From the NCBI GenBank assembly GCA_965248835.1, contig CBDFLJ010000002.1, positions 1,248,001-1,312,000 of the forward strand: a stretch of DNA of 64,000 nt, read 5' to 3'. Origin of the DNA: Alphaproteobacteria bacterium. GTDB lineage: Bacteria; Pseudomonadota; Alphaproteobacteria; MPNO01. Positions 1 through 64,000 of this stretch are shown piece after piece; within the stretch, counting starts at the first letter, position 1, and the number at the start of each line of letters is the position of its first letter. The position numbers were made by a program, and so were the translations under genes. A model generated the notes under the pieces. It was not told where the DNA came from. It saw only the letters and a program-made list of their open reading frames with translations, and searched no databases.

Positions 1-2
1 CG

Positions 3-311
3 GTCATCCGCCAAGCCAACGCCTATGTCGACCACCAAGCCCCCTGGTCGCTGATCAAACAGGACCGCGCGCGCACCGGAACCGTCTTGTGCGCACTCGC
101 AGAGGCCATCCGGCGCATCGCCATCATTCTGCAGGCCTTCATGCCTGAGGCCTCCGGGTCTATCCTCGACCAGTTCGCGGTGCCCGCGACAGCCCGCACG
201 TTCACGCATCTGGGCGAGGGTGAGGCGGTGGCGGCGCGGACCGCGCTGCCCGCGCCGAGCCCGGTCTTCCCGCGCTATGTCGAGGCAGAGGCCGTGCCGG
301 AAACCGCCTGA
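3..311 (+). CDS. metG: Methionine--tRNA ligase, C-terminal part (truncated by window edge)
   Basis: Frame reads VIRQANAYVDHQAPWSL...AIILQAFMPEAS...LPAPSPVFPRY, typical of the MetRS anticodon-binding domain; usual metG-tatD-MBL order; stop overlaps tatD start (TGATG). Confidence 0.85.
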   Translation, partial: VIRQANAYVDHQAPWSLIKQDRARTGTVLCALAEAIRRIAIILQAFMPEASGSILDQFAVPATARTFTHLGEGEAVAARTALPAPSPVFPRYVEAEAVPETA

Positions 312-1105
312 TGCTGGTCGACAGCCACTGCCATCTCGATTTCGACGTCTTCGACGACGACCGCGGCGAGACCATCGCGCGGGCGCGCGCGGCAGGGATC
401 GGCCGGATGGTGACGATCTGCACCAAGCTCAGCCGGTTCGAGCCGATCCTCGAGATCGCGCGCGGCTCGGAGATCATCGACTGCACGCTGGGCGTCCATC
501 CCCATCACGTCGCCAGCGAAGGCATCACCGCAGCCGAGCGCCTGATCGCCGGCGCCGAGGTGCCGGAGGTCGTGGGCATCGGCGAAACCGGGCTCGACTA
601 CCACTACGAACACAGCCCGCGGGAGGACCAGCGGCGGAGCTTCCGCAACCATATTGCGGCCGCTCGCAGCACGGGCCTGCCGCTGATCGTCCACAGCCGC
701 GATGCCGATCAGGACATGATCGACATTCTGGGCGAGGAGATGCACGAAGGCGTCTTCCCAGGTGTCCTCCACTGCTTTTCCAGCGGGCGGGCGCTCGCCG
801 AGAAGGCTTTGAAGCTGGGCCTTTATATTTCGTTCTCCGGCATCCTCACGTTCAAGAATTCCGAGGATCTGCGCGAGACTGCCCGGGCGGTGCCGATGGA
901 CCGCATCCTGGTCGAGACCGATGCGCCCTTCCTTGCGCCTGTGCCTAATCGGGGCAAGCGCAACGAGCCGTCCTTTGTGGTCCACACCGCGGCGATGATC
1001 GCCGAGATCAAGCGGCTCGACATCGAAGAAATTACACAAAGAACGACAGACAACTTCTTCTCATTATTTCAGAAATCGGCTGAACGCGCGCAGCGATGCG
1101 CGTGA
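311..1105 (+). CDS. tatD: TatD family hydrolase
   Basis: MLVDSHCHLDF, GVHPH, GIGETGLDYHY, VLHCFS, ETDAPFLAP motifs. Confidence 0.95.
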   Translation: MLVDSHCHLDFDVFDDDRGETIARARAAGIGRMVTICTKLSRFEPILEIARGSEIIDCTLGVHPHHVASEGITAAERLIAGAEVPEVVGIGETGLDYHYEHSPREDQRRSFRNHIAAARSTGLPLIVHSRDADQDMIDILGEEMHEGVFPGVLHCFSSGRALAEKALKLGLYISFSGILTFKNSEDLRETARAVPMDRILVETDAPFLAPVPNRGKRNEPSFVVHTAAMIAEIKRLDIEEITQRTTDNFFSLFQKSAERAQRCA

Positions 1106-1866
1106 CGATCCTGGGCTGCGGCAGCTCGCAGGGCGTGCCGAGGATCGGTGGCGACTGGGGCGCCTGCGATCCGGTGGAGCCCAGGAACCGACGCCTGCGT
1201 CCGTCGATCCTGGTCGAATGGGATGGCCTCAATATCCTGGTCGACACGTCGCCGGACCTACGCCAGCAGCTCCTGGCGGCCGGGACCGCCCGGATCGACG
1301 TCGTTCTGTTCACCCATGCCCATGCCGATCACGTCCACGGGATCGACGATCTGCGCGGTATCGAGCGGTTGACCGGCAAGCCGATCGAGGTTTTTGCCGA
1401 GGCTGCGGTGCTGGATGAGATCCTCGGCCGGTTTCCCTACCTGTTTCTCGGCGCGCCCGGACCTGACAGGGCCTATCCGCCGTTCCTGGTCCCGCAGGCG
1501 GTCGCGGAGGATTTCGTCGTCCAGGACCGCTCGGTCAGGGCCTTCACCCAGGAACACGGCAATGTGCGCACGACCGGGTTTCGCTTCGACAAGCTGGCCT
1601 ATTCGACCGACGTCGTCGCCTTGCCGGAGGCCAGTCTTGCCGCGCTTGCCGGGGTCGACACCTGGATCGTCGACTGCCTGAGACTCGGCCCGGCACACCC
1701 GACGCACGCCCACTGGCCGGTCACAGAATCCTGGCTCGACCGCATCCGGCCGCGCCGTGCCGTCCTGACTCACATGAACCACCAGAGCGACTACCGAACG
1801 CTGGATTCGGCGACTCCGGAACACGTCGCGCCCGGCTACGACGGGATGATCATAGAAATTCCATAA
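1096..1866 (+). CDS. MBL-fold metallo-hydrolase (PhnP-like)
   Basis: ILGCGSSQGVP, THAHADHVHGIDD metal-binding motif, LTHM; follows tatD as usual. Confidence 0.92.
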   Translation: MRVTILGCGSSQGVPRIGGDWGACDPVEPRNRRLRPSILVEWDGLNILVDTSPDLRQQLLAAGTARIDVVLFTHAHADHVHGIDDLRGIERLTGKPIEVFAEAAVLDEILGRFPYLFLGAPGPDRAYPPFLVPQAVAEDFVVQDRSVRAFTQEHGNVRTTGFRFDKLAYSTDVVALPEASLAALAGVDTWIVDCLRLGPAHPTHAHWPVTESWLDRIRPRRAVLTHMNHQSDYRTLDSATPEHVAPGYDGMIIEIP

Positions 1867-1883
1867 TATATATTATGCGACTT
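1856..1883 (-). other. Putative chromosomal dif site (XerCD recombination site)
   Basis: Minus strand AAGTCGCATAA-TATATA-TTATGGAATTT has the 11-6-11 layout of dif (E. coli GGTGCGCATAA-TGTATA-TTATGTTAAAT); AT-rich palindromic core in a GC-rich genome; gene orientation and KOPS point towards it. Confidence 0.8.
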
Positions 1884-2082
1884 TCCTATTCATGACGCAT
1901 TGCTCGCAGACCGCACAGAACGTCGTACGGGTACGGGTCGACCGGAAGGATGAAGCTGGCCCGCCCCGCGCCAACAGACCCGCAAGGCCTCGGCGGGCGT
2001 TTGAATCGGCATAAACCACCGCAGCGGCGCTTTTGCGAATCGCGGACATGGTTATAGTCGGGGCACCGGCCAAATTCCCTGG

Positions 2083-2925
2083 ATGAATGCGATGCCCGAT
2101 GAGACGACGACGGGAACGGCGGGCGGCATCGCCGCTTTGCTTGCCGTGATGACGCGGCTGCGCGATCCCCGGGCCGGCTGCCCGTGGGACAAGGTGCAGA
2201 CCTTCCGGAGCATCGCCCCCTATACAATCGAGGAGGCCTACGAGGTCGCCGATGCGATCGACCGGAACGACCTGACGGCGCTGCGCGACGAGCTCGGCGA
2301 CCTGCTGCTCCAAGTGGTGTTCCACGCCGAAATGGCGCGCGAGCGCGGCGCATTCGATTTCAACGATGTCGCCTGCGGCATTACCGAGAAAATGCACCGC
2401 CGCCATCCGCATGTCTTCGGCGAAAGCGCCGAAGCGGACCTTGGCGTCCTCAACCGCGTCTGGGAGCAGCACAAAGCCGACGAGCGCGCAGAAGCCACCG
2501 GCAGCGGCGACACGCCGCCCAGCGCGCTCGACGGGGTCGCGCGCGCCCTGCCCGCCCTGATGCGCGCGCAGAAGCTGCAGCGCCGCGCGGCCCGGGTCGG
2601 TTTCGACTGGCCCGAACCGGGCGCGGTGCTCGCCAAGATCGACGAGGAGCTCGCCGAAATCCGCGAGGCGCGCGCGCGCGGCGCCGGCACCGAGGAGATC
2701 GCCGGCGAGATCGGCGACCTGCTGTTCGCCTGCGTCAATGCGGCCCGCCATCTCGATGTCGATGCCGAGGTCGCGCTCAGGCAGTGCAACGAAAAATTCA
2801 CCCGGCGTTTCAACCACGTCGAGGCCGGTATCGCCAAGGACGGCCGGCGGATCGAGGACGCCAGCCTCGAGGAGATGGAAGCCTTCTGGGTCGAGGCCAA
2901 GGGGGCTGAGCTCAGTCCCCGGTGA
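2083..2925 (+). CDS. mazG: Nucleoside triphosphate pyrophosphohydrolase MazG
   Basis: LRDPRAGCPWD, EEAYEVADAI, DELGDLLLQVVFH, EIGDLLFA tandem MazG domains. Confidence 0.95.
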   Translation: MNAMPDETTTGTAGGIAALLAVMTRLRDPRAGCPWDKVQTFRSIAPYTIEEAYEVADAIDRNDLTALRDELGDLLLQVVFHAEMARERGAFDFNDVACGITEKMHRRHPHVFGESAEADLGVLNRVWEQHKADERAEATGSGDTPPSALDGVARALPALMRAQKLQRRAARVGFDWPEPGAVLAKIDEELAEIREARARGAGTEEIAGEIGDLLFACVNAARHLDVDAEVALRQCNEKFTRRFNHVEAGIAKDGRRIEDASLEEMEAFWVEAKGAELSPR

Positions 2926-3790
2926 GCAGCAGCATCAGGCTCGAAGTGTCGTAGCGCGCGCCGCCGCGCGCCTGGACGTGCTTGTAGAATTGATCGACCA
3001 CGGCGGTCAGCGGCAAGCGCGCGCCGTTGCGATCGGCCTCATCGAGGCAAATCCCCAAATCCTTGCGCATCCAGTCAACGGCGAAGCCGTAATCGTACTT
3101 GCCCGCCAGCATCGTCGCCGCCCGGTTGTCCATCTGCCAGGACTGCGCGGCGCCGCCCGAGATCACCTCGACCGCCTTGTGGGCGTCGAGCCCGGCGCGA
3201 ACGGCGAAGTTGAGCGCTTCGGACAGGCCCTGGACGATCCCGGCGATGCAGATCTGGTTGACCATCTTGGTGAGCTGGCCGTTGCCCGCCTCTCCCATGT
3301 GGACGATCGTTCGGCCGTAGCTTTCCATCACCGGGCGGGCGCGCGCAAAGGCATCCGCCTCGCCGCCGACCATGATGGTGAGCGCGCCGTTCTCGGCGCC
3401 GGCCTGGCCGCCGGACACCGGAGCATCGAGGAAGCCGAACCCCGCCTCGGAAGCCGCGGCAGCGACCTCGCGCGCGACCGCCGCGGAGGTCGTTGTGTGA
3501 TCGACCAAGACGGCCCCCTCCTCCATCCCGGCCAGCGCGCCCTCGGCGCCGAACACCACCGCGCGCAGGTCGTCGTCGTTGCCGACGCAGCAGAAGACGA
3601 ATTGGGCGCCGCGCGCGGCCTCGGCCGGGCTTGGCGCGGAGCCGCCCTTGTGCGCCTCGATCCAGGCGGCGGCCTTGGTTGAGGTCCGGTTATAGACTCT
3701 GACCCGGTGTCCCGCGGCCGCAAGATGCCCGGCCATGGGAAACCCCATCACCCCCAGACCGATGAATGCAGCGGATACGGTTTCGATCAT
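2912..3790 (-). CDS. NAD(P)-dependent oxidoreductase, 3-hydroxyisobutyrate dehydrogenase family
   Basis: FIGLGVMGFPMA, DAPVSGG, GQLTKMVNQ, KDL motifs; start placed at MIETVS. Confidence 0.9.
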   Translation of the reverse strand: MIETVSAAFIGLGVMGFPMAGHLAAAGHRVRVYNRTSTKAAAWIEAHKGGSAPSPAEAARGAQFVFCCVGNDDDLRAVVFGAEGALAGMEEGAVLVDHTTTSAAVAREVAAAASEAGFGFLDAPVSGGQAGAENGALTIMVGGEADAFARARPVMESYGRTIVHMGEAGNGQLTKMVNQICIAGIVQGLSEALNFAVRAGLDAHKAVEVISGGAAQSWQMDNRAATMLAGKYDYGFAVDWMRKDLGICLDEADRNGARLPLTAVVDQFYKHVQARGGARYDTSSLMLLLTGD

Positions 3791-3857
3791 GTCTGCCCGC
3801 CCTGTCGGGAATTCCGCGGCGATCATAGATGGCCCCCCGCGGGGCGGCAACGCGAGG

Positions 3858-4658
3858 CTATGTCCCGCGGGCCAGCGCCGCGCGGATACCGCATGCCAGG
3901 GTCTGCCAGGTCTCGCCGTCGGGGGTCAGCAAAAGCCCCTCCTGGTGCTTGCGGCCGGGTCGGTAGGGCGCGCCGTCGAGGCATGCGTTGAAGCCGCCCG
4001 CCTCGTGGTGGAGGAGCTGGCCCGGTGCGTGATCCCACGGTTTCAGGCCCCTGTAGAAGGCGAAATGGGTCACCCCGGCGCCGAGCGCGAGGTAGTCGAC
4101 CCCGCAGCACCGGTTGTTGGTCACCCCGGCGAAGCGCCCGCTGAAGGCGCGGTCGCGGCGCAGCCGTGCGCCGAGCGCCCCGGTCATCGCGCTCTCGGGG
4201 GCCGTTCCGGCGACACTCAGCCGCGCGCCGTCGCGCCAGGCTCCGGCACCGCGCTCCGCGACCGACATCGAGCCGGCCAGCGGATCGTAGATCCAGCCGG
4301 CTTCCGTCCGCCCATCGACGACGAAGGCGACCATGACCGTGAAGTCCGGCTTGCCGTCGGCGAAGTTCGCGGTGCCGTCCACCGGATCGATGATCCACAC
4401 CGCTCCCGGCTGCTCGAGCGCGGTGAGGATCTCCGGATCGGCCTCGCAGGCCTCTTCGCCGACCACAAGCGCATCGGGTCGGATCCCGGCCAGGCCCTTG
4501 CCGAGCGCGGCCTCGGCGCATTCATCGGCCACGGTCACGACCGAGCCCGGTCGCTTTTCCCAGGACTCCGCTTCGCTCAGGCGCTTGAAACGCGGCAGGA
4601 TTTCGGCCTCGGCGACCTCGCGGATCAGCCGGGTGACCGCATCGATGTCTGGGAACAT
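3858..4658 (-). CDS. Inositol monophosphatase family protein
   Basis: VTVAD, GEE, WIIDPVDGTANF, PWDHAPG motifs. Confidence 0.9.
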   Translation of the reverse strand: MFPDIDAVTRLIREVAEAEILPRFKRLSEAESWEKRPGSVVTVADECAEAALGKGLAGIRPDALVVGEEACEADPEILTALEQPGAVWIIDPVDGTANFADGKPDFTVMVAFVVDGRTEAGWIYDPLAGSMSVAERGAGAWRDGARLSVAGTAPESAMTGALGARLRRDRAFSGRFAGVTNNRCCGVDYLALGAGVTHFAFYRGLKPWDHAPGQLLHHEAGGFNACLDGAPYRPGRKHQEGLLLTPDGETWQTLACGIRAALARGT

Positions 4659-4724
4659 GAAAGCGACTTCGTCGAGGGCGGGCGGTGCGGCGCACCCTCG
4701 CCGCAGTCGGGCGGGATTGCAACG

Positions 4725-4756
4725 AAAAAAGGAGGGCCGTCATCGGACGGCCCTCC
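4725..4756 (-). terminator. Rho-independent terminator of groESL
   Basis: 11-bp perfect stem GGAGGGCCGTC/GACGGCCCTCC with 4-nt loop, followed by a U6 tract on the minus strand just downstream of groEL. Confidence 0.85.
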
Positions 4757-4798
4757 GCTGTATTGCGCGGCCTGTGAAACCGGCCGCAGGACGGTGTG

Positions 4799-6761
<1,963 letters not shown>

Positions 6762-6926
6762 AGACCGATCTCCCATAGCTGTGTGAACGTCGATGCTGCG
6801 TACCCGTCCGCGCAACTTTCGTCCTGGATCCCCGCTGCCGCTTCCTAACGGCGTGTATCGAAGCGGACATGCTTCAGGTCGAAAAGCCTTCGGATACGCC
6901 ATGCCGGCCCGAGCGAAGGAGTTTTG

Positions 6927-6953
6927 CTAGCACTCGATCCCGGCGAGTGCTAG
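6927..6953. promoter_or_regulatory. CIRCE element (HrcA operator)
   Basis: CTAGCACTC-N9-GAGTGCTAG matches consensus TTAGCACTC-N9-GAGTGCTAA, upstream of groES. Confidence 0.95.
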
Positions 6954-6954
6954 C

Positions 6955-6983
6955 TATTTAGTGATTCCGAATCGCCCTGTCAA
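6955..6983 (-). promoter_or_regulatory. groESL promoter (-35/-10)
   Basis: Minus strand TTGACA-17 nt-TAAATA immediately upstream of CIRCE. Confidence 0.7.
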
Positions 6984-7011
6984 CACCGGATGCCACAGGT
7001 CGGCCCGGTCT

Positions 7012-8304
7012 TCAGTCCGTCGGGGTGGCGAGCTGCTCGAATCTCTCTATATCGGCCGGATCGAGCCGGATACGGAACCGCGCGGTCATACCCTCGTCGC
7101 GGCGCTCGATGATCTCGCCATGGCGGTAGAGCCAGGCCAGCTTCGCACCGTCGGACAGATCGACCTCGACATCGAGAACCCGCCGGCGCGCGCTGAACGC
7201 GCCATCGAGCCGCTCGATCAGGGCGGGCATCCCCTGCCCCGTCTTGGCGGAGGCCGGGATCACGTCGTTGCGCCGGGCGGCGCGGTTCAGGGAGATTGCC
7301 CGAGAGTCCTCGTCGAGAAGATCGATCTTGTTGTGGAGTTCGATCAAAACCTTGTCCTGGCCGTCCTCGATGCCGAGCTCGCCCAGAACCTTGAGCACGT
7401 CGGCCAACTGCGCCTCGCTATCGGGGTGCGAGATATCGCGCACGTGGATGATCAGATCGGCGTCGATCACCTCTTCGAGGGTCGCGCGGAAGGCCGCGAT
7501 GAGCATCGTCGGCAGGTCGGAGACGAATCCCACCGTATCGGACAGGATCGCCCGGCGGCCGGAGGGCAGATCGATGCCCCGCATCGTGGGGTCCAGGGTG
7601 GCGAACAGGAGATCCTCGGCAACCACGTTCGCCTTGGTCAACCTGTTGAAAAGAGTCGATTTTCCCGAGTTCGTGTAGCCCACCAGCGCGGCGACCGGAT
7701 AGGACACGCGCTTGCGCGCGCGGCGGTGCAGCGCCCGCGTCCGGGTGACCGTCTGGAGCTCGCGGCGGATGCGGATGATCCGGTCGTCGATCTGGCGCCG
7801 GTCGGCTTCGATCTGGGTCTCGCCGGGCCCGCCGAGGAACCCGAGCCCGCCGCGCTGCCGCTCGAGATGGGTCCAGCTCCGCACCAGCCGGCTGCGCTGG
7901 TAGCTCAGGTGGGCGAGCTCGACCTGGAGCGCGCCCTCGCGGGTGCTGGCGCGTTCGCCGAAGATCTCGAGGATCAGCCCGGTGCGGTCGATCACCTTGC
8001 AGTGCCAGGCGCGTTCCAGGTTGCGCTGCTGGACCGGGCTCAGCGCCGCATCGACGCAGACCAACGCGATCTCGTCCTCGGCGACCACGGCACCGAAGCT
8101 CTCCACCGCGCCGGCGCCGATATAGGTTGACGGCCGCGGCCGGGCGAGCGCGATTTTGTCGGCGCGCACGATATCGAGGCCGATCGCGCCGGCGAGTCCG
8201 ACCGCTTCGGCAAGCCGCGCTTCGGGCGTGCGTCCAGCCCCCGATGCCGAGCGGACATAGGGGTGCAGAACAGCCGCGCTGCCAACAGCGTGCGGCCGGT
8301 CGAT
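7012..8304 (-). CDS. hflX: Ribosome rescue GTPase HflX (start uncertain)
   Basis: GGPGETQIEADRR, GYTNSGKST, DLLFATLDPT, DTVGF, NKID; frame stays open and HflX-like upstream of the GTG at 8169 (VLHPY...RTPEARLAEAVGLAGAIGL). Confidence 0.92.
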   Translation of the reverse strand: MDRPHAVGSAAVLHPYVRSASGAGRTPEARLAEAVGLAGAIGLDIVRADKIALARPRPSTYIGAGAVESFGAVVAEDEIALVCVDAALSPVQQRNLERAWHCKVIDRTGLILEIFGERASTREGALQVELAHLSYQRSRLVRSWTHLERQRGGLGFLGGPGETQIEADRRQIDDRIIRIRRELQTVTRTRALHRRARKRVSYPVAALVGYTNSGKSTLFNRLTKANVVAEDLLFATLDPTMRGIDLPSGRRAILSDTVGFVSDLPTMLIAAFRATLEEVIDADLIIHVRDISHPDSEAQLADVLKVLGELGIEDGQDKVLIELHNKIDLLDEDSRAISLNRAARRNDVIPASAKTGQGMPALIERLDGAFSARRRVLDVEVDLSDGAKLAWLYRHGEIIERRDEGMTARFRIRLDPADIERFEQLATPTD

Positions 8305-8332
8305 TCGATTGCCCCCGCGGGCAGGCGGCCGG

Positions 8333-8590
8333 TTATTCGGCGACGGGCTCGACCTCGGATTTTTCGTCGTAGAGCTGGACCGGAGCCACCGGCATAACCG
8401 TCGAAATGGCGTGCTTGTAGACGAGCTGGGAGTGGCCGTCTCGGCGCAGCAGGATGCAGAAGTTGTCGAACCAGGTGATGATGCCTTGGAGCTTCACGCC
8501 GTTGACCAGAAACACGGTGACCGGTGTCTTGTTCTTCCGGATATGGTTCAGGAACGTGTCCTGGAGGTTCTGGCTCTTTTCTGATGACAT
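8333..8590 (-). CDS. hfq: RNA chaperone Hfq
   Basis: [31 protein letters not shown]. Confidence 0.98.
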
Positions 8591-8715
8591 CTTGGGCTCC
8601 GCTTTCTTCGAGTCTTGAATTGAACCGTAGATGATCCGGACGGCCTCGACCGACCGGATCGACACACAAACGGGGGAGCATTAACCCAAACTGGTTGCAA
8701 AGAAAATATGAAACC

Positions 8716-9375
8716 TCAAATCCGGCGCACAAGGTCAAGGAGGGCGCGGCACGACGCGAAATGTGCGGCGGGCGGAAATTCCGCGAATTCCCCGCCATCC
8801 GGCGGCTCGGGGCGGATCAGGACGGCGGTGCAGCCGGCGTTCCGCGCACACTCGATGTCGATCGCGGTATCGCCGACGAACCACACGTCTGGACCCCGCC
8901 GGTGCGGTCCGGCGGCCAGCGCCAGGTCCACCGGCTCGACCGCCGGCTTGTCGCGGGCCGCATCGGCCGCGCCGACCAAGCCGGAGAAATAGCCGTCCCA
9001 GCCCAGATGGCTGACCTCCAGGCGCAGGTTGGCGCCCATCTTGTTGCTCACCACGCCGAGAAAGACCCCGCGGCCGGACAGCGCGGCGAGCAGCGCCTCG
9101 GCGCCGTCGCATGCGGCCAGCCGTTCCAGGTGGACCGCCTCGAACCTGCCGTAAAAGACCGCCCTGGCTTCTTCCCAGCGGTCGCCGAACATCTCCGGGA
9201 ACGCCTCGCGCATCGATCGGCGCACCCGGGCGCGGGTCTCCTCCGGGGTCCAGGACGCGTGGCCCATCGCGGCCAAGGTGGCGTTCATCGCTTCGTGGAT
9301 GACAGGCCAGGTATCGACCAGGGTGTTGTCCCAGTCGAACAACACCGCGCCGGGCAGACGGTCAAGCGGTGACAT
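8716..9375 (-). CDS. HAD family hydrolase (phosphoglycolate phosphatase-like)
   Basis: LFDWDNTLVD, VSNK, KP, VGDTAID HAD motifs. Confidence 0.9.
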   Translation of the reverse strand: MSPLDRLPGAVLFDWDNTLVDTWPVIHEAMNATLAAMGHASWTPEETRARVRRSMREAFPEMFGDRWEEARAVFYGRFEAVHLERLAACDGAEALLAALSGRGVFLGVVSNKMGANLRLEVSHLGWDGYFSGLVGAADAARDKPAVEPVDLALAAGPHRRGPDVWFVGDTAIDIECARNAGCTAVLIRPEPPDGGEFAEFPPAAHFASCRALLDLVRRI

Positions 9376-9442
9376 CGCCGTCCTCCCGCCGTCGGGCGAG
9401 CAGGCGGTGGGTCTGCGGCAGCCGGGGCCACACGGGCGGACC

Positions 9443-10819
9443 TCAGAAATATTCCAGGCGCACGGAGAACAGCCGCTCGACGTGCTTGATCGCCTTGGAG
9501 GCGACGAACATCACAATCCGGTCGCCGGCGCGCAGCGTCGTTCCGGCACGCGGAATATGCACCGCGCCGTCACGCACGACCGCACCGATGAGCACGCCGG
9601 CGGGAAGTCCGGACTCGCGGATCGGCCGGCCGGCGAGGCTCGAGGTTTCCAGCAGTTCCGCCTCCATGATCTCGCCGAAATCGCGCGGCAGCGAATGGAC
9701 TGCGCGGATCCTGCCGCGCCGGACGTGCTGGAGGATGGTCGAGGCGGTGATCGCATGCGGGCTCACCGCAACGTCGACCCCCAGCGTGCCGATCAGCGGC
9801 GCGTAGTTGATGTTGTTGATCAGCGCGACCGCCCGACCGGCGCCGTGGCGCTTGGCCAGAAGCGCGGCCAGCACGTTGACCTCGTCGTCATTTGTGACCG
9901 TCACGATCGCCTCGGCGGCCGCGACATTGGCTTCTTTCAGTAGCTCGGGGTCGAGCGCATCGCCGTTCAGCACGGTCACCCCGTTCAGGTTCAGAGCGGC
10001 GCGCTCGGCCTGAGCCTTGTTGGCCTCGATGATCTTGGCGCTGACGCCGGGATGCTCGTCGAGGATGAGGCGGGCCAGGAACTGTCCGACATGGCCGCCG
10101 CCGGCGATGACAATGCGGCGCACTTCCGGCTCCTCGTGGCCGAAGACGGTCATCGCCCGGGCAACGTGGTCGTTGTCGGCAACGAAATAGATCTCATCGC
10201 CCGGCAGCATCATATCGTCGGCCGTCGGCACGATCGAGCTGTCGCCACGCATGATGCCGACGACCACGATGTTGAGCTCGGGGAAGATTTCGGTGAGCTG
10301 GCGCAGCGGGGTGTTGATGACCGGGCAATCCTCGTCCAGCCGCACGCCGATGGCGCGCACCATGCCGTCGGCCAGCGGGATCGAATCGAACGCGCCGGGC
10401 ACGAACAGCCGGCGCGAGATCGCCCGCGCGACCTCGATCTCGGGCGAGATGATCACGTCGATCGGCAGGTGGTCGCGGTTGAACAGATCCGCCCAGATCG
10501 GCGCCAGGTAGCTCTGTGCGCGCACCCGGGCGATCTTGGTCGGAACGTCGAACAGCGAATGGGCGACCTGGCAGGCGACCATGTTGACTTCGTCGGCCTG
10601 GGTGACGGCGATGATCATGTCCGAATCGCCGGCCGCGGCACGCTCCAGAACATCGGGGTGGGAGGCGAATCCGACAAGCGCGCGGGCGTCGAGCGAATCG
10701 CCGACCCGGCGGATCAGCTCCTCGGACTGGTCGATGACGGTGACGTCATTGCCTTCCGCGGAAAGCTGGCGGGCGATGTGGAAGCCGACCTGGCCGGCGC
10801 CGCAGACGATGAGTTTCAT
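9443..10819 (-). CDS. trkA: Trk system potassium uptake protein TrkA
   Basis: Two RCK domains (CGAGQVG, AGGGHVG), 458 aa, follows ntrX. Confidence 0.96.
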   Translation of the reverse strand: MKLIVCGAGQVGFHIARQLSAEGNDVTVIDQSEELIRRVGDSLDARALVGFASHPDVLERAAAGDSDMIIAVTQADEVNMVACQVAHSLFDVPTKIARVRAQSYLAPIWADLFNRDHLPIDVIISPEIEVARAISRRLFVPGAFDSIPLADGMVRAIGVRLDEDCPVINTPLRQLTEIFPELNIVVVGIMRGDSSIVPTADDMMLPGDEIYFVADNDHVARAMTVFGHEEPEVRRIVIAGGGHVGQFLARLILDEHPGVSAKIIEANKAQAERAALNLNGVTVLNGDALDPELLKEANVAAAEAIVTVTNDDEVNVLAALLAKRHGAGRAVALINNINYAPLIGTLGVDVAVSPHAITASTILQHVRRGRIRAVHSLPRDFGEIMEAELLETSSLAGRPIRESGLPAGVLIGAVVRDGAVHIPRAGTTLRAGDRIVMFVASKAIKHVERLFSVRLEYF

Positions 10820-10836
10820 GACCGTCAGCCCCGGCC

Positions 10837-12234
10837 TCAGGCCCGGGAGAGCTCCGTCTTGTCGCTGCCGCCCACGCCGAGCGACTTGAGCTTGCGATGC
10901 AAGGCCGAACGCTCCATGCCGACGAAGGTGGCGGTGCGCGAGATATTGCCGCCGAACCGGTCGACCTGGGCAATCAGATACTCGCGCTCGAACCTCTCAC
11001 GCGCCGCGCGCAACGGCAAGCCCATAACCTCGCTGTTCTTTTCCCAGCGCATCGGGTCGGGCGTGTTGGCGATAATCTCGGGCGGCAGCATGTCGGCGCG
11101 GACCGGATCGGCCGGATTGCCCGGCGCCATGATCAGCATCCATTCGGCGAGGTTGCGCAGTTGGCGGATGTTGCCCGGCCAGCCATAAGATTGCAGGACC
11201 GCGATCGCGTCCGTTGCGACCTCGCGGCAGGGCATGCCGCCGGTCGCCGCCGCGCGCTCGATGAAATGAAGCAACAGCGCGGGGATATCCTCGCGCCGCG
11301 CGGAGAGCGGGGGAATGGCGATCGGCACGACGTTGAGCCGGTAGTAGAGGTCCTGGCGGAAGCCGCCGGCGGCCATTTCGGCCTGGAGATCCCGGCTCGT
11401 GGTCGCGATCACCCGGGCGTCGACGCTCACCTGGGTCGTGCCGCCGATCGGAAGGAACGATTGCTCCTGCAGGACACGGACGATCTTGCCCTGGGTCTGC
11501 AGCGGCATGTCGGCGACCTCATCGAGCAGCAGCGTGCCGCCATGGGCCCGCTCGAACGTGCCCAGATCGCGGGCCGGGCGCCCGCTGTTCTCCGAGCCGA
11601 ACAGCTCGGCCTCCATGCGCTCGGGCGCCATGGTCGCGCAGTTGAGCACGACGAACCGGCCCTGGCTGCGGCGCGAGTCGGCGTGGATCATCCGGGCGGC
11701 GAGCTCCTTGCCGGACCCCGGCGGGCCGGTAATCAGAACCCGGCTGTCGCTCGGCGCCACCCGGTCGATCGCGTTGCGGACCTGGGACATCGCCGGCGAG
11801 CCGCCGATCATCGCCCAGTCCACACCCGCACGAAGGCGGAGTTCGGCGTTTTCGCGGGCCAGGCGGGCCGCATCGACCGCGTGCTTGGCCATCAGCACCA
11901 GCCGGTCCGCCTTGAACGGCTTTTCGACAAAATCGTAGGCGCCGAGCTTGATCGCCTTGACTGCGGTTTCGATGTTTCCGTGGCCGCTGATAATCACCAC
12001 CGGGACGTCCGCGCACTTCTCCTGGAGGATCTTCAGGAGCGACAGCCCGTCGCTGTCGTCGCCGCGCAGCCAGATGTCCAGGATGATCAGGTGCGGACGG
12101 CGCTCCTCGACCAGCCGCAGCGCGCTTGCGGTATTGGCGGCGGTGCGGCAGCCGTAGCCCTCGTCGATGAGGATATCGGAGATGATCGTCCGGATATCGT
12201 GCTCGTCATCGACTATCAGAATATCGGTCTGCAC
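10837..12234 (-). CDS. ntrX: Sigma-54-type response regulator NtrX
   Basis: Receiver (LDIWL), AAA+ (GPPGSGKE, LLLDEVADM, no GAFTGA), HTH (GNISRTATFVGMERSALHRKLK). Confidence 0.95.
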   Translation of the reverse strand: MQTDILIVDDEHDIRTIISDILIDEGYGCRTAANTASALRLVEERRPHLIILDIWLRGDDSDGLSLLKILQEKCADVPVVIISGHGNIETAVKAIKLGAYDFVEKPFKADRLVLMAKHAVDAARLARENAELRLRAGVDWAMIGGSPAMSQVRNAIDRVAPSDSRVLITGPPGSGKELAARMIHADSRRSQGRFVVLNCATMAPERMEAELFGSENSGRPARDLGTFERAHGGTLLLDEVADMPLQTQGKIVRVLQEQSFLPIGGTTQVSVDARVIATTSRDLQAEMAAGGFRQDLYYRLNVVPIAIPPLSARREDIPALLLHFIERAAATGGMPCREVATDAIAVLQSYGWPGNIRQLRNLAEWMLIMAPGNPADPVRADMLPPEIIANTPDPMRWEKNSEVMGLPLRAARERFEREYLIAQVDRFGGNISRTATFVGMERSALHRKLKSLGVGGSDKTELSRA

Positions 12235-14494
12235 CGCCCGCCATCTCCGAAACGACCTTGCCGGCCCCGTCGCCGGCCGACTCCGTAGTCCTGTCTTTGG
12301 GAAAGATCAACCGCACGCATGCGCCGCCGCGCGATCCGTCACCGAGCCAGACGCTGCCGCCGTGCTCCTCCATGATTTTCTTGACGATCGCAAGGCCGAG
12401 CCCCGTACCTTTCTTGCGCGTGGTTACGTAGGGCTCGGTCAGGCGTTCGCGCTCGCTCGCCGGCAGCCCGCGGCCGTTGTCCTCGACCGAGATTGTCGTT
12501 GCGGCGGCATCCTGGACAACGCTCAGAAGAACCCTTCCCGGCTCGCGCGCCGCCTCGCCTTGCGGCTCGCGCGCATCGATCGCCTCGACCGCGTTCTTGA
12601 GCAGATTCGTCAACGCCCGGCCGACCAGCCCCGCATCGCACGGCACGACGACCGGATGCTCAGGAAACCGGCAAACGAAGGCGACCGAAGGGTGCGCCGC
12701 CTGTTGCAGGGTCAGCGCGACCCGGCAGGCATCGAGCAGGTCGTGGTCGGCGACGACCGCATCGGGCATGCGCGCAAAATCGGAGAACTCGTCGACCATC
12801 CTGCCGATATCGCCGACATGACGGATGATGGTCTCGGTATAGTCGTCGAACATCTCGGGATCCGAGGTGATCTCGTCCTGGAACTTGCGGCGCAACCGCT
12901 CGGCCGAGAGCTGGATCGGGGTCAGCGGGTTCTTGATCTCATGGGCGATGCGCCGAGCGACATCGGACCAGGCGGCCTTGCGCTGGGCGGACTGGAGTTC
13001 GGTGATGTCATCGAACGTCACCACGAATCCGCGTACCGCCTCGCCTTCGAAATCGGCGACGATGCGCACCAACAAAGTCCTGCTGGCGCTGCCGCGCTCC
13101 AGCATCACCTCCATCTCGCCCTGCTGGCCGGGCCGGCGGCGCACCTTGTCGAGGAGCGCGCCCATCTCGGGAACCGCATGGATGAGCTGGCGCCCGATCC
13201 GCGAGTCGAGGTCGAGCGACAGCAGGTCCGATGCCGAGCGGTTGGCGAGGTTGATCCGGCCCGCCGCATCGACCCCGATCACGCCCGCGGATACGCCGGA
13301 CAGGACGGTCTCGATAAAATGGCGCCGGTCGTCGAGCTGCCGGTTGGCATCCAGCAGGTCGTCGCGCTGGGCCTCGATCTGATCGGTCATCCGGTTGAAC
13401 GCCCTGGTCAGCGAGGCGATCTCGTCATCGCCCTCGGTCTCTTCGACCCGGGTCGCCAGATCGCCGCCGCGCACGCGCTCCGCCGCCGAGGCGAGCGCCG
13501 AGATCGGGCCGGCGAGCCGGGTCGCGAATGTCAGCCCGACCCAGATCGCGGCCATCAGCAGCAACAGCGCGACCAGCACGAACATCATCGCGAACGTTAT
13601 CTCGAACGTTCGCCGCTCGCCCTCGAGCGATTTGTATTGCGAGACCGCCTTCTTGGTCCGCGCGATATGGTCGAGCACGCGGGGCTCGACGAACCGGCCG
13701 ATATAGAGAAACGCATCCATTGCGCCATCGAGCTTGATGATCGCGCGCATGCGGTCTTCCGAGCCGGTGGCGAGGACGACCGGCTCGCCGCTGCGCGCCT
13801 GCTCGAGCGCGCGGAGCGGGATCGGGTCGTGGTCGAGTACGAAGCTCAGGTTCCACCGGGCAAGCACGCGCCCGCCGCCATCGAAGACATAGGCCTCGCT
13901 CAGGTTCCGCACCATGCCCTGGGCCGCGACGAACCGGGAGAACCGGTCGGGCTCGGTCCACAGATGCGGCGAGGCGCGGTTGACATCGCGCGCCATGGCC
14001 AGCAGGTCGCCGCGGATCACCTGTTGATGCTCGCGCAGGTAGGCCTCGGCAACCAGGGTGGATTCTTCCAGCGCGGTGCGGACCCGGTCGGAGAACCAGG
14101 CTTGGACGCCGAAACTGAAGAACACCGCGGAGAACACCGAGACGATGATCGCCGGCACCAGTGCGATCAGGCTGAACCAGACCACCAGCCTGGTATGCAG
14201 CCGCGCGCCGACGCTGCCCCGGCGCCGCGCGATCCAGATCGCCACCAGGCGGCGGGCGACGATCGCGCCCAACACCAGGAACAGAACCAGGTCCAGGTTG
14301 AGCAGCACCAGAACGGTGCGCGGATCGGTCCCGAAGGGCAGCGAGCCGGACAGCGCGGCATAGGTCACGAGTGCCGCGCCCAGCGACAGCGCCGCAAGCG
14401 CCAACGGCAACTTGCGGCCCAGTCCCGCGCGGGCCGTCCAATCGGCCAGGCGGACCGCCAGGGCCGGTTCCAACACCGCCGCCTTTTCCGTCAT
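12206..14494 (-). CDS. ntrY: Sensor histidine kinase NtrY
   Basis: TM helices, HAMP, PAS, AWSDVARRIAHEIKNPLTPIQLSAERL, GTGLGL. Confidence 0.95.
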   Translation of the reverse strand: MTEKAAVLEPALAVRLADWTARAGLGRKLPLALAALSLGAALVTYAALSGSLPFGTDPRTVLVLLNLDLVLFLVLGAIVARRLVAIWIARRRGSVGARLHTRLVVWFSLIALVPAIIVSVFSAVFFSFGVQAWFSDRVRTALEESTLVAEAYLREHQQVIRGDLLAMARDVNRASPHLWTEPDRFSRFVAAQGMVRNLSEAYVFDGGGRVLARWNLSFVLDHDPIPLRALEQARSGEPVVLATGSEDRMRAIIKLDGAMDAFLYIGRFVEPRVLDHIARTKKAVSQYKSLEGERRTFEITFAMMFVLVALLLLMAAIWVGLTFATRLAGPISALASAAERVRGGDLATRVEETEGDDEIASLTRAFNRMTDQIEAQRDDLLDANRQLDDRRHFIETVLSGVSAGVIGVDAAGRINLANRSASDLLSLDLDSRIGRQLIHAVPEMGALLDKVRRRPGQQGEMEVMLERGSASRTLLVRIVADFEGEAVRGFVVTFDDITELQSAQRKAAWSDVARRIAHEIKNPLTPIQLSAERLRRKFQDEITSDPEMFDDYTETIIRHVGDIGRMVDEFSDFARMPDAVVADHDLLDACRVALTLQQAAHPSVAFVCRFPEHPVVVPCDAGLVGRALTNLLKNAVEAIDAREPQGEAAREPGRVLLSVVQDAAATTISVEDNGRGLPASERERLTEPYVTTRKKGTGLGLAIVKKIMEEHGGSVWLGDGSRGGACVRLIFPKDRTTESAGDGAGKVVSEMAGGADRYSDSR

Positions 14495-14557
14495 TACGTC
14501 TAGGCCCGCTTGCCGAGCCGCCGCCCTCGACGGAGGTCGAGGCCGCGGAAATCGGCG

Positions 14558-14593
14558 TCATCTTATGCCCCGCACCGCTTTGATGTCGAGATC
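14558..14593 (-). pseudogene. Possible NtrC C-terminal relic (DLDIKAVRGIR*)
   Basis: Resembles the recalled alphaproteobacterial NtrC tail (..DLDIQVVRGLK*) and lies just upstream of ntrY, where ntrC normally ends; only 11 codons. Confidence 0.4.
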
Positions 14594-14689
14594 GTCTGCG
14601 AATTCAGGACATATGGGACGCTTCGGGTCTGCCGATTTCAAGGGCCATGTCGCGTAGCTGTTCAGATCAGGCCGCCGCCGCGCCGGCGC

Positions 14690-15490
14690 TCACCCGGCCA
14701 GGATGTCGGTGACGAACTTCACGCCCGGATAGGCGAGCGACAACAGCAGATAGGCCAAAAGCACGATGCGCGCGGCGCGCCGGCCGCGCAGCCCGTTGCG
14801 CGCGTGCGCTGCCAAAAGGACCGCGAGCACGACCAGCGTGACGAGCGAGAGCACCGTCTTGTGGTCCCAGGCAAGCAGGCTCCCGTCGATGACATAGTGG
14901 CTGGCCATCCCGGTCGCCAATCCGCAGGCCAGGAGGATGGCGCTGAGCCCCAGCATACGGACCTGCAGCCGTTCGCCGTCGGCCATCGCCGGCAACAGAC
15001 GGCTGAGCCGGGTCGGACGCTTCGCCTTGAGCGCGCGTTCCTGGACGAAAACCCCGGCGCCTGCGACCGCGCCGATCGTCAAGAGGCCGTAGGCGAGCAG
15101 TGCAAAGACGATATGCGCGCCGGTCCAAACGCCGATACTGCCTGCGGCAAGCGGGCGCTCGGGCGCGTCCTGCGAGATGGTCGCGAAGATCCCGATCAGC
15201 ACCAGATAGGGCAGCAGCAACGCCGCCAGCCGCCAGGCCTCGGCGGACAGCGCGGCGACTAAGGCGAACAGCGCCAGGCTGACCGCGACCGTCGCCCAAA
15301 GCGCCGAGCCGAACCCGGTCCGCCAGCCCGGTGCGAACAGAAACACCACCGTCAGGACCGAACCGATCAGCCCGACGCCCAGCAAGGGCCAGAACAGCGG
15401 ATCCCTGCCCCCGGTGCCGCGATAGGGCAGCACTGCCGCCGGGATGAGGGCGAGGAGCGCGCTGATCGACACCAGGACGGTCACGGGCAT
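14690..15490 (-). CDS. Cytochrome c assembly family membrane protein (CcsA/YpjD-like)
   Basis: About 8 TM segments, HIVFALLAYG, QERALK, DHKTVLS, GLRGRRAA, LAYPGVKFV. Confidence 0.8.
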   Translation of the reverse strand: MPVTVLVSISALLALIPAAVLPYRGTGGRDPLFWPLLGVGLIGSVLTVVFLFAPGWRTGFGSALWATVAVSLALFALVAALSAEAWRLAALLLPYLVLIGIFATISQDAPERPLAAGSIGVWTGAHIVFALLAYGLLTIGAVAGAGVFVQERALKAKRPTRLSRLLPAMADGERLQVRMLGLSAILLACGLATGMASHYVIDGSLLAWDHKTVLSLVTLVVLAVLLAAHARNGLRGRRAARIVLLAYLLLSLAYPGVKFVTDILAG

Positions 15491-15597
15491 GGACAGACTA
15501 TATCCCAGCCGCGTGCAATGGACAGCGGCCTTGACGAGCCTTGGCAATCCACGCAGCGGCGATTAGGGTCCGCCTCGAACGCCACCCGGAGCGCCAG

Positions 15598-16752
15598 ATG
15601 GACGATTGCCTGGCCCTGATCCTCGCCGGCGGGCGGGGCACGCGCCTGGGCGCGGGCACGCCGAAGCAGTATCTACCATTGGCCGGCAAGGCGGTTCTGC
15701 GCCATGCCGCGGAGGCGTTCCTCGACCATCCGGCGGTCGAGCGGGTGCGTGTGGTCATCGCGCCCGCAGACCGCGCTCGGCACGATGCGGCGCTGGCGGG
15801 CTTGCCGGTGCTCGATCCCGTCATCGGCGGCCGGAGCCGTCAGGACTCCGCCCGGCATGGGCTGGAGAGCCTGGTCGAGGCTGCGCCCCGCCTGGTCCTG
15901 ATCCATGATGCGGCGCGGCCGTTTCCGGATGCCGCAACGATCGGCAGAACCGTCGCCGCCCTTGCCGACCACCCGGCGGCCGTGCCGGCGACACCGCTGG
16001 GCGATACCCTGAAGGAAGAACGCGACGGGCTGATCGGCCGCACCGTCGACCGGAAGCGGCTGTGGCGCGCTCAGACACCGCAGGGCTTTCGGTTTCCGGA
16101 CATTCTCGCGGCGCACCGCGCGGCGGCGGGCCGGGCGCTGACCGACGATGCCGCCGTCGCCGAGCACGCGGGGCTCGATGTCGCCCTGGTCGCCGGCAGC
16201 GAGGCGAACGTCAAGATAACCACGGCCGAGGACCTCGAGCGCGCCCACCGCTGGCTCGCCGGAGCCGAAGGCGAGGCGCGCAGCGGTCTGGGATTCGATG
16301 TCCACGCCTTCGGCCCCGGCACGGCGGTGACCCTGTGCGGCATCGAAATCGCCCACGACCGCGGGCTGGTCGGCCATTCCGATGCCGATGTCGCGATGCA
16401 CGCCTTGACCGACGCGATCCTGGGTGCGATCGGCCAGGGCGATATCGGGGTGCATTTTCCGCCCACCGATCCGGCATGGCGCGATGCCCGGTCGGAAATT
16501 TTCTTGCGGCGCGCGGCCGCGCTCGTGGCCGAAGCCGGCGGGCGGATCGTCAACGTCGATCTGACGGTGATCTGCCAGGCGCCGCGGATCGGCCCGCACC
16601 GGGCGGCGATGATTGCCCGGTTGGCCGAGATCCTGGAGATCGACGCCGGCCGGGTGAACGTCAAGGCGACGACCACCGAACGGCTCGGTTTCACCGGCCG
16701 CGGCGAGGGAATCGCCGCCCAGGCGATGGCGACCGTGCGGCTAGGCGGCTGA
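15598..16752 (+). CDS. ispDF: Bifunctional IspD/IspF
   Basis: AGGRGTRLG, PKQY, IHDAARP, AQTPQGF; GLGFDVH, GHSDADVAMHA, KATTTERLGFTGRGEG. Confidence 0.96.
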   Translation: MDDCLALILAGGRGTRLGAGTPKQYLPLAGKAVLRHAAEAFLDHPAVERVRVVIAPADRARHDAALAGLPVLDPVIGGRSRQDSARHGLESLVEAAPRLVLIHDAARPFPDAATIGRTVAALADHPAAVPATPLGDTLKEERDGLIGRTVDRKRLWRAQTPQGFRFPDILAAHRAAAGRALTDDAAVAEHAGLDVALVAGSEANVKITTAEDLERAHRWLAGAEGEARSGLGFDVHAFGPGTAVTLCGIEIAHDRGLVGHSDADVAMHALTDAILGAIGQGDIGVHFPPTDPAWRDARSEIFLRRAAALVAEAGGRIVNVDLTVICQAPRIGPHRAAMIARLAEILEIDAGRVNVKATTTERLGFTGRGEGIAAQAMATVRLGG

Positions 16753-16759
16753 GGCGGCG

Positions 16760-17266
16760 ATGGCCGGCACGGCGCTGAGGGAATCCCCCTATTGGCCGCC
16801 GTGGCGCGATCGCGCGACGTTCATCGCGACGTTCGGCGGCGCCGGGCTGCTGCCCAAGGCGCCGGGCAGCTGGGGCTCGCTGGCGGCGTTGCCGTTCGGC
16901 TGGCTGATCCTCGAGACGCTCGGCTGGCAGGGGGTGCTGGTGGCAAGCCTCGTCGTCGCGCTCCTTGGCTGGTGGGCCAGCCAAGTGGTCCTCACCCGGA
17001 CGGGGCTGAAGGACCCCGGCGCGATCGTCATCGACGAGGTCGCCGGGCAATTGCTGTGCCTTGCCGTGGTGCAGGCCGATCTGTGGCACTTCGCGGTTGC
17101 CTTTGCGACGTTTCGGGTCATGGACATTCTGAAGCCCTTCCCGGCCAATTTGGCCGACCGCAAACTCTGCGGCGGATTCGGCGTGATGGCCGATGACATC
17201 GTGGCGGGGCTATACGCTATGGCCGCGACCGGGGTGGTGATCGAGGTCGTCGAGGGTCGGTGGTGA
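16760..17266 (+). CDS. pgpA: Phosphatidylglycerophosphatase A
   Basis: APGSWGSL, DPGAIVIDEVAG, FRVMDILKPFP, GVMADD. Confidence 0.93.
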   Translation: MAGTALRESPYWPPWRDRATFIATFGGAGLLPKAPGSWGSLAALPFGWLILETLGWQGVLVASLVVALLGWWASQVVLTRTGLKDPGAIVIDEVAGQLLCLAVVQADLWHFAVAFATFRVMDILKPFPANLADRKLCGGFGVMADDIVAGLYAMAATGVVIEVVEGRW

Positions 17267-17769
17267 TGGACCGGGAAATTCTCGCGCGCGCCGAGGCCGT
17301 GCTCGAAACCTGCCGGGCGGCGGGATTGATGGTAGCCTGCATCGAATCCTGCACCGGAGGTCTTCTGGCCGCCGCCCTGACGGCGATCGCCGGCTCCTCG
17401 GACGTCGTCGAGCGCGGCTTCGTCACCTACAGCAACCAGGCCAAAAACCAGCAGGTCGGCGTGTCGATGGCCCTGATAGAGACTCACGGCGCGGTCTCCG
17501 AGCCGGTGGCACGCGCGATGGCCGAGGGCGGGCTCGCAAACAGCAACGGCGACATCGCAGCCGCGGTCACCGGGGTCGCCGGCCCCGGCGGCGGCACCGC
17601 CGCCAAGCCGGTCGGGTTGGTCCACATAGCCGCGGCGCGGCGCGGCGCCCCGACGGTTCACCAACGGCACCTCCTGCCCGGCGACCGCACGGCGATCCGC
17701 GAGGCCTCGGTTCTGGCCGCGCTCGGGCTGATCCTGGAACTCGCCCGATGGCGCGGCGAAAACGGCTGA
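17266..17769 (+). CDS. CinA family protein (NMN deamidase PncC-like)
   Basis: ESCTGGL, GSSDVVERGFVTYSN, GAVSE, TGVAGPGGG, KPVGLV. Confidence 0.92.
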   Translation: MDREILARAEAVLETCRAAGLMVACIESCTGGLLAAALTAIAGSSDVVERGFVTYSNQAKNQQVGVSMALIETHGAVSEPVARAMAEGGLANSNGDIAAAVTGVAGPGGGTAAKPVGLVHIAAARRGAPTVHQRHLLPGDRTAIREASVLAALGLILELARWRGENG

Positions 17770-18551
17770 TCGGCGTCGATTTCTCCGGTGCCCGCGATGC
17801 CGGCCGAAGGATCTGGGTGGCGGCGGGCGCGCACCGCCTCGGACGGTTTGTCCTCGAAGACTGCAGGCCGGCCGCCGAGCTTCCCGGCGGTGCGGTGGAC
17901 AGGGCTGGCGCGCTCGCCGCCCTGGTCGACTTCCTGCTAGGCGAGCGGCATGCCATCGCCGGGCTCGATTTCCCGTTCAGCCTGCCCGAGACGTTCATCG
18001 ATGCGCCGACCTGGGGTGCGTTCCTGCGCGGCTTCGCCGACCGCTACCCGAGCCCGGAGGCCTTCCGCGAGGATTGCTGGCGCCGCGCCGACCGCCGCGA
18101 GCTCAAGCGGCGCACCGATGTCGAGGCGCGGGTTCCGTTCTGCGTCTACAACCTGCGGCTTTACCGGCAGACCCATGCCGGCATGGTCGACGTCCTGCTG
18201 CCGTTGCTCGATTCCGGCGGCGCGCGGATCGTGCCGATGCAGCGGGCGGCTGCCGGCAAGACCACGATCACCGAGATCTGCCCGGCCTCGATCCTCAAGG
18301 CCGAGGGGCTTTATGCACCCTACAAGGGCGGTGGTCCGGACCTGCGCGCGTCCCGGCAAAGACTGCTGGCGTATCTGGTCGAACGCGGTCTGCTGGACCC
18401 GCCCCCGTCCTCCCTTGGCGCGCGGATCATCGAAGACAGGGGCGGGGATGCGCTGGATTCGGTGCTGGCGGCGATCGGCGCGGGTCGTGTGCCGGAGCGG
18501 CTGCCGCGCCCGGACAAGCTCGATCTGATCGAGGGGCGGGTCTATTTCTGA
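17748..18551 (+). CDS. DUF429-like protein (predicted RNase H-fold nuclease)
   Basis: IGVDFSGA, GLDFPFSLP, R.TD, EICPA, DALDS acidic motifs. Confidence 0.7.
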   Translation: MARRKRLIGVDFSGARDAGRRIWVAAGAHRLGRFVLEDCRPAAELPGGAVDRAGALAALVDFLLGERHAIAGLDFPFSLPETFIDAPTWGAFLRGFADRYPSPEAFREDCWRRADRRELKRRTDVEARVPFCVYNLRLYRQTHAGMVDVLLPLLDSGGARIVPMQRAAAGKTTITEICPASILKAEGLYAPYKGGGPDLRASRQRLLAYLVERGLLDPPPSSLGARIIEDRGGDALDSVLAAIGAGRVPERLPRPDKLDLIEGRVYF

Positions 18552-19024
18552 AGCACGCTCAGCGATGCGCCGGCGGGCGGCGCATCGCGGCCCGGCGCGC
18601 CATAGAGCGCGTTCGCGCGGGTCTCGAAGGCGGCCACCATCCGGCGCACCGCCTCGTTGAACACCGGGCCCATGATCGCGCGCAGGATGCGCGAGCGAAA
18701 CTCGAAATCGACGTAGAAGTCGATCAGGCAGCCGTCATCCTGCGGCTTGAAGATCCAGTGGTTGTTGAGGTAGCGGAACGGCCCGTCGAGATACGCGACA
18801 TCGATCCGATGAGGCCTGCTGAGGCTTACCCGCGAGGTGAAGCGCTCGCGCACCATCTTGAACCCGACCAGCATGTCGGCGAGGATTATCTCACCGTCCC
18901 GCCGGATCACGCGGACGCCGGTGCACCAGGGCAGGAACTCGGGATAGCGCTCGACCTCGGCGACCAGGGTGAAGAGCTGTTCGGGCTGGTATCGAAGAAA
19001 GCGTTCCTCGGCATGTGTGGGCAT
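18542..19024 (-). CDS. Coq10/RatA (PasT) START-domain ubiquinone-binding protein
   Basis: VAEVERYPEFLPWC, GPFRYLNNHWIF, MVAAFETRA; downstream of lipA. Confidence 0.9.
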   Translation of the reverse strand: MPTHAEERFLRYQPEQLFTLVAEVERYPEFLPWCTGVRVIRRDGEIILADMLVGFKMVRERFTSRVSLSRPHRIDVAYLDGPFRYLNNHWIFKPQDDGCLIDFYVDFEFRSRILRAIMGPVFNEAVRRMVAAFETRANALYGAPGRDAPPAGASLSVLQK

Positions 19025-19986
19025 CAGCTCTCCGCCGTTTCCGCCCGATGCCTGTTCTCACGCGCTTGGCGAAGCTGGGCGAAATCACGATCGGCATGAT
19101 AGGACGAACGGGTCAGCGGTGTCGCCGATACCATCAGGAACCCCTTGCCGGTTGCCATCTTCGCCAGGCCGGCGAACTCATCGGGCGTCCAGAACCGGTC
19201 GATCCGATGGTGCTTGGGCGTCGGCTGAAGATACTGCCCGACCGTCAGGAAATCGACATCAGCCGCGCGCAGGTCGTCCATGACCTGATGGACCTCCTCC
19301 TTGGTCTCGCCCAGCCCGACCATCAGCCCGGACTTGGTAAAGATGCCGGGATCAAGCGCCTTGACCGTATCGAGCAGCCGCAGCGAGTGGAAGTAGCGCG
19401 CTCCCGGTCGCACGCCGGCATAAAGCCGGGGGACGGTCTCGAGATTGTGGTTGAAGACGTCGGGGCGGGCTTCGACGACCATCTCGATGGCGCCGTCCTT
19501 GCGCAGGAAGTCCGGTGTCAGCACCTCGATGGTCGTCTCCGGCGTTGCCGCGCGGATCTTGCGGATAACTTCGGCGAAATGCCCGGCGCCGCCATCGTCG
19601 AGGTCGTCACGGTCGACCGAGGTGATCACAACGTGCTTCAGCCCGAGCCTCTCCGTCGCCTCGGCGACGCGGCCGGGCTCGTGCGGGTCCACGCGGTCGG
19701 GCAGCCCCGTGGCGATATTGCAGAACGCGCACGCCCGTGTGCAGACGCTGCCCAGGATCATCATCGTCGCGTGGCGCTGGGCCCAGCACTCGCCGATATT
19801 GGGGCATGCCGCCTCTTCGCAGACGGTCGTCAGGCCAAGCTCGCGCATCAGGCCGCGGGTCTGGTTGTAAACCGGCGACGTGGGCGCCTTCACCCTTATC
19901 CAGGGCGGCTTGCGCCTGATCGGGTTGTCCGGCCGTGCGGCCTTCTCGGGGTGCCGGACCCGCTGCGGCGACACTGGCTCTGCCAT
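19024..19986 (-). CDS. lipA: Lipoyl synthase
   Basis: [26 protein letters not shown]. Confidence 0.98.
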
Positions 19987-19989
19987 GCG

Positions 19990-21390
19990 CTAGATGTGGA
20001 GGACCCGGCCATAGGCGTCAAGGACCGACTCGTGCATCGCCTCCGAGAGCGTTGGGTGCGGGAAGATCGTCTCCATCAGCTCCGCCTCTGTGGTCTCGAG
20101 AGACTTGGCGATGACGAAGCCCTGGATCAGCTCGGTTACCTCGGCGCCGATCAGATGCGCGCCGAGGAGCGCGCCGGTCACCTCGTCAAAGACCGTCTTG
20201 ATCAGCCCCTGGTCATCGCCCATGGCGATTGCCTTGCCGTTGCCGAGATAGGGAAATCGTCCGATCCGGACCGCGTAGCCGGCCTCGCGCGCCGCCGCCT
20301 CGGTCAGGCCGACGCTGGCGACCTGCGGGCGGCAATAGGTGCAGCCGGGGATGCGCGAGACATCGAGCGGATGGGGATCGAGCCCAGCGATCTTCTCCAC
20401 GCACACGACGCCTTCGTGGCTCGCCTTGTGGGCGAGCCACGGCGGGCCCACCAGATCGCCGATCCCGTAGACGCCGTCTTCGCCGGTGCGCAGCCATTCA
20501 TCGACCACGACATGGCCGCGATCGACGACCACGCTGGAGCCCTCCAGACCGATATCCTCGACATTGCCGGTGATGCCGACGGCGAGGATGGCCCGCTCGA
20601 CGACGATCTCCACCGCGCCCCGAGCGGTCTCAACGGCCGCGCTCACGCCCTTGCCCTTGGGCGTCAGCGCCTTGAGCGTCGCGCCGGTGTGGATGGTCAT
20701 GCCCTGCGTCTCGAAGGCCTTGCGGGCGAAGGCGGAGATCTCCTCGTCCTCTGCCGGCAGGACGCGTTCCAGCACTTCGACCACGGTGACCTCGGCGCCA
20801 AGGTCGCGGTAGAAGCTTGCGAACTCGATGCCGATCGCACCGGAGCCGACGACCAGCAACGAGGCCGGTATCGATGATGGCACCATAGCTTCGCGGTAGG
20901 TCCAGATCCGCTCGCCGTCACGCTCCGGATCCATCCCGGGAAGGAAGCGCGCCCGCGCGCCGGTCGCAAGCACGATATGGGGCGCGAACAGCGTCTCCTG
21001 GCCGTCCCCGGTCGCGACCGTCACCCGGCCCGGCCCGTCGAGCCGGCCGGCCCCATCGAACACCGCGACCCTGTTCTTCCTCAGCAGATGGGCGACACCG
21101 CCGCTGAGCCGTTCGGCGACATCGCGCGAGCGCTTGACGATGCGCGCGAGATCGAAGGTCGCGCCCTTGGCCTCGAAGCCGAAATCGTCGAGATGGGCGA
21201 GCAGGTGGTTGATCTCCGAAGTCCTCAGCAGCGCCTTGGTCGGGATGCAGCCCCAATTGAGGCAGATACCCCCCAGGTTCTCGCGCTCGACCACGGCGGC
21301 AGCCATGCCGAGCTGGGCCGCCCTGATCGCGGCGACATAGCCCCCCGGGCCGCCACCCAGGACGGCGACATCGAAACGGTGCTCGGCCAT
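19990..21390 (-). CDS. lpdA: Dihydrolipoyl dehydrogenase (E3)
   Basis: GGGPGGY, GGICLNWGCIPTK, HPTLSE. Confidence 0.97.
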   Translation of the reverse strand: MAEHRFDVAVLGGGPGGYVAAIRAAQLGMAAAVVERENLGGICLNWGCIPTKALLRTSEINHLLAHLDDFGFEAKGATFDLARIVKRSRDVAERLSGGVAHLLRKNRVAVFDGAGRLDGPGRVTVATGDGQETLFAPHIVLATGARARFLPGMDPERDGERIWTYREAMVPSSIPASLLVVGSGAIGIEFASFYRDLGAEVTVVEVLERVLPAEDEEISAFARKAFETQGMTIHTGATLKALTPKGKGVSAAVETARGAVEIVVERAILAVGITGNVEDIGLEGSSVVVDRGHVVVDEWLRTGEDGVYGIGDLVGPPWLAHKASHEGVVCVEKIAGLDPHPLDVSRIPGCTYCRPQVASVGLTEAAAREAGYAVRIGRFPYLGNGKAIAMGDDQGLIKTVFDEVTGALLGAHLIGAEVTELIQGFVIAKSLETTEAELMETIFPHPTLSEAMHESVLDAYGRVLHI

Positions 21391-21400
21391 CGGGCTCTCC

Positions 21401-22600
21401 TCAGGCCAGCATCGCCGGCGGATATTCGAGGTTGCGCTTGATCGCGCCCAAGAGCTCGGCGCCGATCGCGCCGTCGACCACCCGGTGATCGACCGACAGC
21501 GTGCAAGTCATCACGGTCGCGGGAACGATCCCGCCGCCGCGCACGATCGGGCGCTGCTCGCCCGCGCCGACCGCCAGGATGCAGGCCTGCGGCGGGTTGA
21601 TCACGGCATCGAAATTGCGGATGCCGTACATGCCGAGGTTGGAGATGCTGAACGAGCCGCCCTGGTACGCCTCGGGCGCGAGCTTGCCCTCGCGCGCCCG
21701 CTCGGCCAAGCCCTTCATCTCCTCGGCGATCGCGACCAGCCCCTTGCGGTCGGCATCGCGCACGATCGGGGTGATCAGCCCGTCGGGAACCGCGACCGCG
21801 ACCGAGATATCGACCGCGCCGTGCCGGATCATCGAACCGTCGCCGGCCCAGGAGACGTTGGCCGCCGGCACCTCGCGCAGCGCCAGCGCGCAGGCCCGGA
21901 TAACGAAGTCATTGACCGAGATCTTCGCCGGCGCGGCTCGCCGGTTGATCTCCGCGCGGACTTTCAACAGCTCGTCGATCTCACAATCGACGGTGAGATA
22001 GAAATGCGGGACCGTGGATTTGGACTCCGTTATGCGCTCGGCGATCACCCGGCGCATGGCAGACAGCTTGACGACCTCGTCGGCCGCCGGCACCGCAGCC
22101 CGAGCGGCTTCTGGAACCGGCGCTCTTGCGCCCGCCGCCGCGGCGCCGCCGAGTGCAGCTTCGATATCGGCCTTGACGACCCTGCCATGCGCGCCGGAGC
22201 CGTTGATCGCGGCGATGTCCAGCCCCGCCTGCGCCGCCATCCTGCGGGCCAGCGGCGAGGCGAAGATCCGGTCTTCCTTTCCTGCCGGCGGCGGCGCGGC
22301 GACCGGTGGCGGCGCAGGCGCAGCATCGGGCTTCACCGCGATGTCGGCATCCGCCTCGCCATCGCCCAGCAGCACGCCGATGACGGCGTTGACCGCCACG
22401 CCTTCGGTGCCTTCGGGCACGACGATCCGGCCGAGCACGCCCTCGTCGACGGCCTCGACCTCCATGGTCGCTTTGTCGGTCTCGATCTCGGCGATCACAT
22501 CGCCGGAAGCGACGGGCTGGCCCTCGGCGATCAGCCAGCGCGCGAGGGTGCCCTCGGTCATGGTCGGTGAAAGTGCCGGCATCAGGATGTTGATCGGCAT
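21401..22600 (-). CDS. pdhC: Pyruvate dehydrogenase E2 dihydrolipoamide acetyltransferase
   Basis: Lipoyl domain ETDKATM, E3-binding ASPLARR, catalytic DHRVVDG. Confidence 0.96.
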   Translation of the reverse strand: MPINILMPALSPTMTEGTLARWLIAEGQPVASGDVIAEIETDKATMEVEAVDEGVLGRIVVPEGTEGVAVNAVIGVLLGDGEADADIAVKPDAAPAPPPVAAPPPAGKEDRIFASPLARRMAAQAGLDIAAINGSGAHGRVVKADIEAALGGAAAAGARAPVPEAARAAVPAADEVVKLSAMRRVIAERITESKSTVPHFYLTVDCEIDELLKVRAEINRRAAPAKISVNDFVIRACALALREVPAANVSWAGDGSMIRHGAVDISVAVAVPDGLITPIVRDADRKGLVAIAEEMKGLAERAREGKLAPEAYQGGSFSISNLGMYGIRNFDAVINPPQACILAVGAGEQRPIVRGGGIVPATVMTCTLSVDHRVVDGAIGAELLGAIKRNLEYPPAMLA

Positions 22601-22639
22601 GGCTGCCTCCCTGTATTGGATGGCGTGCGGCGGGCCGGC

Positions 22640-24037
22640 TCAGCGGCGATAGAGGACATCCTTTGCGGCGCGGACGATGTCGTCGGGCTGCGGCAGGGCA
22701 AGCCGCTCCAGATTGGCGGCATAGGGCAAAGGAACATCGGCGGCGCAGACGCGCGCGACCGGCGCATCGAGCCAGTCGAAAGCCTGCTCCATCATGACCG
22801 CGGCAAGCTCCGAGCCGATCCCCGCGACCGGCCAGCCCTCCTCGACCGAGACCAGCCGGTTGGTCTTCTTGACCGAGTCCACCAGGGTCTCGGTATCGAG
22901 CGGACGCAGCGTACGCAGATCGATGACCTCCGCGTCGATCCCCTCGCCGGCCAGCGCTGTGGCGGCCTCGAGCGCATGGCCGACCATGATCGAAAACGCG
23001 GCGATGGTCACATCCGCGCCGGGCCGCGCGATCCGCGCCCGGCCGATCTGCACCAGCACCTCCTCGCTGTCCGGCACATCGAAGGACTGGCCGTAGAGGA
23101 TCTCGTTTTCCAGGAACACCACCGGGTTGGGGTCGCGGATCGCCGATTTGAGCAGCCCCTTGGCATCGGCGGCGTCATAGGGCGCGACGACCTTCAGGCC
23201 GGGGATGTGGGCGTACCAGCTTGCGAAGCACTGCGAATGCTGGGCCGCGACGCGCGACGCGGCGCCGTTGGGACCGCGGAAGACGATCGGCGTGGTCATC
23301 TGGCCGCCGGACATGTAGTGGCTCTTGGCGGCCGAGTTGATGAGCTGGTCCATGGCCTGCATGGCGAAATTGAAGGTCATGAACTCGACCACCGGCTTGA
23401 GCCCGCCGAAGGCCGCGCCGATCCCGAGCCCGGTGAAGCCATGCTCGGTGATCGGCGTGTCGATCACCCGCCGCGCGCCGAACTCTTCCAGCAGCCCCTG
23501 GCTGATCTTGTAGGCGCCTTGATATTCCGCCACCTCCTCGCCCATGAGAAAGACCGTGTCGTCGCGGCGCATCTCCTCGGCGATTGCATCGCGCAGTGCC
23601 TCGCGCACGGTCTGACGGATCACCGGTCCGGCGTAAGGGCTCTCGGCCGGCGCAGGCGCCGACAGCGGGGTCGGCGGTACAGCGGCTTCGACGGCGGGGC
23701 CGGCAACCGCTGCGGTTGCGATTGCCGCGCCCGCTCCGGATCCGTTAGAAGAGCCCGCCGCATCAACCGTCCCGTCGAGCGCGCCGCCGTCTTCTCCCTC
23801 GGCCAGCAGCACCCCGATCACCGCGTTGACCGCCACGCCCTCGGTGCCCTCCGGCACGACAATCCGGCCGAGCACGCCCTCATCGACGGCTTCGACTTCC
23901 ATGGTCGCTTTGTCCGTCTCGATCTCGGCGATCGGCTCGCCCGAGGACACGGCATCGCCTTCCTGTTTGAGCCAGCGCGCCAGATTGCCTTTGGTCATCG
24001 TCGGTGACAGCGCCGGCATGAGGATGTTGATCGGCAT
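22640..24037 (-). CDS. pdhB: Pyruvate dehydrogenase E1 beta with N-terminal lipoyl domain
   Basis: Lipoyl domain, then [27 protein letters not shown]. Confidence 0.97.
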
Positions 24038-24064
24038 AACCGGTTCTCCGGACGCGGACGACGC

Positions 24065-25168
24065 TCAGACGGCGACGAGGACGTCGCTATAGAGCTCCGC
24101 GGCATCGGGCTCCGGGCTGTTCTGGGCGAACTCAGCGGCCTTGGCGACGACCGCACGGACCTCCTTGTCGATCTCCTTGAGCTTCGCGTCGTCGGCGGCG
24201 CCGAGCGCGATCAGGCGCGACCGTACGCTGTCGATCGGGTCGTGCTCGGCGCGCATCTCCGAGACCTCTTCGCGGGTCCGGTACTTCGCCGGATCGGACA
24301 TCGAATGACCACGATAGCGGTAGGTCAGCGCCTCGAGCAGGTAAGGCCCCTGCCCTGCGCGGCAGGTCCGGATCGCCGCCGCGCCGGCCTCCTTGACCGC
24401 CAGCACATCCATGCCGTCGACCTGGGCAGCGGGGATGCCGTATGGCTCGGCGATCCGGTAGAGACCCTGAAGCGCCGAGGCGCGTTCGACCGAGGTGCCC
24501 ATGCCGTAGCGGTTGTTCTCGATGACGAACACCGCCGGCAGCGACCACAGGGCAGCGAGGTTGAAGGCCTCGTGCACCTGGCCCTGATTGACAGCGCCAT
24601 CGCCCATATAGACCAGCGTCACGCCGCCGTCGCCGCGATATTTCTGGGCGAACGCGAGCCCGGCGCCGATCGGTACCTGGGCACCGACGATGCCGTGGCC
24701 GCCGAAGAAGTTCCTCTCGCGGCTGAACATGTGCATCGAGCCGCCCTTGCCTTTCGAATAGCCGCTGCGCCGGCCGGTCAGCTCGGCCATCACGCCCTTG
24801 GCATCCATGCCGCAAGCCAGCATGTGGCCGTGATCGCGATAGCTGGTGACCACGGCATCCTTCGCCTCCAGAGATGCCTGCATGCCGATCACCACCGCTT
24901 CCTGGCCGATATAGAGATGGCAGAAGCCGCCGATCAGCCCCATGCCGTAGAGCTGGCCGGCCCGCTCCTCGAAGCGGCGGATGAGGAGCATCTGGCGGAA
25001 GATGGCGAGAAGTTCCTCGGTATCAACGTCGGTCGCGGTGTCAGAGGCAGTGCCGGCGCCGTTGTCGGCGCGGGCATCGGACTTGGCGGCCCTGCGTTTC
25101 GGTCCCGCCTCGGAAAGGGTCGCCTGCGGGCTTTGGCGGGAGCCGGATTTTTTCTGGGTGGCGGCCAT
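24065..25168 (-). CDS. pdhA: Pyruvate dehydrogenase E1 alpha
   Basis: GFCHLYIGQEA, GKGGSMH, GDGAVNQG, YRGHSMSDP. Confidence 0.97.
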   Translation of the reverse strand: MAATQKKSGSRQSPQATLSEAGPKRRAAKSDARADNGAGTASDTATDVDTEELLAIFRQMLLIRRFEERAGQLYGMGLIGGFCHLYIGQEAVVIGMQASLEAKDAVVTSYRDHGHMLACGMDAKGVMAELTGRRSGYSKGKGGSMHMFSRERNFFGGHGIVGAQVPIGAGLAFAQKYRGDGGVTLVYMGDGAVNQGQVHEAFNLAALWSLPAVFVIENNRYGMGTSVERASALQGLYRIAEPYGIPAAQVDGMDVLAVKEAGAAAIRTCRAGQGPYLLEALTYRYRGHSMSDPAKYRTREEVSEMRAEHDPIDSVRSRLIALGAADDAKLKEIDKEVRAVVAKAAEFAQNSPEPDAAELYSDVLVAV

Positions 25169-25362
25169 CGGTGGTCCCCATGGTTGCCGACGGGTGAGGC
25201 GTCGGAAACCGTCCGTCCAGAAGGTCGGGTAGCACGTGAAAAGTCAAGGCTACCGAAGGGTTAGAGGATATAAACCAGGCCGGATCGGGCGCAACCACCA
25301 GATGGGTAAGTTTGTGTCGTTTTGGCCCGTCTGTTCGACACGAATTTTCACAATCCGGCGGT

Positions 25363-25737
25363 TCAGCGCGAAAATCCCGGCGGCCCACCGACCATCGTCC
25401 GTGGCCCGCGCGCATCCCCCGGTGCCAGAACGCCGGTCAGCAGGAAATCGCCCGAACCGACGAAACCGGTCATCAGACGCGCTCGCTCGTCGAGATAGTC
25501 CGGGTCGAGACGGTGGCTGCGCAATGCCCCGACGCGGGCATCGAGGTGCACCCGACGCGCGCGCGCCGCCTGGAGCGTCTGCTCCGCCCGGACGATATCG
25601 CCGCGCATTTCGATGATGCGCAGCACGCCGCGATCGCCATGGAAGGCGTTGAGCCCGAAATAGACGATCAGGGCTGCGCCCAGCATCGGGCCGCCGACGG
25701 CACGAACCGTCCGGCGCATGTCGTATGCCAACGCCAT
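25363..25737 (-). CDS. Septum formation initiator (FtsB/DivIC family)
   Basis: Single TM, HGDRG, coiled coil, LDPDYLDERAR; between eno and pdhA. Confidence 0.85.
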   Translation of the reverse strand: MALAYDMRRTVRAVGGPMLGAALIVYFGLNAFHGDRGVLRIIEMRGDIVRAEQTLQAARARRVHLDARVGALRSHRLDPDYLDERARLMTGFVGSGDFLLTGVLAPGDARGPRTMVGGPPGFSR

Positions 25738-25799
25738 GGCCGGAGCGAATCACACCCCGATTCGCCGTGTCAAGCGACAAATTTCCGCCGTGGCGGATG

Positions 25800-27936
<2,137 letters not shown>

Positions 27937-27940
27937 AGCG

Positions 27941-29581
<1,641 letters not shown>

Positions 29582-29668
29582 CTACCACGTCACGCGCCCG
29601 GCGCCACCACGGAAGGCCGGCGAAACCGTATCTTGATTCGCCCAAATGCAACGTGGCGTGGCGGTGCG

Positions 29669-29992
29669 TTAGCGTGCCAGCGGGACCGTCGGCACCTCCG
29701 GCGCCGCGGGCGGCTGGACCGGCGCCTGCTGCTGGACCGGCTGATCCATGATCGAGCGCTGCGGCTGGGTCGAGCCGGACAGGATGGCGAGCAGGATGCT
29801 GGTCGCCATGAAACAGGCAGCAAGGGCTGCGGTCACCCGGGTCAGCAGGTTGGCCGAGCCCCTTGTGGTCATCAGCCCGCCCATCGTTCCGCCGCCCATC
29901 CCGAGCCCGCCGCCCTCGCTGCGCTGCAGCAACACCACGCCGACCAGGGTGACGGCGATGAACAGATGGATCATCAGGAGGACTGCGATCAT
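29669..29992 (-). CDS. secG: Preprotein translocase subunit SecG
   Basis: VLLQRSEGGGLG, ANLLTRVT; tpiA-secG-pyrG order. Confidence 0.93.
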   Translation of the reverse strand: MIAVLLMIHLFIAVTLVGVVLLQRSEGGGLGMGGGTMGGLMTTRGSANLLTRVTAALAACFMATSILLAILSGSTQPQRSIMDQPVQQQAPVQPPAAPEVPTVPLAR

Positions 29993-30085
29993 GCCGGTTC
30001 GGTTACCAGAGAAGTGGCATCGACGTGCTTAAGGACGCGCCGGACTGCCAATGCGGCCAGATTTAGTGCCATTGGCGCACAAATG

Positions 30086-30847
30086 CTAGCGGCTTGAGCG
30101 GCAGATCGCCCAGAAATCGTCGGCATCCAGGCTTGCGCCGCCGACCAGGGCGCCATCGACATCGGCTACCGCTAGGATCGCTGCGGCATTGTCCGGTTTG
30201 ACCGAACCGCCGTAGAGGATCCGCACCGCATCCCCGTCGTCGAGCTGTTGGCGGAGCACCGCGCGGATCCGCTGATGGATATCCGCGATATCCTCCGTGG
30301 TCGGTGTTCGGCCGGTACCGATCGCCCAGACCGGCTCGTAGGCGATCACGGTATTGGCTGCGCCGGCACTGCCGGCCAGCGAGGCCTGGAGCTGTCCGGT
30401 CACGATCTCGGCGGCGCGGCCGGCGTTGCGCTCGGCCAGCGTCTCGCCGATGCAGACGATCGCGCTCAACCCCGCGCCGATCGCGGCCTCGGCCTTGGCC
30501 TTGACCAGCAAATCAGTCTCGCCGTGATCGCTGCGGCGCTCGGAATGGCCGACGATCACATAGGCGCAGCCGACATCGCGCAGCATGGAAGCCGCGATGT
30601 CGCCGGTATGGGTGCCCGAGGCGGCGACATGGCAGTCCTGCGCGCCGAGTCCGATGTCCGCCGTGCCCGAGAGCGCATCCGCGGCATCGACCAGATAGGG
30701 TGCTGGCGGGCAGATCACGATCTCGCAGCCCGGTTTGCCGCCGCGGTCCAGCCGTTCCGCGAGACCGCCGATCAGCGTCCGCGTCGTGGCCCGCGCGCCG
30801 TTCATCTTCCAATTCCCTGCCACCAGGGGACGGCGAGTCTCGTTCAT
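30086..30847 (-). CDS. tpiA: Triose-phosphate isomerase
   Basis: AGNWKMNG, GHSERR, AYEPVWAIGTG, YGGSV, LVGGASL; start trimmed to MNETRR. Confidence 0.97.
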   Translation of the reverse strand: MNETRRPLVAGNWKMNGARATTRTLIGGLAERLDRGGKPGCEIVICPPAPYLVDAADALSGTADIGLGAQDCHVAASGTHTGDIAASMLRDVGCAYVIVGHSERRSDHGETDLLVKAKAEAAIGAGLSAIVCIGETLAERNAGRAAEIVTGQLQASLAGSAGAANTVIAYEPVWAIGTGRTPTTEDIADIHQRIRAVLRQQLDDGDAVRILYGGSVKPDNAAAILAVADVDGALVGGASLDADDFWAICRSSR

Positions 30848-31003
30848 GCGCGGGAATGACCTTTTGCCAGGATGGCGCCGGGCGGGAGTTCTATCACAGC
30901 CTGGCCGGATGAGCCATCGGACCGGCTGTGCCGAAGTTGGTTGCGGTGCCCACCCAGGCACCATACATACGGGCGGCGAGACCGCGCCCGGAAGGACCCC
31001 GAC

Positions 31004-32908
31004 ATGCTTCAGGCGATGAAAACCCAGGCTGCGAAATGGGTCATCCGCCTGCTCGCGGTGCTGCTGATCATCAGCTTCGCCGCCTGGGGCATCGGCGACA
31101 TGTTTACCGGGCGGGGTCTGCCGACCGACGTCGCCGAGGTCGGCGAGACCAAGATCACCGCCCAGGCGTTCAACCGATCCTTCCGCAACCAGGTCGAGCG
31201 GCTGCGCAGGCTGCTTGGACCCGAGCTCGATTCCGACCAGGCCCGCCAGTTCGGCTTCGTCGAGAGCACGCTCAACGGGCTGATCGCGCGCCGGCTGCTC
31301 GAGCTCTACGCCAAGGAGAACGGTATTCTGGTCGGCGACGACCAAGTCCGCCAGCGCATCCATGCCGAGCCCGGCTTTCAAGGACCGGCCGGAACCTTCG
31401 ACAGGCTTGCGTTCCAGGACGCGCTTTACCGGCGCGGAATGACCGAGCAGGCCTATGTCGAGGAACTGCGCGGCGAGATCAGGCTCGGCCATCTCACCGA
31501 CGTGATCCAGCAGGCGAGCACGCCACCTGACGCGCTGGCCGAGTTCGTCTACCGCTACCGCAACGACAGGCGCATCGCGCGTTATGTGATCGTCCCCCGT
31601 CCGGCACCCGGGACGATCGGTACGCCGAGCGACAGCGAGCTGAGCGAATTCCACCGCATCCAGGCGATCCGCTTCACCGCCCCGGAACGGCGTGCACTCA
31701 CCGCCATCCATCTCGACCCGGAAGTCATCGCCGCCGAGATCCAGCCGCCGGAGGACGAGTTGAGGGCGGAATACGAGGCGCGCCTTTCCACGCTCTCGGT
31801 CCCCGAGCGCCGCAAGATCAGCCAGATCGTTTTAAGCGAAGAGGCCAAGGCGAGGCGGGCCGTCGAAGCGCTACGGGCCGGAAGACCGATCGGCGAGGTC
31901 GCCAGGTCGATCGCGGGCATGGACGCAGCCGCGACCGATCTGGGGCTGCTGACCCGCGAGGATTTGCCCGGCGACCTCGCCGAAGCCGCCTTTGCGCTGC
32001 CCCGGAAGACGCCCAGCCCGCCGGTCAAGTCGCCGCTGGGCTGGCATGTGCTGGTGGTCGACGAGATCAAGCCCGGACGGCAGCCCGGCTTCGCCGAGGT
32101 CAGGTCGAAGCTGCAGGCCGATCTCGCCCGCGAGCAGGCGATCGATGTGCTGGTCAAGCTCGCCAACCAGCTCGAGGATTCGCTGGCCGGCGGCGCGACC
32201 CTCGAGGAGGCCGCGGCCCAGCTCGACACCAGGCTGGTGCGCCTGCGTGGGGTCGAGGCCTCGAGCAGGACCGCGACCGGCCCCGAGGGGGAGAAACTGC
32301 TGAAGAGCCAGCGGTTCCTCAGGGTGGCCTTCGAGACCGGCGAGGCTCAGCTAAGCGACCTGACGGAGACGTCGCAGGGGGGGCATTTCATCCTGCGGGT
32401 TGACCGGGTCGATCCACCGGCGCTGGAGCCGTTCGACAAGGTGCGCAAGGACGTCGAGACGGCCTGGCGCAACGACAAGCTCGCCAACGCTGCCAGCGAA
32501 CGGGCGAAGAAGTTGCTGGAGGAGGTCCGTGCGGGCCGCACCCTGGAGGATGTGGCGGCGGACGCTCGGCTTACCGTGGCGGTGACACCGGCGTTTACCC
32601 GCTACGATCAGGGCGAGAACCCGGCGCTGCCCAGCGCGCTCGCCACCGAACTGTTCGGCGCGAAGCTCGGCGAGGCGATGGGCGGGCCGACCGGAGATGG
32701 CTATGCGATCGCCGTCCTCCACAAGATCGAGCCGGCCACGGCCAAAGCAGGAGACCCGGCCTTCGACAGCCTGGGGGCGGAACTCAGAAACGCCATTGCC
32801 GCCGACCTGCTGGATCAGTACACGCGCTCGCTGCGCCGGATCTATGCGGTAAGCGTCGATTCGGCCGCGCTCGACCGGCTGTTCGACGGCGGAATCATCA
32901 CCCGCTGA
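31004..32908 (+). CDS. ppiD: Periplasmic chaperone/peptidylprolyl isomerase PpiD (SurA N-terminal domain)
   Basis: N-terminal TM LLIISFAAWGIGD, parvulin-like PVKSPLGWHV; divergent from tpiA. Confidence 0.87.
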   Translation: MLQAMKTQAAKWVIRLLAVLLIISFAAWGIGDMFTGRGLPTDVAEVGETKITAQAFNRSFRNQVERLRRLLGPELDSDQARQFGFVESTLNGLIARRLLELYAKENGILVGDDQVRQRIHAEPGFQGPAGTFDRLAFQDALYRRGMTEQAYVEELRGEIRLGHLTDVIQQASTPPDALAEFVYRYRNDRRIARYVIVPRPAPGTIGTPSDSELSEFHRIQAIRFTAPERRALTAIHLDPEVIAAEIQPPEDELRAEYEARLSTLSVPERRKISQIVLSEEAKARRAVEALRAGRPIGEVARSIAGMDAAATDLGLLTREDLPGDLAEAAFALPRKTPSPPVKSPLGWHVLVVDEIKPGRQPGFAEVRSKLQADLAREQAIDVLVKLANQLEDSLAGGATLEEAAAQLDTRLVRLRGVEASSRTATGPEGEKLLKSQRFLRVAFETGEAQLSDLTETSQGGHFILRVDRVDPPALEPFDKVRKDVETAWRNDKLANAASERAKKLLEEVRAGRTLEDVAADARLTVAVTPAFTRYDQGENPALPSALATELFGAKLGEAMGGPTGDGYAIAVLHKIEPATAKAGDPAFDSLGAELRNAIAADLLDQYTRSLRRIYAVSVDSAALDRLFDGGIITR

Positions 32909-33136
32909 GTGGCCGGGGCACCGCAAAACCCGGGCCGGACCTGTGCCCCATAGGGCGAACGCTGATCATCCCGGGTTGCTTAAAGCCGATTTGCCAAGCC
33001 AGCATCGGCAGGCCGGCTGCGATCGGCTATGATGGCCGGAGCTTAGCTGCTATAAGGAGGTGAAAAGGCTGATATTTTACATTATAAATTTCTGTCAATT
33101 AATTGTTATTTTTCCATATTTCAAAATCAGAATGAC

Positions 33137-34204
33137 ATGAGCAGGGATTTCGACACCTTCAAGGAAGTCCTCGGCCGGGTGGCCGACGGCGCGCGGCTGG
33201 ACGAGTCCGAGGCCGAGGGCGCGTTCGACACGATCATGTCCGGCAATGCGACTCCGGCGCAGATCGGCGCTTTTCTGATGGCGCTCCGGCTGCGCGGCGA
33301 GACGGTCGACGAGATCACCGGGGCTGCACGGATCATGCGCGCCAAGGCGGCACGGATCACCGCACCCAAGGGCGCGATCGATGTCGTCGGTACCGGCGGC
33401 GACGGGGCGGGCACGCTCAACATCTCCACGGCCGCGGCGCTGGTCGTCGCCGGCTGCGGCGTGCCGGTGGCCAAGCACGGCAACCGGGCGCTGTCCTCGC
33501 GCTCCGGCGCGGCCGACGTGTTGACCGCGCTGGGCGTCAACATCGATGCCGATTTCAGCCAGATCGAGCGCTGCATCAGAGAAGCCAAGGTCGGCTTCAT
33601 GATGGCGCCGCGCCACCACAGCGCCACGCGCCACGTTGCCGGCCCACGGGTCGAACTGGCCGTACGCACGATCTTCAACGTGCTTGGCCCGCTGTCGAAC
33701 CCCGCCTTCGTCGATCGGCTGCTGGTCGGTGTCTATGACGGCGCATGGGTCGAGCCGCTGGCCGAGGTGCTGGGCCGCCTGGGCTCGGAGCGTGCGTGGG
33801 TGGTCCACGGCGCCGGCGGGCTCGACGAATTGACCTCGGTTGGCCAGACCCAGATCGCCGAGTGGGCCGATGGCAGCGTCCGGCAGTTCGTGCTTACCGC
33901 CGCCGATGCGGGCCTGGGCGAGGGCAGGCTCGAAGAGCTGAAGGGCGGCGACGGCGCATACAACGCCGAGCAGCTAACCGCGCTGCTCGACGGCGCGCCC
34001 GGCACATACCGCGACACGGTGCTGATGACGGCAGGCGGCGCGCTCGTCGTCGCAGGCCTCACCACAGACTTCCGCGACGGCGTCGACCGGGCCGCGCGAT
34101 CGATCGATCAAGGCGAGGCCGGCACATGCCTCGCGCGCCTGGTCGAGATCTCCAACGAAGTCCCCGAGCCGCCGCCGGAAGCATCCGCGGAAGGCGGCCG
34201 ATGA
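33137..34204 (+). CDS. trpD: Anthranilate phosphoribosyltransferase
   Basis: DVVGTGGDG, NISTA, KHGNR, RTIFNVLGPL, GLDE. Confidence 0.97.
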   Translation: MSRDFDTFKEVLGRVADGARLDESEAEGAFDTIMSGNATPAQIGAFLMALRLRGETVDEITGAARIMRAKAARITAPKGAIDVVGTGGDGAGTLNISTAAALVVAGCGVPVAKHGNRALSSRSGAADVLTALGVNIDADFSQIERCIREAKVGFMMAPRHHSATRHVAGPRVELAVRTIFNVLGPLSNPAFVDRLLVGVYDGAWVEPLAEVLGRLGSERAWVVHGAGGLDELTSVGQTQIAEWADGSVRQFVLTAADAGLGEGRLEELKGGDGAYNAEQLTALLDGAPGTYRDTVLMTAGGALVVAGLTTDFRDGVDRAARSIDQGEAGTCLARLVEISNEVPEPPPEASAEGGR

Positions 34205-34998
34205 GCGACGTGCTCGCGCGCATCTGCGAGGTCAAGCGCGCCCACGTCGCCGATGTCCGCGCCCGCCACCCGCTGAGCGAGGTGAAGGAGCGCGCGTGCG
34301 CCGCATCGCCGCCGCGCGGGTTCGCCGCCACCCTGGCCGAGGCCAGGACGGCCGGCGTCTACGGCCTGATCGCCGAGATCAAGCGCGCCTCGCCCAGCAA
34401 GGGAATGATCCGTGAGGAATTCGAGCCCGCCATGCTGGCGCGCGCCTATTGCGAAGGCGGCGCGCGCTGCCTGTCGGTGCTGACCGACATGCCGTATTTC
34501 TGCGGTGCGGACGACCATTTGCTGGCCGCCCGCGCCGCCGTCAACCTGCCGGTGCTGCGCAAGGACTTCATGCTGGACCCCTATCAGATCGTCGAGGCGC
34601 GATCGATCGGCGCGGATTGCGTGCTGCTGATCATGGCGGCGCTGGGCGACGGCCAGGCGGGCGAGCTTGCCGGTCTGGCGCAGAGCCTGGGCATGGACAT
34701 CCTGGTCGAGGTGCATGATGAGGCCGAGCTTGCCCGCGCGCTCGATCTCGGCACCGGGATCATCGGCGTCAACAACCGCAACCTCAAGACCCTGGTTACC
34801 GACACCGCGACCACGATTCGGCTGGCGCCGCTGGTGCCGGAAGACCGCCTGGTCGTCGCCGAGAGCGGCCTGTCGAGCCCCGCTGATCTTGCCGCGATGA
34901 AGGCTGCCGGCGTGACCACCTTCCTGATCGGCGAAGCGCTGATGAGCAAACAGGACGTGCGCGCCGCGACTGCGGAAATCCTGGGCCGGGCCGCGTGA
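34201..34998 (+). CDS. trpC: Indole-3-glycerol phosphate synthase
   Basis: [33 protein letters not shown]; start at MSDVL overlapping trpD stop. Confidence 0.97.
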
Positions 34999-35480
34999 TG
35001 GCCGAGTTCAGCCACATCGACGAAGAAGGCAAGGCGGTGATGGTCGACGTCACAGCCAAACCGGCCACCGAACGGGTTGCGACCGCGCGCGGCGAGGTCG
35101 CGATGTCGCCCGGGACCATCGCCCGGATCGCTGAAGGCAGCGTGGCCAAGGGCGATGTGCTGAGCGTGGCCCGGCTGGCCGGCATCATGGGCGCCAAGCA
35201 GACCGCCAACCTGATCCCGCTGTGTCATCCGCTGGCGCTGAACGCGATCGACCTCGACTTGCGCTGCGATACCGCGCGCGGGGTCGTCGCGATCGAGGCG
35301 ACCTGCCGGCTTGTCGGGCGTACGGGCGTGGAGATGGAGGCGCTGACCGCGGTCAGCATCGCCGCACTGACGATCTACGACATGTGCAAGGCGGTTGAGC
35401 GCGGCATGCGGATCGGCGAGATCCGGTTGGTTCACAAGGCCGGCGGGCGGTCCGGCACCTACCTGTCTGAGGAGAGATGA
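34998..35480 (+). CDS. moaC: Cyclic pyranopterin monophosphate synthase
   Basis: [33 protein letters not shown]. Confidence 0.97.
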
Positions 35481-36694
35481 TCCCGGTCGCCGAGGCGCGT
35501 GCGCGGATTCTGCAGACGCTGGAGCCTACCCCAGCCGAACAGGTCGCGCTCGCCGACGGGCTGGGCCGCGTGCTCGCGCACGATGTCACGGCCAGGCGCA
35601 CTCAGCCGCCGCTGGCGGTCTCGGCGATGGACGGCTATGCGGTTCGGGCAGCCGACGTCGAGTCCCTGCCCGCGCAACTCACAGTGATCGGCTATGCCCC
35701 GGCGGGCAGCGCCTTCACCGGCGCCGTCGGGCCGGGCCAGGCGGTGCGCATCTTCACCGGTGCGCCGGTGCCCGAAGGTGCCGACACGATCGTCATCCAG
35801 GAGAACACCGAAGAGGCCGATGGCGGGCTCACCGTGGTTGCAGGATCCGCGCCGCTGGGTCGCTATGTCCGGCCGGCCGGGCTCGACTTTTCCGAGGGCG
35901 AGGTGTTGCTGCGCGCCGGCCGCGTGCTGACCGCGCGGGACCTGGGTCTGGCCGCGGGCATGAACGTCCCCTGGCTGATGGTCCACCGCAAGCCCAGGGT
36001 CGCGATTCTGGCGACGGGCGACGAGATCGTCATGCCGGGCGAGCCGATCGGCGACAACCAGATCGTAAGCTCGAACGCTATGGCCCTGGCCGGCTTCGTC
36101 GAGGCCGAGGGCGGCATCGCCGTCGACCTCGGCATCGCACCGGACTCTGCCAAGGCGCTGAAGGCGATGGCCGCCGGCGCGCGCGGCACCGATCTGGTGA
36201 TTACCACTGGCGGCGCTTCGGTCGGCGATCACGACCTGGTCAGATCGGTGCTTGGCGAAGTCGGGCTCGAAGTCGATTTCTGGCGCATCGCGATGCGGCC
36301 CGGCAAGCCGCTGATCTTCGGCCGGCTGGCCGGCACGCCATTGCTCGGCCTGCCCGGCAACCCGGTTTCCTCGCTTGTCTGCGCGGTGATCTTCCTGCGC
36401 CCGGCGCTGGCTGCGCTGCTCGGTTCGGACAGAGGTGGACAGGCCAGCGAGACCGCTATCCTCGGCGTCGATCTACCGCCGAACGACGAACGGGAGGACT
36501 ATCTGCGCGCCACACTGGCGCGCGACGAGCGGGGCCGGGCGGTCGTCCGCCCGTTCCACATCCAGGACAGCTCCATGTTCGCCAACATGGCGCGCGCGCA
36601 CTGTCTGGTGATCCGTCCGCCGCACGCGCCGGTCGCGCCGGCGGGAAGCGACGTCGAAATTCTCCTCCTTGGCGGCGGCATCTGCGGCATCTGA
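35477..36694 (+). CDS. moeA: Molybdopterin molybdotransferase
   Basis: [38 protein letters not shown]. Confidence 0.96.
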
Positions 36695-36762
36695 GCCTGG
36701 ATTTCTTCATCGGCGAATCGTCGGCGCGTCGTCGGGCCGCTTCGATGCTTGACGAGACACCA

Positions 36763-36802
36763 GAACTTAACTAGAACCTGTGGCGAGGTTTTCGTTTTGT
36801 TC
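36763..36802. promoter_or_regulatory. Two LexA (SOS) boxes in the lexA promoter
   Basis: GAAC-TTAACTA-GAAC (36763-36777) and GTTT-TCGTTTT-GTTC (36788-36802) match the alphaproteobacterial GAAC-N7-GAAC/GTTC-N7-GTTC box; TTGACG at 36749. Confidence 0.85.
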
Positions 36803-36836
36803 CAGATGTTGTGTGGCTGCAACCGAGGCGAGGAGA

Positions 36837-37541
36837 ATGTTGACAGCAAAGCAATACGAGCTGCTGCTCTATATTGATACCTTCATCACACAGCACGGCG
36901 TCTCTCCGTCTTTCGACGAGATGAAGGAGGCGTTGAACCTGAAGTCCAAGTCGGGGATCCATCGCCTGATCACGGCTCTGGAGGAGCGCGGGTTCATCGG
37001 CCGCCTACCCTATCGCGCCCGCGCGCTGGAGGTGCGCCGCCGCCCGGAAAAAATGTCCAGAGAGGGGCATCGGCCGCCCGACCGCGGCTTTGCGCCGCGG
37101 GTTATCAAGGGCGATTTCTCGACCGGGCTCGGCGGGGCGGCCGCGCCGTCGCAGGGCGATATCGTTGCCTTGCCGCTCTACGGCCGGATCGCGGCTGGCG
37201 TGCCGATCGAAGCGCTGCGCGACACCACGCAGACCTTCGGCATGCCGGCGAGCCTGTTGGGCGGCGGCGAGCATTACGCGCTGGAAGTCGCCGGCGATTC
37301 GATGATCGACGCCGGCATCCATGACGGTGATATCGCGGTCATCCGGCGTGGCGAGACCGCCGAGAACGGCGACATCGTGGTCGCCCTTCTGGCTGACGAC
37401 GAGGTGACGCTGAAGCGGTTCCGCAGGCGCGGAGACTCGATCGCGCTCGAGCCGGCCAACCCGGCCCACGAGACCCGGATATTCGGACCCGATCAGGTCA
37501 AGGTTCAGGGTCGCTTGGCCGCCTTGTTCCGCCTGTACTGA
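36837..37541 (+). CDS. lexA: Transcriptional repressor LexA
   Basis: [26 protein letters not shown] cleavage site, GDSM, TLK; AGGAG RBS. Confidence 0.97.
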
Positions 37542-39636
37542 GCCGTCCAGGGCCGCAGCCCCCTGCCCTGAGCGACGCTGCGCACGCGGACCGTATCTCC
37601 CTCCGACCACAGCGCGTGCGCACCGTTGCTGTAGCGCGCACGGCGATCGATGATTGGATCCGGGCCACGGCAGCGCCATCGCTTTACGGCAACCGCCGCG
37701 ATCACTGCCGCCGCCCTGGCGCAGTCCTCCAGCAGTGCGGCGCGGTCGGTGACGATCGCAACCACTGGGCCCGTGCCGGCACGCACACATCCCAGGCGGT
37801 CGCAGGCGAGCTGGCCTGCCGCCGGTGCGCCTGGGCGAGGCCAGGGCGCTGCCGCACCCAGCCCGGCACGGCGCAGCCACAGATCGCGGGTATAGCTACG
37901 GGTGCCGGGCGAGACCGCGAGCCCGCCGTCGGCGAGCCGCACAGCGAAGGCTCCAGGCGCCCGGCCGGCAAAGATATCGGGCGGCCGATCCAGCAGCGCG
38001 ATGGGAATTGCCGCGAGCATGGGCAGAACGCCCGCCAGGCGCAAACGGCCCTGCCACAGCGCGAGCCACAAGCCACCCGCCGCCACCGCGACCAGGCATG
38101 CGACCGGCACCGCGCGGACCAGAAGCACCGCATCGGGCCAGGACGAGACTTCGCGCGCAACGGCGACGACCGCACCGATCCCCCAACCCATCGGTGTCAG
38201 TGCCAGCCCTTCCAGCCCCAAGCACATCAGGGCGAAGGCGGCGATCGCCCACGGCATGATCCATAACCCGGTGATTGGGATCGCGATCAGGTTGGCGATC
38301 ACGCCATAAAGCGCGAACCGGTTGAAGTGATAGATCGCAAACGGCGCGGTGGCCGAGCCGGCGATCAGCGTGGTGAGCGCAATTCCCGCGCCATAGAGCA
38401 CGAGCCGGCGCGCCGGTCCGGCATCGCTTCTGAACGCTGCCAGCCGCTGGGCGTTGGCCTCGTAGAGGCGACAAGAGCGACGACGGCGGCGAAAGAGAGC
38501 TGGAAGCTGGCGCTGAGCACGCTTTCCGGCGAGATAAGCAGGACGACCGCGCCTGAGACGGCAACCAGCCGCATCGAGATCGGGTTGCGGTCGAGGATAA
38601 TCGCCAGGAGGACGATGCCCAGCATCAGGAACGCGCGCTGCGTCGGGATCGAAGCGCCTGAGATCACGAGGTATCCGAGCGCGCCGATGAACGCGCCCAC
38701 GGCGGCCCATTTTTTGATCGGGTAGCGCAGCGCTAGCGCGGGTACCGACGCCATCGCCCCGCGCAGCACACCGAACAGCAGTCCCGCAACCAGGGCGAAA
38801 TGAAGCCCGGAGATTGCCAGCAGGTGCGCAAGCCCTGAATCGCGAATCGCAGCCAGGATCTCGGGTGGGATCGCGCGGCGCTCCCCGGTGGTCAGCGCCG
38901 CCGCAATCGCGTTCTCCGGTGCCGGCAGGGCGGCCAGGATCCGCGCGGTCACTGCGTGACGGAGCCCGTTGATGGCTGCGCGAAGCCCCGGGGTGTCCGG
39001 CCCTGGCGCCACCTGCGCGGTCCCGAGCGCGAAGCCGACCGCGCCGATCCCATCAAAATAGGCCCGCCGGGCGAAATCGAACGCGCCAGGCGCGGCGGGT
39101 TCGGGCGGCGGTTGAAGGATCGCAAGCGCGCGCAACCGCGTGCCCGGCGCCGGGTCGGCAGCGGCCCGGCGGACCCTTATCCGGATCCGCCGGGGAGAGG
39201 AAGCGGGATCATGCCCGACGATCAGCGGATCGGCCAACCGCAAGCGCCAACCGCCGACCCCGTCAGGCGAGGCCGCCTCGATGAGCCCTTCGACCATTAC
39301 CGGCCCCAGCCGTTTGTCCAGAACGGGCGCAGCTACCGTGGCGGTGCGGAGCTGGGCAACGCCAAAGCCCAGCCCGGCGACGCCCGCGACCAACAGAGCC
39401 GGTGCCGCTCCATGGCGGTACAAACCGACGGCCGGCACCATCAGCAGCGCGCATGCGAGGCCCAGCCAGCCTGCGGGCTCGGCCGGAAGGGCGAAGTAGA
39501 CGGCGATGCCCAGCCCGAGCGCCGGCGCCAGCCAGAGGACCCAGCGATCGCGCTGCGCGGCGATCTCCCGTATCGGCGCCAGGCACGCACGCACACCCGC
39601 TGCGCCGGATGCGAAATACGCGCTCAGCCCGGCCAT
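37505..39636 (-). pseudogene. comEC: ComEC/Rec2 competence protein, frameshifted near 38466
   Basis: FDFARRAYF, SGLAHLLAISGLH, PTQRA, SFQLSFAAV in one frame; YEA...APFAIYHFNR, ANLIAIP in the next; lexA-comEC-gltX order. Confidence 0.88.
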
Positions 39637-39698
39637 GACATATGGCGCCCGATCGTGTATGCGCTGTCCGCCAAGATCTTCGGCGCCGAGGAGACAGC

Positions 39699-41102
39699 AT
39701 GACCGTGATCACGCGCTTTGCCCCCTCGCCCACCGGATTCCTTCATATCGGCGGAGCGCGCACGGCGCTGTTCAACTGGCTTTTCGCACGTCATCACGAC
39801 GGCCGATTTCTGCTGCGCATCGAGGACACCGACCGCCGGCGCTCGACGGAAGAAGCGGTCGAGGCGATCTTCGACGGGCTATCCTGGCTCGGCATCGACT
39901 GGGATGGCGAGCCGGTCCGCCAGTTCGCCCGCTCGTCCCGCCATGTCGCTGCCGCCCAACGCCTGCTCGCCGAAGGAAACGCCTACCACTGTTATGCCAC
40001 ACAAGCCGAGCTGGCCGAAATGCGTGAACGCTCCCGCGAGCAAGGCCGCACCATGCTTTATGACGGCCGGTGGCGCGATCGGGATCCGGCGGAGGCGCCG
40101 CCCGACGCCGCCCCGGTAATCCGGTTCAAGGCGCCGCGCGAGGGCGAGACCTTCATTGAGGACGGTGTGCAGGGAACGGTCCGGGTCGCCAATGCGCAGC
40201 TCGACGACATGATCCTGCTGCGCGCCGACGGCACGCCGACCTACATGCTCGCCGTCGTGGTCGACGACTACGAGATGGGGATCACCGACGTGATCCGGGG
40301 CGACGACCACTTGACGAACGCATTTCGCCAGACCCAGCTCTTTCGCGCGCTCGGCTGGTCGCCGCCGCGCTTTGCCCACATCCCGCTGATCCACGGCCCG
40401 GACGGCGCGAAGCTCTCCAAGCGCCACGGCGCGCTCGGCGTGGCGGCCTACCGCGACATGGGGTTTCTGCCCGATGCGCTTGTCAACGCACTGTTGCGGC
40501 TCGGCTGGAGTCACGGCGACGAGGAGATCATTGCGCGCAAGCAGGCGATCGGCTGGTTCGACTTGGACGGCATCGGGCGCGGCGCAGCGCGGTTCGACAT
40601 GGCGCGGCTCACGAGCCTCAACGCCCACTATATCCAGCAGGAGGACCCGGCGCGGCTGGTCGCCTTGATCCGCGGCGGTATCGAGCGGAGGCTCTCCCGC
40701 AGGCTCGATGAAACCGAGATCGAGCGGCTGGAAGCGGCCATACCCGGCTTAAAGACGCGTTCGAAAACATTGCTAGAACTTTCTGAAAACGCCTTCTTTT
40801 ATGTCATACCACGCAAAATTCCGATTGGGGAAAAGGCCAACAAGGCCTTAAGTCAGGCGGCCCGCGCGATGCTGGCCGAGCTGGCCGCGGTGCTGCCGGG
40901 GCCCGAAGGCTGGAGCGAGAAAGAGATTGAGGCCGCGGTGCGGGGCTTCGCCGAGGAACGCCGGCTCGCGCTTGGCGCGGTCGCCCAACCGTTGCGTGCC
41001 GCGCTGACCGGCAGCACGGTTTCACCCGGAATCTTCGAGGTCGCCGCCGTGCTCGGGCACACCGAAACGCTCGGCCGGATCGGCGACATCACCGAAGCCT
41101 GA
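39699..41102 (+). CDS. gltX: Glutamate--tRNA ligase
   Basis: [33 protein letters not shown]. Confidence 0.97.
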
Positions 41103-41209
41103 AGGCCCTGGCGTCCCTGGCCAAATTTGCGTCGCCGAGCCGATCCCGGTAAATTACGGCAATTCGGTCGCACCGAACCGAAACCCTTACGAAACACGGG
41201 GAATACCAT

Positions 41210-42541
41210 ATGAGCGATGACTCGTCGGCCGCCGTGGCGATACCTCCCAAAGACAGCGTGTCCGTGACCAACAACGCAAGCGGCGAGACGGTTACGATGC
41301 CTGTCCTGCAAGGCACCGCCGGCCCGAAGGTCATCGATATCCGGAAGCTTTACGCCACAACGGATATGTTCACCTATGACCCGGGCTATACGGCGACGGG
41401 AAGCTGTGAGTCCAAGATCACCTATATCGACGGCGACAAAGGCGTCCTGCTGCACCGCGGCTATGCGATCGACGAGCTGGCGATCCAAAGCGACTTCATG
41501 GAAGTCTGCTATCTGCTGCTCTACGGCGAGCTTCCGACCCATGACCAGAAGGAGACTTTCGTTACCGCGATCACCCGTCACACGATGGTTCACGAGCAAC
41601 TGCACAAGTTCATCGACGGGTTCAGGCGCGATGCCCATCCGATGGCGATCATGTGCGGCGTCGTCGGCGCGCTGTCCGCGTTCTATCACGACAGCACCGA
41701 CATCGCAGATGCCCGCCAGCGGATGATCGCCTCCTACCGGATGATCGCCAAGATGCCCACCTTGGCCGCGTGGGCGTTCAAATACTCGCTTGGCCAGCCA
41801 TTCATCTACCCGCGGAACGACCTCTCCTATGCGGAGAACCTGATCCATATGTTGTTCGCCACGCCGTGCGAGGACTACGAGATAAGCCCGGTCGTCGCCA
41901 GGGCGCTGGACCGCATACTGATCCTGCACGCCGATCACGAGCAGAACGCCTCGACCTCGACGGTGCGCCTGGCCGGCTCCAGCGGCGCCAACCCGTTCGC
42001 CTGCATCGCCGCGGGGATTGCAAGCCTGTGGGGACCGGCCCACGGCGGCGCCAACGAGGCGGTGCTCAACATGCTCAATGAGATCGGCAGCACCAACCGG
42101 ATCGCCGAGTTCATCGAGCGCGCAAAGAACCCCGAGGATCCGTTCCGGCTGATGGGCTTCGGCCATCGGGTCTACAAGAACTTCGATCCGCGCGCGCGCC
42201 TGATGCGCGAGTCCTGCCACGAGGTGCTCAACGAGATGGGGATCCACGACGAGCCGCTTTTGGAGCTCGCGATGGAGCTCGAGCGGATCGCGCTGGAGGA
42301 CGACTACTTCGTCGAGCGCAGGCTCTATCCCAATGTCGACTTCTATTCGGGCATCATCTTCAAGGCGATCGGCATCCCGGTCACCATGTTCACGGTCATC
42401 TTCGCGGTCGCACGCACCGTCGGCTGGGTCGCCCAGTGGAACGAGATGATCGAGGACCCGAACCAGAAGATCGGCCGGCCCCGCCAGCTCTACACCGGCC
42501 CCGACCAGAGAGCCTTCGTGCCTCTGAGCGAGCGCACCTAA
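41210..42541 (+). CDS. gltA: Citrate synthase (type II)
   Basis: [40 protein letters not shown]. Confidence 0.98.
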
Positions 42542-42951
42542 GCGCGCTGGATCAACTCGATGCGGTAGCCGTCGGGATCTTCAATGAAGGCCATATGAGT
42601 CTGGCTGCCGCCGAACTTCATCGGGCCCGGCTTGCGCGGCACGCTGACCCCCTCGCCTTCGAGCGCCTCGCAGACGCCGTAGACGTCCGGCACGCCGACT
42701 GCGAGGTGGCCGAACGCCGAACCGAGCTCGTAGGCCTCTTCCTGATCCCAGTTATGGGTCAGCTCGATGACCGTCGTTGCGCTCTCATCGCCGTATCCGA
42801 GAAAGGCCAGAGTGAACCGCCCGTCAGGGAACTCCCGGCGGCGCAGAACCTTCATCCCGAGATGGCGGGTGTAGAAATCGATCGATTTATCGAGATCCAG
42901 CACCCGCAGCATCGTGTGAAGAAACCGGTAGTTCGTCGCGGCATCGCTCAT
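42538..42951 (-). CDS. gloA: Lactoylglutathione lyase (glyoxalase I)
   Basis: [29 protein letters not shown]. Confidence 0.96.
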
Positions 42952-43075
42952 ATTTTATCTCCCTCCTCGGCGCACGCGACAGTCTGCTGCCGGCGTGCGA
43001 TCTCCAGAACCATGTCGGCCGCCCTTGCGCTCGGCCGCAGCCCGACTAGGCAAAGCGCCGCGATCGCGCGGCTCG
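42948..43075 (-). pseudogene. lpxB: lpxB C-terminal relic
   Basis: SRAIAALCLVGLRPSARAADMVLEIARR...* resembles the LpxB tail (ALxxLGLGGxxPSxRAAxxVL); stop overlaps gloA start (ATGA); syntenic position. Confidence 0.6.
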
Positions 43076-43149
43076 GGGGCGGCGGCCAAGCGGCCACCGC
43101 CGCCTCGCTCTGCCTAGCCTGGGGGCGATCACGGGCATCACGGGCGATA

Positions 43150-43230
43150 GAACGGGCCGACTCAACAATAAGAGCCTATACGCTCGCCATCAGCCGGCGA
43201 AGCACCGGGGTGGACATCGATCGTGTCTGC
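43150..43230 (-). pseudogene. lpxA: lpxA N-terminal relic
   Basis: TIDVHPGASPADGERIGSYC*VGP directly after fabZ resembles the LpxA start (IHPTA..PGA.LADGV.IGPYC.VGP); no start codon, stop at 43162-43164. Confidence 0.65.
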
Positions 43231-43704
43231 CTATTGCTCGACGATCATCGCGGCGTAGGTCGCCTCGGCAACGACCGTCCCGGCGACGACGGCCTTGCCG
43301 GCGAATTTCCACACGTTCCCGCGCATCTGCAGCTTCTCGACCTCGATGTGCACCGAATCTCCCGGTACGACCGGCTTGCGGAACCGCGCGCTGTCGATCG
43401 ACATGAAATAGACCAGCTTGCCCTCAGCCTCCGGTCCAAGGGTATGAACGACCAAAACCGCAGAGGTCTGCGCCATCGCTTCGATCAGCAGCACCCCGGG
43501 CATGACCTTATGGTGGGGGAAGTGCCCCATGAAATGCGGCTCGTTGACGGATACATTCTTCAAGCCGGTCGCCCGGACGGCCGGCACAAGCTCGAGGATC
43601 CGGTCGATCATCAAGAACGGATATCGGTGCGGAATCATCTCCATGACCCGCGCGATATCCATGCCTTCCAGTGTTTTCTCGGTCTCTACGGTGTCCATCT
43701 TCAT
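43231..43704 (-). CDS. fabZ: 3-hydroxyacyl-ACP dehydratase
   Basis: IPHRYPFLMIDR, GHFP, MPGVLLIEAMAQ, FRKPVVPGD. Confidence 0.97.
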   Translation of the reverse strand: MKMDTVETEKTLEGMDIARVMEMIPHRYPFLMIDRILELVPAVRATGLKNVSVNEPHFMGHFPHHKVMPGVLLIEAMAQTSAVLVVHTLGPEAEGKLVYFMSIDSARFRKPVVPGDSVHIEVEKLQMRGNVWKFAGKAVVAGTVVAEATYAAMIVEQ

Positions 43705-44180
43705 CCGCTGTTCTTATCCGCGAGCCGTTTCAAGGTGGCGACGCCGCGAAAGTATTTGCTGGCCGGCATTAACGGGTAGCCGGCCACGTCTCGCCGTCAC
43801 CGACTTTGCGCGTCATCCCCGCTTTCGCGCCAACCTAGGCCCCTTCCCCTTTGCCAATCTTCAAATGTCCAGCGGCATTACCCTGGGCAGCAATGGCGGC
43901 GTACCCACTGAGGGTCGTGCTTCCCAATATTCCGGCTTGGGCAACGACGATGCAACCTTGTCCAAGGATGACGTTGTGCCCGATCTTGAGCAAATTATCA
44001 ATCCTGGACCATCGGCCGATGACCCTATCGTGCCCCGCCCCGCGATCAATGATCGAATTGGCCCCGATCTCAATATCGTCCTCGATGACAACGTGGCTTT
44101 CTGGAGCGGCGCCGCACCGCGGATCGAGCGATCCGCGTCGGCGCCGCTGGACAGTTCCGCACCGGCGAGCCCGGACAGTC
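43701..44180 (-). pseudogene. lpxD: lpxD pseudogene (UDP-3-O-acylglucosamine N-acyltransferase)
   Basis: [25 protein letters not shown] / [18 protein letters not shown]...[14 protein letters not shown]...GHLKIG..* / VAGYP...VATLKRLA*; no start, large internal deletion near 44094, TAG at 43835-43837, frameshift near 43788. Confidence 0.9.
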
Positions 44181-44188
44181 GCCGTGGT

Positions 44189-44785
44189 CTATTTCTTGGT
44201 CTTCGATCCACCGGGCGAAGCGGCCTTGGGCATGGTCACCTTGACCGAAGGCAGTATCTTGTTCACCCGCTCGAGCACTTCCTTGGTGATGTCGAGGTTT
44301 TTGGCCGACAGGATGATGATCGATTTGGGCAGCACCAGATCGAGCTTACGCTCGTTGGCGATCTTCGCTGCACCGACCAGCATCGATTGCTGCACCTTGC
44401 CAATCGCGATGTTGTAGGCGCTGTCGAGCTGGCGCTTGCGGATCTGGAACTCGGTCTGTGCCGCGCGCGCCTTGGTTTCGTACTCTCGCCGCTTCTTGGC
44501 GAAGGCATCAGGGGACAGGATCGCCCGTTGGCGCTGCAGATCCTGGCTCGCCTTGCGTAACTCGCCCTCGCGCTTGCGGACGGCGGCCTGATAGGTCGCG
44601 TGCAGATTTTCGATCTGCGGCCGGATGCTCTTGGAGGCCTTGGAATCGCGAAGGATGGATTGGACGTCGACCACCGCAATGGACGGGGACGAATCCTGCG
44701 CGCCGGCCGGCGGAGTCCAGGCCAGGACGGCGGCGATCAGGATGGACGCCGTGCTGATTTGCCACCGAAGCGTTGTCGATTGCAT
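44189..44785 (-). CDS. OmpH/Skp family outer-membrane chaperone
   Basis: Signal peptide, IAVVDVQ, coiled coils, DITKEVL; follows bamA. Confidence 0.9.
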   Translation of the reverse strand: MQSTTLRWQISTASILIAAVLAWTPPAGAQDSSPSIAVVDVQSILRDSKASKSIRPQIENLHATYQAAVRKREGELRKASQDLQRQRAILSPDAFAKKRREYETKARAAQTEFQIRKRQLDSAYNIAIGKVQQSMLVGAAKIANERKLDLVLPKSIIILSAKNLDITKEVLERVNKILPSVKVTMPKAASPGGSKTKK

Positions 44786-44792
44786 GGCTGGC

Positions 44793-47081
44793 CTATAACC
44801 TCGCCCCGAAACTGAAATGGATGAGCTGGCGCTCGTCGAAGCTCTCATCGAGCAGCGGCTTGGCGATGTTGATTTGGATCGGTCCCAAGGGCGACCACCA
44901 ACCTATGCCAACGCCGACGCTCATCCGCAAGCTGCCGGTGTCTTTGATCCCGTCGAAGCGCCCCTCGGTTCCGCCCAGGCTGCCGAAATCGCTGAACACG
45001 CGGCCGCGGATCCCGAATTCGTTGGGCAGGCCCAGCGGGAAGAACACCCCGAGCGTGCCGCGGTAGAACCATTTTCCGCCGACCGCATCGCCAGTGGTGG
45101 TGTCGCGCGGGCCGACGCCGGCGATGGTAAAGCCGCGCAGGTCCTCGCCACCCAAAAAGAACCGGTCGAGGATCCGGATATCGTCGCCCAGGCCGAAGAT
45201 ATAGCCTCCGCCGATTCCGGTGAAGGCGGTCAGGTCCTCGGTCATGGGATAGAATGCCTCGGCCCAGACCTCGTTCTTCAGGAAGCGTTCAGTCCCGCCG
45301 ATGCCGGCGAACTCGTTGTCCAGGCTGACCAGCACACCGCTTTTGGTATCGAAGCGGGAATCCCGCGTGTCATAGGCTAGCACATGGCCGATCGCCGAGA
45401 CCGAGCTGTTGCCCGCCTGGTCCCGAATTTCCGGCGAGGCGTTGGCGCTGATGTCGGTGACGTCGTCGCGGCGCAGTGTGTAGCGCCAGCGCTCCGAGAC
45501 ATTCTCGTTGACCTTGTAGCCGACGCGCAGCCGGAAGCCGAGCGTGTCGCGGTCGAAGGAGCTTTCGCTCTGGAGGTCACGCGCGGTGCTGAACAGATCG
45601 AACCCGGCGCTGAGGTTCCGATCCAGGAAATACGGCTCGGTGAAGCCGAGATCGATCTGCTGCTGGCGCTGGCCGAGCTGAAGGCTGAGGCGCAGGTCCT
45701 GGCCTCGACCGACGAGGTTGCGCTCTCGGAGCGTAATGTCGCCGAGCACGCCGCTGGACGAGGAATATCCGGCGCCGAAGGAAATTTCGCCGGTCGACTG
45801 CTCCTTGACGTCGACTTCGATGACCGTCCGGTCAGGCGCGGATCCCGGCACGTTATTGACCGCAATCTCCTGGAAGAATCCCAGGTTGCGCAGGTCGCGC
45901 CTGGCGCGTCGGATGTGCTCGGTATTGAACGCATCGCCCTCGACGATGCGGAACTCGCGGCGCAGCACCTGGTCCTGCGTGCGCACGTTGCCGCGGATAT
46001 CGATCCGCTCGACGAAGACCCTCGGGCCCTCCTGGATGTTGAAGGTGATGTTGATCCGGCGCTCCTCGCGCTCGCGCCGTACCCGCGGCCGAACATCGAC
46101 GAAGGCATAGCCGACCTTGCCGGCGGCATCGGAGAGCTTGCCAATGGTGCGCTCGACGGCATCGGCGTCGTACCAATCCCCCTCGTCGAACTCGAGCTTC
46201 TGCTTGAGCACCTGCGGATCGAGGTCCCGCAAAGCGGTAGAGATTTCGAGCTTGCCGAACTTGTAGCGTTCGCCCTCCTCGATCGTGAACGTGATGAAAA
46301 AAGCCTCACGGTCGGGCGCCAGCTCGGCCACCGCGGAGACCACGCGGAAATCGGCATAGCCTTCGCTGAGATACTTGCGCCGCAGCAGCTCGCGATCGAA
46401 GGTCAGGCGGTCCGGGTCGTAGCTGTCGCCGCCGGACAGGAAGCGCCAAAATGCGGACTCCTTGGTCTCGATCACCCCGCGCAACGTGCTGTCCGAAAAT
46501 CGACGGTTGCCGATGAAGGTGATTGAGCGGATGCCGGTAAGGCTGCCCTCTTCGATCTCGAGGACCAGATCCACCCGGTTCTGCGGTAGCTGGATGACCT
46601 TGGGCACGACACGGGCCGCGAACCGGCCGCTACGCCGGTAGATCTCGATGATCCGCTGGACATCGGCCTGTACCCGCGTGCGGGTGAACACCACGCGCGG
46701 CTGCAGCCTGATCTCCTGCATGAGCGAGTCGTCTTCGATCCGTTTGTTGCCCTCGAAGGCGATGCGGTTGATGATCGGGTTCTCGACGACGCGGACGATC
46801 ACGCTCGCGCCTTCGCCACGGATCGTCACGTCGGCGAACAGGCCGGTGGCGAACAGCGCCTTGAGGGATTTGTCGAACGCCTCCTCGTCGGCGACATCGC
46901 CACGCTTGAAGGTCATATAGGACCTTATGGTCTCTGCCTCGATCCGCTGCGAGCCTTCGACCTGGATCCGTTCGACTATCCGCTCACCCGTCTGCGCGCC
47001 GGCCAGACCTGCCAAAAGGCAGGCAAGCCCGATGACCGCAATCGCCCATCGCCCTGAAACCCGGCCCGCCATCGAAGGCAC
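44793..47081 (-). CDS. bamA: Outer membrane protein assembly factor BamA
   Basis: POTRA repeats, EQSTGEISFGAG, FTEPYF, LRGF, WWSPLGP. Confidence 0.97.
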   Translation of the reverse strand: MPSMAGRVSGRWAIAVIGLACLLAGLAGAQTGERIVERIQVEGSQRIEAETIRSYMTFKRGDVADEEAFDKSLKALFATGLFADVTIRGEGASVIVRVVENPIINRIAFEGNKRIEDDSLMQEIRLQPRVVFTRTRVQADVQRIIEIYRRSGRFAARVVPKVIQLPQNRVDLVLEIEEGSLTGIRSITFIGNRRFSDSTLRGVIETKESAFWRFLSGGDSYDPDRLTFDRELLRRKYLSEGYADFRVVSAVAELAPDREAFFITFTIEEGERYKFGKLEISTALRDLDPQVLKQKLEFDEGDWYDADAVERTIGKLSDAAGKVGYAFVDVRPRVRREREERRINITFNIQEGPRVFVERIDIRGNVRTQDQVLRREFRIVEGDAFNTEHIRRARRDLRNLGFFQEIAVNNVPGSAPDRTVIEVDVKEQSTGEISFGAGYSSSSGVLGDITLRERNLVGRGQDLRLSLQLGQRQQQIDLGFTEPYFLDRNLSAGFDLFSTARDLQSESSFDRDTLGFRLRVGYKVNENVSERWRYTLRRDDVTDISANASPEIRDQAGNSSVSAIGHVLAYDTRDSRFDTKSGVLVSLDNEFAGIGGTERFLKNEVWAEAFYPMTEDLTAFTGIGGGYIFGLGDDIRILDRFFLGGEDLRGFTIAGVGPRDTTTGDAVGGKWFYRGTLGVFFPLGLPNEFGIRGRVFSDFGSLGGTEGRFDGIKDTGSLRMSVGVGIGWWSPLGPIQINIAKPLLDESFDERQLIHFSFGARL

Positions 47082-48257
47082 TCAGGTCACTAGCTCGACA
47101 AAGAAATCGAACACCCTCAGCTGCACCAGGTCGTTCCATGTCACGAAGATCATCAACGCCAAGACCATCGCAAGGCCCAGACGATAACCGTACTCGCGGG
47201 CGCGCCGGCCGAGCGGCCGTCTGGCAACGGCTTCGATCGCATAGAACATCAAGTGTCCACCATCCAACATCGGGATCGGGAAAAGATTAATCAGCCCCAG
47301 ATTGATCGACAAGGCGGCGACGAACAATAGCATGCTGACCACGCCAGCCTGCCAAACATCCCCGGATATCTGGGCGATCCGCAAAGGACCGCCGAGCTCG
47401 CTGGCGTCTCGGGTTCCAGTGAACATCTGTCCCAGAGCCTGGAAGATGCCCCCGATCATCGAGAACATGTCATGGACCGCGCGCACCACCGCGGTTGCCG
47501 GGTCGTGACGGACGATATGGACCGGCCCGCCGCTGCGACTGACGCCGAGCCGGCCGATCAGCTCACGCGTGCCGAAACTGTTGGTCTGGCGGATCGCGTC
47601 GGGAACGGCGGTCAGCACGACGGTGCGACCATCCCGCTCGACCTCGATTTGCAGCCTTTCGCCGGGCGCAATGCGCACGATGCGCACGACCTGCTCGAAC
47701 CGGTCGATCACGGTACCGTCGATCTTCGTGATCGAGTCTCCGGGCTTGAAGCCCGCACGCTCGGCCGCGCTGTCGGGCACGACGGCGGAAATGTTCGCCG
47801 GCGTGGACGGCTCGCCGACGGTGGCAAAGATCGCTGCCAAGATGAGGATGGCGAACAGGAAGTTCGCCAGCGGGCCAGCGGCGACGATCGCGGCGCGGCG
47901 CCACAGCGCCTTGGTATGGAAGCTCGCCCGGCGCTCCTCGTCGCTCGCGTCCGCGTCCGCCTCTGCGGTTTCCGGCCCGGCGATCATCTCGCCGAACATC
48001 TTCACGTAGCCGCCGATCGGAACCGCGCTGAACCTCCAGCGAGTCGCCTGGGAGTCGGTCCAGCCATAGAGTTCCGGGCCGAAGCCGATCGAGAACACCT
48101 CGACCCGCACGCCGCACCACCGCGCGACGAGGTAATGGCCCATTTCGTGGACGAACACCAGCGCCGTGAGCGCGACCAGGAAGGGAATCACGTAGTCGAT
48201 CAAGAAGCCCGCAAACGACAGCGCGAGACCTCCCAGGCCGGTCGCAACGTCGATCAC
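47082..48257 (-). CDS. rseP: RIP metalloprotease RseP
   Basis: HEMGH, FSIGFG, GGYVKM, PDZ domain, NLFPIPMLDGGH. Confidence 0.96.
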   Translation of the reverse strand: MIDVATGLGGLALSFAGFLIDYVIPFLVALTALVFVHEMGHYLVARWCGVRVEVFSIGFGPELYGWTDSQATRWRFSAVPIGGYVKMFGEMIAGPETAEADADASDEERRASFHTKALWRRAAIVAAGPLANFLFAILILAAIFATVGEPSTPANISAVVPDSAAERAGFKPGDSITKIDGTVIDRFEQVVRIVRIAPGERLQIEVERDGRTVVLTAVPDAIRQTNSFGTRELIGRLGVSRSGGPVHIVRHDPATAVVRAVHDMFSMIGGIFQALGQMFTGTRDASELGGPLRIAQISGDVWQAGVVSMLLFVAALSINLGLINLFPIPMLDGGHLMFYAIEAVARRPLGRRAREYGYRLGLAMVLALMIFVTWNDLVQLRVFDFFVELVT

Positions 48258-48281
48258 GCGATACGCTCCCGGTTTCGCGAT

Positions 48282-49475
48282 CTAGGCATCGACGTGCGCA
48301 GACGCGGTCAACACGCCGGCGCGCCGGCGGGCCTGAGCGTCCGCGGCGTAGACGTCATCGAGGCAGGAAAACGGCAACCCCGGCAGTTCCTCCAGAGTCT
48401 CCGCGACGATGCGCGTGATTTCGAGGAAACCGATCCGGCCATCCAGGAACCCGCTCACCGCAACTTCGTTGGCGGCGTTGAGCACCGCCGGCGACGCGCC
48501 ACCCGCCTCGAGTGCTTGGCGCGCGAGATCCAAGGCCGGAAACCGCTGCGGATCGGGATCTTCGAAGCTCAAAGTGGCGATGCTCGCGAGGTCGAGCCGT
48601 TCGCTGGGCGCAGCCATCCGCCGCGGCCAGTTAAGCCCGTACGAGATCGGCGTGCGCATGTCGGGCGTGCCGAGCTGTGCAAGCATGGAGCCGTCAACGT
48701 AGGCGACCAAGGAATGGATGATCGACTGCGGATGGATGATGATCTCGATCCGGTCCTGAGGCAGGCCGAAGAGGTAGTAGGCCTCGATCAACTCCAGGCC
48801 CTTGTTCATCATCGTCGCCGAATCCACGGATATCTTCTTTCCCATGTCCCAATTGGGGTGGGCGACCGCTTCGGCCGGGGTCGCCTGGGCGATGCGCTCG
48901 AGCGGGGTGGTCCGAAACGGCCCGCCCGAGGCGGTCAGTATGATCCGCTCGATGCTGTCCCGGTCGTCGAAATCGAACACCTGGAAGATCGCGTTGTGCT
49001 CGGAATCGACCGGGATCAACGCCGTGCCGCTTTTCGCGATTTCGTCCATGAACAGCCTGCCGGCGCAGACCAGGCATTCCTTGTTGGCCAACGCGACGAT
49101 CGCCCCGCGGCGTACGGCGGCGAGCGTTGGAGCAAGACCGGCGGCTCCGACGATGCCGGCCATCACCCACTCAGCAGGCCGGTGGCCCGCCTCGATCAGC
49201 GCCTCGGACCCGGCTGCGGGCTCGATATCCGTCCCCGATAACGCTCCGGCAAGCTCGGCGTACCGGTCCGGATCGGCGATGACGGCCAAACGCGCGCCAA
49301 GGCGCCGGGCCTGTTCCGCCAGCAGGCGGACGTTCGTGTTGCCCGTCAGCGCAACGACGTCATAGTCTTCCCTGTTCCGTTCGATGAGATCGATGGTGCT
49401 ACGGCCGATCGAGCCGGTCGAGCCGAGGATGGTCACCGTGCGAGGTCCCGGGCTGCGATCCGCGGTGGTGCTCAC
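48282..49475 (-). CDS. dxr: 1-deoxy-D-xylulose-5-phosphate reductoisomerase
   Basis: ILGSTGSIG, LANKE, PVDSEH, TASGGPF, KISVDSATMMNKGLE; GTG start overlapping cdsA stop. Confidence 0.97.
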   Translation of the reverse strand: MSTTADRSPGPRTVTILGSTGSIGRSTIDLIERNREDYDVVALTGNTNVRLLAEQARRLGARLAVIADPDRYAELAGALSGTDIEPAAGSEALIEAGHRPAEWVMAGIVGAAGLAPTLAAVRRGAIVALANKECLVCAGRLFMDEIAKSGTALIPVDSEHNAIFQVFDFDDRDSIERIILTASGGPFRTTPLERIAQATPAEAVAHPNWDMGKKISVDSATMMNKGLELIEAYYLFGLPQDRIEIIIHPQSIIHSLVAYVDGSMLAQLGTPDMRTPISYGLNWPRRMAAPSERLDLASIATLSFEDPDPQRFPALDLARQALEAGGASPAVLNAANEVAVSGFLDGRIGFLEITRIVAETLEELPGLPFSCLDDVYAADAQARRRAGVLTASAHVDA

Positions 49476-50290
49476 CACGCGAAAATCCCCCCTTCGCTGA
49501 GCAAGACCAGCCCGACCAGTAGCGGTGCGGCGGTCAACATCCCGTCGAGGCGGTCGAGCACCCCGCCGTGGCCGGGGATCAGGTTGCTTGCATCCTTGGC
49601 GCCGAACCGGCGCTTGACGAATGATATGGCAAGGTCGCCGCTCTGGGCCACAATTGCCATGCAACCGCCGAGCAGGGCGAACAGCGCCGGATTCACGGCG
49701 CCAAACCAGAACCCGCAGACGATGCCCCACAACGCCGAGCCGATGACCGCCCCGATCAGCCCGGACCAGGTCTTTTGCGGGCTGATCCTGGAAGCCAGGC
49801 GCTTTCCGCCGATCATCCGGCCGGTGACGAAGGCCACTATGTCGGTCACCCAGATCGAGCCGATCAGCCAGAAGGCGGTTGCCAGCCCGTCGGCAGGCAA
49901 GCCGCGCAGCCATGCGAGTGCCGCGCACGGAAAGCCGATGACGATCGGCCCGGCCGAGATCCAGGCGGGGTGATTACGCTGCGAGGCCGTGGCGGCTGCG
50001 TAGGCGGCGCCGGCACCGAGAACCAGCGCAAGCGTGACGATATCGAAGCGCCGTGCCCAGGCCGCGATCCCGGCCACGAGGATGGCCAGCACCATGGTCC
50101 AGCCGCTGAGCCCGAACCGCTGATCGCCGCATAGACGGTCCCATTCCCAGACCATCAGAATCGCTGCGATGGTCAGGATGATCTCGAAAACCGGGGTGCC
50201 CAGATAGATTGCCGCGAGGGCCAGCGGTGCCAAGATCAGCGTGGAGACAAACCGTCGGCGCAGTTCGGGTTCTGCTGGACTATCCTGCAC
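49472..50290 (-). CDS. cdsA: Phosphatidate cytidylyltransferase
   Basis: [32 protein letters not shown]; start approximate. Confidence 0.95.
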
Positions 50291-51017
50291 CGGTTGCCCC
50301 GAATCGACGCTCGCGTCGGTGGAATTCGCGCACGGCGGACTCGAAATCTTCCCGCGAGAAGTCCGGCCAGAGCGTGTCGGTGAACACCAGCTCGGAATAG
50401 GCGCACTGCCACAACAGGAAGTTGCTGATCCGCTGCTCACCGCTGGTACGGATCAACAGATCGGGATCGGGGATGTTGCAGGTATACAGGTTGCGGTCGA
50501 GCGCGGCGTCATCGATGGCATCGGGCTCGATCTCGCCGGCGACCGCCTGGCGGGCCAGAGTGCGGGCAGCGCGAGTGATCTCCTGCCGCCCGCCGTAGCT
50601 CAACGCGATGATCAGGGTCAGCCGCGTGTTGCGCCGAGTGCGCTGTTCGGCCATTTCGATCAGGGTGACGATGTCGTTGGCCAGCCGGTCGCGGTCGCCA
50701 ATGAAGCGGATGCGCACGCCCTCGCGGTCGAGTTCGCCGACCTCGCGGCGGAGATAGAGCCGCAGCAGACCCATCAGATCGGTGATCTCGGTCTTCGGCC
50801 GCTTCCAGTTCTCGTTGGAAAAACCGTACAGCGTCAGGAACGACACGCCCAGCTCGACGGCGCTCCTGACGGCGGTCCTGATTGCCTCGGCGCCCTGCTG
50901 ATGGCCGCCCGCGCGCGACAGCTTGCGTGCCTTGGCCCATCGTCCGTTGCCATCCATGATGACCGCCACGTGGACCGGCGGCGGCGGCGAAGCGGCATGT
51001 GAAGGGACTGCTTTCAT
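50280..51017 (-). CDS. uppS: Undecaprenyl diphosphate synthase
   Basis: [38 protein letters not shown]. Confidence 0.97.
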
Positions 51018-51022
51018 CGATA

Positions 51023-51580
51023 TCAGACCTGCATTATTTCCTTTTCCTTAGTCGACAACGTCTCATCGATGACCTTGGTCGTCGAATTGGTCAGTTGCTG
51101 GATCTCTTCCGACCAGGCCCGTTGATCGTCCTGAGAGATTTCGCCTTCTTTTTCCATCCGTCTCAGCTTCTCGATTCCGTCGCGGCGAACATTGCGTACC
51201 GCGACCCGTGCCTGTTCGGCGTATTTGTTGGCAACCTTGGTCATCTCGACCCGCCGCTCCTCGGTAAGCTGCGGGATCGGCACCCGTACAAGGTTGCCCT
51301 CGGTCTGCGGGTTCAGACCGAGCCCGGAATCGCGAACGGCTTTCTCGACCGCGCCGGCCAGGCCCTGGTCCCATACCTGTACCGTCAGCATCCTGGGATC
51401 CGGCACGCCGATCGTGCCCACCTGACTGATCGGCATCTTGCTGCCATATGCATCGATCATCACCGGCTCCAGCAGGGCCGCCGACGCCCGGCCGGCCCGC
51501 AAACCGGCCAATTCGCGTTTGAGCGCTTCGATGGCACCCTTCATCCGCCGTTCGATGTCGGCGATGTCAGGTTCGGCCAT
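51023..51580 (-). CDS. frr: Ribosome recycling factor
   Basis: [26 protein letters not shown]; GGGAGG RBS before MAEP. Confidence 0.97.
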
Positions 51581-52298
51581 GGCCTCCCTCCCCCTCGCAG
51601 ATAATGGTAAACGTACCATTGCCGCTCACGATATCGGCGAATGCGCCCGAATTCTGTAACGAAAAAACCAGAATCGGTATCTTGTTTTCGCGCGCCAGGG
51701 AAACCGCAGAGGCATCCATCACCTTGAGGTCGCGGGAAAGCACCTCCAGGTAGTCCAGGCGGTCATAGCGCACTGCATCGGGCACGATCTTCGGATCGGC
51801 GGAGTAGACTCCGTCAACCTGGGTTCCCTTGAACAACGCATCGCAGCCCATCTCGGAGGCCCGCAGCGCCGCCGCCGTGTCGGTGCTGAAGAACGGATTC
51901 CCGGTGCCCGCGGCGAAGATGACCACCCGCCCCTTCTCCATGTGGCGGATCGCGCGGCGGCGTATGTAGGGCTCGCACACCGATTCGATAGGCACCGCGG
52001 ACTGTACGCGGGTCTTCACGCCGTGGCGCTCGAGCACGCCCTGCAGCGCCAGAGCGTTGATCACCGTCGCTAGCATGCCGATATAGTCTGCGGTCGCCCG
52101 TTCCATGCCTTGGGAAGCGCCGAAGACCCCACGGAAGAAGTTGCCGCCGCCGATGACCACGCACAGCTCCACCCCCAGCCCGACGACGGAACGGATCTCC
52201 TCCGAGATCCGATCGACCGTCCCGGTGTGGATGCCGAACTGTCCGGGCCCCATGAGGGCCTCGCCGGACAACTTGAGCAGGATCCGTCTATAGGTCAC
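51567..52298 (-). CDS. pyrH: UMP kinase
   Basis: [27 protein letters not shown]. Confidence 0.97.
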
Positions 52299-52347
52299 TC
52301 TCGGGCGTCCTCGACACGGTCGTTATTGCGGCACCGGCGGTTTGGGC

Positions 52348-53271
52348 TCAGCCTCCTAGAGTCGCGGCGACTTCGGCCGCGAAATCTTCCTCCTTGCGCT
52401 CTATGCCTTCGCCCAAGGCAAAGCGGACGAACCCCTTGACGACGATCGGGGCGCCGATCTCCTCGGCCACCACCTCGACCGCCTTGGCGACCTTGGTCTC
52501 GCCATCGATCACGAAAGTCTGCTCGAGCAACACGGCCTCCTCGAAGAATTTGCGCAGCCGACCCTCGACCATCTTCTCGATGATCTGCTCCGGCCTGCCG
52601 CTCGCCCGGGCCTGCTCGCTGAGCACGTCGCGCTCGCGCTCGAGGGCTGTGGCATCGACGTCATCGATCGAGATCCATTGCGGGCTCGCCGCTGCGACGT
52701 GCATCGCAAGCTGTCTTGCAAGCGCGTCCAGCCGCTCCGAACCGCCGGTCGACTCCAGCCCGACCAGGACCGCGATCCGCCCCAGACCAGTCGCCACCGC
52801 GTTGTGCACATAGCTGCCGATCACGCCGTTCCCGATCGACAGGGTTTCTGCGCGACGGAGCGAAATGTTCTCGCCGATCCGTGCGATCAGATCGGTCAGC
52901 GCCCCACCGACCGTCTTGCCGTCGGCCATTGGTGAGTCCGCCACCACGTCGATCCCGCCCGGCCTGTTGAGCGCGATCGCCGCCACCGCGGAGACGAAGG
53001 CTTGGAATTCCTCGTTGCGCCCGACGAAATCCGTCTCGGCATTGACCTCGACCACCGCGCCGCGTTTGCCGTCGGCCGCAGCCGCGACCAGACCCTCGGC
53101 GGCGACTCGGCCGGCCTTCTTCGCCGCCGCGGCCAAGCCTTTCTTGCGCAGCCAATCGACCGCGGCATCCATGTCCGCATCGCTCTCCGCCAGCGCCTTC
53201 TTGCAGTCCATCATGCCCGCACCGGTCTTCTCGCGGAGCTCTTTGACCAGACCTGCGGAAATTTGCGCCAT
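52348..53271 (-). CDS. tsf: Elongation factor Ts
   Basis: [21 protein letters not shown]. Confidence 0.98.
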
Positions 53272-53351
53272 CGCTTCCTCGCTAAACCGCGCGGGCCCGG
53301 ATCGAGCCCGCAGCTTCTCCCCTAGATGCGGCGGATGGAGCCGGCCGGTTG

Positions 53352-54209
53352 CTAACCGGCCGCTTGGTCGGGCTCCGGTGCGCTCGTCACATCGTCCAGC
53401 GGTGCCGGGACCACCTCCTCGGCACCCGGCGCGGAACCGGCATCTTCGGCCACGTCATCGGCCGGCAACTCGCCCGCCGGCACGTCCTCGGCCTCACCGA
53501 TATCGGATCCCGTCGCGATCGCCTCCTGCTGCAGGCCGTCGAGCACCGCCCTGGAGACCAAATCGCAATATAGCGCGATCGATCGGATCGCATCGTCGTT
53601 GCCGGGGATCATGTAGGCGATACCCTGCGGGTCGGAGTTGCTGTCTATCACCCCGACCACCGGGATGTTGAGCTTGGCCGCCTCCTGGATCGCGATCGCC
53701 TCTTTGTTGGTGTCGATCACGAACAGGACGTCGGGCAGGCCGCCCATCTCCTTGATGCCGCCGAGCGCGCGTTGCAGCTTCTCACGCTCTCGGGTCAGCC
53801 CCAGCAGCTCCTTCTTGGTCAGGCCCGATCCGGCTTCCGACAGGGTCTCGTCGAGCTGATGCAGCCGTTTGATCGAGGCGGTGATCGTCTTCCAGTTGGT
53901 CAGCGTGCCGCCGAGCCAGCGATGATTGACGAAATACTGGCCGCAGCGCACCGCCGAGTCCGCGATCAGGTCGGAAGCCTGGCGCTTTGTGCCGACAAAC
54001 AGCACCCGCCCGCCCGCCGCGGTGATCTCGCGGATCGCCGCCAGCGCCGCAAACAGCATCGGCATCGTCTGCTGCAGGTCGACGATGTGCACCCCGTTAC
54101 GCACGCCGAACAGATAGGGCGCCATCTTGGGGTTCCACCGCCTGGTATGGTGTCCGAAATGCACGCCGGCTTCGAGAAGCTGGCGCATGGTGAACTCGGG
54201 TATCGCCAT
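53352..54209 (-). CDS. rpsB: 30S ribosomal protein S2
   Basis: [30 protein letters not shown]. Confidence 0.98.
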
Positions 54210-54221
54210 GATCAAAGGTCC

Positions 54222-54332
54222 TTATCCGGTTGGGCCGCCGCGAGCACAAGAGCGGGCGCCGGAATTCAGCCCGGCCACCGCCCACCGGATGGGGTACAAG
54301 ACCGCACTCCCCAACGCTCGCGTGTGGATTTG
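54222..54332 (-). promoter_or_regulatory. Putative rpsB leader (S2 autoregulatory / t44-like RNA)
   Basis: GC-rich 5' region with CCACACGCG near its start and CGCGGCGGCCCAACCGG near the RBS, resembling proteobacterial rpsB leaders as recalled; not tested with a covariance model. Confidence 0.45.
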
Positions 54333-54406
54333 AAGTGGCAGTTTGATAAACCCGAAACCGCCGAACCGCAAGACTTTTCAAGCCGATCGGGCGCCCCGTG
54401 CGGGTC

Positions 54407-57400
54407 TCAGGCCTCGATCACCGAAGATACGCCGCTGAGTGATCCGAGGCGGTCGGACGCCTCGGCCGGCACCGCATAACCGCCCGGCAGCACCAGTTCG
54501 ACCTCGCGGGCAGCCTCGATGCCGATCACCAGGCTCACCCGGCCGCAGCCGGGCTGCCATGCCGCGATCTGGCCGCGCACGCTCTCTAGACAGTCCGGAT
54601 CATCGATGCGGACCTGAATCCCGGTTTCAATCCGTTTGACGACCTCGTCCAACGCCTCGATCTTCTGGGCCATCAACCGAACGCCCTCGCCGTCGGAGCG
54701 GACCTCGGCGGTGACCAGCACCCGTGCGTTGGGCTCCAACAACGCGCGCGCGCCGGCCAAGAGCTCCGAGAACGCGAGCACCTCGTATGCCCCGGCGGTG
54801 TCGGCGAGCCGGATATAGGCAAACCGGTTGCCCTTGGACGAGGTCCGTTCCTGGCGCCCGAGAACGACCCCGGCAAGCCGCTTGGTGTCGCCCTGGGCCA
54901 CCTCCGCCACGGCATTGGAAGGGACCACGCGAAGCCGGCTCAGCCGCGCGCCGTAGGCATCCAGCGGATGGGCGGAAAGATAGAAACCCACCGCCTCGAA
55001 CTCCTGGTCGAGCCGTTCCATCGGCGACCAGTCGGCGATGTCGGGACGGCCCGCCCCAAGCGGTGCGAGCTCCCTGGCGGCCTCGCCGAACAGGTTGGCC
55101 TGGCTGGTCTGGCGCTCCTCGGCCGCGGTCTGTCCGAGCTTCGCCAGGAGATCGATGCTCTCGAAGAGCTGCCGCCGGTTGGGGTTCAGGCAATCCAACG
55201 CACCCGCGCGCACCAGGTTCTCCATCTGGCGGCGGTTGGCCATCCGCCCGCCCAGGCGGCGAGCGAAATCGAACTCGTCGGTGAACGTGCCGTTCCGCTC
55301 GCGCTCGTCGAGAAGGTCGGCCATCGCCTGTTCGCCGACATTCCTGATTGCCGCAAGGGAATAGCGGATCGCAGGCTTTGCGGCGCCGTTGCTGGCCGGC
55401 TCGACTGCGAACGAGACTTCCGACCGGTTGACGTCGGGCGGCAGCAACGGCACGCCGAGACGGTCGAGCTCGTGGCGAAACGCACTCAGCTTGTCGGTAT
55501 TGCCGACATCGAGCGACATCAGGGCGGCCAAGAACTCGACCGGGTAGTTGGCCTTCAACCAAGCGGTCTGGTAGGCGACCAGCGCATAGGCCGCGGCGTG
55601 AGACTTGTTGAAACCGTAGCCGGCGAACTTGTCGACCAGCTCGAAGATCTGCTCAGCCTTGGCGGCATCGACCCCGCGGGCGGTGGCACCTTCGACGAAG
55701 GCGCCGCGCTGGGCCTTCATCTCGGCCTTGATCTTCTTGCCCATCGCGCGCCGCAGCAAGTCGGCTGCGGCCAGGCTGAAGCCCGACAGGCGCTGGGCGA
55801 TCTGCATGACCTGTTCCTGATAGATGATCACGCCGAATGTCTCGCGCAGGATCTCTTCCAGGTCCGGATGCAGGTAATCGGGCTCCTCACGGCCGTGCTT
55901 GCAGGCGTTGTAGCGTGGGATGTTGTCCATCGGCCCGGGCCGGTAGAGCGCGACCAGAGCGATCAGGTCCTCGAAGCAATCGGGCTTCATCTGGCGCAGT
56001 ACGTCGCGCATGCCCGCGCTTTCCATCTGGAACACCCCGGTGGCATCGCCGCGGCCGAGCATCGCGTAGGTCGCCGGATCGTCGAGCGGCAGGGACAGCA
56101 GGTCGGGCGGGCTTTCCCGTCGGGCGATAAACTTCAGCGCCCTGTCGAGGACGGTGAGCGTCTTCAGTCCAAGAAAGTCGAACTTCACCAGACCGGCCAA
56201 CTCGGTGTATTTCATCGAGAACTGGGTCGCCGGCAATTCCGAACGCGGATCGCGATAGAGCGGGATCAGTTCCGTCAACGGCCGGTCGGCGATCACCACG
56301 CCCGCAGCATGGGTCGAGGTGTGGCGGTATAGGCCTTCCAGTTTCATCGCGATGTCGATCAGCCGGGCGACGGTCTCGTCGCCGTTGCGGATCTGGCGAA
56401 GCTGCGGCTCCTGCTCCAACGCCTGGGCCAGTGTCGGCGGCTTGGCCGGGTTGAACGGCACGAGCTTGCAGATCCGGTCGACCTGGCCGTAGGGCATGCC
56501 GAGGACACGACCGACATCGCGCAGTGCCGCACGGGCCTGGAGGGTCCCGAAGGTGATGATCTGGGCGACCCTGTCGGCGCCGTACTTGTCCTGAACGTAG
56601 GCGATCACCTCGTCGCGCCGGTCCTGGCAGAAGTCGATGTCGAAGTCCGGCATGGAGACCCTGTCCGGGTTGAGGAAGCGCTCGAACAGGAGGCCGAACC
56701 GCAGCGGATCGAGGTCGGTGATGGTGAGCGCCCACGCAACGACGGATCCGGCACCGGAACCGCGCCCGGGACCGACCGGGATGTGCTGCTGCTTGGCCCA
56801 TTGGATGAAGTCGGCAACGATCAGAAAATAGCCCGGAAAGCCCATCGAAATGATCACGTCGAGCTCAAATTCGAGTCGTTCGAAATAGGGTTCGGGATCG
56901 ACGTGCAATTTCGCCAACCGCGCCTCGAGCCCCGAACGGGCGGCCGCGCGCAGCGCATCGGCCTCGCTCCTGCCCTCGGCGTCTTCGAAGCCGGGCAGGA
57001 TCGGATCGTGGGGCCGGGGCATGAAGGCGCAGCGTTGGGCAATCACCACGGTGTTGTCGACCGCTTCGGGCAGGTCGGCGAAGACCGCGCGCATCTCCGC
57101 TGCATCGCGAAACCGATGGTCGGGTGTCAGCCGCCTGCGTTCGGTATCGGCGACGTGGGTGCCCTGGGCGATGCACAGCAGCACGTCATGGGCCTCATAC
57201 ATCGAGGCGTCGGCGAAATAGATGTCGTTGGTCGCGACCAGCGGCAGGTCGTGGGTCATCGCCAGGTCGATCAAGTCATCCTCGATCCGGCGCTCGATCT
57301 CTTCTCCGTGGCGGGTGAGCTCGATATAAAGCCGGCCGGGGAACGCGCCGCGAAGCTGCTGCAGCACCCCGCTCGCCTTTTGCACCTGGCCGTCGGCGAG

Positions 57401-57853
57401 CAACCGTCCCAGCGCGCCCGAAGCACCGCCGGTCAGCGCGATCAACCCTTCCGCACGGGCCTCCACATCGGCGAAGCCGACATGGGGCTCGCCGCCGCCT
57501 GAGTCCAGATAGGCCTTGGTGACCAGTGTGACCAAGTTACGGTAGCCGTCCCGATTCTGAACCAGCAGCACCAGGTTGTCGTGGCCCACCGGCCGGCCGT
57601 TGCGGATGGTGCTGCCGGCATCGGCTTCCATCCGGGCAATCGAGAGCTGGCAGCCGATGATCGGCTGCACGCCGGCCTCCGCAGCAGCGAGCGCGAACTC
57701 GAGCGCACCGAACATGTTGTTGGTATCGGTGACCGCGATCGCCGGTATGCCCTGGGCGACGCAAAGCGCCACCAGGTCCTTAACCTTCAGCGCTCCCTCG
57801 GACAGCGAGTAGGCGGTGTGGGTGCGCAGGTGAACGAAGTCGGCATGGGCCAT
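54407..57853 (-). CDS. dnaE: DNA polymerase III alpha subunit
   Basis: FVHLRTHTAYSL, GPGRGSGAGS, RVSMPDFDIDF, KFDFLGL, YGFNKSH; start trimmed to MAHADF. Confidence 0.98.
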   Translation of the reverse strand: MAHADFVHLRTHTAYSLSEGALKVKDLVALCVAQGIPAIAVTDTNNMFGALEFALAAAEAGVQPIIGCQLSIARMEADAGSTIRNGRPVGHDNLVLLVQNRDGYRNLVTLVTKAYLDSGGGEPHVGFADVEARAEGLIALTGGASGALGRLLADGQVQKASGVLQQLRGAFPGRLYIELTRHGEEIERRIEDDLIDLAMTHDLPLVATNDIYFADASMYEAHDVLLCIAQGTHVADTERRRLTPDHRFRDAAEMRAVFADLPEAVDNTVVIAQRCAFMPRPHDPILPGFEDAEGRSEADALRAAARSGLEARLAKLHVDPEPYFERLEFELDVIISMGFPGYFLIVADFIQWAKQQHIPVGPGRGSGAGSVVAWALTITDLDPLRFGLLFERFLNPDRVSMPDFDIDFCQDRRDEVIAYVQDKYGADRVAQIITFGTLQARAALRDVGRVLGMPYGQVDRICKLVPFNPAKPPTLAQALEQEPQLRQIRNGDETVARLIDIAMKLEGLYRHTSTHAAGVVIADRPLTELIPLYRDPRSELPATQFSMKYTELAGLVKFDFLGLKTLTVLDRALKFIARRESPPDLLSLPLDDPATYAMLGRGDATGVFQMESAGMRDVLRQMKPDCFEDLIALVALYRPGPMDNIPRYNACKHGREEPDYLHPDLEEILRETFGVIIYQEQVMQIAQRLSGFSLAAADLLRRAMGKKIKAEMKAQRGAFVEGATARGVDAAKAEQIFELVDKFAGYGFNKSHAAAYALVAYQTAWLKANYPVEFLAALMSLDVGNTDKLSAFRHELDRLGVPLLPPDVNRSEVSFAVEPASNGAAKPAIRYSLAAIRNVGEQAMADLLDERERNGTFTDEFDFARRLGGRMANRRQMENLVRAGALDCLNPNRRQLFESIDLLAKLGQTAAEERQTSQANLFGEAARELAPLGAGRPDIADWSPMERLDQEFEAVGFYLSAHPLDAYGARLSRLRVVPSNAVAEVAQGDTKRLAGVVLGRQERTSSKGNRFAYIRLADTAGAYEVLAFSELLAGARALLEPNARVLVTAEVRSDGEGVRLMAQKIEALDEVVKRIETGIQVRIDDPDCLESVRGQIAAWQPGCGRVSLVIGIEAAREVELVLPGGYAVPAEASDRLGSLSGVSSVIEA

Positions 57854-57947
57854 GGCGGCATTGAAGATACCGGCCATGCGGGCGAATCAACAGATCCGCC
57901 CGTCGTCCCGGGAAATCAAGATGTGGACAGTTTCGGGCCGGCGGGCG

Positions 57948-59048
57948 TTAGCCCGGCTTGTGCCTGAACGTGTTGACCGCCGAGCCGAAACCGCTGAGCC
58001 CGAGCCGTGCGCGCAGATCCTCGGTCGCCTTCAGGACCATGTCGTCGACGGGGATGCCGAGGCCGTTGGCGATCCGGTCGTTCTTGGTGAAATTGCCCGC
58101 AATCGCCGCGGCTCCGGCAACGGCTGCCGGTCCCAGCGCCTCGCTCAACGCGGTGCGCGCGCGCTCCAGCGCAGCGAGGTCCGCGCCGACCACGGCATCG
58201 GCGTAGGCCAGCAGCACGGCGCCTGCCGGCACGCCGCTGTCCACTTCCGAGCGCATCAGAGCCTCGAGATCGATGTCCAGATCGGCGACTCGTCCACTCT
58301 CACGGAGGAACCTGGCATGGCCGGTGGTTCAGTAGAAGCAACCGTTCAAGGCCGAGATCCGGCCGGCTACGACCTCCGCCTGGACCCGAGCCAGCCCTTC
58401 GTGGTGCCGGTAGTCGTATTCCAGGATACGATGAAGCGGCAGGTATTGGGCCTGTTCCAGCGCCAGATGCAGGCGCAACTCCTCGGGCACCAGACTCATG
58501 GCACGGACGATGTAGGGCATCGGACGACCGCCATAGAGCGCCTCGCCGAGCGCTCTGCCGTCGGGGCCGTTGGGAACCGTCGGCACCCAGGCCAACTCCT
58601 GAACCGCTTCCGCCGGGCGTTCGCGGCTTGGCCGACCGGGCTCGGCTGCCGGCAGCGGCCGCAGCGGCACGCCGATCCCGCGCGCGAAGACATCGATGTT
58701 GGTAATGCGCGAGACCAGACCGATGATCTCGACATACTCGGCGTCACCGAGCCCGTCCTTCAGCGCATCCCGGCAGAACGCCTCGTCGACATCGCCGAGC
58801 GAGAACGCAACCGCTCGGACGACCCGGCGCACCACCTCGGGAAGCTCGGTCTCGACCGCGGCCCCGCCATCGGCGGGCTCTTCGAGGACCCCGGCGTCGT
58901 ACCCCGCCTGCCGGGCTTCGGCTGCGACCGCCAATCGCTGGGCGCCCGTCCCCCACGTCCCCGGCGCGCCCCAACCCGATAGCTGAGTCGCATGGGTCGC
59001 GGCCAGATCGTCCCGCACCGGATAGGCGGAATCCGAATAGAGGCTCAT
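57948..59048 (-). CDS. AhpD/carboxymuconolactone decarboxylase-like alkylhydroperoxidase, predicted selenoprotein (366 aa, Sec at codon 240)
   Basis: ORFs 58329-59123 and 57948-58256 share a frame, separated only by TGA at 58331-58329; read-through gives EVVAGRISALNGCFY-U-TTGH, the AhpD CxxC-xxx-H motif; AAGGAG RBS before the ATG at 59048. Confidence 0.82.
58283..58328 (-). promoter_or_regulatory. Candidate bacterial SECIS hairpin
   Basis: UUCCUC-CGUGA-GAG(U)GGA stem-loop; loop begins 24 nt after UGA with G at loop position 2; possible lower CGGC/GCCG pairing; folded by eye. Confidence 0.55.
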
Positions 59049-59157
59049 CCACTCTCCTTGCGGGCTGCGTTCGGGTCCGAATTTACCGGGTGAAACAGTC
59101 TGAGAAGCCCCCAGGTCTGTCAATCCCGTGAACTCGCCGGCCGATCACAGTTCCGCG

Positions 59158-59844
59158 CTATGACCGTCGGATCAACCCGTCCTCGAGTACCAGGCGACGG
59201 TCCATGCGCTCGGCGAGCTCCGGGTTGTGGGTGGCGATCAGGGCGGCGGCACCGCGGCCACGGACAATCTCGACCAGGAGCTCGAAGACCGCGCCGGCGG
59301 TCCGACGGTCGAGGTTGCCGGTCGGCTCGTCAGCGATCAGCACGCTCGGCTCGTTGGCCAGCGCGCGGGCGATCGCCACGCGTTGTTGCTCGCCGCCAGA
59401 CAGCCGCGCCGGACGGTGGCTTGCCCGATCGGCGAGCCCAACCTGGGCGAGCAGCGCCTCGGCCATACCGCGCGCAGTGCGCCGCGCCGCCCCGTCGATC
59501 ATCCGCGGCAGGGCGACGTTTTCCAGCGCGGAGAACTCGGGCAGCAGGTGGTGGAACTGGTAGACGAAGCCGAGTTCGGATCGGCGCAGCGCGGTGCGGC
59601 GGTCATCGCTCATCTCCGCGCAGTCCTCGCCGGCCAGACGGATCGAGCCGGCGCTCGGCCGATCGAGAAGCCCAGCGATGTGGAGCAGCGTCGACTTGCC
59701 GGCGCCCGAGGGTCCGACCAGGGCGACGATCTGGCCGGGATGGATCGCCAGCGATACGCCGCGCAGCACCTCCAGCCCGCCGCCCGCCTGGGCGTATATC
59801 TTGCGGATATCTTCCATTGCGAGCGCCGGGACGGGCTCAGCCAT
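59158..59844 (-). CDS. lolD: Lipoprotein-releasing ABC transporter ATP-binding protein
   Basis: [39 protein letters not shown]. Confidence 0.95.
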
Positions 59845-61081
59845 AGCGCAGTGCCTCGACAGGATCGAGCCGCGCCGCCCGCCATGCCGGATAGATCGTC
59901 GCCAGGAGCGACAGCGCGATCGATATCGCAATCACCGTCACGACGTCGCCGGCTTCCACTTTGGAGGGCAGGCGGGACAGGAAATAGATCTCGGCCGCGA
60001 ACAGCTCCGCCCCCGACAGGCTTTCGAGCCAGCGACGCAGGGTCTCGATATTGCTGGCGAACGCGAGGCCCAGGACGAAGCCGATGAGCGTGCCCAGCAC
60101 GCCCACCGAGGCCCCGGCCAGGAGGAAGACCCGCATCACCGCGCCGCGGGTGGCTCCCATGGTGCGCAGGATCGCGATGTCGCCGCCCTTGTCCTTCACC
60201 AGCATGATCAAGCTGGAGACGATGTTGAAGGCGGCAACCAGGATGATCAGCGTGAGGATCAAGAACATCACGTTGCGCTCGACCTTGATCGCGTTGAAGA
60301 AGGTCGCATTGGCCTGTTGCCAGTCGATGATCCGCACCGGCCCATCGGCGCTGGCGCGCAGCACCGGCGCAATCCGGTCGACCCGGTCGGGATCGTCAAT
60401 GAAGATCTCGAGCTGGCTGACAGCCTGCCCGGTGCGGAAATAGACCTGGGCCGCCTCCAGCGGCATGAAGATGAAGCCGTTGTCGTATTCGAACATGCCG
60501 ACTTCGAAGATCGCCGCCACCGTATATGTCTTGATCCGGGGCAGGGTTCCGAACGCGGTGGCCTTGGCCTGGGGCGCGATTAGGCGCAGCTTTGAGCCGG
60601 TGGTGAGCCCCATGCGCTGCGCGAGCCGCGTGCCGATCATCACCGCACTGCCGCCGCGAAAGGCCTCCAAACTGCCGGCTCGGATGTTCTCGGCCAGGAT
60701 GGAGCGCTTGGCGATATCGGCCGGCCGCATGCCGCGGACCAGCGCACCGCGAGCGACTTTGTTAGCGCTCGCCATTACCTGGCCTTCGACGATCGGAGTG
60801 ACGCTCTTCACGCCGGGCAGGACGCGCAGCCGCTCGGCAAGCGTGTCGAAGTCCTTCAGCGCACCGGTCTGGGCGCGGACGCCGATATGGCCGTTGAGCC
60901 CGAGGATCCGCGACAGCAGCTCGGCGCGGAATCCGTTCATCACCGACATCACGACGATCAGCGTCGCCACCCCGAGCGCGATTCCGGCGAGCGAGAAGCC
61001 GGCGATGACCGAGATGAATCCCTCTTCCCGCCGGGCGCGTAGGTAGCGGAAGGCGATCATCCGCTCGACGGGCGAGAACAT
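59837..61081 (-). CDS. Lipoprotein-releasing ABC transporter permease (LolC/E)
   Basis: [48 protein letters not shown]. Confidence 0.95.
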
Positions 61082-61093
61082 ACGGCGGAACGG

Positions 61094-62407
61094 CTAAGTG
61101 GTGAGCCGGGCGAGTGCGGCTTCCGCGGACAGCTCCTCGCGCTCGCCGCTGCCGCGGCGCTTGACCTCGACGAGCCCCTTCCCGAGCCCGCGCGGCCCGA
61201 CCACGACCTGCCACGGCAGCCCGATAAGGTCCATGTCCGCGAACTTCGTTCCCGCCCGCTCCTCGCGGTCGTCAAGGAGAGTCTCCACGCCGGCCCGGCC
61301 GAATTTGGCGTAGAGATCCGCGCACGCCGCATCGCACTGCGCATCACCGGCCTTCAGGTTGATCAGCCCGATGTGGAAGGGTGCAACGGGCTCCGGCCAG
61401 ATGATGCCTTCTTCGTCGTGATAGGCCTCGATGATCGCGCCCACCAGGCGGGAGACCCCGATGCCGTATGAACCCATCTCGAAGAAGATCTCCTCGTCGT
61501 CGGGCCCGCGGACCGACGCGTTCATCGCCTTGGAGTACTTGGTGCCGAAATAGAAGATGTGCCCGACCTCGATGCCGCGCGCCCGGATGAGATCCTCGCC
61601 GAGTGCCGCGGCGGTATCCGGGTCGTGCATCTCATCGGTTGCGGCATAGAGACTGGTCCAGCGCCGCACCTCCGGCTCCAGGTCGGATTCGTAGTCGACA
61701 TCGTCGGCAAGCACATCGCGCTCAACCAGCGCGCGGTGGCAGTAGACTTCGCTCTCGCCGGTGCCGGCGAGAATGATGAACTCGTGGCTCATGTCGCCAC
61801 CGATCGGGCCGGTGTCGGCCTTCATCGGGATCGCCCGCAGCCCCATCTGGGCGAAGGTCCGCAAGTAGGCGACGAACATCTTGTTGTAAGCGCGCTTGGC
61901 CGACTCGTAATCGACGTCGAAGGAGTAGGCGTCCTTCATCAGGAACTCGCGGCCGCGCATCACCCCGAAACGCGGGCGGACTTCATCGCGGAATTTCCAT
62001 TGAATATGATACAAGTTTTTAGGGAGTTCTCGGTAGCTTTTAATGTAATTCCTGAAGATTTCGGTGATCTGCTCCTCGTTGGTCGGGCCGTAGAGCATTT
62101 CGCGGTCGTGGCGGTCGGTGATGCGCAGCATCTCCTTGCCGTAGCCGTCGTAGCGGCCGCTTTCGCGCCACAGATCGGCCGACTGGATGGTCGGCATCAG
62201 CATTTCCTGGGCGCCGGACCGGTCCTGCTCGGCGCGCACGATCGCCTCGATCTTGCGCAGCACCCGCAGGCCCATCGGCAGCCATGAATAGATCCCGGCG
62301 CTCGCCTGGCGAATCATCCCGGCGCGCAGCATCAGACGGTGCGAGACGATCTGGGCCTCGGCCGGCTCTTCCTTGGAGGTCGGCAGGAAAAAGCTGGAAA
62401 GTCGCAT
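61094..62407 (-). CDS. proS: Proline--tRNA ligase
   Basis: [41 protein letters not shown]; start trimmed to MRLSS. Confidence 0.97.
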
Positions 62408-62525
62408 GCGCCCCTCGCGCGTGGCCCCCGCCCCGCCGATGCGGGCGGGGCGGGCGCGGACCATAGCGCATTTGCCCGGCAGGGGGAATCTGCGCCGGCC
62501 GGGCGCGGCGGGCGGGCGGTTCCAG

Positions 62526-63599
62526 CTACTTGGGAAGCTTGCCCTGGACGCCCTTGACGTACCAGTCCATCGACAGCAGCGCCTTGTCATCGACCTTCTG
62601 GCCCTTGGCGATGACCAACTTGCCCTCCTGGTTGTAGATCGGGCCCTGGAAGGGATGCCGCTTGCCAGACCGGATGTCGGCCTCGGCCTGTTTGGCGATC
62701 GCGACCACGTCCGCCGGGATCCCGGGGTTGTAGGGCGCCATCTCCAGCATGCCGGCGGTAAGCCCGCCCCAGATGTCGTTGGATTGCCAGCTCCCGTCGA
62801 GCACCGCCCTTGTGCGGTCGATATAATACTGGTCCCACACGTCGACGATCGCAGTCAGATGGGCCTTGGCGCCGAACTTTGTCATGTCGGACGCTTGGCC
62901 GACCGCCCATACGCCGCGTTGCTGGGCGATCTGCAGCGGTGCCGGAGAATCGGTGTGCTGCAGGATGACGTCCGCGCCCTGGTCGATCAACGCCTTGGCG
63001 GCGTCGCTTTCCTTGCCGGGATCGTACCAGGTATTGACCCAGACCACCTTGACGGTCGCTTGCGGGTTGACCTCGTGCAGCGCCAGGGTGAACGCGTTGA
63101 TGCCGCGCACCACCTCGGGGATCGGGAACGAGCCGACATAGCCGATGACGTTGGACTTGGTCATCTTGCCGGCGATCAGCCCGGCGACGGTGCGGCCTTC
63201 GTAGAACCGTGCGGCGTAGGTCGAAACGTTCTTGCCACGCTTGTAGCCGGTCGCGTGCTCGAACTTCACCTTGGGAAAGCGCTTGGCAACCTTCACCGTC
63301 GGGTTCATGTAGCCGAACGAAGTGGTGAAGATCAGCCCGTGGCCGGTCGAGGCGAGCTGACGGATCACGCGCTCTGCATCTGCGCCTTCGCTGACGCTTT
63401 CGACATAGCTGGTCTCGACCCGGTCGCCGAAGGCCTTCTCGACCGCCAGGCGCCCGACGTCGTGGCGATAGGTCCAGCCGTGGTCGCCGATCGGCCCGAC
63501 ATAGACGAAACCGACCTTGAGCTTGTCGGCCGCCTGCGCGCTGAACCCGAGTGCCGCCGCTGCTATCAGGCAAGCGGTGATAATCGTTGCACGTCTCAT
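62526..63599 (-). CDS. BMP family ABC transporter substrate-binding protein (purine/nucleoside type)
   Basis: Signal peptide, [37 protein letters not shown]. Confidence 0.92.
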
Positions 63600-63674
63600 G
63601 GATTGCCCCTCCTGTCTTCGCTGCAATTGTCCTGCCGGATCAAAACATAGCCCGTTCCGGCAGCCGGGTCACGA

Positions 63675-64000
63675 TCATGTCTCGGGCCGGAAGGTCTTAC
63701 CGATGTCTGCCGGCGCGTTGAGCCGGATCAGGGTCTGGTCGCGTGATATCAGCACCAGCACCAGGATGGTCGCCAGATACGGCAGCATCGACAGCAGTTG
63801 CGAGGCGATGTCGAGGCCGATCCCCTGGACGTGGAGCTGCAGGATGGTCACCCCGCCGAACAGGTAGGCGCCGAGCAGCACCCGACCCGGCCGCCATGTC
63901 GCGAACACCACCAGCGCGAGCGCGATCCAGCCGCGGCCGGCGGTCATGTTCTCGATCCACATCGGGGTATAGGCGAGCGAGAGATAGGCGCCGCCGACGC
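63675..64000 (-). CDS. ABC transporter permease (BMP-associated), C-terminal part
   Basis: GGAYLSL, AGRGWIALALVVF, MLPYLATI; truncated by window edge. Confidence 0.88.
   Translation of the reverse strand, partial: VGGAYLSLAYTPMWIENMTAGRGWIALALVVFATWRPGRVLLGAYLFGGVTILQLHVQGIGLDIASQLLSMLPYLATILVLVLISRDQTLIRLNAPADIGKTFRPET

Follow-up and report, generated by a model that had tools for sequence, protein, structure and literature searches.

Loss of the lipid A pathway alongside a sphingolipid locus with its own LptF/G pair in a Rhodospirillales-like alphaproteobacterial genus

Lipid A is regarded as nearly indispensable for diderm bacteria and, to our knowledge, the natural exceptions are few and too old for the path of loss to be read. 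An earlier note on the 64-kb stretch of alphaproteobacterial DNA analysed here (the window) described intact bamA, skp and fabZ beside eroded fragments of lpxD, lpxA and lpxB with no lpxI, and proposed a recent, independent loss of LPS in a Rhodospirillales-like lineage, with an unidentified lipid in its place. Has the pathway indeed been lost, did the loss occur independently, and which lipid could have filled the outer leaflet instead? We addressed these questions using the source genome (G000; 4.89 Mb, 2 contigs, completeness 100%) and a comparison set of 41 genomes, made up of 3 of the genus (including G000) and 38 others of the same family/order.

Domain matches bore out the three intact genes, and remnants of the three eroded ones were recovered on either side of fabZ (Table 1). 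The lpxD remnant aligns to residues ~218-345 of relatives' LpxD with 51-60% identity. Its N-terminal two thirds are missing, it lies only ~96 nt from the skp stop, and its reading frame is interrupted by a TAG and shifts near 43787. Compared with G002, another member of the genus, the remnant shows 34/28/31 differences per codon position, in addition to indels, against 10/4/48 in fabZ (89% identity), indicating that the lpxD scar has evolved neutrally. Neither this pattern nor the 5' deletion hinges on the stop and frameshift being free of consensus errors. Homology, loss of the N-terminal domain, a disrupted frame and a neutral substitution pattern together identify it as a pseudogene, and no above-cut-off match to PF04613 was found anywhere in the G000 genome. 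G002 carries an lpxD scar of its own, deleted differently from that of G000.

To find the shorter remnants, HMMs were built from relatives, using the N-terminal 50 residues for LpxA (74 sequences) and the C-terminal 70 residues for LpxB (55 sequences). The search covered the window's full set of 1509 six-frame segments, and the E-values refer to the window. The best LpxA N-terminal match in the window was the segment immediately past the fabZ stop, and the best LpxB C-terminal match was the segment immediately upstream of gloA. In the relative L002 the gene order is fabZ-lpxA-lpxB-gloA|gltA-gltX, and the lpxA and lpxB remnants of G000 sit where this order would place them. A tblastn search with three LpxI proteins gave no trace of lpxI, in agreement with that note, and the scars contained nothing resembling a sigma-70 promoter. 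These data show that the lpxD-fabZ-lpxA-(lpxI)-lpxB cluster was wrecked by two deletions flanking fabZ, a gene needed for fatty acid synthesis, and that neutral scars were left behind. LolD and LolCE had also been reported from the window; LolCE was recovered above its family cut-off, and LolD was the best match to its model but fell below the cut-off.

Table 1 Genes and gene remnants of the window, with the evidence for each.
Feature	Coordinates	Strand	Evidence or remark
kdsA (Kdo-8-phosphate synthase)	27085-27987	-	NF003543 424 bits, TIGR01362 400 bits, both above cut-off
gltA (citrate synthase), conserved flank	41210-42541	+	84% identity to same-position gene in L002
gloA (glyoxalase I), downstream flank of the deleted lpxA-lpxB stretch	42538-42951	-	PF00903, 86.7 bits
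lpxB 3' remnant, ~29 codons	42984-43070	-	LpxB C-terminal HMM, E 9.6e-5
lpxA 5' remnant, ~20 codons, weak	43165-43230	-	LpxA N-terminal HMM, E 0.021
fabZ	43231-43704	-	intact; PF07977 (FabA domain), 112 bits
lpxD pseudogene remnant, C-terminal third only	43710-44092	-	tblastn E 4e-31 vs LpxD of relative L002
skp/ompH	44189-44848	-	intact; PF03938, 75.5 bits
bamA	44793-47081	-	intact; five POTRA domains + Omp85
lolD + lolCE	59158-61081	-	lipoprotein export to outer membrane
LolD	59158-59931	-	TIGR02211 best match, 268 bits, below cut-off 307
LolCE	59837-61081	-	TIGR02212, 498 bits, above cut-off 362

The whole genome was then searched by protein family, which the earlier note had itself named as the test of its claim that lipid A is lost. 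In G000, LpxD_N, LpxC, LpxB, LpxA_C, LpxK and WaaA_N were all below cut-off or absent, leaving the genome with none of the Raetz pathway enzymes LpxA, LpxC, LpxD, LpxB and LpxK and no WaaA; at the level of the genus the same was found for LpxC, LpxB and WaaA. LpxC was present in 37/41 genomes, missing from the three of the genus and from G018, and LpxB likewise in 37/41, missing from the three of the genus and from G004 (79% complete). WaaA was present in 10 of 13 genomes and missing only from the three of the genus. Since G018 has LpxB, its missing LpxC is probably an assembly gap. A search for an lpxC scar at the syntenic site (C1:462726-463543, flanked by the ftsZ-side gene and the downstream gene) gave nothing significant, and two short collinear matches there (E ~1) are suggestive at most. 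The comparison shows that lpxC has been removed from its site after ftsZ.

Altogether, a 100%-complete, 2-contig assembly is missing six genes that belong to three or more separate loci, which makes it exceedingly improbable that the organism possesses lpx genes that were lost in assembly or binning. Such an artefact might be suspected from the metagenome-type assembly, with its duplicated contig ends and 9.5% 'contamination', and from G018, an example of how one gene can go undetected. Nevertheless, the pseudogene scars and the empty lpxC site lie within contiguous sequence, and LpxC, LpxB and WaaA are missing too from a closed, single-contig genome, one of the two genus members besides G000 (completeness of G001 is only 64%).

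In a BamA tree the genus grouped with Rhodospirillales-type MAGs and not with sphingomonads; the nearest named neighbours were Thalassospiraceae, Reyranellaceae, Dongiaceae, Acetobacteraceae and Magnetospirillaceae. No sphingomonad was found among the best 80 FabZ loci, and the BamA tree, the FabZ loci and the distribution of Spt and LpxC all place the genus outside the order Sphingomonadales. The genus is uncultured and belongs to an LPS-positive, Rhodospirillales-like family. Since the surrounding family and order are LPS-positive, the loss is independent, as had been proposed. The word 'recent' holds in a relative sense only: BamA of G000 and G002 is 83% identical, so at least two species have diverged since the loss, and over that time the lpxD scar has evolved neutrally.

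The view that the replacement lipid was unidentified can now be revised, as the genus has a sphingolipid locus with LptF2/G2. The search for spt suggested earlier recovered a serine palmitoyltransferase (Spt) in G000 (NF047599, 588 bits against a cut-off of 500), and Spt was found in 3/3 genus genomes and 0/38 relatives. The locus comprises 11 genes of the Caulobacter-like ceramide/phosphosphingolipid type. Spt, an ACP, an acyl-ACP synthetase (AMP-binding), a CerR-like epimerase-type reductase and a GNAT-like candidate ceramide synthase form the ceramide part, providing Spt together with ceramide-synthesis genes as in a Sphingomonas-type outer membrane. The head-group part consists of a CpgB-like lipid kinase, a CpgC-like protein, a cytidylyltransferase and a CpgA-like CDP-alcohol phosphatidyltransferase, and lptF2-lptG2 complete the set. 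Directly adjoining spt are a kinase matching DAGK_cat (34.9 bits) and a protein of 305 aa that has no Pfam match; matches to CDP-OH_P_transf (31 bits) and to a cytidylyltransferase (40 bits) lie in the same locus. PF09139 occurs in some homologues of the 305-aa, CpgC-like protein, which agrees with a remark on CC_1161 in PMC11324152. From Pfam domains and gene order, the head group is a candidate for the Cpg type, and the GNAT-like gene would be the ceramide synthase. The locus is collinear in G002 (62-88% aa identity), and neither a tRNA nor a GC deviation was found at it. The distribution of Spt shows that a Caulobacter-type sphingolipid locus was acquired by the genus.

Only two LptF/G genes were found in G000, both within this locus. 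In a tree of 53 sequences they fell into the F2 clade (SH-aLRT 99) and the G2 clade (SH-aLRT 80; a quick tree), apart from the F/G pairs that accompany lptD in their own family. Their scores (LptF2 203 bits, LptG2 221 bits) are below the NCBIfam LptF/LptG cut-offs of 230/240, which fits a paralogue; the sphingolipid is a candidate substrate. Searches of the whole genome and of the vicinity of lptD gave no remnant of a canonical lptFG, matching only F2/G2 at 23-30% identity. LptB, LptC, LptA, LptD and LptE are kept in G000, although LptE, for which the family model is weak, was not detected in G001/G002. The sole LptF/G pair of G000 is hence the paralogue of the sphingolipid locus, with the rest of the Lpt system retained. 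According to bioRxiv 10.64898/2026.04.12.717747, LptF2/G2 of Caulobacter bind LptB and become necessary when anionic sphingolipid is produced; S. wittichii has no LptFG other than the spt-linked pair, and in Sphingomonas the Lpt system is retained in full.

We therefore consider it probable that the genus is without lipid A and carries an anionic phospho-sphingolipid in the outer leaflet instead, exported via LptF2/G2. This lipid would be of the ceramide-phosphoglycerate type. LptB with LptF2/G2 would extract it from the inner membrane and hand it along the native LptC-LptA-LptD/E bridge, and the canonical LptFG would have been lost once it was without substrate.

Alternatively, LPS may be lost and sphingolipids made without being the main lipid of the outer leaflet, which would then consist mostly of phospholipid, ornithine lipid, hopanoid or a Kdo glycolipid. 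The head group and the abundance of the sphingolipid are predictions from gene content, and the Kdo genes are kept without a known acceptor, both of which leave room for such a leaflet. This is nonetheless unlikely, given that the gain of Spt matches the loss of Lpx exactly across the genus and its 38 relatives, and that a Lpt bridge fed by LptF2/G2 alone points to bulk surface export. In a class-wide sample of 401 genomes, furthermore, LpxC was missing in 30/52 Spt-positive and 28/349 Spt-negative genomes, counts obtained by cross-reading lists in which kin are not independent.

The retained Kdo pathway also bears on whether unrecognisably divergent or non-homologous enzymes could still produce lipid A or a similar anchor. 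KdsA, KdsD and a KdsB-like gene are kept despite the missing Kdo transferase WaaA, and together with the kept LptB, C, A, D and E they could serve such an anchor. With these Pfam models, however, relatives reach E 1e-90 to 1e-110, and it is implausible that the enzymes should suddenly have become undetectable; moreover, lpxD is a visibly decaying pseudogene and the canonical LptFG is lost. Retention of the Lpt system is no guide to LPS either, since Sphingomonas keeps it without LPS (bioRxiv 10.64898/2026.04.12.717747). Divergent lipid A enzymes are thus very improbable. Retention of KdsA, KdsD and the KdsB-like gene without WaaA implies that some Kdo-containing product is still made. Kdo may be attached by another transferase to the exported lipid, which would amount to a hybrid LPS-like sphingolipid, or to a different surface polymer.

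Returning to a sphingolipid exported via LptF2/G2, the end state is, in gene content, the Sphingomonas configuration, arisen independently. Like Sphingomonas (e.g. S. wittichii), a naturally LPS-free group with sphingolipids in its outer leaflet (bioRxiv 10.64898/2026.04.12.717747), the genus is without LpxC, LpxB and WaaA and has Spt; its only LptF/G pair lies by the spt operon, and LptA, LptD, LptE and the rest of Lpt are kept. Unlike Sphingomonas, it belongs to a separate lineage in which all 38 non-genus genomes of the family/order are without Spt and 37 have LpxC, and its lpxD, lpxA and lpxB scars can still be read. Its head-group genes (kinase, CDP-alcohol transferase, cytidylyltransferase) resemble the Caulobacter cpg set and not glycosphingolipid glycosyltransferases.

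In Caulobacter, the locus genes described in PMC11324152 and PMC9393093 are bcerS, lptG2, lptF2, cpgABC, spt, acp, cerR and acs. Compared by families and gene order, and not by direct alignment, the genus has the same gene families as Caulobacter crescentus in nearly the same order: the GNAT-like gene; lptF2G2; the kinase and CpgC-like protein; spt-acp-reductase-synthetase; and the CDP-alcohol transferase with the nucleotidyltransferase. No LptC2 was seen in G000, in contrast to Caulobacter. Caulobacter also retains LPS and both LptFG pairs, whereas in the genus LPS synthesis and the canonical pair have been lost naturally. With CPG lipids, Caulobacter can do without lipid A (PMC9393093). Its lipid A-free mutant is delta-lpxC delta-fur, and Fur inactivation is required for the loss. 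An accompanying loss of Fur was considered for the genus and rejected: Fur-family genes are not lost, with three each in G000 and G002, like relatives, which speaks against the swap proposed here.

Other diderms without LPS are Anaplasmataceae, Borrelia, Treponema pallidum and Sorangium cellulosum, which likewise combine an outer membrane and BamA with the absence of a lipid A pathway. The first three are host-associated and have reduced genomes, and we know of no replacement of LPS by Lpt-exported sphingolipids in them. G000, in contrast, measures 4.9 Mb, and its Lol, Bam and Lpt systems are complete. A literature search, covering few subscription journals and no supplements, returned no paper on a non-sphingomonad alphaproteobacterium that is naturally without lpx genes and has spt.

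The genus thus offers a loss nested in an LPS-positive family. Its traces, the remnants of lpxD, lpxA and lpxB and a vacant lpxC site, can still be read, and the loss matches the gain of a sphingolipid locus exactly. If the proposed export holds, this would be a natural replicate of the laboratory result in Caulobacter that anionic sphingolipids can replace lipid A, and the presence of LptF2/G2 alone with native LptB, C, A, D and E would lend natural genetic support to the still open model of sphingolipid transport over the LPS bridge. The 401-genome sample hints at several LPS-to-sphingolipid swaps within Alphaproteobacteria. We tentatively raise the possibility, which at present we think somewhat doubtful, that alphaproteobacteria have repeatedly taken the route of exchanging LPS for anionic sphingolipid, and that the genus is a young instance with its scars still readable. 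Each swap would then import an spt locus with lptF2G2, drop the Raetz pathway and the canonical LptFG, and rewire the native LptB-C-A-D/E bridge for sphingolipid. Repeated swaps would bear on endotoxin-based assumptions about environmental Gram-negative bacteria.

Two other groups of envelope genes were surveyed in G000. A crude scan with a motif for a hopanoid cyclase gave one match, which was not cyclase-like. For MsbA, nine ABC candidates were found via two short motifs; the best scored 490 bits against an equivalog cut-off of 602, and one of the nine matched 'MsbA_rel' (TIGR02204) with 838 bits.

The lipid A cluster of the window keeps bamA, skp and fabZ intact, as the earlier note had read it. 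The 484-nt gap between skp and fabZ is similar to the last third of LpxD (residues about 218-345, 51-60% identity; E 4e-31 against L002, a related MAG locus). The N-terminal two thirds of this lpxD remnant are deleted, and the rest is disrupted by a TAG in the reading frame and a frame change near 43787. On the other side, only 279 nt separate fabZ from gloA. Two HMMs were built from relatives, one from the N-terminal 50 residues of 74 LpxA proteins and one from the C-terminal 70 residues of 55 LpxB proteins, and run on the full six-frame set of 1509 window segments; the best LpxA match lay directly after the fabZ stop (E 0.021) and the best LpxB match directly ahead of gloA (E 9.6e-5). The gene order in L002 is lpxD-fabZ-lpxA-lpxB-gloA and then gltA-gltX, so that its flanking genes are those of the window. 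Because the remnant matches agree with the order and flanks of L002, the description of eroded lpxD, lpxA and lpxB around fabZ, with no lpxI, is correct throughout. Among 80 related loci fetched with FabZ, lpxD was present in 67, lpxA in 74, lpxI in 70 and lpxB in 64, many of the misses being contig ends. Six Azospirillum loci (L027, L037, L043, L044, L049 and L080) have skp followed by fabZ-lpxA-lpxI-lpxB without lpxD in between; lpxD must therefore lie elsewhere in Azospirillum, and its lack at this position alone is no sign of LPS loss.

Features of the window and of related loci (G000, the genome holding the window; C1 and C2, its contigs)
Feature	Location	Strand	Observation
rseP	window 47082-48257	-	intact
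bamA	window 44793-47081	-	intact
skp	window 44189-44848	-	intact
fabZ	window 43231-43704	-	intact
LpxA HMM match	window 43165-43230		best in window
LpxB HMM match	window 42984-43070		best in window
gloA	window 42538-42951	-	next after fabZ side
gltA, gltX	beyond gloA	+	window flank
ComEC/Rec2-like ORF	window 38365-39636	-	423 aa; matches part of 663-position ComEC model
kdsA	window 27085-27987	-	intact
kdsD	G000:C1:1870005-1871090		intact
kdsB-like cytidylyltransferase	G000:C2:296599-297348		142.6 bits, cut-off 155
Serine palmitoyltransferase (Spt)	G000:C2:103406-104611		NF047599, 588 bits, cut-off 500
Repeat	G000:C1:271259-294985		repeats C2:1-23721 at 98.8% identity
lpxB, ancestral position	L002:11297-12893		split over three frames

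The loss extends to the whole genome (4.89 Mb, two contigs, marker completeness 100%). Family searches of G000 gave no match for LpxC (cut-off 27 bits), LpxB (22.6) or the WaaA N-domain (23.9), and the best scores for LpxD_N (11.8 bits, cut-off 30.8), the LpxA C-domain (13, cut-off 24.5) and LpxK (11.6, cut-off 27) were all below cut-off. Of 41 genomes, 37 have LpxC; those without it are G000, the two other genomes of its genus (G001 at 64% completeness; G002 at 100%, in a single contig) and G018, where the miss is probably an assembly gap because G018 has LpxB. LpxB was likewise found in 37 of the 41, missing from the three genus genomes and G004 (79% complete), and WaaA in 10 of 13, missing from exactly those three. 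Relatives have lpxC between an ftsZ-side gene and its downstream neighbour; at that site G000 has some 0.8 kb of non-coding sequence, in which nothing significantly similar to LpxC was found. Loss of lipid A synthesis, as proposed earlier, is thus supported by the family searches, the genus-wide absences and the scars. Given the genome-wide extent of the absences, the lack of LpxC, LpxB and WaaA in one-contig G002 as well and the separately eroding scars, an assembly artefact can in practice be set aside. C1 carries at either end a stretch of about 9.5 kb that recurs at the end of C2, and the C1/C2 repeats probably explain the 9.5% 'contamination' of G000. About 83 further IS-like repeat intervals (at least 900 bp, at least 95% identity) account for some 4.6% of the genome, and the window has none of them.

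G002 has an lpxD scar of its own, in which about 26 codons from the start of the gene survive, though in another frame; it also has a different internal deletion and a premature stop. Differences between G000 and G002 by codon position are 10/4/48 in fabZ and 34/16/61 in skp, against 34/28/31 in the lpxD scar (67.6% identity, with indels), from which it follows that the scar evolves neutrally. lpxD was thus dead before the two species (BamA 83% identical) split, and in each it has gone on eroding on its own.

The earlier note had left the replacement lipid unidentified; this part did not stand, as gene content points to a sphingolipid. Of 11 class-I/II aminotransferase-family matches in G000, 10 were scanned against NCBIfam, which revealed a serine palmitoyltransferase; among 41 relatives, its family occurs in the three genus genomes and in no other. 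The G000 sphingolipid locus, L111, encodes in order a CDP-alcohol phosphatidyltransferase, a cytidylyltransferase, a GNAT-like protein (397 aa), LptF-like and LptG-like proteins, a DAGK_cat lipid kinase, a 305-aa protein without Pfam match, Spt, an acyl carrier protein, an NAD-dependent epimerase-type reductase and an AMP-binding synthetase. G002 has the whole set of 11 in a collinear arrangement (62-88% amino-acid identity). In content, and nearly in order, the locus resembles the Caulobacter sphingolipid/ceramide-phosphoglycerate locus as described in PMC11324152 and PMC9393093, with CpgB as the ceramide kinase, a CpgC that lacks any conserved domain and a PgsA-like CpgA; a nucleotidyltransferase is needed there as well. 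Among homologues of the 305-aa protein, some have PF09139, consistent with a remark on Caulobacter CC_1161 (PMC11324152). The closest Spt homologues outside the genus (59-75% identity) are, where named, those of other Alphaproteobacteria (Parvularculaceae, Fodinicurvata, Geminicoccaceae, Algimonas). L111 equals the genome in GC content and has no flanking tRNA.

The genus retains LptD and the LptC-LptA-LptB operon (behind kdsD), and LptE was seen in G000. Its only two LptF/G-family genes lie within the sphingolipid locus, whereas in LPS-positive relatives lptF-lptG adjoin lptD; no remnant of this canonical pair was found in G000, either genome-wide or near lptD. In a quick maximum-likelihood tree of 53 sequences with four clades, the genus's pair falls in the spt-linked F2 (SH-aLRT 99) and G2 (80) clades. 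The F and G that are linked to lptD in its family and order form clades at 99, well away from it. Five genomes of the class with both Spt and LpxC have four LptF/G-family genes each; of five others with Spt but no LpxC, four have one pair only, located a few kb at most from spt. The remaining one, G114 (closed, 5.4 Mb), has no LptF/G-family gene at all, so lipid export must take a different route in at least one lineage without LPS. According to a preprint (Uchendu, Isom and Klein 2026, bioRxiv 10.64898/2026.04.12.717747), Caulobacter LptF2/G2 form a complex, bind the single LptB and are essential once anionic sphingolipid is made; Sphingomonas without LPS keeps LptA, LptD and LptE, and in S. 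wittichii the spt-linked pair is the sole LptFG. By gene content the genus has reached an equal configuration by itself, which lends natural-genetics support to the proposal that sphingolipids travel over the Lpt bridge.

In a BamA tree the genus falls within a clade of eight sequences (support 99), surrounded by Rhodospirillales-type families. Six of the eight are alphaproteobacterial MAG loci (L002, L003, L004, L006, L007 and L008), and all six keep lpxD and lpxA beside fabZ; L002 has a broken lpxB and no lpxI, and the L006 contig stops ahead of lpxB. The tree and these sister loci bear out an independent loss in a Rhodospirillales-like lineage, apart from Sphingomonadales. LPS-less bacteria whose outer membrane holds sphingolipid are a known class; judged by the gene content of uncultured genomes, the genus appears to be a new member that joined it independently. 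The case is valuable because scars and LPS-positive sister lineages make the transition readable. In the sister genus g6, two genomes (G013:C6 and G019:C364) share the split lpxB and the missing lpxI, and each has an intact LpxB elsewhere; either the old gene became a pseudogene and was replaced, or the breaks may be consensus errors.

Of 401 genomes sampled evenly from the class, 52 have an Spt-like gene (E at most 1e-110) and 343 have LpxC, the latter tally including two genomes flagged unpublished (G279 and G080), neither of which carries a claim of its own. Cross-reading gave 30 genomes with Spt but not LpxC, 22 with both and 28, mostly small, with neither, kin among them not being independent. 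The 30 are spread over 18 coded families, some of which may be sphingomonads, and three further families (f116, f174 and f44) have LpxC-positive, Spt-negative members beside LpxC-negative, Spt-positive ones. This suggests that the LPS-to-sphingolipid swap is not a one-off in the class; in the literature searched, we found no description of such a case outside Sphingomonadales.

KdsA, KdsD and the KdsB-like protein are retained by G000 although WaaA, the only known lipid A Kdo transferase, is absent from all three genus genomes. A UDP-glucose dehydrogenase gene adjoins the kdsB-like gene. None of nine ABC candidates scanned reached the MsbA cut-off (best 490 bits, cut-off 602). Fur-family genes are not lost, and the ComEC/Rec2-like ORF of the window may be truncated.

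Follow-up and report, generated by a model that had tools for sequence, protein, structure and literature searches.

A UGA-interrupted gene between lolD and dnaE of an alphaproteobacterium almost certainly encodes a 366-residue selenoprotein of the NF041238 family

The DNA analyzed here is a 64,000-nucleotide stretch of an alphaproteobacterial genome (assembly GCA_965248835.1, contig CBDFLJ010000002.1, positions 1,248,001 to 1,312,000), referred to below as the window. Its minus strand carries a gene with an internal TGA codon, placed between lolD and dnaE. The features of the locus are the following, in window positions:

59158..59844, minus strand: lolD (ABC ATPase), the upstream neighbor, outside the system; orthologs 70 to 91% identical to it adjoin lolC in relatives
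59054..59059, minus strand: Shine-Dalgarno sequence AAGGAG, separated by 5 nt from the ATG at 59048 (direct sequence reading)
57948..59048, minus strand: selenoprotein gene, member of NF041238; 366 codons plus a TAA stop, with no further stop when TGA is translated as U
58317..58376, minus strand: active-site segment E225 ... C237-F-Y239-U240-T-T-G-H244 with the AhpD-type proton-relay residues (alignments of 36 homologs and of 1gu9)
58329..58331, minus strand: in-frame TGA, codon 240, predicted selenocysteine (Sec) at the second position of C237-x-x-U240 (translation and sequence reading)
58292..58311, minus strand: SECIS-type hairpin of 7 bp in which one U is bulged; its apical loop of 5 nt, CGUGA, lies at 58300-58304 (folding and family alignment)
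54407..57877, minus strand: dnaE, the downstream neighbor, outside the system; an ORF of 1156 aa, 89% identical to dnaE of the same-genus genome G002

From the ATG at 59048, 239 sense codons can be read, ending in ...EVVAGRISALNGCFY directly before the TGA. Past this codon the frame goes on as TTGHARFLRESG... for 126 codons, up to the TAA at 57948-57950. The earlier note, made from the letters of this DNA, had joined the 239-codon ORF and the 126 further in-frame codons into a protein of 366 aa, which translation with TGA as U reproduces; its coordinates, its residue numbers C237 and U240 and the flanking genes that it named are likewise correct by frame translation and the ORF list. A promoter and terminator scan of both strands between 57700 and 59400 found neither.

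The single internal TGA lies in the motif C237-F-Y-U240-T, the CFYUT that gave a curated NCBIfam family its name: NF041238, "AhpD_rel_CFYUT," an equivalog-level model for an "alkylhydroperoxidase-related (seleno)protein." The read-through protein matches this model with 356.8 bits against a curated cut-off of 175 bits, residues 11-355 covering model positions 1-356 of 357, and the match runs straight across codon 240. A six-frame search of the genome with the same model returned the window copy at 348.2 bits. Among Pfam models, CMD (PF02627) gives a marginal match at residues 210-284 (26.6 bits; gathering threshold, 23), and it was the only match in a scan at E values up to 0.1. Two neighboring assignments were rejected, AhpD proper (TIGR00777; 21.1 bits versus a cut-off of 191.95) and the "AhpD-like protein" or "peroxidase-related" family (TIGR01926/COG2128; 27.4 bits versus 81.8).

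The description of the product as an "AhpD-like selenoprotein" in the earlier note thus fits as far as the CMD/AhpD superfamily is meant, but not for the published family that bears the name "AhpD-like protein." Like the window protein, those selenoproteins carry CxxU within a domain of the CMD superfamily and are distributed among marine and proteobacterial sources, according to the accessible text of two surveys (PMC1088965 and PMC2398784), but they are single-domain proteins of about 180 residues. The window protein belongs to a separate family, first called "hypothetical protein 1." Under this name, the available text of Zhang, Fomenko and Gladyshev (2005; PMC1088965) describes four sequences with a conserved CXXU motif and SECIS-like structures, with no functional evidence. 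In the available part of a 2026 review (PMC13188914), NF041238 is equated with "hypothetical protein 1" of the Sargasso Sea selenoproteome, and this row is kept apart from the row "AhpD-like protein, TIGR01926." The 2008 GOS analysis (PMC2398784), in the portion available, places both AhpD-like 1 and AhpD-like 2 among the most frequent marine selenoproteins. No characterized member of NF041238 or "hypothetical protein 1" was found in the literature, within the accessible text of these sources, where the family appears as a predicted selenoprotein of unknown function. Since the model is curated and named after the CFYUT motif, and the literature reaches back to 2005, the gene is of an already known kind, its family having counted as one of selenoproteins since that year.

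The residues around codon 240 correspond to the catalytic site of AhpD. In a phmmer search against PDB sequences, residues 211-276 align to Mycobacterium tuberculosis AhpD (1gu9), placing E225, C237, Y239, U240 and H244 on E118, C130, H132, C133 and H137. The published account of the P. aeruginosa PA0269 structure (PMC3141380, in the part available) gives exactly these five residues as the AhpD proton relay and reports that PA0269 carries Tyr in place of His132; the window protein likewise has a Tyr (Y239) there. Across 36 aligned homologs, E225, C237, position 240 and H244 do not vary, and conservation of Y239 is at least 90%.

An AlphaFold2 model built on the homolog alignment is all-helical and of high confidence (pLDDT, 95.3; pTM, 0.94). 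Structural alignment with VIA-align places AhpD/CMD structures on residues ~150-350, the C-terminal lobe, with Z scores of 8.3 to 12.6. Foldseek against the PDB returned nothing at E values of 0.001 or below, its best matches being AhpD-core proteins (E values of 0.03 to 0.07; probability, 1.00). M. tuberculosis AhpD (1gu9/1knc), the adaptor reductase of AhpC, shares the helical CMD/AhpD fold (Z, 8.3; rmsd, 2.7 over 137 residues) and, residue for residue, the proton-relay spacing E-x11-C-x-x-C-x3-H. It differs in that the window protein has Sec for Cys133 and Tyr for His132, the latter as in PA0269, has double the length and an additional N-terminal lobe, and has no ahpC neighbor that we could see.

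The best whole-chain match in VIA-align is human Sestrin2 (5cuf), with 245 residues aligned over model residues 1-333 (Z, 17.1; rmsd, 3.2); as helical folds inflate Z, this likeness is to be read as one of architecture only. Sestrin2 consists of two fused AhpD-like lobes, and the window protein is predicted to have a similar intramolecular pair of AhpD-like helical lobes. Sequence identity is 12%, and the Pfam scan at E values up to 0.1 gave no match to a Sestrin family model. The redox cysteine of Sestrin2 lies in its N-terminal lobe, whereas the CxxU of the window protein lies in the C-terminal lobe. The second-best match is the debrominase Bmp8 (6ohi), a reductive dehalogenase of the CMD family and, as such, a Cys-based enzyme of the same fold (Z, 12.6; rmsd, 2.9; 175 residues). 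The two are 15% identical, and nothing in function or gene context was found to connect them; all that the match shows is that Cys chemistry on the CMD fold extends beyond peroxides. We take the model to predict a two-lobed, Sestrin-like AhpD architecture.

The family match and the model also bear on whether the locus holds two genes, one that ends at the TGA and has a product of 239 residues, and a second one further downstream with a start of its own. The ORF list under translation table 11 does contain such a pair, an ORF of 264 or 239 aa and another of 102 aa that starts from an ATG 25 codons past the TGA. Against this, both the CMD domain and NF041238 cross the TGA, a division there would split the motif C-x-x-[U]-x-x-x-H, the predicted structure forms one compact unit, and a Cys-form homolog (L069, described below) is one continuous ORF through the codon-240 site. 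We regard the two-gene arrangement as the least probable of the explanations weighed here, with next to no likelihood.

The genome holds four further NF041238 paralogs outside the window, each with a single in-frame TGA at the homologous site; all five copies read C-x-Y-U-T around it. In the coordinates of their own loci, the paralogs are the following:

L021, 1465-2559, plus strand: NF041238 paralog, one TGA, N-terminal CxxC
L022, 1498-2592, minus strand: NF041238 paralog, one TGA, N-terminal CxxC
L023, 1447-2559, plus strand: NF041238 paralog, one TGA, N-terminal CxxC
L024, 1465-2571, plus strand: NF041238 paralog, one TGA, N-terminal CxxC

They are 31 to 40% identical to the window copy. 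Beyond this genome, 79 related loci were collected by scanning one genome per species, in species other than that of the window, with two peptide patterns. One of the patterns ended in Cys, which means that a bias in the sampling, if any, would have disfavored TGA. The homologous codon is TGA in 78 of the 79 loci and TGC (Cys) in the remaining one, L069. This alignment, which the earlier note had proposed as a check for a conserved TGA or a TGA/Cys pairing, therefore yields both: TGC stands at the same codon in L069, Cys occupies the position in distant CMD/AhpD proteins, and the homology extends to both sides of the UGA. The sole Cys form, at L069 4001-4933, comes from an actinobacterial metagenome-assembled genome (MAG) and has neither the sequence of the SECIS hairpin nor the L-R-x-S peptide nor the region with the N-terminal CxxC.

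NF041238 matches above the cut-off occur in 32 of 41 genomes of the same order, and all 100 of the over-cut-off matches listed from these genomes contain one TGA. One of the 100, the ortholog at G012:C1:2147504-2148538, has an in-frame TAG in addition to its TGA, and this copy may be broken. Genomes of the lineage carry four to six Sec-containing NF041238 copies each. In several of the genomes surveyed, two NF041238 genes lie only a few kilobases apart as tandem or near-tandem duplicates, as at L038 (3418 and 4727), L056 (4727 and 8518) and L067 (4727 and 7202), and also on G003:C66 and G024:C34.

Because one curated model spans both sides of the TGA, and the TGA recurs at the homologous codon in nearly all of the related loci, the arrangement is far beyond chance. 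The internal TGA is real, and it almost certainly encodes selenocysteine in a 366-residue redox protein. The same evidence weighs against a pseudogene in which a Cys codon (TGC or TGT) mutated to TGA, leaving a truncated 239-residue product or none. The TGC of L069 makes a Cys ancestor conceivable, and the window copy has the lowest NF041238 score of the five in its genome (348 bits), but a decaying copy would not be expected alongside the TGA counts given above, in 78 of the 79 loci and in 100 of the 100 listed matches, nor with 126 open codons past the TGA that match NF041238 up to position 356 of 357.

Decoding of UGA as Sec depends on a dedicated machinery, and the two contigs of the genome (4.89 Mb) were searched for its genes, as had been suggested earlier. 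All are present: selA (517 bits), selB immediately downstream of it (444 bits), selD (309 bits) and the tRNA-Sec gene selC (74.7 bits; anticodon TCA by ARAGORN). On the genome's other contig, selA, selB and the tRNA-Sec gene (L001/L002/L013) are clustered within about 5.4 kb, and selD (L010) is found elsewhere on the same contig. With the Sec machinery complete, an alternative read-through route is not needed, and the "different UGA read-through route" that the earlier note had kept as a branch falls away. Within the window, TGA terminates 18 of 26 long high-GC3 ORFs, including dnaE and lolC; hence, the code is not reassigned. Both results speak against UGA read-through without Sec, by near-cognate insertion of Trp or Cys or under a reassigned code, for which we found no support. 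The nature of the site does so too: it is the redox-active Cys position of AhpD, of the type where Sec replaces Cys.

The RNA downstream of the TGA adds to this picture. In the window copy, the hairpin begins 17 nt past the TGA and, counted from the U of UGA, takes up positions 21-40. Its apical loop is separated from the UGA by 24 nt, a distance that reportedly falls within the range accepted by the bacterial SECIS search rules of bSECISearch. The family structure was derived from an alignment of the 66 nt from the TGA in 78 Sec-form sequences, in which columns 21-27 pair with columns 33-39 around a 5-nt loop, C-G-U-G-N. This helix is 87% paired, versus 29 to 50% when the 3' arm is slid by one to three columns. 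Double changes occur in four of the seven pairs, and the covariation score was reached by none of 500 shuffles; RNAalifold independently finds the inner five pairs. At the corresponding place in the Cys-form L069, the sequence is unrelated. Compatible with the general SECIS pattern, a stem-loop thus lies shortly past the UGA with a conserved G in its apical loop, its stability by itself not being significant.

The window copy and its orthologs form the hairpin with a bulged U in the 3' arm, which accounts for the five "CU" mismatches at pair 24-36 of the family alignment. Down to the wobble positions, all 13 orthologs have the same 21-nt core, GTTCCTCCGTGAGAGTGGACG, at a protein identity of 57 to 66%, and the codons neighboring it vary at synonymous sites among the same 13. 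As the stem is invariant within this group, its support there comes from conservation and not from covariation. The stem overlaps the conserved peptide L-R-x-S, so part of the conservation may act at the protein level, and RNA and protein constraints are not fully separable. Taken alone, the window hairpin does not stand out in stability (-5.9 kcal/mol; z, +0.33): of 200 shuffled sequences, 121 reached an equal or better folding energy, and minimum-energy folding of the first 60 nt past the UGA did not recover it in the window copy. The hairpin of paralog L021 has -10.4 kcal/mol and a z of -3.2. A possible 3-bp lower stem, pairing columns 11-13 with columns 49-51, was considered as well; one compensatory pair in 4 of the 13 orthologs is too weak to claim it.

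The weak folding energy of the window copy is a further point that a pseudogene would explain, but orthologs at this distance have kept both the TGA and the identical hairpin core, and together with the conservation of the TGA this makes a mutated Cys codon very improbable. Read-through without Sec is judged very improbable to the same degree, given also that a conserved SECIS-type hairpin, with G and U in its apical loop, follows the UGA at a constant distance. We therefore consider it very likely that the locus is a single gene for a 366-residue NF041238 selenoprotein, an AhpD-type redox enzyme in which UGA 240 is read as Sec by the cell's own machinery. This agrees with the proposal in the earlier note of a single CxxU selenoprotein, recoded at UGA and belonging to the AhpD/CMD superfamily, for which the model match across the TGA, the TGA conservation, the SECIS hairpin and the 1gu9 alignment now provide the basis.

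The position of the gene was compared among relatives. The earlier note held that the gene interrupts a usual lolD-dnaE adjacency. This is true of a relative of another genus (L118), where lolC, lolD and dnaE are contiguous, but not of the complete same-genus genome G002, where lolD and dnaE are separated by a gap of ~3.1 kb that holds quite different genes and no selenoprotein gene. In that gap (L123 3740-6868), an OmpR-type response regulator of 223 aa, a sensor kinase of 491 aa, a 121-aa protein and an opposite-strand 160-aa protein are encoded, as named from reading their translations. Because relatives carry different genes or none there, the lolD-dnaE interval appears to be a variable slot with several cargoes. 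Neither lolD nor dnaE was found nearby in any of the 79 related MAG loci or of eight ortholog loci from related genomes. The lolD-dnaE position of the selenoprotein gene is lineage-specific and not a property of the family.

Other neighbors recur in places. In one related genus, a glutathione S-transferase (GST) gene lies directly upstream of the ortholog (six loci) and a CMD-family gene downstream (seven loci). At L110, for instance, the GST gene (2069-2935) ends right at the start of the ortholog and the CMD-family gene (4248-4823) follows just downstream on the opposite strand; the arrangement is the same in L107-L109 and L111-L113. In two ortholog loci from MAGs, the gene is preceded by one for a 4Fe-4S protein and followed by one for a flavin reductase. 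None of these four genes (GST, CMD-family, 4Fe-4S protein, flavin reductase) is adjacent to the window copy. No neighbor is conserved family-wide, each neighbor query having matched at most 9 of 94 sources.

The window copy resembles NF041238 in its end-to-end match, its length near the ~357 residues of the model, the C-F-Y-U-T motif, in which U is a UGA codon, and the downstream hairpin. The window copy and its orthologs differ from the family in two respects, the bulged U with its shifted register in the hairpin and the missing N-terminal CxxC. This CxxC (N-A-x-x-C-x-L-C-x-x-R-K) is present in 31 of the 36 aligned members, including the four other paralogs of the same genome; it is absent from the window copy, from its aligned orthologs L027, L028 and L031 and from the Cys-form L069. 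One could imagine that the window gene belongs to a functionally diverged NF041238 ortholog group (at least 13 genomes, with the CxxC lost and an invariant bulged SECIS), which together with the four CxxC paralogs per genome would form a set of substrate-specialized, Sestrin-like two-lobed selenoenzymes, their chemistry possibly being the reductive detoxification of electrophiles or halogenated compounds and not peroxide reduction. The Bmp8 match hints at detoxification chemistry, as do the neighbors of orthologs that encode a GST, a flavin reductase and a nitroreductase, but we consider this extended proposal rather unlikely as a whole.

We infer that the window protein most likely functions in a selenol/thiol oxidoreductase cycle. 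UGA codon 240 would be decoded as Sec by the cell's own SelA, SelB, SelD and tRNA-Sec, with SelB probably directed to it by the short hairpin (loop CGUGA) located 17 nt downstream, inside the F-L-R-E-S-G coding sequence. The C-terminal lobe of the two-lobed AhpD/CMD-fold protein would then carry the redox centre of E225, C237, Y239, U240 and H244. Sec240 may attack an oxidized substrate, either a hydroperoxide or an oxidized peroxiredoxin-type partner, and Cys237 would resolve the intermediate to a selenenylsulfide, which could in turn be reduced by a cellular reductant. These substrates are a guess, since lolD and dnaE are uninformative on function and no neighbor is conserved across the family.

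The relevance of the locus is mainly one of annotation, as default gene callers end at UGA 240 and truncate the protein just before its predicted catalytic residue; reading the raw sequence sufficed to recover the UGA-containing gene correctly. Nothing here alters the current understanding of Sec decoding, and the new details are small: the CxxC-less ortholog group, the lineage-specific position between lolD and dnaE and the Sestrin-like, two-lobed predicted fold. For the lineage, four to six Sec copies per genome suggest a heavy investment in selenium-based redox chemistry, and organisms with so many copies would be a reasonable system for assigning a substrate to NF041238.
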